Below, in pieces: positions 1 through 57,475 of a DNA stretch of 57,475 bases. The stretch is from Chiloscyllium plagiosum (lineage: Eukaryota), in the NCBI RefSeq assembly GCF_004010195.1, contig NC_057719.1:30563054-30620528 (forward strand). The letters run 5' to 3'. The notes under the pieces are model-generated. The model did no database searches and was not told the DNA's origin. It saw only the letters and a program-made list of their open reading frames with translations. The first letter of the stretch is position 1, and every line of letters begins with the position of its first letter. The position numbers were made by a program, and so were the translations under genes.

Positions 1-934
1 CTCTCTCGCACAAGCGCACAGAAAAGTATGCACATGATCAACTTTCTTCTGTCACAACTCATTGGTTTAGTGTGCTGAAAATCAAGTCACACCACTTCCA
101 GAGCCATCAGCAATCTGAAAAGATTTATTCAAAATATCCAAAGACGCCATTTACCTGACTGACAAACTCGGTTAAAAGTAAATACTCATCAGGTTTTTGT
201 ATTTGACCACAAAGTAACTATTTGTTAAGTAAAGGTAAATTTACTGTAGTTCTACAGACCATAGGCTGCTGTCTCATTAGAAAGATGACCGGAAGTGGTT
301 TAATCTGAGGGTCACCTTGCTCAGGCTAGGGTAGAGACTGAGAAAGAAGGTCCTTCATGGTAACCTCAGCCGGTTTGGAAAATGAACCCATGCTGTTGGT
401 CTCACTTTGCATTGCAAACCAGCTATCCTGCCAATTGAGCTAACAAACATCCCCACTTATTATGAACAAATTGTCTTTACCCAATGGCAGAAAAGAAATA
501 CAAATTGCGAATTTATAATTCTACAGCTTAAACTTTACCTCTTCTTAAATTCTCCCTTTACAAACTGACACACACAAAGAAAGCCAAGGACATTAAGACC
601 ATAAGAATAAGGAACAGGGGTAGCTATTCAATACGATCATGGCTGATCCGCCCAAGGCCTCAACTTCTCAATTTTGCCAGCTCTTCAAAGATCTCAATTC
701 CCCAATATTTAAAAAAATTTATCTACCTCCTCTAAATACTTTCAGTGATCCAACCTCAACTACTCTCTGGGGTAGACAATACCAGACATTCACGACCATC
801 TAGGAGAAGAAATTCCTTTGCATCTTAGTTACAGAATAAAGGGACACTTATGTAAAACTATGTTTCTTAATTTGAGATTCCCCCATGAATTGAAACGTGT
901 CAACATTTATCCTGTTAATCTCCCTGGATTGGGC

Positions 935-1111
935 AAGGTCAAAAATGACACGACACCAGGTTACAGTCCAACAGGTTTATTTGAAAACACAAGCTTTGGG
1001 AACTTCGCTCTTTCTTTAGGTGCGAGTCTGAAGAAGGAGCAAAGCTCCAAACCTTGTGTTTTCAAATAAATCTGTTGGACTATAAACTGGCATCGTGTGA
1101 TTTTTAACCTT
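935..1111. repeat. Palindromic Penelope-derived terminal-repeat element
   Basis: Imperfect ~80-bp inverted arms; decayed hammerhead CTGAAGAAGGAGCAAAGCTCCAAA. Confidence 0.7.
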
Positions 1112-1980
1112 TCAACAAGGGAATTTATAAAGAAATAGGCAACAGTTGAATGTTACTGGAGACTTTTTTTATACTTCCACTGAGGAAACAGACACACAAA
1201 GAGAGCTTTCTCTTTGCAGGCAAGGTATTTCTGCTGCACTGGCCTCACACATGCCATGGTTACCTGGGGAGATGCCAATCAAAATGTTGTTGTCAAGCAA
1301 TTGTTTCCTAGTTCAGAATCGATTGGCTCTGTTTTGTTTGCATTTGCTCTCTCAGTTCCAGAAAGAAGCAACATTATATACAGCTCACCATGTGCTCCAA
1401 GAAACATGACTTTTAAAACTAAAGCCATCTTTTTGTACAGTTTCCTTGGTTTAAAGCAGCATCTCCATTTTCTAGTCCATAGTCCAAAAATGAAGAGAAG
1501 AAAAATATTTAATCTTTATATTTTCTTTCAGGGCTAGTTAGCATCAGGACCAAACTGTAGAGGTCAGGCACACTACACTTTCATTGAAGAAGTATGATCA
1601 GAAGGGAAGTGGAAAACCCAGAGGCTAAGGCAGAACTAGAGTAATCAAGATACATGGTTCCTTCAGGTTTCTTACAGATGCACAATTATTTCTGATTCTA
1701 ATCCACAAAGCTACATTTGTTCCCATGCTTCACATGCTCTCACGAGTTATGGCCTCCTATAGGTTTCAACCTTCAACTTCTAGCTTTATCATTATAAGCT
1801 CTCAGGAACAAAAAAATCCACTACACATACTTGGAATAAGAGCAAAATAAGCAACAGCCACCTTGTGCTCCCCAATTCGGAGAGTGAGGACAGCAAAAAT
1901 AATGGATTGTATAAGTAGCAACCAATTTAGAAACTGGGACAATGCATAACTTACCAGCTAGATCAGAAAGAGTTTACAAT

Positions 1981-2278
1981 GGCGGCATGGTGGCTCAGTG
2001 GTTAGCACTGCTGCCTCACAGCACCAGGGACCCAGGTTCGATTCCAGCCTCAGGCAGACTGTCTATGTGGAGTTCACACATTCGCCCAGTGTCTGCATGG
2101 GTTTCCTCCGGATGCTCTGGTTTCCTCCCACAGGTCAGGTAGATCGGCCATGCTAAATTGCCCAGAGTGTTAGGTGCGTTAGTCAGAGGGAAATGGGTCT
2201 GGGTGGGTTACTCTTCGGATGGTCAGTGTGGACTTGTCGGGCTGAAGGGCCTGTTTCCACACTGTAGGGAATCTAATC
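1981..2278 (+). mobile_element. tRNA-derived V-SINE (HE1-like)
   Basis: A box TGGCTCAGTGG, B box GGTTCGATTCC, V-domain GGGTTTCCTCCGG..GCTC.GGTTTCCTCCCACA, LINE-like tail. Confidence 0.9.
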
Positions 2279-5220
2279 ATGGGTTCAAGTGGGCAGCAAC
2301 CACACCATGGCAGGAGTACCATTGACTTAGTTCAGATCATTGCTGAGGACTAAGTTCGTTTTGTAAAGGAGTCAGACCAGGCCCTCACAGACTGAGATCC
2401 AAAGAAGCCTGAAAAGTGGGAGAAGCCGATAACAATGCTTGGTGCACTGGAGGGTCTGTCTGAAAAGTACAGGTCACATTAAGGGTTTAGAAGAATCTGT
2501 ATCCATTTTGGTCTTTACTTTTGTGTACAGCTTGGGACTCATTGCCTTTGACATGAAGAAGTTGGCAATCTGTATCTGATGACGGAGGTCACAATTTCTA
2601 ATAACGTCATTGCAACTTGCACAGAAAATAAAGTGCTGTAATCCAAATGGTAACCTGCAGGAAAAGACTTACACAATACCATTTTTTTTTGTAACTGGCC
2701 AAGAAGTTAAAAAAGGCTGCTAAAGTCACCTGACTTTTACCAATGCCAACTTTATAAGTTGCAGAGAGACATATCCAGACATATAAATAAAACTCTTGAA
2801 CATGACTTAATGAAATTCATTAATGACTTATTATGAGAATTTAAATTGTGCATTGACAAGAACAAATGCTACAAATCCCAGGTGGGAAATGAACTGTCTC
2901 CAAGATGCTAATGACATATGGAAAATGACTTAAGTTTTAACAACATAATGTCAGCTAAGAATGATTTAATGATTTCTAGATAAAAAGAGACTCCATCCTC
3001 AACCAATCTGGAATAACAAACACCTTTTCAGGTGGAGAGAAGATGAGAAAGAGAGAGAAAAAGTGTGACATCTTAAAATAGCGAGTGGTCCGCTGTAAAG
3101 CAATCGGGCAGTTAACAGAGTTACCCCTGCAGAACCTGAAGCTTCTCTCCCAAAATCTGCAGTTCTAAGAAACCGATCTGTACAAAAACATTCATAATCT
3201 CAATACAAAAGCCATGCCAGCTGCTAGATCTGATTTCCCACTTTAGAATCTCAGCAGTTATCACCCCCCCCACCACCACCACCCAACTCCCGCCCAATGC
3301 ACCATGCACATCATATCATGGCTCAAAATGTAAGGGACAAATGAGTGTCTCATTAAAATCAACTCCATGGATACCAGGCATTCAGCATTAGAATTAGGTT
3401 TATTGTCACACGCACTCACATGAGGACAATGAAAAGTTTACAAAGTTGCCACTTTTGGCAGCATCTTAGGGACAAAAGGTATCTCGGTACAAAACCTTAG
3501 GAATTCTTGATGATCTACAAGTGTTTGCACAAATGCGGCTTCTTGACGGGATAGATTGTTTTCCTCCAAGTTTAAACGAGAACTCATATAGGGCCATGAG
3601 CAAATTGCTCCCTGAGCATTGAAAATCCCACAATTCTGAAAAATCCCAATGCTCTCTGCCTCTTGTCTTCTCTGGAGATTCTGGTTTGAGATTCCTCAGA
3701 GGGTCAGAAATGCAGGTGCTCAGAGAATCATGACAATAGTATATATGATCCATGGTAATTTCTAGTAATTGGCTCCAGTCAGGGATGGCATGGTGTTGTG
3801 ACATCAGGGCCAAATAACTGAGCCTGAAGATCGAAGGGGCCCACTCTTCTTGGGTTGGGTATCCGAGCTTCTGCAATTGGGTTGGGGATCGGGTCAGGAG
3901 CTGCACGGTGATTTCTGTGCATTAAATATGGGCAAAACCATTATTGCACTCAAGACTTCACTTTGGCCACTTCAGAGGCTTTTTATGCATCTAAAATATC
4001 TGGGCAAAACTGATATCAAAATATCATACTAGTGGTATTGAGATTAGGTGTATTTTGTGGCCAGGTAATAGAAAGTCTGGGTGCACAAAGAAGAAAAAAG
4101 TACCAATTTCCAGAACTAATTTCTGCTCATCTCGGTGAACAAAAATGTCACCCAAATTACAGTTTCCAACGAACCATGTCCACGTCCTTTGTGCATTTCA
4201 GTAGAAATAATCACTTCACAATTTGGAAAGTATCAGCAGGACAGCATGAGTTGGCTAGAGCTCTTTCTTGAGAAAAGACCAAACCAAATGATGCCCTGAT
4301 AGAAATGTTCTAAAATTACAGAAGAATATGATGTTTCCCCTTGTCAGTGAGACATCTCATTGCCATACGGATTGGACAAAGTAAATAACACAGACATATT
4401 TAAGACAAAGTTGGAATTAGCATATTAGGGAAAAAGGAATAGAAGGATTTGATAATGTGGTTAGAAGAAGAAATGTGGAATGATATTGTTCTGGAGCATA
4501 AGCAAAGGCATGGATCTATTAGGCCAATTGACCTTGCTGCAATAATTTGTAAAAAAAGGAGTAATTTAAGCTGAAATATAATTCTAATCAACCCAATACA
4601 TAATTCAATTAAAATCAAAAAAATAAGAAAATTCTTTAGAACTAAAACTTCAGTAACTAGATGTGCACAATATGATTCCTAAATACAGTAAGACCATTTT
4701 TTAAAATGTTTGTGCTAACTTGAATACAAAGATATTGAGTACTGAATTTAAATATTTCTGGAGTTAATCAATCAAAGTATTGTTATAAATAAAATCGGCA
4801 TGAATTTATAATCTTTCTCTCAGTCCTTCATAGCTGTAAAATTGCATTTGAATTTATACTGAGGGGTATGACTTTTCACACACTCAGATGAACAACCATG
4901 GCCTGGAGTTTCTGAAGCCAGAGTCCTTTTTGCAGAGTAGATGGGAGTTTCACACTGGGACCCTGCAGAAACTTCAGCATAGCAGACTCCAAGGGAGCAA
5001 CCCAGGAAATTGAAGATACCACTGGGCAATTTCCCGATGCCTAAAACCCTCCAAAACGGAGTCTGAGAATCTAAATCAGAGAGGTTGAAGGGTTCCCCTG
5101 CAGTTACGTAAATTTACTTAGGAAGTTAGACTATTAATAACTTAATAAAACTTTGTGAGAAGATTTGTAGCTCGGGTGTTCGTTGTTGTGGTTCTGTTCG
5201 ACGAGCTGGGAATTTGTGTT

Positions 5221-5260
5221 GCAGACGTTTCGTCCCCTGTCTAGGTGACATCCTCAGTGC
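5221..5260 (-). ncRNA. Minimal type I hammerhead ribozyme motif
   Basis: gca CUGAGGA u GUCaCCU agac AGGgGAC GAAA CGUC ugc: intact core boxes, stem II, 3-bp stem I, palindromic ACGU stem III, GUC cleavage triplet. Confidence 0.8.
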
Positions 5261-5865
5261 TTGGGAGCCTCCTATGAAGCACTTCTGTGTTGTTTCCTCT
5301 GGCATTTATAGTGGTTTGATCTTTGCATTACAGCTTCTGCTATGAGTCCAGAGATGGGTGAGCCCATGGTATGCCGTTGATTTGTTCATATATTTGGTTG
5401 TTGAATGTGAAGTGTGTTGTGAGGCACAGGTCCAGTAGTTTGAGTATGCAGTCTTTGTTGATAGGTTCCCTGTCTTGTTGTCTGTTCTGTATGTCCAGCA
5501 GGTTGGCTATTGTTTCTCTGGCTAGGGTTTTGTCGATAGAGGTGAACAGTGCCGTTACATCGAATGAGGCCATAGTTTCTTCCTTGTCTATGTGTATATT
5601 TCTGATGGTGTCCAAGAATTCCTGTGTTGACTGTATAGAGTGTCTGGATCCGCTGATCAGGTGTTTCAGTTTCTGTTGTAGTTCTTTAGCCAGTTTGTGT
5701 GATGGTGTCTCTGGTAGAGATACGATGGGTCTGAGTGGGATGTCTGGTTTGTGCACTTTAGGTAGTCCATAGAATCTGGGGGTGGTGTTACTTTCAGGAT
5801 TCATTCTCTGTAGGTCAAACCTGGTTATCTGTCCATTTTTTTGCAGGTTCCTCAGTGTGTTGTTT

Positions 5866-6444
5866 NNNNNNNNNNNNNNNNNNNNNNNNNNNNNNNNNNN
5901 NNNNNNNNNNNNNNNNNNNNNNNNNNNNNNNNNNNNNNNNNNNNNNNNNNNNNNNNNNNNNNNNNNNNNNNNNNNNNNNNNNNNNNNNNNNNNNNNNNNN
6001 NNNNNNNNNNNNNNNNNNNNNNNNNNNNNNNNNNNNNNNNNNNNNNNNNNNNNNNNNNNNNNNNNNNNNNNNNNNNNNNNNNNNNNNNNNNNNNNNNNNN
6101 NNNNNNNNNNNNNNNNNNNNNNNNNNNNNNNNNNNNNNNNNNNNNNNNNNNNNNNNNNNNNNNNNNNNNNNNNNNNNNNNNNNNNNNNNNNNNNNNNNNN
6201 NNNNNNNNNNNNNNNNNNNNNNNNNNNNNNNNNNNNNNNNNNNNNNNNNNNNNNNNNNNNNNNNNNNNNNNNNNNNNNNNNNNNNNNNNNNNNNNNNNNN
6301 NNNNNNNNNNNNNNNNNNNNNNNNNNNNNNNNNNNNNNNNNNNNNNNNNNNNNNNNNNNNNNNNNNNNNNNNNNNNNNNNNNNNNNNNNNNNNNNNNNNN
6401 NNNNNNNNNNNNNNNNNNNNNNNNNNNNNNNNNNNNNNNNNNNN
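5866..6444. other. Assembly gap
   Basis: Run of N. Confidence 1.
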
Positions 6445-6460
6445 CACAGGAGGCTCCAAA

Positions 6461-6500
6461 GCACTGAGGATGTCACCTAGACAGAGGACGAAATGTCTGC
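6461..6500 (+). ncRNA. Minimal type I hammerhead ribozyme motif (inverted copy)
   Basis: gca CUGAGGA uGUCaCCUagacAGaGGAC GAAA UGUC ugc; core intact, CpG-type change in stem III. Confidence 0.7.
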
Positions 6501-6821
6501 AACACAAATTCCCAGCTCGGCGAACAGAACCACAACAACTTAATCAAGCTTCTCAGTATCTATTCAATGGGTCCCATAATGTACTTTACACATCCTGATT
6601 ACACTTCTTAAACACTCCTTACCCCCCCCGACACACACACCCACCCCAGCAAACAGTGGCCCAACACCTCTTCCTTTAGCTCCAGGACCTGACAATCACT
6701 GCTACTGGATTCGATACCATCCCCCCCCCACCAATCAATATCCTGTACACACCCCTTTCCCACCAGTCAACCCAAACCAGCTCCCAAACATAGCATTCCC
6801 CCACCCCCCAAAACTACAGGT

Positions 6822-7170
6822 AGAGTCATAGAGACATAGAGAGGTACAACATGCAAACAGACCCTTTGGTCCAACCCATCCATGCCGACCAGATATCCCA
6901 ACCCAATTTAGTCCCACCTGCCGGCACCTGGCCCATATCCCTCCAAACCCTTCCTATTCATATACCCATCCAAATGCCTCTTAAATGTTGTAATTGTACC
7001 AGCCTCCACCACATCCTCTGGCAGTTCATTCCATACACGTATCACCCTCTGCGTGAAAAAGTTGCACTACAGGTCTCTTTTATATCTTTCCCCTCTCACC
7101 CTAAACCTATGCCCTCTAGTTCTGGACTCCCCGACCCCAGGAAAAAGACCTTGCCTATTTACCCTATCCA
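6822..7170 (-). mobile_element. CR1/HER1 3' fragment
   Basis: Tail family also seen at 7735-8137, 14068-14460, 22670-22912 and 33440-34008. Confidence 0.85.
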
Positions 7171-7734
7171 TGCCAGTACTAACTACCCTTTCCCCTCAGT
7201 CCTTCCAGTACCCCTTCCAGAACCTGAACCTCATGTCCTCCATTGTTGATGGACCTGCAAATCCCCACCCACCTCAATCCAATCTGCGCTCTGATCATGA
7301 CACTGGATCTGACCCTGCCTTTCCCCTGCACACAGACCCAATACCACCCCTTCTCCCGTAACCCAACCCAATAGTATCCCCGTTATCCTGGGACCCCGCT
7401 GTCCAGAATCCAACATTCTCAGCCACTCTTGCCTGACTCAATTTCTCCTATTCACCATGACCTAACCTAAAACTTCAATTGCATGCTAATGAACTGGCAT
7501 CCCACTTGCACATACCTGGCATCATAACTACCTGGCACTCTATCCTCACACTTATCTTATGTACTAACTTTTTCAAAAGAGCTGTCAAAGTAGTTGTCTG
7601 TGACGCTGGACCTCTAAATCATAGATTACAGCAATTGATTGCATGAAAAAGGGAGCTTTGCTTGTCTTTGCATGACTGTGCTTCACAATAAAGGATCTAC
7701 CAGAATGAAAGTATGGCTCTGCATTCCTTAAGGG

Positions 7735-8137
7735 ACTTTTTTCGCTGGAGTATAGGAGGCTGAGGAATGACCTTACAGAGATTTATAAAACCATGACAGG
7801 CATACATTGGGTGAATAATCAAGGTCTTTTCTCCAGGGTAGGGAAGTCCAAAACGAGACGGCATAGGTTTAAAGTGAGAGGGGAAAGATTTAAAAGGGAC
7901 CTGAGGGGCAATGTTTTCACACAGAAATTGGTACATATATGGAACGAACTACCAGAGGAAGTGGTCAAGGAGAGTACAATTACAACATTTAAAAATTATT
8001 TGGACAGGTACATGAATAGGAAAGATTTAGAGGGATATGGGGCAAATGCAGACAAATGAGATTAGTTCAGTCTGAGAAACCTGGTCAGAATGGACAAGTT
8101 GGACCGAAGAGTCTGTTTCTGTGCTGTATGACTCTAT
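7735..8137 (+). mobile_element. CR1/HER1 3' fragment
   Basis: [19 protein letters not shown]...WNELPEEVV. Confidence 0.85.
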
Positions 8138-8456
8138 ATGCCCTGACTAGAATCTCCTGTCAGAAATGAGAGACTCTTTTGTTTAATTAGAAAGGAGCAG
8201 AGTGGCAATATGCATCTGACTGCCACTCCTTGGAAAATCCAGCCCTATATCTCAATGGAGAGCAGACTGTCGATTTTTGTTTGTTCTATTTAAAGATGTA
8301 CTTTAGCTGAAAGTACTTCTCTCAAGAGAAGTCACCTCATTTATATCAGTATATTACAAATATAACTAAAATTTGGGCAGAGAAAGTCATTGATATTCTA
8401 CATAGCAATAATTCTGGAAACACAAAGCAAAAATACATTCTTGCAACTCAAAGTAC

Positions 8457-8929
8457 CTGGTGAAATCAGTCTGTGTTTCCTGTGTCATGTGTTTCTTTTT
8501 TGAAAGTCTTTTCTTCTTCACAGGAGTATAATAATTGTAATGGATCAAGGAAGACTGTGCTTCTTTCTTTAGAATGCGAGGAGTGAATTGTTGCCCACCT
8601 GTAAAACAATGAGCATGTTTCTCCAAAATATCACCACTATATGTCTTCTGACGTGCATCCTGAAATAATTTGTAACAGTGTTGGCTATTTGCAAAGCTAG
8701 ATGATGAACTGTAGAAAGATCTATAACATTGCCTGGGAGATATAGAAATCCTGGAGCTCAGATCTGAGTAGCAGCGACTGAAGTTTTTCTGAGTTGTTTC
8801 GTTATTAATGTCGGCAGCAGAAGTCAACACTGAAAAATTCCCTTTGGGAGTGATAAACGTTTGCTCAGGAGTCATGGATCCATTTGCTAGCTGTCTGGGT
8901 TCCTTACTGTGTTGTAGCATAGAAGGATT
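8457..8929 (-). CDS. SPATA7: SPATA7 large internal exon, 473 bp
   Basis: Largely overlaps ORF 8387..8920; acceptor ttttcatttttggttaacag, donor AG|gtactt; motifs [27 protein letters not shown]. Confidence 0.92.
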
Positions 8930-11900
8930 CTGTTAACCAAAAATGAAAATGCAGTAAGTATGTAAAAATGTTATTTTTAAAGCATTGGAACAAGTCATCG
9001 TACCAGAAACTATGTACAAATTCCTGATAAGGAGACACTGAAGAATAACGCTTTCTCATATACAGTTTTCCCTTAGAAGATGCATTCAGGAGAGATCACA
9101 CATGAATGAGAGCATCTAAAAACCATTCATTCAAAAAGACAACATGCCAATAAAAGTTTACTGATGGGACAGGATTGCAGGATAATGTTTTCAGATGCCT
9201 GCACCACAAACATGAATTGAAGACTAAAGCTTCCAAAAATGACAAAGGAAATCAACCAGTTACACTTGGATAGTAATTACTTAAGTAACTAGTTCATTAG
9301 GCACTAGCACTCATGAGACACCGAACAGATTTAACCAGAGAGCACCATGGGTATGTAAAACTTAATATCCACTGACAATGATTGAAAACCTTACCAAGAA
9401 AAATCTTTAATTGGAAAATAATGCTTAATTAATGCCAAATGATTTAAATGTTGTGTAGCTCAATAGTTTGAAATTAAACAAGGCCAACCTGTACTATGTG
9501 GTGATAAGAGGTGGAGACAACACTGATATCCTAAATTTAAAGGAAAATTTCACTACTTATCAATTTTTTTTTTAGCAGGTATAAGAATTAGCATCATAGT
9601 TAACTCAAACATAAGGATTGTGACCCATTACTCTGGCAACAGTAAAGGTCAACATTCCTTTATGTGAGCATTGAGCTAGTACTAACATCTTAAGGACTTA
9701 GAACATTTAAATACCTCTTCAGCACTAGGTAACTTCAAAGAGCACAGTTTTCGCTAGTTACCTGATGTCCAGTCAAAAGTGCTCAAGACAAAAATGCAGT
9801 ACTTTCAAAATAGTGTCAGAGGAATGAGGATTACCTTCCAGTAGTTTCAATATCAATTTTAACATTCTCAATGTCTGTAAACAAATTACTTATTGCTGAA
9901 GTTGTGGCAGGAAGAAATAGATACAGCAAACTTTGTTCTAACTGCCATGTTATCAAACAGCACTCTTAAAAAAAATCAGCAAACATTATATACATTAAAT
10001 ACTGTGACCTACCATAATGTCTGAATATTTATGCTGTAAATAAAATATAACAGTGATGTATATACTCGCTGAGTTACATTTCTATTACATTCTATGTGAT
10101 TTTACATCAATTTTAGGAGATATGTTGATGTTTTTAATTACATCTTTTGAGGGATCTTGATGTCTTGAAACTTCACTTGGTCAGGGTTTACTGCGAGAAA
10201 GTGAGGACTGCAGATGCTGGAGACCAGAGTTGAAAAGTGTGGTGCTGGAAAAGCGTAGCAGGCCAGGGGGAAATGAGGAAGCTGGAGAAATCTACATTCA
10301 TTCCATGTGGTTGGAGGGTTTCTAGGAGGAAGATAAGGCGCTCTTCCTCCAGGCGTTGTGTGGCCAGGATCTGGCGATGGAGGAGGCCAAGGATCTGCAT
10401 GTCCTTGGCGGAGTGGGAAGGAGAGTTAAAGTGTTCAGCCACGGGGCGGTTGGGTTGGTTGATGCGGGTGTCCCAGAGGTGTTCCTGTCTCCCCAATGTA
10501 GAGGAGATCACCGGGTGCAGCGGATAAAGTAAATGACGTGTGTGGAGGTGCAGGTGAATTTACGACAGATATGGAAGGATCCATTGGGGCCTTGGAGGGA
10601 GGTGAAGGGGGAGGTGTGGGCGCTTCTTGCGGTTGCAGGGGAAGGTGCCGGGAGTGGAGGTTGGGTTGGTGGGTTTACTGCAGTCAAGAGTGTGGTGCTG
10701 GAAAAGCACAGCAGGTCAGGCAGCATCTGAGGAGCAGGAGAGTCGACATTTTGGGCAAAAGCCCCTCATCGAGAATGAGGCTGTGAGCCAAGGGGGTGGT
10801 GGGATAAATGGGAAGAGGGTGGGGCTGGGGGTTAGGTAGCTGAGAGTGCGATAGGTAGATGGAGGTGGGGTAATGGTGATAGGTCAGAGGGAAGGGTCGA
10901 GCTGATAGATGGGAAGGAAGATGGGCAGGTAGAACAGGTCATGAGGGCGGTGCCGAGTTGGAAGGTTGCATCAATACCCCTCATGATTTTATAAACTTCT
11001 CTAAGGTCACTTCTCAGCCTCTGACACTCAAGGGAAAATAGCCCCAGCCTATTCAGCCTTTCACTGTAGCTCAAACCCTACAACCCCGGCAACATCCTTG
11101 TAAATCTTACCTGCAACCTTTTAGGTTTAACAAATAAATTTTTTAGGAATCTATGAGATCACCCTGTTATTCTTCTAAACTCCAATGAATATTGTCCTAA
11201 CCGATCCTGTTCCTCTTCATACATCAGCCCTGCCATCTCACGAATGAATCTGACAAACCTTTCTTATACTCTGTCCACAGCCAGAAGATCTTTCCTCTGA
11301 TAAGGTGACCAAATCTGCGCACAATACTCCAGCTGTGGTTTCACCAAGGTACTATACAGTTGTAGCAAGATGTCTCTGCTCCTGTACTTGAATCCTTCAT
11401 TATGAAAGCCAACATACTGTTTGCCTCCTTCACTACCTGCTGCACCTGCATGTTTACTTTCAATGACTGGCGTTCAAAAACACACAGGTCTTGTTACACC
11501 ACCCTTTTCCCTAGTCTATCATCATTCAGATAATTTGATTTCCTACTTTTCTACCAAAGTGTATAGCCTTATATTTATCCACATTATACTTCTTCTGACA
11601 TTCATTTGCCCACTCATCCCTATTGTCCAAATCACATGGAACCCTCTCTGCATCCTCCTCACAGTGCACCCTCACCCCCAGCTTTGTCATCTGCAAACTT
11701 GGTGATATTACAAAGGCCAGCCATTGAGGGTTGTAATCAAATGGAGGATGGTGTTCATGCTCAGTAAATTGCCTCCGAGGAAAATGAGATGCTGTTTGTC
11801 CAGCTTGCCTTGTGCTTCACTGGAATATTTGCATGAGGGCAAGATGGTGCATTGAAATGGCAACAACTGAAAGGTCAGGGTTATTCTTACTGACAAAGAG

Positions 11901-14900
11901 TAGGTGGTCTGTAAAGCTGTTACTCAATCTGCATTTGGTTTTACCAATATAGAGAAGACCACTTAATGAACAGCAAATACAGTAGGCTAGATTGAAAGTA
12001 GTACAACTAAATCAGTGATTCACGTGGAAGGTGTGCTTCGGGCCTTGGACAGTGAAAATACTGGACAAGTGGTACACTTTCTGTGATTGCATGGGAAGAT
12101 ACCATAAGGAAGTGAAGAAGTGTTAGGGGTGATAGTGGAGTGGACCAGGATGTCTTGCAGAGAACAGTTCCTACAGAATACTAACAAGCAGGGGAAGATG
12201 AGTTTGGTGGCAGTATCTTGCTGGAGAATAAGTATCAAGGTTATTGCAGGAAGACAATGAATTTTTGTCTTCCCAGTATTGTGGAAATTGGAAGTCCTCC
12301 AAGATGGATGCTCTATCGGGTTTCTGGCAATAAAAGAGAATCAAGAAAAACAGTGCAGGAGTAGATCTGAATCCTGTCTAGATGAACGCACAGACTGGGT
12401 GTGAGAACAGGAAGATTGCAATTACATTTTAAATGGAACAAAACTTCAGATCTGCTGGATGACGCCAGAAGGGGTGCAGAAGGGATTCACCAGGATGTTA
12501 CCTGGGTTGGAGCACTTTATTTATGAAGTCAGGCTGAATAGGTTCAGACTGTTTTCTTTAGAGCAGAGAAGTCTTGTGGGGAGGGGGGAGCATGACACCT
12601 AACTGACATATAAAATTATGAGAGGCACGAGTGGCTGGATTGGAAGCTGCTTTTCTCCTTAGTTGACGGGTTAATAACAAAGATCATAATTTTAATCTGA
12701 AGGGCAGTAGGCTCAGAGAGGATTTGAGGAAAATGTCCTTCACCCTGAGGGTGGTGGGAATCTTGAATGGATTACTTGGGAAGGTGGTATAAGTAGGAAT
12801 CCTCATAACCTTTAAAAGGTACATGGATGAGCACTTGAAATGTCATAACATTCAAGGTTTTGGGTCAAGTGCTGTAAAGTATGATTACTGTAAGTACATC
12901 TGCACAGACTCGATAGGCCGTTGGGCTATGCTGCATGAATCTATAAATCTATGACATTGTATATCACTCCCAATCACAGTTATTTTATAAGCTACCTCAG
13001 TTGTTCTGTTTAATTTGGGCAGTTTGTGATTGTGCTCAGAGTATCACAGGATTCTGCCACATTAAAGTAATAAAGCACAGAATACGATTCAGTCTGTTGA
13101 ACCTCCCTTGGAGTTACAGCAAGACGCTGGCACAATGGCCAAGTAGATTTGATTCCCATTTGGTTTAGTTCAAGAACACTGCTGAAAAATGAAGTATATT
13201 GCCTGAAAAAGAAAACTGAATGTTTCAAGATACCTACGTCTAAAAGAAAAAATCATTTTTATTGCTAATTGTAAATCCATTCTCAATTGCAGAACTTCCA
13301 TATCACAACATTACAATTCTCCAACCAGCAAAGATCTTGCAGTGAATCTGAAACAATTATTAAATAACAACTTTTGCTCCAGAACAGATTTTTTAAAAAT
13401 CACGTTCACTGCAAACAAATAACATTCAGTAGCTAGAAATATTAAGAGCAGTAAATTTTTGCAGGATGTTTAAAAAAAATTGTTCATGGCATGTGAGCAC
13501 TGGAAGGAAGGCTTGTATTTATACCCAATTCTGAATTACAATTGGTTCTGAGATAATGCCATAGTTCCGTTCTCATGCGATCTTGTGTTATAAGAAAATC
13601 ATGCAATAGCACGGCATTTAAGCTAATGGGGCTGGAATTGCATTATAGCCAATTCAGTAAGAAAAGTTCATGTTCTGTAAATGACAGTCTAAATTCTTGA
13701 ATCACGTTAAAGCCAATTCACATTGAAGAAATATGCATTGTAGCAGAACTGACTATACCTTCAAGAACGTGTTGGCGAACTGATTACTGTTATAATGCAT
13801 GCTGTGTAGATGTACCCAAAATGATAGTAAAGAGTCGCAAGATTTTGAGCCAGTGACAATAAAGGAACAACAATATACTTCCAAGTCAGAATGGTTATGA
13901 GACTTGGAGGGAACTTGCAGATGATAGCATTCCTATGAACTGTTGTTCTTCCAGGCAATTAAAGTCAGAGGTTATGGAAGGCAATGCAGGACTGCACACC
14001 GCAGACAGGAACACTGCAAACCATGGTATGCTGACGCTGGAGGGAGCTGTGAATTTTTAAAGGTTGACGCTATTTTCCCTGGAGCGTCAGAGGCTGAGGG
14101 GTGACCTTATAGAGGTTTGTAAAATAATGAGGGGCATAGATAGGGTAAATAAATAAGGTCTTTTCACCGGGGTGGGGCAGTCAAAAACTAAAGGGCATAG
14201 GTTTAAGGTGACAGCTGGAAGGTTTAAGGGGCACCGTTTTCATGCAAAGTTTGTATGTAATGAGTTGGCAGAGGAAGTAGTGGAGGCCTGGTACGATTAC
14301 ATTGAAAAGACATCTGGATGGGTTTACAAATAGGAAGGGTTTAAGAGGAATATGGGTCAAATACTGGCAAGTGGGGCTAGATTTATTTAGCATATCTAGT
14401 TGGCATGGACGAGTTGGACCAAAGGGTCTGTTTTTGTGCTGTATATCTCTATTCTTATATGAGACTAGGCTGTTTTGTCCTAGATATTGCTGAACCTTTT
14501 ACGGACGGTTGAATTTGCATTCAATCCAGCAACCAAACGGTGTTCCATCACACTCCTGAGTTGCGCTTTATCGATACTTGAGAGGTTTTAGGGGGTCAGA
14601 AGGTGAATCATTTCCCATAGAACCACCCAGCCTCTGACCTGCTGTTATAGCTATAGTATTTATGTGACTGGTGTAGGTCAGGTTTTGGTCAATGCTGACT
14701 ACTCTACTATCCCAACCTCACAAACTGTTGATGGTGGGGAGAATTCAGTAATGAGAAGGTTGCTGTATGTCATAGGAAAATAGTTGGACTTTAATTGCAG
14801 ATGATCATTGTCTGGCATATTGTAGTCTAAATGTTATTTGCCACTTGTCCAGGTCCTGAAGTATGCATGCATAAACTTCATTTTCTGAAGAATTGTGAAA

Positions 14901-17900
14901 AGAATCAAATACTATGCAATAATCAATGGATACCTCAAATTCTGACCTAATGTTAGGGGGAAGGTCATTGATGAAGGAGTTGAAGATGTTTGGGCCTAGG
15001 ATACTAGCCTGACGAACAATGACATTTGTAAGACTGAAATGAATTGACCTCCAATTGGCATAAAATCTTATATTGTGCTATATAAAGGTCTTCCATGTGG
15101 CCAGCTTTCCCAAAATTCCACAAAGTTCAATTTTGCTGGGCTCTTATGCCATACCTGGTCGAATAGCAGTGACTTGCATCTCAGTTCTGGAATTGTTTTT
15201 TTGCTCACTTTTGGACATTGTTAGGAGTTGAAAAGTCTTGGTGCAATGCAAGCAGAGCATTGGAGAGCAAGTAAGGAAGGACTGGAGTTTACATCCATAA
15301 ATCAAGCAGGCCAACCCCACTGCGTGAACATAAAACAGGGTGAGAGAGGTCAGGTCAGCCATCCAACATCATGCCAGTCTCCAAAATTATTGCAGTAGAG
15401 TGGGTGCAGAAATTGGCAGGCCATTTGCCATTTTAAAATTAGTAATTAACAAGATTGCTAATGATTCAATTGTCTGAAAATTTTCACGTTCCATTTCATT
15501 TCTCGGGCATTGGATGTGAAGAACTTGGGAGTGTTTTACAGCAACTATGCTGTAGTGGGAAGGTGGAGACAAAGAATGTATTGGAAAATTCTGATGGCAA
15601 AGGTAACAGCACCTGTACGCTTTAAAAACTCACTTTCTCGCTTTCTGTGCATTCAATGAAAAATAAAAACACAATCAAAGAGCATAAAGCCTTTAAAGCT
15701 GAGAATGACTTCCTGTTTGTGGCATGAATTGTCATTCTTAGCCATGATTATATTGAATGGCACAGCTGGTTTGAGGGTTATATGGTTCGTACAGTGTACT
15801 CCTGCTCCTATTTCTTATAGTTTAACGTTCTGTAAATGGAGAATGGATGCCTTCATCCTTGGTCCCCTCCACAATCTGCACACCCTTGCTGTAAACTTGA
15901 TTCCTTTTCTCAGCCACTATCTTAGACTGAATAAAGTATTTACAAGCTTGGTCAATTTGGAGTTTTAAATTGCATGTTGTATCTGTTACCAAAATAAATT
16001 ACTTCTACTACACAACCTTGTTCATCTCAGCCCCTCTACTGCTAAACTTGTGCAATTCCAGAATTAATTTAAATTGCTTCTTCTTAACCTTTAACCTTCT
16101 TCAATGATAACTTACGTTCTCCTCAACAACTTAAACACAGAAAAAAGACACCAAACAACTACTGTGTTCATCAAACCTCAGATTGAGTCCTGTTTTCCTG
16201 AAATCAATTTTTCATTGAGGGCACGCAAAGCCTAAAATATGTGGCTATTAAAAATGGCAGTCGAGAGTGTGGTGCTGGAAATGCACACCTATCCCAGCTA
16301 TCTTCCCCCCAGCCCCACCCCCCACTCCCATTTATCTCTTAGGCCCCCGGCCCACAAGGCTCAATCCTGATGAAGGCTTTATGCCCAAAATGTCAATTCT
16401 CCTGCTCCTTGGATGCTGCCTGTCCTGCTGTGCTTTTCCAACACCACACTGTCGACTCTGATCTCCAGTACCTGCAGTCCTCACTCGCCCTATCAAAAAT
16501 GGCATGCAATTAACATTCTTCAAATACTTCCAAGACCTGCTCTACTCTAAGTATGCATCTTTTTCTAGTCACTTATCTGCTCCCAAAACTCCTCTGAAAC
16601 TAGCTTTAATGCATCCATCTCTACACTGACTTCATTCCACCTCATGGTCATGGCAATGAGAGCGTTTGTCTTACGCTCTGAAGGTTCCTCCCTCATCCAT
16701 TCATTTTGAAGTCTCATCCTCCAATTTTAAAAGCATTCTCAAACAAAGTATTACCATAAGTGGAGCTGAATATCATACCACCAGCACCAGTGTGTAGAAG
16801 GCTGTGACACTTAGGCAGCTGGAGTTAAATAGCAGAATTGCAGAACTAGCAGAGATTGAAGAGATATGGTGGGATGAGGCTTTTGGACTATAGCACCACA
16901 GGCTATTTTAATTTTTAAAAATCTGTCTTCCAACTTCTAATTAAAAAATGCAAACAGATTTTGAGAGCTCAAGGAGGGTCAGTAATTGACTAAAGACTTT
17001 AAATTCTATAGTGATGTCTATTGAACCATAAGTAAAATGTTACATCTCTGAAGATGCGTTCACATTTATCAGAAGTGAACATACCTGAATAGATTCTGTT
17101 ACAGTTAACCTTCCACTGCTACCAGAGCTGGACCAAGATTCTGATCTTGTAGGAATGAATCCTTTTTTGTATTTAGTTTGTAGATTTTGCTTCTTCAGTT
17201 GGTCTTTATCTTAAGAACAAAAGAGCAATTTACCATCAGATTGATGCTTTACTATATTTTCATATTCACTTCAAGATGTGAACTTAGAATAAGGTGTGAA
17301 GCACTAAGCACTCCAACTTGCTTTTTCATTTTCTAGAGTGACCACCTATGTTTATTGGCATTAACTGTCCCAGTTATAGTATTGGTATGGTATCATATTT
17401 GTGCCAGTAAACAGAATTAAATCGGGCAGCCAAAATAAACTGGATTTGTTGGATGCTCTGGTTTTCTTTTGAAAGTCAAGATCTATATTAAATACAAAAG
17501 AGTAACTATGGAGAGAATAGGACCCCTTAAAGATCAGCAAAGCCACCTATGTGTGGAACCACAGCAGATAGGGGAGATACTAAACGAGTACTTTGAATCA
17601 GTGTTTACTGTGGAAAATGACATGGAAAGTAGAGAACATAGGGAAATAAATAGCAACATCTTGAAAAATGCCCATGTTACAGAGGAGGAGGTGCTAGACG
17701 TCTTAAAATACAAAGGTGGATAAATCCCCAGGAACTGATCAGGGTACCCACGAAAATGATTGCTGGGCCCCTTGCTGAGATATTTGCATCATAGATGGCC
17801 ACAGATGAGGTGCCAGAAAACTGGAGGCTGGCTAATGTGGTGCCACATTTAAGAAAGGTGGTAAGAAAAAGCTATTGACTTATACACCAGTGAGCCTGAC

Positions 17901-20900
17901 ATCGGTGATGGGCAAGTTGTTGGAGGGAATCCTGAGGGGCAAGATTTACATGTATTAGGAAAGGCAAAGACTGATTAGGGATAGTCAACATGGCCTTGTG
18001 TGTGGGAAATCATTTCTCACTAGTTTACTTGAGCTTTTTCAGCAAGAATCAAAGATAATTGATGAGGACAAAGTGGTGGACGTGATCGATATGGTTTTCA
18101 GTAACGTTTGACAAGGTTCCTCATGGCAAACTGGTTAGCAAGGTTAGATCACATGGAACACAGGCGGAACTACTCAAGGTAGTTGCTCGAAGGTAGTTGC
18201 TCGAAGGTAGAATGCACAGGGTGGTGGGGGAGGATTGTTTTTCAGACTGGAGGCCTGTGACCAGCAGTGTGCCACAAGGATCGGTGCTGGGTTTGGATAC
18301 GAACATCAGTTCACAAATGGTTAGTAAGGTTGCAGGTGACACCAAAATTAAAGGTATAGCACACAGCATAGAAGGTTACCTCAGAATATAATAGGACCTT
18401 GATCAGATGGGCCAAGGAGTGGCGGATGGAGGTTAATTTAGAGAAATGTGAGATGCTGCATTTTGGAAAGGCAAATCAGGGCAGGACTTATTCACTTAAT
18501 GGTAAGGTCCTGGGGAATGTTAATGAACAAAGACACCTTGGAATGCAGGTTCATAGTTCCTTGGAAGTAGAGACCCAGATAGACAGAATAGTGAAGAACA
18601 CGTTTGGTATGCTTGCCTTTATTGGTCAGTGCACTGAATTTAAGAAGGATGTTGTGAAACTTGAAGGGGTTCAGGAAAGATTTACAAGTATGTTGCCAGG
18701 GTTGGACAGTTTGAGTTATCAAAAGAGGCCGAATAGGCTGGGGCTTTTCTCCTTGCAGCAGTGGAGGCTGAGGGGTGACCTTATAGAGGTTTATAAAATC
18801 ACGAGGAGCATAGATAGGATAAATAGACAAGGTCATTTCCCTGAAGTGGGCGAGTCCAAAACTAAACAGCATAGGTTTAAAGTGAGAAGGGAAAGATTTA
18901 AAAGGGACCTAAGAGGCAACGTTTGCAAAATTGGGTGGTGCGTGGATGGAATGAGCTGCCAGAAGAAGTGATGAAGGCTGGTACAATTACAATATTTAAA
19001 AGGCATATGATTAAGAAGGGTTTAGAGAGATATGGGCCAAATTCTGGCAAATGGGACTAGATTTATTTAGGATATCTGGTCAGCATGGACAAATAGACCG
19101 AAGGGTTTGTTTCCGTGCTGTACATCTCTATGTCCCTAAGTTATGCACAAAAGACAATTCCTGCACAAGTGAATTTGACAACAAATTTAAAAAAAATTTA
19201 AACATTGCTGACCAAGTGATATTGTCAGTGCAAGCGATCAATACTAGAAATTGGTCTTGGGAGTGGTGCAAATGAGCACTTTTATATATATTTTCTTAAA
19301 TGGATTTTACTAATTGCACTACAGCTGAATATCTGATGCTGCATATTGGTGGGCAGATAGTTAGCTATCACTTGTTTTGTATTATAACTAAAATCAAGTT
19401 TCAACACAACCTTGCTTAATGTTTTGCTATAAACTGCAACAGCATAACTTCTGCATATTCAAATTCCTAGAAAAAGTAGCCCAACATCTCTATTTTCCTC
19501 AAAATATTCAAACATTTCTAATTATCATAGATTCTATGCTATATGTTTCCCTGGCTTTACTTATAACAAATGAATTACTTACATTTTATGCTTAACAGCA
19601 TGCTTTTTGGAACAGAACAATCCACTGAAGCTGAAAGGATAAAAAGTAGTTAACTTTTAAAAGGGATTGAATACTCTTTGAGAAGCAACATTTTAGAATT
19701 ACACAGAGCCACCAAAAAAGGTCATTTGCACAACTATTCTTTGTTGCCATTGATGCTTTATCACGTTTAATTGTATAAAGATAGCCAACGTTAACTGGTG
19801 GTTCATCTGTGCTACTGTAAATAGGAATGTACTGAAACTAAGGTTTTTGGGTGGAGAGGTGGATGGTCATAACGTTTGCCTCTATGAATAGAGTCATAGA
19901 TATACATAGCAAGGAAGCTTTGAAAAACATGTAGAGCTTAGGGTTCACTTCCATCCTTCACCTGGCATTTTGAAGTATTACAACATTAACTTTGTTTCTT
20001 TATTCGCTGAATGCTACCACCTTCTCTTTAATATTTCGGATTTTCCACTAAATAGGAACTCAAGCACCTTATCTGCCACAAAATATTGTGATGCTTGGAA
20101 GTATTCACTAATACCAGCAGAACATTATTTGGTCTCACTTAATTGCCAATAAAATTTCCTTTTAAATGTTGCAATTGACAAAATGGTTGGCAAAAATGCT
20201 CCTGTCATAATAACAACAGATTACAACTTCTGTGACTGCATTCTTACATCTAAATGATAAGATGCAGTTAAGTCTAAGTCCAGAGACTGTATCTCCAAAT
20301 CTGAATTCTGGGTTGGAGTCAAGTGAGACAACTCCTCCAATGAAAGCCAACATACAACATTTCTTCTTAACTGCCTGCTGCACCTGGCACTTATAGAGTC
20401 ATAGAGGTGTACAGCACAGAAACAGACCCTTCAGTCCAACCCGTCCATGCCGACCAGATATCCCAACCCAATCTAGTCCCACCTGCCAGCACCTGGCCCA
20501 TATCCCTGCAAACCCTTCCTATTTATATACATATCCAGATGCTTTTTAAATTTTGCAAATGTACTTTCAGTCACTGGTGCACAAGGATACCCACGTTTTG
20601 TGAAACATATCCTCTCTCAATTTAAACTTAAACAGCCATTCAAATAATAATCTACCCTCTTATTTGTGTTACCAAAGTAGATAACCTCACAATTATCCAC
20701 ATTGTACTGCATCTGCCAAGCATTTGCCCACTCATTAAACCTGTCCAAATCATGCTGCATCCTCCTCACAGCTCACTCTTCCAACCAGCTTTGTGCTTCC
20801 TGCAAATTTTCAGACATTGCATTTAGCTCCCTCACCTACATCATTAACATAAGTTGTGAATAGCTGGAGTCCTAGCACCAATCTCTTATGCACCCCATGA

Positions 20901-23900
20901 GTCACTGCCTGCTATTCTGAAACAGATTTATTTCTACTCTTTGTTTCCTGTTTGCTGACCAATTTTCTACCCATCTCAAAACACTACCCCAATCCCATGC
21001 ATTTTAATTTTACACTTACTCTCTTATGCTGGACTTTGTCGAAAGCCTTCTGAAAATTTAAATAATCCACATCCATTGGCTCCCTGTGATCACCTCTACT
21101 AGTTACATTCCTGAAGAATTCCAGTAGATTATTCAAGCATTATTTCACTTTTGTAAATCTATACTAACTGTGCTTCATTCTACCACTGTATGCTAAGTGT
21201 TCTGCTATAAAATTCTTGATAATGGACTCAAGCATCTTCTATCAACATCAGACTCACTGGTCTATAATGCCATATTTTCTCTCTATCTACCTTTTTAAAA
21301 TAGTGGGGTTACATTAGCTATCCTCCAATCTATAGGAACTATTCCACAGTCTAAAGGATCTTGGAAGAAGACCACAAATTCATTCACTATTTCTAGGGCC
21401 ACTTCCTTACGTACTATGGGATGTAGATCATCAGGCTCTGGGGATTTACAAACCCATCAATTTCTCCAATAAGATTTGCTTCAGCTCCTCTCTCTCACTA
21501 AACCCTGCGTTCCTCATCATTTCTGGTACATTATTTATGTCCTCATTTGTGAAGACTGAAGTGAAGTCAGAATTCAGTTCCTCAGCTATTTCTTTGTTCG
21601 CTGTTGTAAATTATCCTGTTTCTGACCGTAAGGAATCTATATTAGTTTGCACCAATCTTCTTCTCTTTACAGACCTATAGAAACATTTACAGTGAGTTCT
21701 TATGTTCCCCACAAACTGACTGGCAAACCTTATTTTTCCCTTCTTATTCAATCCCTTACTAACTTCTTTACTAACTTCTCCCTAATCCTCAGATCTATTG
21801 TTTTTTTCTTGCCAATTTGTCTGCCTCCTTTTTGCATCTAATACTATCTTTAATTCCCTTGTAAGCCATGATTTGGCCATTTTACATGTTGTGGCTAATC
21901 AAACAGTTAATCATGCTGTGAATCCCTAATTCACTGCAAAGAGACCAAAGCAACAACTGTGACGGTAATCCCAAATATTATACAATTAAGATAACTTGTC
22001 CATTCCTCACAACAAGAAGAAAATTACCTAATTCATTTTGCTCATACTATATTCTTCAGTGTGCTAAATATTAGCAAAATTTTCTAAAAGACTGAAATGA
22101 AGTCAGAATTCAGTTCATCAGCCATAGAAATTATAAGAATTCTTAGGGACTGAAACTCTTGATGGCCACATAGATATACAGAAAAGTACATCACACATTA
22201 CCTTTGGCAGAGAGGATTCTATTGTAATGGGATGTCATATGATTCTGGGTTAGGTATGGGTCCATCAAATTCCTGGAATGACCTGCACTGTAAGCTGCAA
22301 GGACAAAGGTTGAATACATTACACACAAAGACAAATAAGGGATGCTTTTAACATGAGGAATTATGATTACAAGGAAATTGGAGGCATCAACGATCAACAT
22401 ATCATTAAATATTAAATTTACATGAAGATTCATGACTAAGATTTTGTAGGTTTTCCATCCTAATTACTTTCACAACAATAATTGTGTTTATATAGCAACT
22501 TTAATGTAGTAGAATGCCCAATGTCACTTCACAAGAGCAATGTCAAATAACATTTCTCAGTGGTGATATTAAGGCAGACTAGCTGTCACACAGGATGCAT
22601 TTTGTTATTTTGAAGGAGGGGGTCAGTAGTTCCCAGCAGGTATCATTAAAAAAAAATCATCTCTGGTCCAAGAGGAGATAGATTTAAAAAGACATTAAGA
22701 GGCATTTATTTTACACAGAGAGTGGTTTTCATGTGGAATGAACTCCCTGAGGAAGTGGCAGATGTGGGTACAATTACACTGTTTAAAAGATATTTGGATG
22801 GATACACGAATAGGAAAGATTTGGAGAGATATGGGCCCGGACTAGTTTGGGATTATGTTTGGCATGGACTTGTTGGACCAAAGGGTCTGTTTCCCCGCTG
22901 TATGACTCTATGAAAAGCAGTTAAGCGATCAGTAGTATACTGAGAATAGAGTTTAGGAAACCAAAAGAGAATCAATTTGAAATTTGCTTGGCAGATTAGA
23001 TGAATGGAGGAAAGTACCTGAGGCAGCTGAGCTACTGGCCCAATCTTAGTGACAAAGAAGTCCTTTACTAGTTAGGGCTGATGATACAAGAGATAAGACA
23101 AAAGCGATTTATGAAGATAGTTTATTGTGGAGAAGTTATAGCAGAGGAGAGCAGAATCTAATAATTCTTTGCTTTGTCCATCAAATGGTTGACATAACTC
23201 CCTAGACACTTCACAAATGGTATTATAGAATAAATTATAGCACTAAACAATGAAAGACAACAAATTAGAGATGTCCAAAGTCTCGGTCAAAGAGATGGGT
23301 TATAATGTACATCTCAAGGAAAGAAAAAGAGATACAGAGGCAAAGAGATTTACAGATAAGAGTTCCAGATCTTAGAGCCTAGGTAACTGAAAGAATAGTT
23401 GTCAATGGTACAGTAATTAAAACTGGGATGCTTTAGAGGCCAAAATTAGTATGCGTGTTAGAGGGGTTTGTAATTTTTTTTTAAACATGAAAAGGGACTG
23501 GAAGGGTGCTCTCTCAGATGCAAAAAAAGGCTGAGAACTCTCCTATTAGATGCAGTAAAACATTGTGCAATCATTAAAAACCACACAGAATGGACGCATT
23601 TGGTCCATACTGTCTATAATGGCTCTAAGTAAACTATTCAGTTAGTCCTATGTCCATGCTCTTTCTCATAACACTGTTATTTTTTTCAAGTATTTATGTA
23701 ATTCCTTTCAGAAAATTATTCAATCTGCTACCATCACCTTATAGTCAGACAACTCCTGTTTGCCCTATATAAGAAGTAAAGTTTTCCTGTCTTCTCTGGT
23801 TCCTTTCCTAATTACCTGAAATGTGTCCACTGATGACTGACCCTTCTGCGAATAGAAACAATTTCTTCAAACTTCTCCATCAAAACCCTCAGATTTTTAA

Positions 23901-26900
23901 CTACTTCAATCAAATCTCCCCTTAACCTTCTCAATTCTAAAATGAACTCTAGTCTGTATCTTGTCTGTCATTCATCTACTGGTAACAAGTAATTCTCGAA
24001 TAAGTTTCCTCTTATGCCTTGAAATCCTAACCAAAATATACAAAGTATTTTGTTTTAAATGAAAGAGCTGCATGACCCAAATACCTTTCACAATTTTAGG
24101 ATGTCCGAAAGTAGTTTACAGCCAATGAAGTACGTTTGAACTGTAGTTCCTATTATGAGACATAATACTTCAGCTGTTGCCTGATAAGATTGTCACACAT
24201 CTCTTAATCTTGTAAATTAACCGGGAGAGGAGAAAAGCTTGGTGCAATTTCTGGTCTGTAGAGAAAATATAACTAAATCAAGTAAAGTTTACAGCATAAA
24301 TGATGCTCTTGCTAAGAATTCGACTTCTCAGCACCCAGTTATTCAGCACTGCAAATATTATTTTTCCTCCAAGCTTGTTACCTGGTATCCAACATCTTGC
24401 TTCTGAACAGGGGATAGTACAAGATCATAATGCACATACTTTACTATGTAAGCCATGTTGCCCTCCATTATGCTGAGAACACAGTGTGTGTACAGAAAGC
24501 ATCCACCAAAGTATGCAGAATAACCAGACAATGACTTGAAGCCAGAGCTGCCACTCTGGAACTGTGAAAATTAATGTCTATGCTTAAAAAAAGTGTTCAG
24601 CAGCTCATTGGTCTGATGCATTATTGCAGAAAATTTGGTGTTTTCCAAAGACTTTTAAAACTCCTTGTCTACAGGGAGGAGTTGTCCTGACTTCAATGAT
24701 TATATAAACATTACTTGCTTCATGGGTGCAACAGAATATGCTTCCTTTGTACTGCAGGGCAAATGAGCAGAGATGACAAGGTAGGACAAGCTGCCAGGAG
24801 CAGGAAGAGCTGTAAGAGGAAGAAGAGCAGAAAGGAAAAAAAAGGAAGAGCTGAAAGAGAAATAAGAACTTGAAGAAGAAAAGGATAAATATCTGGACGA
24901 GAAAAAAGATGATAGTGTGAGGCTTGCAGAAGACTAAGCTCTTGAGGATGAAGGAAGACTATATTAGGTATGAAGTTAAAAATCGCACAACACCAGGTTA
25001 TAGTCCAACACGTTTAAATGGAAGCACACTAGCTTTTGGAGCGACGCTCCTTCATCAGGTGGTCATCAAGTCCTTCATCAGCGACGCTCCGAAAGCTAGT
25101 GTGCTTCCAATTAAACGTGTTGGACTATAACCTGGTGTTGTGTGATTTTTAACTTTGTACACCCCAGTCCAACACTGGCACTCCAAATCATGACTATATT
25201 AGGGATGAGTTATGATTAGTTGAGTTTATTTATTGGTGAGTGATCAATGTGGTGCATCGAGAAGTGAGTGATAGTAGTAGTGCAGTTGTTCAAAATTGGC
25301 TTTTGAAGTTACATTCATTGATCTTGCATACTCAGTCATAGAATCCTACAGTTCTATAGCACAGGCCCTTCAGCCCAAACTGGTCCGTGCCAATCAAAAT
25401 GTCCATCCACACTAATCCATTTCCTTACCCATAGCCTTCTAAACCTTTCCTATCCACGTATTTGTTCAAATGCCTTTTAAAAATTATTAATTTACCCACC
25501 TCAACCACTTCCAATTACGTACCACCCTCTGTGTAAAAAAACAAGTTGCCCCTCAGCTTCCCTTTTCACCTTAAACTGATACCCTCTAGTCTTAATTCCC
25601 CAACTCCGGGAAAAAGACTGAGTGCATTCACCTTATCTATGCCTCTCATGATCTTATACACTTGTTTAAGATTCCCCTCTCAGTCTATTACGCTGTAAAG
25701 AAAAAAGTCATAGCTCATCTAACCATTCCCTTTAATTCAGACTCGAGTCCTGGCAACATCCTTGTAAATTTCTTCTGCACTCTTTCCAATTTAATAACTT
25801 CGTTCCTATAGCAAGGTGACCAAAACTAAACACATACTCTTAAGTACAGCACAGTGGGCTCAGTAGTTAGCCCTGCTGCCTCACAGCACCAGGGACTTAG
25901 ACAATCGCCCAAGGCAGGAATCGAACCTATGTGGAGTTTGCACATTCTTCCAATGTCTGCGTGGGTTTCCTCCCACAATCCAAAGATGTGCAGGCCAGGT
26001 GAATTGGCCATGATAAATTGTCCATAGTGTTAGGTGCATTAGTCAGGGGTAAATATATGGTGGGTTACTCTTCAGAGGGTTGGTGTGAACTTGTTGGGTC
26101 GAAGGGCCAGTTCCCATACTGTAGGGAATCTAATCTAAAACCAACATTCAGTATAACTGCAAAATAACTTCTATACTCAATGCCCACACTGATGAAGGAG
26201 TTGTGCCAAAAGCCTTCTTCACTGCTGTCTACTTATGTCTCCACTTTTAGGGAACTGTGCAGCTGAACTCCAAGGTCCCTCTCTTCCACTACACTCCTCC
26301 AGACCCTATCATTCACCATAAAACTCCTACCTTGATTTGACTTTCCAAAACACTCATATATATTAAACTCTATTTGCCATTTCTCGGCATACTTCCCCTG
26401 CTGCTGCATTTTCTGATAGCCTTTCTCGCTGTCCATGATACCGCCCTTTTTAGTGTCACTGCAAACTTACTAATTACGCCTTGTACATTCTCATCCAAAT
26501 CATTGATATAAATAACAAACAGCAACACGCTCAGCACTGACCCCTGTTGGACACAACTAGTCACAGGCTTACAATCTAACAAGCATCCACCTACAATTAC
26601 CCTCTGCTTCCTACCATGAAGCCAATTGTGTTTCGAATTTGCCAGCTCTCCCTAGATTCCAGACGATCTAACCTTTCAAAGCAGCCTACCATGTGGAAAT
26701 TTATCAAAGGCCTTACTTAAGTCCGTACAGACTACGCCTACCGCACTACCCTCATTAACCCTCCTGGTCACTTCATCAAAGAGCTCTAAAAAAGTTGTGA
26801 GGCATGACCTCCCATGCACAAAGTATAACCATGGCTTTCCAAATGCATGTATATCTTATCCTTCAGAATCTTTTCAAGTAACTTACCTTGCACAGATATT

Positions 26901-29900
26901 AGGCTTACTGGTCTATAATTCCCAGGTTTTTCTTTGCAGCCTTTTTTGAATAAGGGCACATGAAATATCTCTGCACTTTTTATGGCACTGCATCCAAAGA
27001 ACAAAGAAAATCACAGCACAGGAACAGGCCACTCAGCCCTTCAAGCCAGCACTGATTCAGATCCTCTATCTAACCCTATTGCCTATTTTCCAAGGATCTG
27101 TATCCCTCTGCTCCCTGCTCATTCATGTATCTGTGTAGATACATCTTAAATGGTGCTATCATGCCCGCCTCTTCCACTTCCATTGGCACCCACCACCCTG
27201 AGTAAAGAACTTTCCATGCATATCTCCCTTAAACGTTTCCCCTCTCACCTTGAACTCGTGACCCCTAGTAATTGAGACCCCACTCTGGGTAAAAGCTTCT
27301 TGCTATCCACCCTATCTACACCTTTCATGATTGAGGTTGACACAGTCAGGTCCCCCTCAACTTCCATCTTTCTAATGAAACTAATCCTAATCTACTCAAC
27401 CTCTCTTCACAGCTACCATCCTCCATACCAGGCAACATCCTGGTGAACCTCCTCTGCACCCTCTCCAAAGCATCCACATCCTTTTGGTAACGTGGCAACC
27501 AGAACTGTATGCAGTATTCCAAATGTGACTAAACCAAAGTCCTATACAACTGTAACATGACCTGCCAACTCTTGTACTCAATACCCCGTCCGATGAAGGA
27601 AAGCATACCACATGCCTTCTTGTCCACGCTATCGGCCTGCATTGCCACCTTCATGGTACAATGGACTTGAACACCCAGATCTCTCTGTACATCAATTTTC
27701 CACAGGGCCATTCCATATAATTCACTCTTGAATTGGATCTTTCAAAATGCATCATCTCACATTTGCCCGGATGGAACTCTAGCTGCCATTTCTCTGCCCA
27801 ACTCTCCAATCTATCTTATTTCTGCTGCATTCTCTGACAATCCCCTTCACTACCTGCTGCTCCACAAATCTTAGTGTCATCTGCAAATTTATTCGTCATG
27901 GCTATCTTTTGCCTTTGCAAAGTCTGAATCTTAAAAAAAAAATACATTCATAGCTTCATCAACCAGAGCAGCATTTATTGCCCAGCTGTGGATGACCTTG
28001 AAAAATTGATGGTGAGCTGCATTCATCAACTGTAGATAGTACATTCTGCTACTACTGTTCATTAATGGTAAGTAAATATTTGTGCATATACTGCCAATTG
28101 AGATGGATACTTTGTCCTGGATGGTGTCAAGTTTGTTGAATTTTGTTACAGATAGACTCATCTTGGCAATTAGGAAGTCTTCCATCACACCTCTGACATG
28201 TACCTTGTAGATGGTGGACAGGCTGTGGGGATTTGGTGGGCAAGTTATTTGCTGGAGGTTCCTAGCCTCTGGCCTGCTCTCCAGTTCACTTCCTAGTTAG
28301 CAGTAACCCCCACGCAGCGTGTTAATAGTAGGGGATTCAGCAATAGTCATGTCACTGAGTGTTACAGGGTGATGGGTATATTCTTCTGTTGGAGATGGTC
28401 ACTACCATAGCGGTACTGGTCCTTCCCCTGAGCCAAGAGGCCCAAGTTCAAGTTCCACCTGCTCCAGAGGTATGTCATAACATCTCTGAAAGATGGATTA
28501 GAAAATATTTAGGTCTGGCTCAAAGGGGCAACTGCAGAGTGATCCCCACGCTTGTTTTCAAACCTGCTCCAATCATGTGGTCTGTAATTTCAATCTTTCG
28601 TTATGCCAGTTTAAAGAAAAGGAGTGAAAGAAGCTGAAATTAAAATTTAACTTTAATATGCTCTTATTGTGAGCAAATCATGCTTGCATAATGATCATGA
28701 GCTCCTTCAAGATTTGTGCACCAACCTCAAATCAGATGAAACGCTGCCAACTCAATGTGCTTAATCAGTGCCAATGCTCTAACATGGATATTTTATGAAA
28801 ACCCAAAGTGTGCAAATGTGAACAATGTAGAGCAGAACTACACAAAAGTGAAAATAAAATCAATTTAAGATTCCTTACATTAGCAACAAATAAAGAAACA
28901 AGTTTTAAATGCTTTTCCTTAATTGAAAGAAGTTTTATTTTCTATTGTTCAATAGTTTAAGTAGGGCAAGACATCGTGAATGTCTATTACTCAAAACATC
29001 AAAGCAGTTCGATATGTTTACCATAAAGCCTGAAACAGCAGCAGTCCTTAAAGTCTACAATATAGCCTGCAAAAGAAAAAGCTCCTCTGTTTTCAACACT
29101 AATTTTGTTCAACATTTGTAAAATTATGCTGTACATTTTACTTAAGGGAATTACACTGAAAAGTGAGATTATCACATACTTTAGATATGTTTGTATCAGG
29201 TTTGGTTTTATGAATTTAAGAGTAAGAGGTTTTAAAAATTCAATCTTGAGATGTGAGTGTCTCTGGCAAAGCTAGCTTTTATTGCACATCCACTTGCCCT
29301 TGAGCCACTGGTGCTAGTAAGCTGCCTTCTTGAACTGTTGTGTGCATACTCAGTGCTTTTAGGAAGGGACTTGCAGGTTTTTGAACAGCGGAATATCCCT
29401 TCAGGATAGTGTGGGGCTTGGAAGGAAATGTGCAGTTTATGGTGTTCCCAATGACTGCCCTGCCTGTGTCACGTGCACATGTGAGGTATCAATGAGATGG
29501 CTATAAAAGGTTGTCATTGAGGACTGTGGGTCTGTACTTGACAAAGTTTAGATGGATGAAAGGAGATCACATTGAAACTTACAGAATACTGAGAGACCTG
29601 GATAGATATAACATGGAGAAGATGTTTCAACTAGTGGGATAGACCAGGACCCAAGGGTACAGCCTCAGAACAAAGTGACAATCCTTACAACTGAGATTAG
29701 GAAGAATTTTGTCAGCCAGAGAGTGGCGAATCTATGGAATTCAAGGTTGGAAAATGGGTTTGAGAAACACATCAGCTACATTGAATGATGGAGCAGACTC
29801 GAAGGGCTGAATGGCCCAATTCTCCTTCTATACTTTGTGGTTTTATGGGTGGTGGAGATAATGTTCAAGATGGTGGAAGAAATGCTAAACAATCAGGCTG

Positions 29901-32900
29901 TTTTGCCTTGTATGGGGAGACAGTTGGATTTTCCCTTGTTAGAGATGGTCATTGTCTGGCATTTATTAAATCACGATCTGTGCGAAAAGGTTCAAGGTGG
30001 TGACACAAAAGTGAAGTCTTCAAATGTAAAGTTGATTGAACAATACACATGCCAAGAGGACAAATTAAGTATTGTTACAGCCCAGTGCAATGGGATAATT
30101 GAACATCTGAAATTTGAGATCACTAACATTAAGGAAAATCTGCTCATGCTGGTTGAAGTAAATTGAAAGCTTAGACTACTAATCCTACATGTTGCATTGC
30201 CCATAATGGGCTGTGTTTGTAAATATTCAAATTCATGGGTGTTTTTACTGGTGGCAGTTGCTAGTTAAAAAAAAATAACTTTATAAGTGCCAGATCTGCA
30301 GCATTTCATAGGCAACATTGACAGCATCAAGTAGATTGAGATCTTCCTAGAGTCGAAGGGCATACTGGTTGCTTTGCAGGTCTGTGCTTTTGGAAACATA
30401 ATGCAAGAAGCCATCATGGATAACAAACAGAATTTAATGCACCTGCATTATGAATATAGCATTATTCAGTTTGTGTTAATGCCCTGGATGCAGTTGCATC
30501 AGGTTATCCTTGCTGCATAAAGTTTGCTCCAACACTTGCGTTTCTGACATCAAACTGGAAATGACTTCAACTTTGCATTGCAGTATCTGACCACAGGTGT
30601 TATCACTAGTTATTTGGTAAAAAGTGGAAGCTCAACAAGAAAAAGATAGAATTGAAGTTGTCTGAAGTCATGTACTGACAGTATAAAAGGACTTCACCAA
30701 TATCTTGACAAGGTGAGATCTATGGAAGAAATGGAATGACTGATAGTTGTGAAAGCAATGAAATGAGTTGTGGTTTTTTGGAAACTATTCAGCACAGTCC
30801 TTATCCAATTTGACATTACAGAGTGTAAATCTCTACACAGCTTCACTACCCAGAACATGCCAGGAATTAGGGCAAAAAACACTTTTTACCAAATAACTAG
30901 TGATAACACCTGTGGTCAGATACTGCAATGCAAAGTTGAAGTCATTTCCAGTTTGATGTCAGAAACACAAGTGTTGGAGCAAACTTTATGCAGCAAGGAT
31001 AACCTGATGCAACTGCATCCAGGGCATTAACACAAACTGAATAATGCTATATTCAGATTCAGAGTGTGCTTGGTTGCTGCTTTTGCTTGGGAGTATTTTA
31101 ATCAATTTCCTGATGAAGGGCTCCTGCCGGAAACGTTGATTTTCCTGCTCCTCGGATGCTGCCTGACTTGCTGTGCTTGTCCAGCATCACTCTAATCTTG
31201 ACTCTAATCTCCAGCATCTGCAGTCCTCTTTCACCTAGTATTTAATTAATACCTATTTTGGAGAAACAAAGTGACAGTGGAGTCCTACCACAAAGACATT
31301 TCAAAGCAATTACCTCAAATTGTTTCTATCTGCTTTAAAGCACCTGCAAAGAATGTTAATTCAGCTGCAGAAACATCATGTAGCTGTGAGATACAAGCAA
31401 TGGTAATAGCGACGCACTGCCAACATACTGTCAAGAACAGCACTCCACTTGAAGAATATTGAGAATTCTAAGATAGTGTGTGAAATCTTCTGAATTTGAA
31501 GAGACGGTGTGCTTTGCTTGATGTGCTCTGAAAGTCATCAACCCTGAAGAGGGCTGATGAAGGGCATATGCCCTAAATGTCGATCCTCCTGCTCCTCGGA
31601 TACTGCTTGACCTGCTGTGCTTTTCCAGCACCACACTCTCGACTCTGATCTTCAGCATCTGCAGACCTCACTTTCTCTCAACCCAGAAGAGACACTGAAT
31701 CTGAAAGATACATATCTTACTCAAATTAAACAAACTATGCTATAAAATGCTACTCTCCAGGTGACACAGGACATCGTGATGAAGGGGTGGACTGAAAGCA
31801 TCAGGATATGCTTGATGCTATAAAGATAGTACTGGGCACATAGGTATAGCCTAAAGATGGCTTCTCGTACAAAGGAAACAGTCATATCCCTAAGGAGATT
31901 ATGAAAGAGATATAGAGGCATATCCACATAAGTCTTCAAGGAATTGAGCCAAGTCTGAAGAGGTAACAGAAATGCTCTATTGGTAAATATGAGCAATGAG
32001 ACTGAGAAATGCTTATCAGTGATTTTAGCGAATACTGAGCTAAGCAAGCTAAAGACCTGCTTTAGATATATTAAATCCAAAACAGACCATGGATAAAACT
32101 TGGAGTTGACCTCTTCAGTCTTACAGTAACTGATTATCTTGTCACCATCACTTATTATTCAATGTCTGGGAGATTGGTCAGCTGACATCAATGAGTATCA
32201 GTGAGACTATAGAATATTTGAAAGCACACTTCAGTCATCATGGCATTCTGGACGTTGTGTTGAGTGACAATTGCCTTTGATTCAAGAGTGAAGAGTTTAG
32301 CTGCTTCACAAAGGAGTAGGAAATTTAACACCATATATCATCTTTACAGTATCTCCAGTCAAATGGGAAGACAGAGGCAGCAGTGAAAAATTGTCAAAGG
32401 GATCAGACAGAAAATCAAACAAACTTGTACAAGGCAATCCTTGAGTGGAGACATAAACCTACTGAAGGCATCAGATGCAATCTAGTCCAAAGATTAAGGT
32501 CATACCGCACTCAAACTACTCTTCCAATACCAAAAAACTGGTTCCGTTAGAAGTGTTAATAGGTTTGAGTGACAAAATCAAGGTGAAATAACAGAAGGCA
32601 AAATTTCATTTTGATGAAACTTTGACGTGATTGGTTCTCCAATGCTCAGCTTTGGCAATCACAATGCAAACAGTGTGCTCAGCCACGTTGACGCGACATT
32701 CAAGAAAGCACAACAATACCTCTACTTTCTCAGGAAGCTAAGGAAATTTGGCATGTCTGTAAAAATACATGCACTCTATCTGGATGGATCACTGCTTGGT
32801 ATAGCAACTGCTCTGCCCAGAACCACAAGAAACTACAGAGAGTTGTGAACACAGCCCAGTCCATCACGAAAACCAAACTTCCATCCATGGCATGGACCTC

Positions 32901-35900
32901 CAGTCCCTGCACACATCCATCCGCCATGATGAAGGCCTCCAAGCCTTCCATTTCTTCCTGTCCTGCTGAATGAACCAGTACCCTTCCACCCTTCTATCAA
33001 CATACTCATTCGATTGGGTGAACTGGTCCTCAACCTCAATAATTCCTCCTTCGAATCCTCCCACTTCTTCCAGACTAAAGGGGCAGCAATGGGCACCCAC
33101 ATGGGCCCCAGCTATGCCTGCCTCTTTGTCGGGTACATGGAACAGTCCATCCTCCGCAGCTACACCGGCACCATTTCCCACCTTTTCCTCCGCGACATCA
33201 ATAACTGTATCAGCGCCACCTCGTGCTCCCACGACAAGGTTGAGCAGTTCATCAACTTCACAAACATCTTTTACCTTGACTCAAGTTCACTTGGACCATC
33301 TCAGACACCTCCCTCCCCTTCTTGGACCTCTCCATCTCCATTTCCATTTCTGGCGACCAACTCAACACAAACATCTACTTCAAACCCACAGACTCCCACA
33401 GCTACCTGGACTACAGCCCTTCCCACCCTGCCTCCTGTACAGAAGTTGAGAGGTCATGTTGTGTTGTACAGGACATTAGTTGGGCCACTTTTGGAATATT
33501 GCGTGCAACTCTGGTCTCCTTCCTATCGAGAGGATGTTGTGAAACTCGAAAAAGTTCAGAAAAGATTTACAAGAATGTTGCCACAGTTGGAGGATTTGAG
33601 GTTGAATAGGCTGGGGCTGTCTACCCTGGAGCATCGGAAGCTGAGGGGTGACCTTATAGAGGTTTACAAAATCATGAGGGGCATGAATCAGATAAAAAGA
33701 CAAAGTCTTTTCACTGGGGTGGGGGAGTCCAGAACTAGAGAGCATAGGTTTAGGCTAAGAAGTGAAAAATAAAAAAAGAGACCTATGGGGCAACTTTTTC
33801 ACGCAGAGGGTGATATGTGTATGGAATGAGCAGCCACAGGAAGTGGTAGAGGCCAGTACAACTGCAACATTTAAAAGGCATAGGAAGGGTTTGGAGGGAT
33901 ATGGGCCAGGTGCTTGCACGTGGGACGAGATTGGGTTGGGATATCTGTTCGGCATGGATGAGTTGGACCGAAGGGTCTATTTCCGTGCTGCACATCTCTA
34001 TGACTCTAAGTCCTGGGCCTCCTCCACTGCCAAATTCTAGCCATCCAGTGCTTGGAGGAAGAACGCCTCATCTTCTGCCTTGGGATCCTCCAATCATACG
34101 GGATCAATGTCTATTTCACCAGTTTCCTAAGCTCCCCTCCCCAACCTTATCCTAGATCCAACTCAGCACCATCCTCTTGAACTGTCCTACCTGTCCATCT
34201 TCCTCCCTACCTATCCGCTCCACCCTCTGCTCCGGCCTATGAGCGTCACCCTCCACCTTCATCTTCCATCGCATTCCCAGTTACCTCCCTCCAGCCTCAC
34301 CCCCTCCCATTTATCTCTCAGCCCCCTTACACCCGCCCCAACTCCCCAAATTCCTGATGAAGAGCTTATGCTCAAAATGTTGATTCTCCTACTCCTTGGA
34401 TGCTGCTTGACCAACCATGCTTTTCCAGCACTGTACTTTTTGACTCTGATTTCCAGCATCTGTAGTCCGCCGCTTTCTCCACAGTGAACCATATCACAAC
34501 AGACATTGACGACCTATGCTGTCTTGACTACAGAAAGCAGATCAAAAGTAATGATCTCCTCACATGCACAGCATTCTGAACAACCGATAATCCCAGAAGT
34601 CCACTGTTCCTCAACAACTGATGTGGATCAGCAAAAACACTAGTCATGTGAACTACGCTCACCAGAGAGGAAATATCACTCGAGTAATGAGCAAATAAAA
34701 AAAGAGAAAGCAAACTACAATGCACATGTATATTATTAGGAAACTTGCACAACTTAAAGTCTATGATTACAATGCATGTGCAGAAACTAACAAAAATGGA
34801 ATTGACTAGTTAACTATTTTTTGTTATAAATGATCATTTTCATTGTGACCATGGACATTGGGTCATTTGCATAACTTGTAGCTGCAAATATGTGCAGTCT
34901 GTTGAGGTGGGAGTCATTAACATTATTGTCACACTTGAAACAATGGCAAACAGTAGAAGTAGTAGTGCATATCTAACAAATCAGACCTAAGCTCTGCAGT
35001 CCTACCACATTCAGTTATGAACGATGATGAATAATTACTCAACATTCAAGGGGAGGAAGCTCCACAAATATCCCCATCCTGAACAATAGTGCAAAACGTA
35101 TGTGAAAAAGACAAAGGTGAAGCATTTGCATCTATCGTCAGCCAGAGGTGCCATGAGGATGATCCATCTTGGCCTTTTCCTAGGAGGCCAGCATCACAAG
35201 TTTTCCAGCAATTTAATTCACTTCCGATATCAAGAAATGGCTGAAGGCATTAGATACTGCAAAGGCGATGGGCCCTGACAACATTCCGTCTGCAGTACAC
35301 AAGAGTGTGCTCTTGAACTAGCCATGTCACTGGCTAAAGTGCTGCATACTTGAACAATCATTCCACTATAATTAGCAGATATTAGTGTTGTAGCTCCACT
35401 AGATCAGCTTGACTACAGGACCAACTAATTCTGGCGCATGTTTTCTGGAGTTAAAGCTAAATTTTACAAGTGCCCAAGCCTACATCCTGGGCAAACAATG
35501 ATGCCTCATTACAACATCTCTCACTTCATCTTTGTCACCAAGATTAAGTTTATCCGATATCTTTTACCACCACTACATCTGACAAACAACCCAAATTGTG
35601 CAGCTGTAATGATAGCAAGATAGTTATATTTGCAATTGTAAAGATTGTGAATGCTATCAGCAACTTTTGGCATCTGTACATAACCAATTAAAAGTGGAAA
35701 TTGTCAATGATTCTTGTTGGAGCTGCCTGTTTTTAGAGACACAAAATGGCCGGAATTTAAACGCCTGCTTCAATTGCATGTTTTTAAAGGGACACAAAGA
35801 ATGGCTGGACTTTAAAAAAAGCTTGCTTCAGCAGAAGCAAAAACAAAACAATGGGCCTCTGAGGACGGAGTTATTCCAAGGCAAAAGAAAGCATTATCTG

Positions 35901-38900
35901 AATGGCAGGATTCCAAAGAATGCAAACAGAGTGATAAAGAGTCAAAACATCTTTGAAGACTTGCAACAAAATAAAATTGAAACTCAAACTTTGAAAAATT
36001 GCTACAATAAGTAATTAATTCTAGTCTCATTAAGGATGTTTTCAGCCATAATTACAGCAGCTAAATTAATCTTGCAGAAATTAGCTGGGTCTTTGAAATT
36101 ATTTGCAATATTACTAAGTTCAAGTTAAAGATTCTTTAAAAAATTACAACACAATTATAAAACATTAAAGCAATGCTTAGCATATGTTGTCTGATTAGCT
36201 AAAAAATGTCAGCAATAGAAAAGGATTATAAAACTATTAAGAATATTATGAGTTTTTAATAACAGAATCAAGTTTTTTAATGGAATTTGATGAGATAGCC
36301 ATTACAATGGACAGAGTTCATGCAGTCCTTAGAGACTGAGGGACGTGAACAAGAAGAGGACAGTCAGTAACTTTGGGGTGAAACACAGAAAGATCCCAAG
36401 GGCCTAGAGATTACAAAGTTTTTTTCTGATGTTTAACAATTTAAGAACCTTGGGCTGTCCATACGAGTGTTCATCATCGATCAGGTGTTTTACAAGACTG
36501 GTCCTACAGAAGGGAAGGGGACGATACAGTAACCACATTGTGTATGATCATTGTAATACAAAATGTATAAAAACACTGCTTTTTACTGTGAAATCAGAGT
36601 GTGTCATCTTCCAATCTGAACTGAAGATTAAGAAAACGATTGTTTTCACGTTGAAATCAGATTCGGGGAAGATCTTTTGACTCTCTCACTGCGTTAACCA
36701 GCTTTTGCTTGAATAAAAGTTCACTATATTTGTGTCCTGTCTACCTCCTGAGCCTTTGTCCCCAGTTGGGGTAATTTCGCTCCTACAATTCTTTACATCG
36801 ATAAAGTGAGGTGCTGAAGTCACTGGAGACAGAGATCTTTTTGAAATCATTATTTTCTCCATTTTATTGAAATACTGTCAGTAAAAATCTTTATCATGAT
36901 GCTTTGTTAATAAAATTAGTACAGGTTTTTAAATGAGATAGTAAGGAGATGGTGAGGACTGCAGATGCTGGAGAGTCAGAATATATAGAGTGTGGCGCTG
37001 AAAAAGCACAGCATCTGAGTAGCAGGAGAGTTGACGTTTCAGGCAGGACCCTTCATCAGGACTGGGAAGGGGAAGGGGACTGAGAAATAAATCGGAGGAG
37101 AAGGATGAGGCTGGGGGAAAGATAAGTGGGACGGCAATAGGTGAATGCAGGTAGGAAGTGAATCATGATAGGTCAGTGGGAAGAAAGGTGCAAATAGGTG
37201 GGAAGGAAGATGTCAGGTAAGTCAGGTCAAGAGGGTGGTGCCGAGTCAGAGGCTTGGATCTAGGATGGCGTAGAATGGTGGGGAGGTTTGGAAACTGGTG
37301 AATTCAATGTTAAGGCTATGTGGTTGTAGGATTCAGAGGCAGAATAAACCATACCTACTTACGAAGAGCCTCTCAGTTCCAGAAAACTGTACTTGTGTAA
37401 TTTCAATATTTTCTCATACAGTCAGAGTCACAGAGATGTACAGCATAGAAGCAGACCCCTCCATCCACTCGTCCATGACATCCAGATATCCTAAAAAAAA
37501 CCTAGCCCCATTTGCCAACATTTGGCCCATATCGCTCTAAACCCTTCCTAATAATACACCCATCCAGATGCCTTTTAAATATTGTAATTGCCCCAGCCTT
37601 TACCACTTTCTCTGGCAGCTCAGTCCATATACGCACCACCCTCTGCATGAAAAAGTTGCCCCTTAGGTCCCTTTTAAATCTTTCCCTTCTTATCTTAAAA
37701 CTATGCCCTCTAGTTTCATACTCCCAAACACCAAGGAAAAGACCTTGTCTATTTACCCTACCCATGCCCTTCATGATTTTATAAACCTCTATAAGATCAC
37801 CCTCAGTCTTCAACACTCCAGGGAAAACAGCCACAGCCTATTCAACCTCTCCCTGTAGCTCAAACCCCACAATCCTGACAACATCTTTGTAAATCTTTTC
37901 AGAACCCTTTCAAATTTCACAACATCCTTCCTAAAGCAAGAAGACCAGAATTGCATGCAGTATTCCAAAAGTGCCCTAACCAATGTCATGTACAGCCACA
38001 ACATGATCACCAACTCCCACACTCAGTGCACTGACCAATAAAGGAAAGCATACCAAACATCTTCACTATCTCATCTACCTAGAACTCCACTTCCAAGGAA
38101 CTATGAACCTGTACTCCAAGGCCTTTGTTCAGCAACACTCCCCAGGATTTTACTATTAAGTGCATATGTCCTGCCCTGATTTGTCTTTCCAAAATGCAGC
38201 ACCTCATATTTATACTCCATCTGCCACTCCTCAGCCTATTCAGCCATCTTATCAAGATTCCGTTGTAATCTGAGGTAACCTTCTTTGATGTCCAACATCT
38301 CCAATTTTGGTGTCAACTGCAAATGTACTAACCATACCTTCATGATCACACCCAAATCATTTATATATATGATGAAAAGCAGTGGACCCAGCACCAATCC
38401 TTGTGCACCTCTGGTCACAAGCCTGCAGTCAGAAAAGCAACACTCCACAACCACTCTCTATCTTCTACCTATGAGTTTCTGCATCCAAATGGCTACTTTT
38501 TCTTATATTCCATGTGATCTAACCTTGCTAACCAGTCTGCCATGGGGAACCTTGTCAAACGCCTTACTGAAAACCACATAGATCACAATTAACATTCTGC
38601 TCTCATCAATCCTCTTCATTATTTCTTTAAAAAACTCAATTAAATTAGTGAGACATGATTTCTCACCCACAAAGCCATGTTGACTATCCATAATCAGTCC
38701 TTGCCTTTACAACTAGATATAAATCCTGTCCCTCAGGATTCCCTCCCACCACCGATGTCAGGCTCACTGGTCTATAGTTCCTTGGCATTTCCGTACCACC
38801 TTTCTTAAATATTGGCATCACGTTAGCCAACCTCCAGTCTGCTGGCACCTCACCTGTGACTATCGATGAAACAAATATCTCAGCAAGGAGCCCAGTAATC

Positions 38901-41900
38901 ACTTCCCTAGCTTCGGATACACCTTTATGCGCTTTAAACTGCAGCATCTCCTCCTCTCTAATATAGATATGTTTTCAATATGCTACTATTTATTTCTCCA
39001 CGTTCTATGTCTTCCATATCCTTCCCCACTGTAAACACTGATGCAGAGTACTCGTTAGTATCTCCCCCAAATCCTGCAGGCCCACATGTAAGAGGCATTG
39101 CTGACCTTTAAGGGGCCCTATTCTCTCCCTAGTTACCCTTTTGACCTTACAGTATTTAGAAACCCTTTGGATTTTCTTTAACCTCATTTGCCAAAGCTAT
39201 CTCATGTCCCCTTTTTGCCCTCCTGATTTCCCTCTTAAGTATACTCCTACAGCCTCTTCTAGGGATTCACTCAATTTCTACTGTCTATACCTGACATATC
39301 CTTCCTTCGTTTTCTTGATCAAAATCTGAATTTCTCTAGTCTTCCAGCATTCCCTACACCTACCAGCCTTGCCCTTCACCCTAACAGGAACATGCTGTCT
39401 CTGGACTCTCGTTATCTCATTTTTGAAGGCTTCCCATTCTCCAGCCGTCCCATTACCTGCAAACATCCACCCCCAATTAACTTTTGAAAGTTCTTGCCTA
39501 ATACCGTCAAAATTGTCCTTCCTCCAACTTAGTATTTTAACTTTTAGATCCAGTCAATCCTTCTCCATCACTATTTTAAAACTAATAGAATTATGGTCAT
39601 TGGCACCAAAGTGCTCCCTCACTAGCATTTCAGTCACCTACCCTGCCTTATTTCCCAAGAGTAGGTCATGCTTTGCATCTTCTTTAGTAGGTACATGCAC
39701 AATGGCAGTCCCAGTCTGTTTGGAAAATTAAAATCCCTTATCATAATCACCCTATCATTCTTAGAGCTAACTGAGATCTCCTTATTAGTTTCTCAATTTC
39801 CTGTGTGTCTGTGTGTGTGTGGTCTACAGTACAATCCCAATAAGATGATCATCCTTTCTTATTTCTCACTACCACCCAAATAACATCCCTGGATATATTC
39901 CTAGGAATATCCTCCCTAAGTACAGCCGTACCATTCACCCTAATTAAAAACAACTCCCCGTCCTCTCTTGCTCCCCCATTCTATCCTTCCTATGGTATTT
40001 ATGCTCTGGAGCATTAAGCTGCCAGTCCTGTTCATCCCTGAGCCATATCAGTGTAATTGCTACAATATCCCAGTACCATGTTCCCAACCATGCCCTGAAT
40101 TCATCTGACTTACCTGTGAGGTCTCTTGTATTGAGATTTTATCAGTTCTACCTCATTCTTTGCTTTGTTCCTGCCTACTTAAAATGTCTGAGGTTTCCAA
40201 CTATAACAGTCTCAGACTTATCTCTTTCCTCAATGTCTCCCTGCTACCCTCACACACCCTGATTTCTTATATTCCCTCCTCAGAATTTCATCCTTTTCCT
40301 CTTCCTACGTTGTTAGCTCCAACGTATACAAAGACCTCCTCTCTCCCTTTCCCCTTTGAGAATATTCTGTACCGTCTTCGAAATGTCCTTCATCCTGGCA
40401 CCAAGGAGGCAAGACACCATCCTGGTATCTCGCTGTCGGCCACAGAAACGTCTGCCTGTTCTTCTGACTAGACAGGCCTGTATCACAATTGGTTGCTTGG
40501 AACCTAATACACCCCTCATTACATTGCAGCCAGTCTTGGTACCAGAAACCCGTTTCCCCCTAAGAGTCCATCACCCCCTACATTTTCCAAAACAGCATAC
40601 GTGTTGTTTGAGATGGGGATAGCCATTGGAGACTCCTACACAACTGTCTCCCTCTCCTGGAGATAACCCATGTACCTGACTGTATCTTCAGTATATCTCC
40701 CTTCCTGCAATTGGCATCGATAACACTCCATAGCTCTTGTAAATTCCTCATTGCCTCTAATTGCTGCTCCAACTCATCCATGCAATTTGACAGGATTCGC
40801 AATGAAACACACTTCCTGCAGACAGAATGATCAGTAACATGGAAACTCTCTCTACTCTCCCATAACCGACAGGAAGAGCACATCACCCTACTAAAGGCCA
40901 ATTTTGCACCTTAACAATCTGCAGACCCAGAAAGAGATATAGTATAAAAGGCAGTGATATTTCATCTATGCCTCTATATCCCAATTCTTCCTTCTCTCAA
41001 TTATTTTTAAAAAGTGAAGGATAATCAGTGCATTATACTTCCTGGTTTGCTGTCTGTGTTTCACAATTTTTGAATGCTTAGACTGAGCAGCAGACTCAAA
41101 TTAACTTTGGAAAAGGTGAAATTCATGTCACTAAAATTGCTAGATCTTTGACAGCAGCCTTCTGTGAAGGTCAGTGGCAACTGCTATCCAAGCATATTTG
41201 CTACACCACTTTTAGAAGGAATCACGGTGATAGGTGTTAAAATCAAAAATAATGTTCCCCTCTCCTAAATGCTCTTTTTTGCACTGTAGGTACAAATCAA
41301 ATTAAATCTCATATTTCCGTGATTAACTAATTTGATTATAGAAGGAACATTGTGTAGATAAAATGGCATTCCAACAGTGATAACTGGTTTTACAAAATTC
41401 ATTTCTAGCAAATGTTTACTCTTGGAAAGTGTCATGTAATTTAAATCCATCATCATTAAATGAAATCATTTGAGAGATTCTAACTCCAAGTGACATAGTC
41501 TAAAATTAATCACAACATGATTTGCTAAATCAAAATAATGTTCCTTGTGAGCCTTCTGAACATCTTAGCACTGTGAGGAATATTGTTTTGATATAGTATT
41601 TTTAAAAACTGAATCTAATAGAATATTCAATGACAGTTATAATCACTGTTCACAAAGTCAACCTCACAACGATGCTATAAATCACCATTGTCGAAGAAGT
41701 TTCTGCCACATTCCTTACAGTAACTGCTGGGAATCCAGTGGAACCTACAAGAATGCAACACAAATACAATTGTGTCAATCATACCAATGTGAAAGAGGGT
41801 GATCACAAGGACTTTAAAGATTAAGGTTGGGGGCTGTTCAGAAGAGGTTAGTGAAGGTTGCGGAACAAGTAATAGGACAGAGAGTATAGCAGGGTCAGGA

Positions 41901-44900
41901 GTCTAATTTCAGGCAGAGTAGATAATGGGACAACTCTAAGAAGGGGAGCATTCTACAGAGAATTGAAGGTGTTGTACTTAAATGTGCGCAGCGTACAAAA
42001 CAAGATAAATGAGCTTGTAGCACAGATTGAAATTGAAGGGTATGATGTTGTGGCCAACACAGATGTGGCTGCCATAGAATCAGGCCTGGGAACTAAATAT
42101 CCAAGGATACACATCCTATCGAAAGGACGGGCAGACGGGCAAAAGGGGCAGCATTGCCTTGTTGGTAATAAATGACATTAATTCAATAGCACGAAGCAAC
42201 ATAGGTTGGAAGGCATAGAATCTGTGCAGGTAGAATTGTGAAACTGTGAAGGAAAAAAGACCCTGATGGGAGTTATGTATAGGCCTCCGAGCAGTAATTA
42301 TGGTGTGGGGCAAAAAATAAATTGTGGATAGAAATGCATGTCAGAAAGGCAATGTTTGAATACAGGGAGAACTAGACATTTGCATACTGAACAGGTTCGA
42401 AGATAGAAGACAGAGAGTGGTGACGGAGTGTTGCCTTTCAGACTGGATGCCTATAACCAATGGCAGTGCTGGGTCCATTGCTTTTCATCATCTATATAAA
42501 TGATTTGGATGTGAACAATAGGAGGTATAGCTAATAAGTTTGGAGATGACAACAAAATTAGTGTTGTAGTGGACAACAAAGAAGACTACCTCAGAGTACA
42601 ATGATATCTTGTATAGATAGGCCAAGGAGTGGCAGAAGAAATTTAATTTAGATAACTATGAAGTGCTGCACTTTGGAAAGGCAATTCAGGGCAGGACTTA
42701 TGCACTTAATGGTAAGGTGCTAGGGAATGTTGCTGAACAAAGAGACCTCAGAGTACAAGTTCATAGCTCCTTGAAAGTGGAGTCGCAGGTAGATAGGATA
42801 GTGAAGAAGGCTTTCTTTTATTGGTCAGAGTATTGAGTACAGGAGTTGGGAGGTCACGTTGCAGCTGTACAAGACACTGGTTAGGCCACTTTTGGAATAT
42901 TGCGTGCAATTCTGGTCTCCTTTCTATTGGATGTTGTGAAACTTGAAAGGGTTCAGAAATGATTTACAAGGATGTTGCCAGAATTGGATGATTTGAGCTA
43001 TAGGGAGAGCCTGAATAGGCTGGAGCTGTTTTCCATGGAGCGTCAGAGGCTGAGGAGTGACTTTATACAGGTTTATAAAATTATGAAGGGCATGGATAGA
43101 GTGAATAGATAAAATCTTTTCGTGGGGATGGGGGAGTCCAGAACTAGAGAGCATAGACTTAGGGTGAGAGGGGAAAGATATAAAAGGGACCTAAAGGCAC
43201 CATTTTCATGCAGAGGGTGGTGTGTGTATGAAATGAGCTGCCAGAGGAAGTGGTGGAGGCTGGTACAATTGCAACATTTAAAAGGCATCTGGGATGGGTA
43301 TATGATCAGTGTTTTGCTCCCTGGAGCTCAAGATCCAGGAATGTTAATTTAATTTGCATTCTGGGAATCTAAGATGACTTTAAAAGAAAAGGCCATTTGT
43401 AGGACAATGATGTTGGGCATTTTAGATGAGCAACGTTACCTAATGACTTTTTCCATATAGCTTAGACTAGTTCCTTGTTACGACGTACTGTTAAAAGGGA
43501 AGGCTATGTAGCCAAAGAAATTGGCCATTCGGCCTGGCTTTATCAAAGTTCCCACTTCGATGTGCATGTAGCTTAATTAGTCAAGCATACTCAGACCTAT
43601 CCATGAGTTTCTCTTTCTCTGCAAACTTTTACCATTTTATTGTTGCTTGTCTGATTAAGGACATGTGGTGTTTTTGTAATTTTAACACCAATTTCTGTAT
43701 AAAGACAGCTGGTTTGCGGCAATAAAGGGAGTAGCCTGAGAGAGTTCTTAGTGGTAAGAGCTGGCACCGCTACTCTGCTAATGGGTTTAGAACCTTAGCT
43801 CATGCTTGGCTTATAGGTATCTATGTTATAGTATAACATTTAAAGGTAACAATTTAAACTAAACTGTCAGTAAGAGTTTTATATTCCAGACTATCACAGA
43901 GTACGATCACTGGGACGAACCAAGAGAGGCTTACAGGTAGAGTCCATTAGGGATTCTCTGAGCCATCTCGAATAGGTACTTTAACAATTTCATGCTGTGA
44001 GCAGGATTCCAACAAGGGATATGTGTGAGGGATACTGGAAAAGAGGAGCTTCATCTAAAGATCGGGCTTGAGACCAATGGCAAGGTAAGGTTATACCTCG
44101 GTTGCTCTCTGTCTGCATTTTTGTGTGCTGCTTTCCCCATTTCACTTTCACGCACCCTGACAGAACCCCAAATTAGACCGTTTAAATACGTACTAAAAAT
44201 AGAGACCTCGTGAAGGTAAGAGATAACAGTAAGAATTTTGTGAAGGTATACAATAAATAGGATAAATATGGGTGCGACCCTAGATGAGACAGAGGGCAAA
44301 CGTCCCTTAACAGAGATAGTGAATATGTATCCTCATTATATGAAACAATTAAATGGAATATCAGATGCAGCTGCCCGACAGAATAAGGACCGGCCTCAGG
44401 GAGGCACACATGAACTAAATCTACTTCTGAAAGTTGAACGAGAGATATGGAAAAAAGGTTGTGGGAGTAAAAAGAAAGAAATAATATATGTTGAAAAATA
44501 TAGCTAAAGGAAAATGGGAAAAATTCATGCAGATATCATGGAGACAAACTCTATTAAAAGGCGTATCATTAACTGAGGAAGGACTTGAATTAGATTGGAT
44601 AGACCTAAAACGCAAATGTGAAGCACATGATTTAGAAACAGAATTGGAGTTGGCCAAAGGAAAAAAATAGCAAAACATAAAGAAGGCAGAGAACCACAAT
44701 CTAATCTGAAATTTCAGGGGCCCCAAAGAAAAGGGAAACCAGTAAATAAAAATCAGGCAGCAGCTGTAGCCACACGGGACCAGACAGACAACAAGGACAA
44801 CTCCTTCGACTCCAGCTATCCCAAAGACCCATTATTAGAGGACAATGATTCTCCTGCAAGTGAGGAATTTGAATCGGATTCAGAGGAGAAGACCTTTTAT

Positions 44901-47900
44901 TATGCTCCCTCTCCTGTTAACTGACCTCTTCCAGTTCCCCAATAGGGACTTCCTCGAAACCCACCCGTAGTACAACCAAAGCGAACACGCGCTACAAAAC
45001 AAAAGCACCTGAACCTCCCCCCTTTCTATTCTGAGGACGAAAGTGCCAACTAAGATTAAGGCATAAGGGAACCTGGAGAAAGCACCTTTGAGTGCCATTG
45101 CCCCACCACAAATGAGTCCTGAAGACATTGATGAATTACAATGAAAGTTTAGGGACCTTAATGTTAGTCCTCGCACTCACCCTGATATGAAATGGCCAAG
45201 GGGAAATGTCCCGAATAGAAGAATCCCTAATTCACTTGCCTAGAATCAGGGACAAAATCCATTTGTTAATCTTTATCAACCTTGGAAACCTCATGAACTC
45301 TCTAGCATTATCAATAAGGCTCCAGACTATGGAAAAAAATCCCGAAGGATTTGTTAATTATATTAATAGGACTAAGGCCATTTACAATGCAGCCTCCCAA
45401 GACTTGCTCCTGGAATATGCTCTTTCCCCAGAAAAATGGACTAAGCTCTTAGAAACTTTACAATGTAATAAGCATACCCAAATCGCGCTTATGCATCCAG
45501 GTGAATCTAATAGGTCAGACTGGGTTATTACCTGCCTCCGACAAGCTGTGGGCCGTGCAATCGACGCGAGTAAAATCTTCACACTTAAACCTCGCTCAAG
45601 CGAAGGAGCTGAGGAGTTCCTTGTCTGCTTTAAAGACTGCTTTGGTGCTTACTCTGGTGAAAATCAGTACCCACAAGGACAATCACCCCAATTTAATGCC
45701 TTATTGTATGATCATCCTTCCTCACTAGGTACAGAAAGCTATTAAAACCCATAATATGCACTGTCAAGATGCCGTTTGAACAATTCAGCCGAGAAGTACG
45801 TTACGTCCGGGAACTTAGAATCCCTACAGTGTGGAAACATGCTCTTCAGCCCAACAAGTCCACACCGACACTCCAAAGAGTAAGCCACCCAGATCCATTC
45901 CCTTACATCTCTACATTTCCCCTGACTCATGCACCTAACACTATAGGCAATTTAGCATGGCCAATCCACCTTACCTGCACATCTTTGGATTGTGGGAGGA
46001 AACCGGAGCACCCAGAGGAAACCCACGCAGACACGGGAGAATATGCAAACTCCACACAGACGGTCGCCCGAGGCTGGGTCCCTGATGCTGTGAGGCCGCA
46101 GTGCTAACCCACTGAGCTACCCCGAACTAAAGGATCTTGACAGTAAGGCCTCTACAGCTAAGGTCAAGACTGAATTTGCCCAAACTGCAAGGGCTAGACC
46201 TAAAATCAGAACTCTAACTAGACATTCCTGTCTACAAGGCCAGCTAGGTTATTGAATGGAACCCTCATACTGTCATCCAGTATCTAGATTAGAGTGGTGC
46301 TGGAAAAGCACAGCAGGTCAGGCAACATCCGAGGAGCAGGAGAATCAACATTTCGGGCAAAAGCCTTTCGTCAGGAATGAAGGGCTTTTGCCCGAGACGT
46401 CGATTTTCCTGCTGCCTGACCTGTTGCGCTTTTCCAGCACCACTCTAATCTAGACTCTGATTTCCAGCATCTGCAGTCCTCACTTCTGCCTGTCTTCCAG
46501 TATGGCAAAACAATAGGGCCGGTACTGTAAATCAACAACATCCTTATGGACCTTGGGGTCCTCCTCAATAGTCCATGATGCCCCTTACTCCCTATAAATT
46601 CTCCCTATAAATCCTCTTACTATTCCTGTGCGCCTCTCCCACCCCCTACAGCCCCCAAACAACTCTAATCAACCAGGACATTGGTCCAAGAACTGCCCTT
46701 CCCCTAGGCAGCCCCCTGTTGATCACCAGAATGGAGGAAGCCAGCAATCTTCTGATACCCCTCCCCAGGGACCCCAGCAGTTTGTCCCTCTTAGTGCAGA
46801 GAACCCTTTCCGAACCTGACTCCCTGATGTAGGTCATCATCCTCCTGTGAAGCTTCCTGTGGTTACGCTAGCCCTGAGGATAAACCTATGCCAACCCTTA
46901 ACATTAATGGTCGTGATACTGAATTCATGGTCAACATGGGAGCCACTGTTTCATCGCTTCCCACTAAGCTTGTAAATGACATTGACTTTCAAATCTCAGA
47001 CAATGCTGAACACCTACAAGGTTTAGATGGTTTCTCTAATTTTTACGTAAATACATGTCAGGATATGCGATTGTCACTTTGATTCAAATGATAGAATCTT
47101 ATTCCATCGATCCACCTTGTTCTGCCCAACAAGCTGAGCTCCTTGCTCTTATCCATGCCGGTATACTTGCTGAAGGGAAGTCAGCTAATATTTACACTGA
47201 CTCTCACTACGTCCAAGGTTTTGGTCAACTCTGGCAACAGCATGGCTTTCTTACCTAATCAGGAACCCCAATCCTCCATGCTGCCTGCGTTGCTAATCTC
47301 CTCTGTGCTAATCAACCTCCCTCTCAATTGGTAATTATCAAATGTTCCGCTGACTCCTCTAATGCTTCTGATGTCACTAAAGGCAACTATGCTGCTGACG
47401 CAGCTGCTAAGAAGGCAGCTTTTGAACAAAGAGATGTGATCACTCAAATGACGAACAGGAAACCAAAGGTAGATCCTCCTTTTTCCTCTTCTGATACCCC
47501 GACCATGAGCTGACCTAGCGCAAATATGGACCCATCGGGGGATGCCTCTGATGAGGAAAAACAAGGGTGGATAAACATTGTTGTCATGTAATTAGTTATA
47601 CTGGACTTTTGAGTTACGCCGGTAGAACAGACATGTCTGTCAGATTTGCTTTTGCCTATTCTACATACGCCTACATACGCATGTAGGTAAGGAGGGAATG
47701 ATGGACAGAATTCTCCAAACTTGGTGGAATCCCCACTAACAAGAAAAAGCAAAACAAGCTGCAACTTGCCTAATTTGTCAAAAACATAATCCCGGGAAAG
47801 GAGTAAAGTGTCCACCAGGTGCAACTCCCTTGCCAAGTGCACCTTTTGATACTATCCAGTTAGATTTTATAGAATTACCTAGATGCTATTGCTATAAGTA

Positions 47901-50900
47901 TTGCTTAGTGATAACTGATGTATTTAGTAGATAGATTGAAGCTTATCCCTGTACTGACTGCACAGCAAAAACTACCTGTAAAATTCTAAGGGAAATTCTA
48001 GATTTGGAACACGAGTAATGGTCTCTTCCAATAACGGCCCCCACTTCCGTGCGAATCTCAGAGTCTGAATATGAATCAGAGATTCCATTGTCCCAAACAT
48101 CCCCAAGCAGCAGAAATTGTAGAAAGAGCAAATCGTACTTTAAAAGACCAGATAAGCAAGTTGGTAGAGGCAATGGGCCTTAATTGACTGCTAGTACTCC
48201 CAACTGCCCTTTTTAATTTGAGAACCATGACCCAGAAGAAAACAGGATTCTCGGTGACTGAACTAGTATGTGGAAAGCCCCTAAGGACTCCCTGGCCTGC
48301 ACCACTGCTGGCCCATCATCTTGTTGAGGTTCATCTAATGGCAGAAAAAATCCACAGACCCCTGACTAAGCTAACCAAAGTATTGCAGTCTTATTATCAA
48401 TAGATCAAAGAAGCCTTTTGGGTACCAGGGAAGAAAGAAGAAAGAGCTCCAACGTTTAAAGACATCAACCCTGATGACTACGTACTATTGAAAGACTTTA
48501 ATAGGGAAAAAAATGGACCCTTGCTGGAAAGGTCCTTATCAAGTTCTTCTGACAACTGAAATTGCAATAAAAATAGAAGGACTTTCAACATGATTCTACA
48601 AAGGATATTGGAAACTTGTATCACCCTCACAATCCTCGTATTAGTACGAGTGCAATCATCTGATGAAAACCCATGTACATGCGCCCAGATGCAATCTGCC
48701 CATCTGTAATATCTCTGAACTGGCTAAACCTCCAATGTGACTGTATGAACGGAATTTGTGTCAATGCTAATGAATCAAATGGAGAAGCAACTAAGGTGGT
48801 ATGTACGTTTGTTGGTATGAACAGTATCACAGGAATTAATTTTATCAATCTAAACGATACTTCAGAGGATACCACATGCCAAAACAATGAGACCATCAGA
48901 TGCCCATCAATGACTCTTCCCCTTACACTGACGACTATATCATCACCCACCACCATCACTATCACTGACGTCGTTACTACCACTCATGATAAGACAACCC
49001 TGATGACCACAAAACAGCAGAAATTAACAACACTCACTCCGCCAACCACTAGCTATTTTGCTACCCCTGTGATTCTGAACACTACCCTTGATACCATGAG
49101 AACACTAATGTGTCCCACTTGTCACCCCAATGCCACTTACAGAAACAAAACCAACAATTTAGGTGTAGAATGCCAATGTAATCACAGCTACACTGGCAAT
49201 GGCACTGGTGCTTCGGGATGCTCTGACGACGAAGAATATATTATTTTCCCCACTGCTGCCCTTGAAGATAGAATTTGTCAGCTCCATGAAACTTATACCA
49301 ATACTTCTGGAAGCTATGAATGCAGCTGCCCAGCTGAAACTCATTTAAGCTATTCACATTGCACATCAGAACATCACTTTCGACATTATTGTCACCCTTA
49401 CAATACATCAGTGCCAGTTGTCATGAGATGGCATGATTCCATAATTTCATCCACTCCATCACCCGAAAACTGTCACTTTGAAATGTTTGTCTGTTCCCCT
49501 CCCAAAAGGAACCATTCCAATTGCAATATTGAACACATAGTACCGAAGTCAAGAACGCTAAGGCATCTATTGCTCTGAGACAGTCAACCTATACCTTCTC
49601 AACAGAACCTTCTCCTATCTGACCTACGCCTACTGGCAGAAATACCTTTATACAGCTTCTGCTTTCAGAGCTACTGTAATTAGTAAGACAAGCTGGAAAG
49701 GTGAAGAAAGACCAAAAATACTATGCACCCCTAATCCCCCTTCTGTTGCAAATGGTTTCTTTATTCAAGCTAAACACTCTGATCTATGTGTCGTCTGCTC
49801 ACTCTTCCATCATTCTGATGTACAATGTATGAATAAGACTCACCCACTTATGCAACCTGCGATGACAAAACCCATTTGGTAGAAAAAGCATGTCGCTGTG
49901 TAAAGTGCACTAACAAACCTAAAGGATCCAACATTAACATTGGTCCACTGTTAGAATGGTGCATTGAAAGAACATGAGGCAAGTGAAGCAAATACTGCTT
50001 AAAAATGTTATAAAAGACACTGGTCGTACTCCTACTCTCCATCCACTAATACATTTGGATAAGCGAACTTTTGATAATACCCACTGTTTGCAAGATTCAG
50101 CCCTCGTTCTGAGTGGACTCATCATTCACTCACAGAAGTGCGCCTCGGAACTCTGTTTAACTTTCACTGGCTATGTGAAAACAAGGCTTACCTATATTTA
50201 CCCAAAGACTGGTATGGATGTTGTGCTTTTGTGCACACCTTATCACATTTTACCCTCCACCATAAAATAACTAAGTTAGATAATGAATGGAAAGCCCACC
50301 AATATGTGAATCGCTACGGAACAAAAATTAGAGGAAAAACAAAACAAGACTTGCATGACTTCTTCCATCAACAAACATGGTGGTCTAGGTTCATGGTAGG
50401 TCTTATTCCTGGCCAGGGTGTTGAGATGACCCTAGATCAGATAGGTGACCTTGCATATGACGTTGAAAAACTTACCAACTCAACTGCCCACATGTTGAAA
50501 CTATTGAACAAAGAACTACAGGAGACCCGGATGATGACACTTCACAATCGATTAGTGCTAGATTTCCTCCTTGCGAAAGAAGGAAGCGCTTGTTCTGTCA
50601 CTGGCCCACAATGTTGCACCTACATAGACAACTTCTCTAAAGACATTGTATAGGACACAGATGTCATCAATAAAACGGGTCAAGACACAGGAAAGATACC
50701 TGCCCCACCATCATCCGACTGATGTGGATGGATTCACTGTGTGGATAGTTCGTGTGGGATGCACTGATAATCCTTGGTCTCATCTGAGGAATGTACATTG
50801 TTGTCTGCTTATGCTTGAAATGGACCATGCATTGCTTTTCACCCAAGCTAAAGAAGAATCTTTTTAATCGACCAGTGTTCACTCCTGTACCTCCATGTGT

Positions 50901-53900
50901 GAACTTTTATGCCAAATCAGGTATCTTTCCGAAGAGGTGCTCGACTTGCTGAAAATACAAATGGACTGAATGGACTAATTATACTTGTATATGCTGTATT
51001 GTTATCAGAAAATGATAAATGGAGGGAATGAGAAAGCTGGTAGCCTTGCACATTAGCAAAGGAGATGCTGGAAAGCGTTTGACCAGAGGTGGGGGGGAGG
51101 TGAGCATTTGTTCAGAAGAATTAAGGACATCTATTCTTAGTCTCAATGGACTGGTGTAAGAGTTTTATATTCTGGATGACCACAGACAATGATCTCCGGG
51201 ACGAACCAAGAGAAGCTTACAGGCAGAGTCCATTAGGGATTCACTGTGCCATCTCGAATATGTACTTTAACAACCCAAGTCCTGTACTCAATACTCCGAC
51301 TAATGAAGGAAAGCATATCAAATGCCTTCTTCACTATTCTATCGACCTGGATTCTACTTTCAAGGAGCTACGAACCTGCACTCCAAAGTCTCTCTGTCCA
51401 GCAACAGTCCCTAGGACCTTACCATTTAGTGTATGTCCTGCTCAGATTTGCTTTCCCAAAATGCAATACTTCACATTTATCTAAATTAAACTCCATTTGC
51501 CACTCCTCAGCCCATTGGCCCACCTGATCAAGATCCCATTGTAATTGGAGGTAACCTTCTTCACTGTCCACTACACCTCCAATTTTGGTGTCATCTGCAA
51601 ATTTACTAACTATAAATCCTATGCTCACATCCAAATCATTTATATAAATGACAAAAAGTAGTGGATCCAGCACCGATCCTTGTGGCACTCCACTGGTCAC
51701 AGGCATCCAGTCTGAAAAACAACCCTCCACCAATACCCTTTGTCTTCTACCTTTGAGCCAGTTCTGTATCAAAGTGACTAGTTCTCCCTGTATGCCATGA
51801 GATCTAATCTTGCTAACAGTGTCCCATGGGGAACCTTGTCGAATGCCTTACTGAAGTCCATATACATCACGTCAACCACTCTGCCCTCATCAATCCTCTT
51901 TGTTACTTCTTCAAAAAACTCAATCAAGTTTGTAAGACATGATTTCCCATGCATAAAGCCATGTTGACTATCCCTAATTAGTCCTTGCCTTTCCAAATAC
52001 ATGTATATCCTGTCCCTCAGGATTCTCTCAAACAACTTGCCCACCACTGACGTCTGTAGTTTCCTGGCTTGTCCTTACCAACTTTCTTAAATAATGGTAC
52101 CACATTAGCCAACCTCCAATCTTCCAGCTCCACACCTGTGACTATTGATGATACAAATATCTCCACAAGGTGCCCAGCAATGACTTTTCTAGCTTCCCAG
52201 AGTTCTAGGGTACACCTGATCAGGTCCTGGGGATTTATCCACCTTTATGCATTTCAAGACATCCAGCACTTCATCCTCTGTAATATGGACATTTTTCAAA
52301 ATGTCACCATCTATTTCCCCACATTTTATAGACAGTCATAGAGATGTACAGCATGGAACAGACTCTTCGGTCCAACCCATCCATGCCGACCACATATCCC
52401 AACCCAATCTAGTCCCACCTGCCAGCACCTGGTCCATATCCCTCCAACTCTTCCTATTCATATACCCATCCAAATGCANNNNNNNNNNNNNNNNNNNNNN
52501 NNNNNNNNNNNNNNNNNNNNNNNNNNNNNNNNNNNNNNNNNNNNNNNNNNNNNNNNNNNNNNNNNNNNNNNNNNNNNNNNNNNNNNNNNNNNNNNNNNNN
52601 NNNNNNNNNNNNNNNNNNNNNNNNNNNNNNNNNNNNNNNNNNNNNNNNNNNNNNNNNNNNNNNNNNNNNNNNNNNNNNNNNNNNNNNNNNNNNNNNNNNN
52701 NNNNNNNNNNNTAAGATTTGCTTTCCCAAAATGCAGCACCTCGCATTTATCTGAATTAAACTCCATCTGCCACTTCTCAGCCCATTGGCCCATCTGGTCC
52801 AGATCCTGTTGTAATCTGAGGTAACCCTGTTCACTGTCCACAACACCTCCAATTTTTGGTGTCATCTGCAAACTTACTAACTGTACCTCTTATGCTCACA
52901 TCCAAATCATTTATGTAAATGACAAAAGATAGAGGACCCAACACCGATTGTTGTGGCACTCCACTGGTCACAGGCTTCCAGTCTGAAAAACAACCCTCCA
53001 CCACCACCCCTCTGCCTTTTACCTTTGAGCCAGTTCTGTATCCAAATGGCTAGATCTCCCTGCATTCCGTGAGATCTAACCTTGCTAATCAGTCTCCCAT
53101 GGGGAACCTTGTCGAACGCCTTACTGAAGTCCATATAGATCACATCTACAGCTCTGCCCTCATCAATCCTCTTTGTTACTTTCTCAAAAAACTCAAGTTT
53201 GAGAGACAAGATTTCCCACACACAAAGTCATGTTGATTGTCCCTAATTAGTCCTTTCCTTTCCAAATACATGTACATCCTGTCCTTCAGGATTCCCTCCA
53301 ACAACTTGCCCACCATCGGGGTCAGGCTCACTGGTCTATAGTTCCCTGGCTTGTCCTTACCACCGTTCTTAAACTGTTCTCTAGCTTCCCACAGGGTACA
53401 CCTGATCAGGTCCTGGGGATTTATCCACCTTTACCCTTTTCAAGACATCCAGCACTTCCTCCTCTGTAAGCTGGACATTTTGCAAGATGTCATCATCTAT
53501 TTCCCTACAGTCTATATCTTCCATATCTTTTCCACAGTAAATACTGATGCAATATTCTCATTTAGTATCTCGCCAATTTTCTGCGGCTCCACATAAAGGT
53601 TGCCTTGCTGATCTTTGAGGGGCTCTATTCTCTCCCTAGTTACCTATTTGTCCTTAATGTGTTTATGAAAACCCTTTGTATTCTCCTTAATCCTATTTGC
53701 CAAAGCTATCTCAAGTCCATTTTTGCCCTCCTGTTTTCCCTCTTAAGTATACTCCTACCTCCTTTATATTCTTCTAAGGATTCACTTGATTCTATCCTGT
53801 CGATACCTTACATATGCTTCCTTCTTTTTCTTAACCAAACCCTCAATTTCTTTAGTCATCCAGCATTCCCTACACCTACCAGCCTTTCCTTTCTCCTTGA

Positions 53901-56900
53901 CAGGAATATACTTTTTCTGAATTCTCGTTATCTCATTTCTGAAGGCTTCCCATTTTCGAGCCGTCCCTTTACCTGCGAACATCTGCGCCCAATCAGCTTT
54001 CGAAAGTTCTTACCTAATACTGTCAAAATTGGCCTTTCTCCAATTTAGGACTACAACTTTTAGATCTGGTCTATCCTTTTCCATCACTATTTAAAACTAA
54101 TAGAATTATGGTCGCTGGCCCCAAAGTGCTCCCCCATGGACACCTCAGTCACCTGCCCTGCCTTATTTCCCAAGAGTAGGTCAAGTTTTGCACCTTCTCT
54201 AGTAGGTACATCCACATACTGAATCAGAAAATTGTCTTGTACGCACTTGACGAATTCCTCTCCATTCTAAACCATTAACACTATGGCAGTCCCAGGCTAT
54301 GTTTGGAAAGTTAAAATCCCCTACCATAATCACCCTATTATTCTTACAGATAGCTGAGATCTCCTTACAAGTTTGTTTCTCAATTCCCCTCTTGATTCTC
54401 AATTTCCCTCTGACTATTAGGGTCTTCCATGTCCTTCTCCACAGTAAACACTGATGCAAAATACTTGTTTAGTGTCTCCCCCATCTCCTGCGGCTTCACA
54501 CAAAGCCGCCTTGCTGATCTTTGAGGGGCCCTATTCTCTCCCTAGTTACCCTTTTGTCCTTAATGTATTTGTAAAACCCCTTTGGATTCTCCCTAACCCT
54601 ATTTGCCAAAGTTATCTCATGTCTCATTTTTGCCTTCCTAATTTCCCTCTTAAGTATACTCCTACTGCATTTATACTCTAAGGATTCACTCAGTCTATCC
54701 TGTCTATATCTGACATAGGAGAAAGTGAGGACTGCAGATGCTGGAGATCAGAGCTGAAAATGTGTTGCTGGAAAAGCGCAGCAGGTCAGGCAGTGTCCAA
54801 AGAGCAGGAGAATCAACGTTTCGGGCATGAGCCCTTCTTCAGGAAAGCCTGACATATGCTTCCTTCTTTGTCTTAACCAAAGCCCTCCATTTCTCTCATC
54901 ATCCAGTATTCCCTATACCTACCAGCCTTTCCTTTCACCCTCACAGGAATATACTGTCTCTGAACTCTCATTATCTCATTTCTGAAGGCTTCCATTTTCA
55001 AGCCGTCCCTTTACCTGAGAACATCTGCGCCCAATCAGCTTTCGAAAGTTCTTGCTCAATACCATCAAAATTAGCCTTTGTGCAATTTAGAATTTCAACT
55101 TTTAGATCTGGTCTATCCTTTTCCATCACTATTTTAAAACTAACAGAATTATGGTCGCTAGCCCCAAAGTGCTCCCCCACTGACACTTCTGTCACCTTAT
55201 TCCCTGCCTTATTCCCAAGAGTAGGTCAAGTTTTGCACCTTCTCTAGTAGGTACATCCATATACTGAATCAGAAATTTTTCTTGTACACACTTAACAAAT
55301 TCCTCCCTATTTAAACCCTTAACAGTATGGCAGTCCCAGTTTCTGTTTGGAAAGTTAAAATGCCCCACCATAACCACCCTATTATTCTTACAGATAACTG
55401 AAATCTCCTTACAAATTTGTTTCTCAATATCCAGCTGACTGTTAGGGGGTCTATAATACAATCCCAATAAGGTGATTATCCCTTTCTTATTTCTCAATTC
55501 CACCCAAATAACTTCCCTGGATGTATTTCCAGGAATATCCTCCCTAAATACAACTGTAATGCTATTCCTTATCAAAAACACCACTCCCCTCCTCTCCTGC
55601 CTCCCTTTCTATCCTTCCTGTCGCATTTGTATCTTGCAACCTTAAGCTGCCAATCCCATGTTCCTAACAAAGCCCTGAATCCATCTGCCTTCCCTGTTCA
55701 GCCTTTTGCATTGAAATAAATGCAGTTTAATTTATCAGTCCTACCTTGATCTTTGCTTTGTCCCTGCCTGCCCTGACTGTTCAGAAAACAACATACACAC
55801 TAAAGTTCCAGTTGAACTTTTCAGTAAACATATGATTGGTAACTTTTTCAAACAGTTTTTTTTAAATGTGGTGTTACCATTGTAGTAACTTCCATTATGG
55901 GATCAACATTGTGTATTTACAGCCTAATAAATTAATACATCACATTAGGGGAAGTATCCTCAAAAATATTACTCTATTTGTATTGATTAAAGTATATGTA
56001 TCAACAGATGTTTCGGGTCATTTATCTCAAGAATAAATTTTTCTAGGACTGCAGACATGAAACTTTCAGAACTTGGTTGGTTGACACAAGCTGCAGATTT
56101 TAGATAACAGTATAAGTGAAGTCTACTCCAGTTTGGAGAGTACACAGTGCATAAGTGCACAGTAATGTCACAGCTGGATCTTTACGAATAAGACACAGAT
56201 TGCAATCATCTGTACGATTTGATGGTAATAGAGGTATTACTAGTCATTGTTGATACTTTCATGAGTATTATTTTACACAGGCATTGTGACATCATCACAC
56301 ATTCTCATAATGCAAGAGCATTACTTCAGTGGTTTAAATCCAAAAAGAAAGTTTAAAATTTGAAGGTTTAGTTTGTGTCAGTTAAAAAAACACTTGGAAG
56401 CAAATGATTTGTTTGTTCTGATTTTGTTTAAGAATACATTTATCCAACCAACCACATACACACATCTTATCGACTCTGAAAATATGCTATATGTTACAAT
56501 GCCATGCTAACAGTTCTAAGTATGTGATGACAAAGCTATTAACTTAAAATATATTTTGATTAAATTAAATGCAATTAAATATTTTGATAACAACTACCAG
56601 AATTATTTTATTTTGAAAAGGTGGCATATGTTAAAATAATTTAAAAATACGAGGAGTTCACCGAGCGTCGAGGTCCTTCAACTTTTAAATCGCATCAATG
56701 TTTGGGTTATAAAACTCCACTGTAGATTAGTTAAATTTACCAGACATTAGAGATGTGTAGGCGAAAAGGGAAAAGTGTAGGCGAAAAGGGAAAAGAAGGA
56801 ACAGCGATTCTCATGGCATTAAACCAGTTACAAGCCAAAATCCAAAGCAGAATTGCATGCATGTAATTCGAGAAGAAAACTGAAACATTTAAGATGAATG

Positions 56901-57097
56901 TTGAATGCTGTGTTGAGGGCAGATGTTTCTGTCTCGTGGCCATTTACACTGATGGAATAAAGTACAGCCTCAGTTTTCTCCATAATCGCCCGGTTTCAGA
57001 TTAAAGCCTGACTCAGCACCACTCGCTGTCACCACACAAAGCTCAGCAGCCAGCACCTACCTTTCTTGTTGGCCATGTTAATAATGATCTTTCCCAT
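8457..57097 (-). CDS. SPATA7: SPATA7 orthologue, 5' part of a multi-exon gene (span of identified coding exons)
   Basis: Five GT-AG exons join in frame (intron phases 1,1,1,0; last donor phase 2): [69 protein letters not shown]...-...YSGDILEKH...[12 protein letters not shown]...YYTPVKKK...ETQTD. These match recalled SPATA7 motifs (NHMAVHYNKILSAKAAVDCSVP; SGDLLDKH; FTPRTLK; YYTPAKRK). Confidence 0.9.
10190..10968 (-). mobile_element. Penelope-like (Neptune-type) GIY-YIG endonuclease fragment and terminal repeats
   Basis: [28 protein letters not shown]...[23 protein letters not shown]. Confidence 0.85.
11714..12230 (-). mobile_element. Older Penelope-like fragment
   Basis: SLQDILVHS...[12 protein letters not shown] and KLDKQHLIF motifs. 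Confidence 0.65.
13537..13757. mobile_element. Possible Tigger/pogo-type MITE
   Basis: TA-flanked; 21-bp terminal inverted repeats matching 14/21. Confidence 0.4.
17085..17209 (-). CDS. SPATA7: SPATA7 internal exon, 125 bp
   Basis: Acceptor ctcttttgttcttaag, donor CAG|gtatgt; open in the required phase: (Y)[41 protein letters not shown]. Confidence 0.85.
17470..19132 (+). mobile_element. CR1/HER1 LINE, 5'-truncated
   Basis: [27 protein letters not shown], 3' UTR. Confidence 0.9.
19583..19630 (-). CDS. SPATA7: SPATA7 internal exon, 48 bp
   Basis: Acceptor tttttatcctttcag, donor gtaagt; encodes (A)[15 protein letters not shown](Y). Too short for the ORF track. Confidence 0.92.
20393..21880 (-). 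mobile_element. HER1 3' end plus an older CR1-type LINE fragment
   Basis: 3' tail shared with 6822-7170; degenerate RT region (KAFDKV at about 21030-21050). Confidence 0.7.
22202..22294 (-). CDS. SPATA7: SPATA7 internal exon, 93 bp
   Basis: Acceptor ctttgtccttgcag, donor gtaatg; encodes (A)[30 protein letters not shown]. Confidence 0.9.
24781..24910 (+). repeat. Purine-rich low-complexity tract
   Basis: Repeated GGAAGAGC / GAA units. Confidence 0.7.
24973..25155. repeat. Palindromic Penelope-derived terminal-repeat element
   Basis: ~80-bp inverted arms (ACACCAGGTTATAGTCCAACA / TGTTGGACTATAACCTGGTGT). Confidence 0.8.
25335..27890 (-). mobile_element. Cluster of CR1 LINE fragments
   Basis: [28 protein letters not shown] motifs. 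Confidence 0.85.
25847..26136 (+). mobile_element. V-SINE (HE1-like), rearranged, inserted in a CR1
   Basis: Same head, V-domain and tail as 1981-2278. Confidence 0.8.
30451..31055. repeat. Long inverted repeat: 176-bp arms, 253-bp spacer
   Basis: 30451-30626 is the reverse complement of 30880-31055 with one mismatch. Confidence 0.97.
31108..31140 (+). ncRNA. Minimal hammerhead motif in a Penelope terminal repeat
   Basis: uc CUGAUGA ag GGC uccu GCC g GAAA CGUU ga. Confidence 0.55.
32627..32884 (+). mobile_element. Rex1/Babar-like LINE 3' fragment
   Basis: [19 protein letters not shown] motif. Confidence 0.6.
32885..34480 (+). mobile_element. Penelope-like (Neptune-type) element interrupted by a CR1
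   Basis: [26 protein letters not shown]...[20 protein letters not shown]; endonuclease end and terminal repeat at 34009-34480. Confidence 0.85.
33436..34008 (+). mobile_element. CR1/HER1 3' fragment nested in a Penelope element
   Basis: [39 protein letters not shown] tail. Confidence 0.88.
37031..37061 (-). ncRNA. Minimal hammerhead motif in a Penelope terminal repeat
   Basis: CUGAUGA AGG guccug CCU GAAA CGUC. Confidence 0.55.
37422..40920 (-). mobile_element. CR1/HER1 LINE, near full length with deletions (ORF1 and ORF2 remnants)
   Basis: ORF1 CSSCRLWE...CRKC and esterase-like [16 protein letters not shown]2 [28 protein letters not shown]; tail ending in an ATGACTCT-like repeat. Confidence 0.9.
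41900..43300 (+). mobile_element. CR1 LINE fragments (endonuclease and 3' RT)
   Basis: [16 protein letters not shown] and YRPPSS motifs, followed by HER1-like 3' region. Confidence 0.85.
43301..43986 (+). repeat. ERV 5' LTR (5' start lost or uncertain)
   Basis: TATAAA 43698-43703, AATAAA 43721-43726, ends ...TTTAACA just before the PBS; 43870-43986 aligns ungapped to 51156-51272 (102/117 identical by hand count). Confidence 0.75.
43990..44007 (+). promoter_or_regulatory. Primer binding site, tRNA-Ser(CGA)-like
   Basis: TCATGCTGTGAGCAGGAT(TCCAAC) versus TGGCGCTGTGAGCAGGAT(TCGAAC), the complement of the recalled vertebrate tRNA-Ser(CGA) 3' end; 15/18 match, 3 nt after the LTR. Confidence 0.75.
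45813..46124 (-). mobile_element. V-SINE (HE1-like) inserted in ERV gag
   Basis: Reverse complement of the 1981-2278 family. Confidence 0.85.
46283..46487. repeat. Palindromic Penelope terminal-repeat insertion in ERV gag
   Basis: Inverted arms 46283-46454 with hammerhead-like cores on both strands. Confidence 0.8.
46820..48625 (+). pseudogene. pol: ERV pro-pol remnant: protease, RNase H and integrase, no RT
   Basis: [17 protein letters not shown] (DTGA decayed); GYAIV...[10 protein letters not shown]...[21 protein letters not shown]...[33 protein letters not shown]. Confidence 0.9.
48590..50900 (+). pseudogene. env: ERV env (frameshifted) with N-terminal mucin-like and EGF-like modules and gamma-type TM
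   Basis: Signal-like [23 protein letters not shown] from 48590; ORF 48673-49578; SU C-terminal motif [19 protein letters not shown]; fusion peptide [39 protein letters not shown] (CX6CC); hydrophobic anchor near 50760-50815. Confidence 0.88.
48673..49578 (+). CDS. 301-aa open frame in 5' env: Cys-rich, Thr-rich mucin-like, EGF-like and Ca-binding EGF-like modules
   Basis: 25 Thr in aa 81-144; [10 protein letters not shown]...[12 protein letters not shown]...C; DDEEY...C...[12 protein letters not shown]...C; 11 N-glycosylation sequons. Probably non-functional in this copy. Confidence 0.6.
   Translation: MYMRPDAICPSVISLNWLNLQCDCMNGICVNANESNGEATKVVCTFVGMNSITGINFINLNDTSEDTTCQNNETIRCPSMTLPLTLTTISSPTTITITDVVTTTHDKTTLMTTKQQKLTTLTPPTTSYFATPVILNTTLDTMRTLMCPTCHPNATYRNKTNNLGVECQCNHSYTGNGTGASGCSDDEEYIIFPTAALEDRICQLHETYTNTSGSYECSCPAETHLSYSHCTSEHHFRHYCHPYNTSVPVVMRWHDSIISSTPSPENCHFEMFVCSPPKRNHSNCNIEHIVPKSRTLRHLLL
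51029..51272 (+). repeat. ERV 3' LTR, internally deleted
   Basis: Follows PPT AAATGGAGGGAA (ends 51028); TG...CA termini; last 117 bp match the 5' LTR end. Confidence 0.85.
52479..52711. other. Assembly gap
   Basis: Run of N. Confidence 1.
54811..54845 (-). ncRNA. Minimal hammerhead motif in a Penelope terminal repeat
   Basis: uc CUGAAGA a GGGC ucau GCCC GAAA CGUU ga. Confidence 0.65.
57061..57097 (-). CDS. SPATA7: SPATA7 first coding exon ([12 protein letters not shown] + G)
   Basis: In-frame ATGs at 57097 and 57076, phase-1 donor AAAG|GTAGGT at 57060, next to a CpG-rich promoter. Support is positional, not strong homology. Confidence 0.65.
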
Positions 57098-57139
57098 GCT
57101 CTCTCTCGGGTATCACAGAGTCAGGTTTATTCTGAATTC

Positions 57140-57290
57140 TAGTGCGGGCACTGCCCAGGCCCATAACCGCCTCACCTCCGTCCGGCCGCCATTGCCGCTA
57201 ACCCCAACCGCGATCATCAACCAATGGGCGAGCGGCGGGGCCCGGGGCCCTCGCGTCACCGTTACCTTGGAGACAGAGCCTCTGACGAAG
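57140..57290 (-). promoter_or_regulatory. CpG-rich SPATA7 promoter with CCAAT box and RFX X-box
   Basis: The most conspicuous GC/CpG-dense patch in the window, just upstream of the ATG exon; CCAAT at 57221-57225; GTTACCTTGGAGAC at 57261-57274. Confidence 0.65.
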
Positions 57291-57475
57291 GGGGAGTGTG
57301 AACAAGATGCGGTGAGGGAGTTGAGAGGCGAAGGGGTCAGGGAGGGAAGAGAAAGGATGGAATCGGCGGATGAGAAGGGGGGGGGGCGGTTCAGAAGGAG
57401 TTTGGGGGAGAAAGGGAGGAGAGAGAGAGATGGAAGACAGAGAGAACAGGCGAGAGAGGGGGGAGAAGACAAACA

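Follow-up and report, generated by a model that had tools for sequence, protein, structure and literature searches.

EGF-like modules within the gamma-type Env of an endogenous retrovirus family in the genome of Chiloscyllium plagiosum

Introduction

A decayed provirus of the shark Chiloscyllium plagiosum raises the question of whether a retrovirus has carried EGF-like modules in its envelope protein, and whether these belonged to Env itself or to a separate gene. The window, by which the whole stretch of DNA analysed is meant, comprises 57,475 nucleotides of contig NC_057719.1. A first-pass annotation had noticed in it, between integrase and gamma-type SU/TM, a 301-codon open reading frame at 48673..49578 with two tandem modules at 49111-49362, and had proposed that an ancestral virus captured host EGF sequence either into SU or as an accessory gene upstream of env. 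Both the frame and the modules are present as described. The hallmarks of gamma-type Env are CXXC in SU and CX6CC in TM; variability in such proteins is greatest at the N-terminal side of SU, whose different folds are of unsettled origin (PMC9967133, in part).

Results

The provirus in the window

The window copy is a decayed provirus in which a partial 5′ LTR is followed by a gag region, a pro-pol region shortened by about 2.1 kb, env, and a 3′ LTR with an internal deletion. Its parts are as follows.

43309..43987, + strand: 5′ LTR, 3′ half only (front part absent); corresponds to positions 692-1349 of a 1355-base sister LTR, 80%
43990..44010, + strand: primer-binding-site-like stretch directly after the LTR; present after the LTR end in 12 copies
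44250..46800, + strand: decayed gag region, so labelled from its position; colinear with sisters
about 45815-46121 and 46283-46485: two short repeats inserted in gag, absent from sisters
46880..48600, + strand: decayed pro-pol (protease region, RNase H, integrase), from sister alignment
48590..48665, + strand: env start with a signal-peptide-like hydrophobic leader; mean hydropathy 2.65 over 11 residues
48673..49578, + strand: 301-codon ORF, a frameshift-bounded piece of SU-coding env
48690..48905, + strand: N-terminal Cys-rich part of SU
48750..49285, + strand: segment exclusive to the long lineage, 537 bases, in frame
48910..49107, + strand: Thr-rich, mucin-like segment, 25 Thr in 66 residues
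49111..49221, + strand: EGF module 1, EGF_3 type, with a short C-x2-C-H start
49222..49362, + strand: EGF module 2 with calcium-binding-type motifs, below the Pfam EGF_CA cut-off; its C-terminal half is common to the short lineage
49363..50347, + strand: SU core, broken in the window copy; CXXC motif at 49787-49798
50348..50850, + strand: TM subunit; ISD-like stretch from about 50540, CX6CC at 50591-50617
51014..51273, + strand: purine-rich tract and internally deleted 3′ LTR (51030-51273)

The primer-binding-site-like stretch is one that we take to be tRNA-Ser-like. Both gag inserts have further copies elsewhere in the window, and the second is an inverted pair; an ORF of the gag region, 45191-45745, has no Pfam match. 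Relative to its sisters, the window pro-pol has a gap of about 2.1 kb near 47045, so that the RT region is missing. In the sister copy L025, Pfam RVT_1, RNase_H, Integrase_H2C2, and rve are all matched, and the nearest solved RT and RNase H structures are of murine leukaemia virus types. Upstream of RT, the same copy (L025:294-806), which is of the short form described below, has a 171-residue frame with two H-x-T motifs, 2H phosphoesterase-like, for which Pfam gives no match. The window TM matches Pfam Ebola-like_HR1-HR2 (E 4e-4) and TLV_coat (E 7e-4), both below cut-off, and its membrane anchor region is broken. The 3′ and 5′ LTRs differ at 15 sites in 118 aligned bases, and no target-site duplication is readable, both LTRs being truncated.

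Identity of the two modules

The Thr-rich segment seen at first pass is present, but the count given for it, 25 Thr in 64 residues, needs correction: 25 are spread over 66 residues, and the first 64 contain 24. EGF-family identity, argued earlier by reading three Tyr as Cys, is borne out by unaltered sequence. The window copy, with five cysteines left in module 1 and four in module 2, matches Pfam EGF_3 (E 9.7e-5, 23 bits against a cut-off of 28.5) and EGF_CA (E 0.016), both below cut-off. Among eight unaltered sister frames, four exceed the EGF_3 cut-off (29.9-40.8 bits), three remain below it, and one has no match. EGF_CA stays below its cut-off of 27 bits throughout, reaching at best 21.9 bits in the eight long frames and 20.6 in three short frames.

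A host EGF profile was made from 61 of 106 EGF modules collected from the same genome, a partial sample of host modules, and every viral module was compared with 200 cysteine-preserving shuffles. The window modules score 25.8 (best shuffle 13.0) and 21.3 (best shuffle 16.5); as both surpass all their shuffles, the EGF likeness exceeds mere cysteine spacing. Across the family, all 17 first modules and all 15 second modules lie above at least 199 of the 200 shuffles. The full six-cysteine pattern survives in 6/17 first and 6/15 second modules of these decayed copies. Calcium-binding EGF modules are characterized by a D/N-x-D/N-E/Q-C start and a C-x-N-x4-Y/F-x-C-x-C motif; the start is found in 8 of the 15 long second modules, and the motif in 5 of them. 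The O-fucose-type consensus C-x4-S/T-C occurs in 11/17 first and 12/15 second modules and is ordinary for EGF, because 65 of the 106 host modules have it as well.

The predicted fold of one natural module pair (pLDDT 70.3) has top PDB matches that are all EGF proteins, uromodulin first (E 1.1e-3), a result that is partly circular because the input alignment consisted of 20 host EGF pairs. For the whole N-terminal frame, the prediction was uninformative (pLDDT 35.8). Neither the N-terminal frame nor the module pair found an EGF match when its sequence was searched against PDB, and a viral structure library gave no match at E 0.001. The idea that the N-terminal Cys-rich part is a third, degenerate EGF found no support: none of 13 copies beats its shuffles, and Pfam EGF_STAB1-2 reaches no better than E 0.05.

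As the sole query, module 1 gives 34 matches, of which 24 are proviral loci with E no higher than 1.7e-4 and the remaining 10 have E 0.18 or worse. With at least 24 such loci, the modules are common to sister proviruses, as the first-pass annotation had supposed. The EGF modules are real, and they are a trait of the virus family rather than of the window locus.

The modules in the Env reading frame

Sister copies join what is separated in the window. In L002 and L010, the leader and the Cys-rich part share one frame, which in L002 continues through both modules; L004 and L014 have a single frame from the modules to beyond CXXC; in L026, a copy of the short lineage, one frame runs from the leader to beyond CXXC; and a frame of L005 joins the SU end to TM (window 50078-50653). 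A whole env frame is found in none of the 26 loci examined, the longest stop-free env stretch being 368 codons. Since in the window the leader at 48590 is in a frame other than that of the ORF, and a frame break lies near 49550, the ends of the 301-codon ORF (open frame 48667-49578, ATG at 48673, stop ending at 49578) are points of decay. The ORF therefore reads as a frameshift-bounded piece of env and not as an accessory gene: sister frames link the leader, the modules, and the SU core. The same frames bear out the placing of the modules within the SU of a gamma-type Env, of which they are very probably a native part.

Starting at the N-terminus, the protein consists of the leader, a Cys-rich part, the Thr-rich stalk, an EGF and a calcium-type EGF module, the SU core, and TM. 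The EGF pair thus lies nearer to the membrane than the stalk, between stalk and core, which reverses the earlier picture of EGF domains on top of a mucin-like stalk. The gamma-type features are widely preserved. CXXC is retained in 22 of the 31 copies in which the site is covered; among 30 copies covering the TM region, 23 have CX6CC and 11 the strict ISD pattern. A strict basic cleavage-site pattern is matched by only 5 copies, and a membrane anchor can be recognized by eye in L002 and L021. Eleven N-glycan sequons are present in a frame of 303 residues.

Long and short lineages

A search of the same genome gave 136 matches, and sister copies are 79-89% alike to the window copy. When 40 loci were scored over this region, 25 had the long-only segment and 15 skipped it at one join; with a query laid across the short join, a one-piece match was obtained in 40 of 40 loci scored. 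The short lineage is present in at least 40 loci and the long one in at least 24, the short being commoner. The piece missing from the short form is in frame and begins midway through the Cys-rich part; it takes in all of the stalk and module 1 and stops halfway into module 2. In 12 of 14 short copies, its right end falls at 49286. What remains is one rejoined EGF-like module, with the full six-cysteine pattern in 5/14 copies and the calcium-ligand start lost; all four that were extracted beat every shuffle. The existence of the short lineage means that the stalk and the first EGF are dispensable.

In unrooted trees of integrase and of SU/TM (11 and 6 of 36 copies, respectively, being left out for low coverage or inserts), long and short copies form separate stars with support 1.0. 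The stem between them measures 0.032 in integrase and 0.092, three times as much, in SU/TM. The short-lineage LTR is common to the long LTR over the last 100-300 bases only. LTR pairs have diverged by 0.078-0.127 in seven long copies and by 0.07-0.10 in two short ones, which makes both bursts old: at an assumed rate of about 1e-9 changes per site per year, they date back some tens of millions of years. The flanks of the segment show the best in-frame likeness of 700 offsets, a modest 0.50 with the next at 0.49.

The simplest direction of change would be from long to short by deletion, which takes one capture and one deletion. This direction is drawn from parsimony, the 20 other Env loci being too distant to serve as an outgroup: in the 20 of 22 other Env-like TM loci examined, no EGF match was found, and TM is 25-43% identical where alignable. 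These loci (L188-L207) belong to other gamma-type Env families of the genome, two or three at the least, whose SU is unrelated.

Several peculiarities of single copies were recorded. The deletion of about 2.1 kb in pol (RT region) is shared by the window copy (about 47045), L039 (G000:C14:41.04 Mb), and L042 (G000:C5:48.85 Mb), i.e., by at least 3 of 11 measurable long copies. Such copies are a non-autonomous sub-lineage that was copied in trans, so that some of the long burst need not have relied on its own Env. Two long copies, L121 and L123 (G000:C8:81.24 and 81.26 Mb), are 95-97% mutually alike and about twice as divergent as the family in all regions; they are a local duplication in a fast-changing region. 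The short copies L021, L022, and L026 (C50, C90064, C92354), on small chromosome-scale and unplaced contigs, form a supported sub-clade, and segmental duplication may account for some of the short copies.

Relatives beyond this genome

Sequencing runs under three organism labels contain pieces of the env stretch. A piece of 274 letters from organism B, which covers the stalk, differs from the window by two letters and five gap letters; it is far closer than the sister copies of the window's own genome, which suggests the same insertion. Pieces under organism C are about 95-96% alike on either side, with a 90% piece over the stalk, and the short join is found in both B and C. The EGF-bearing Env family is probably present in several host species; none of the pieces listed spans an insertion flank. 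No RNA run was among the runs listed with the stretch, and one RNA run, of which about 2/100 was sampled, gave no read covering the EGF region; silence cannot be concluded from either result. Protein databases searched with the SU core, TM, and the short-form frame gave no relative, and a library of 1.84 billion representative proteins gave 0 matches; such collections seem poor in vertebrate ERV proteins, and both results are uninformative on distribution.

Selection on env

Selection was judged from net divergence between the two lineages at codon positions 1+2 versus 3, with the two fast-diverged C8 copies omitted. Integrase gives 0.009 versus 0.070, and SU-C/TM gives 0.034 versus 0.098 (190 codons, bootstrap P 0.001), a skew that argues for purifying selection on env while the long and short lineages diverged. 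In the shared EGF half, the values are 0.035 versus 0.139 (25 codons, bootstrap P 0.038, with a 95% interval touching zero), which points weakly to purifying selection on this half module. The two SU stretches directly after the module are not skewed (0.079 versus 0.108 and 0.074 versus 0.077), the pattern that a variable core exposed to receptors or antibodies would show. Among the long copies, which form a star, all codon positions differ to about the same extent, so the long-only segment is uninformative on selection.

Candidate host donors

The EGF sequence would be of host origin, acquired by capture. In own-genome searches over a partial sample of host modules, no donor above about 50% identity was found. 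Among the candidates, the exons of a gene at G000:C2:112.17-112.21 Mb seem to be narrowly ahead; the gene has an EGF_3-type exon, an EGF_CA exon, and Sushi exons, and its exon layout together with a lead from the ESM Atlas suggests that it is SUSD1-like. Its first EGF exon ranks 1/106 for module 1, scoring 71.7 against 68.6 for the runner-up and a median of 52.4. No other host module of the 106 has the short C-x2-C-H start, the pattern through which this exon was itself found. The adjacent exon, 6 kb away in the host, ranks 11/106 for module 2. A second gene, on C11, which is presumably ADGRL4-like, ranks 10 for module 1 and 3 for module 2, and a many-EGF gene on C9 scores about equally to these two. 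ESM Atlas leads were SUSD1 clusters for the whole frame (0.81) and generic EGF clusters for the module pair (0.90). In a reciprocal genome search, host modules (E 0.02) come ahead of viral copies (E 0.35). A host pattern scan had 61 matches, and the 30 examined were 4 proviral ones, 1 real host EGF exon, and apparently non-coding sequence for the rest. A D8C-domain locus was rejected as donor, its exon having no EGF.

The first-pass annotation had described the captured sequence as intronless. The missing intron is no proof of capture from spliced mRNA, because one host gene has many tandem EGF modules within single exons; at G000:C9:28.62-28.63 Mb (L111, L112), open frames of 734 and 899 codons hold tandem calcium-type EGF in this manner. 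The survey of host modules also revealed some unusual loci. The SUSD1-like gene has at least nine near-identical tandem Sushi exons (G000:C2:112.18-112.21 Mb, L108-L110). At G000:C19:5.66-5.99 Mb, a very long array with more than 100 near-identical single-EGF exon matches, beside a D8C-like match, is a giant repeat-rich extracellular gene. Another D8C-like match, at G000:C8:44707682, lies within an open frame of 1462 codons.

Discussion

Proposed history and role of the extension

We suggest that an ancestral class I retrovirus gained a host EGF-pair sequence in frame in the N-terminal part of its gamma-type Env and in doing so would have retained the signal peptide, CXXC, the cleavage region, and TM. 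The germ line would then have been invaded by two descendant viruses, each in a burst of its own. The long virus would have displayed a Cys-rich tip, a Thr-rich stalk, EGF, calcium-type EGF, and the SU core, and the short virus a single rejoined EGF-like module ahead of the same core. The extension may have acted as a disulfide-braced, heavily glycosylated, host-like spacer or shield in front of the receptor-binding core, with the triggering of fusion left to the core; a viral mucin-like domain and the proline-rich region of gamma-type SU are comparable. The proline-rich region tolerates large in-frame insertions (PMC9967133, in part). As a whole, this reading, with host EGF captured in Env, two lineages, and a glycosylated spacer or shield, is tentative, its chances being a little under even; display on particles and the shielding role in particular are what we infer from the arrangement of the domains. 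A spacer or shield is preferred over attachment or a passenger segment because the virus still spread after losing three-quarters of the extension and because a fast-changing region lies downstream.

The closest competitor, unlikely but credible, takes the EGF modules for attachment or receptor-binding parts that gripped cells or matrix, the long and short viruses differing in tropism. It would agree with the six-cysteine module retained in the short lineage, with the apparent conservation of the shared half, with the calcium-ligand motif in 8/15 long second modules, and with the fact that the best host likenesses are cell-surface proteins. Yet the modules are of EGF_3 and calcium types and not of growth-factor EGF, and such modules mostly serve as spacers; most of the extension is dispensable, the calcium-ligand start is gone in the short form, and the faster-changing region lies downstream of the modules. 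The engineered precedent cuts both ways, since particles with EGF at the SU N-terminus bind receptor-positive cells but their entry is blocked (PMC3182074, in part). A more specific version, that a natural infectious retrovirus used captured EGF modules for cell binding and that an inter-module deletion then changed tropism or immune exposure, is doubtful; if true, it would mean module shuffling with host parts in a working fusion protein, so far a matter of engineered display vectors only. It is still less probable that the captured segment was a passenger, disabling or irrelevant to Env, with spread being intracellular or helper-borne. Known env captures do usually break or replace env (v-sis, PMC13297096; nectin3, PMC4299795; both in part), the pol deletion common to 3/11 long copies shows copying in trans, and the selection signal covers the shared half and not the long-only part. 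However, the segment is in frame; the leader, CXXC (22 copies), and CX6CC (23 copies) were retained; env was under purifying selection between two lineages that both bear EGF; and the stem separating the lineages is three times as long in SU/TM as in integrase (0.092 versus 0.032).

Two further alternatives concern the history rather than the role. The short form might be ancestral, with the long form arising through a second capture of stalk and EGF into an existing module. Unrooted trees and similar burst ages leave room for this order, and the rejoined short module is a well-formed six-cysteine unit; we consider it improbable, as two captures would be required and the inserted sequence would have to complete both halves in register. 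It would alter the history only, the presence of EGF in Env being unaffected. Hardly credible is the view that the ORF represents either an accessory gene of its own, located upstream of env, or an insertion specific to the window locus. The window copy does offer a self-contained 301-codon frame with an ATG, but module 1 is present in 24 loci, sister frames cross both ends of the ORF, and env has no other leader.

Comparison with known systems

Host-gene capture by retroviruses is already known; an in-frame EGF within a complete gamma-type Env appears to be an unusual placement. A natural Env with EGF-like modules was not found in the mostly open-access papers and preprint main texts searched. 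A term search for EGF in Env gave nothing in the main text of PMC12813294 or in PMC11905727, PMC8672886, and PMC4422223, and three short motifs of this env are absent from the PMC12813294 supplement in its text form. The main text of Chen et al. (bioRxiv 10.1101/2021.11.23.469661) does not mention EGF, epidermal, mucin, or calcium; this study covers six cartilaginous fish and classifies by TM, and the EGF-Env family may be in its tables.

The backbone of the protein is familiar. Gamma-type Envs of fish and amphibian class I ERVs have, like the one described here, CXXC, an ISD-like stretch, and CX6CC, and their class I pol would also be shared (10.1101/2021.11.23.469661; PMC9967133; both in part). 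The nearest natural parallels, according to the relevant portions of PMC4299795, are CrocERV29 (KIT-ligand) and CrocERV31 (nectin3), in which host cell-surface or ligand sequence likewise lies at the env end in several copies. In CrocERV29, however, the KIT-ligand is a separate ORF between pol and env, whereas the present modules are in frame within SU; in CrocERV31, nectin3 replaces env and its donor is about 76% identical, whereas here the fusion parts are kept and the donor is too distant to name. The v-sis of simian sarcoma virus is also host sequence in env, of a growth factor, but it destroys env function so that a helper is needed, unlike the present env, which stayed under purifying selection (PMC13297096, in part). 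Other captures were not made in SU: an OGFr domain is in frame in the pol of an ERV (bioRxiv 2021.11.23.469661, in part), and CNPase and macro-domain captures of fish and frog ERVs are in pol or extra ORFs (PMC4977317, in part, citing Basta et al. 2009).

Among host proteins, SUSD1-like and ADGRL4-like proteins and uromodulin have an N-terminal EGF and a calcium-EGF in the same order as the virus, which lacks their Sushi or ZP part. The closest architecture is artificial: engineered murine leukaemia virus vectors with EGF-SU also carry an EGF fold at the N-terminal side of a gamma-type SU, but they are man-made and use a growth-factor EGF aimed at EGFR, whereas the modules here are natural and of EGF_3 and calcium types (PMC3182074, in part). 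In the EGF-Env family, the N-terminal SU is visibly built of host-type extracellular modules, in frame with the fusion machinery across two lineages. The family would thereby represent a concrete route by which retroviral surface proteins gain domains, and its natural long and short pair lets the role of such an SU extension be examined.
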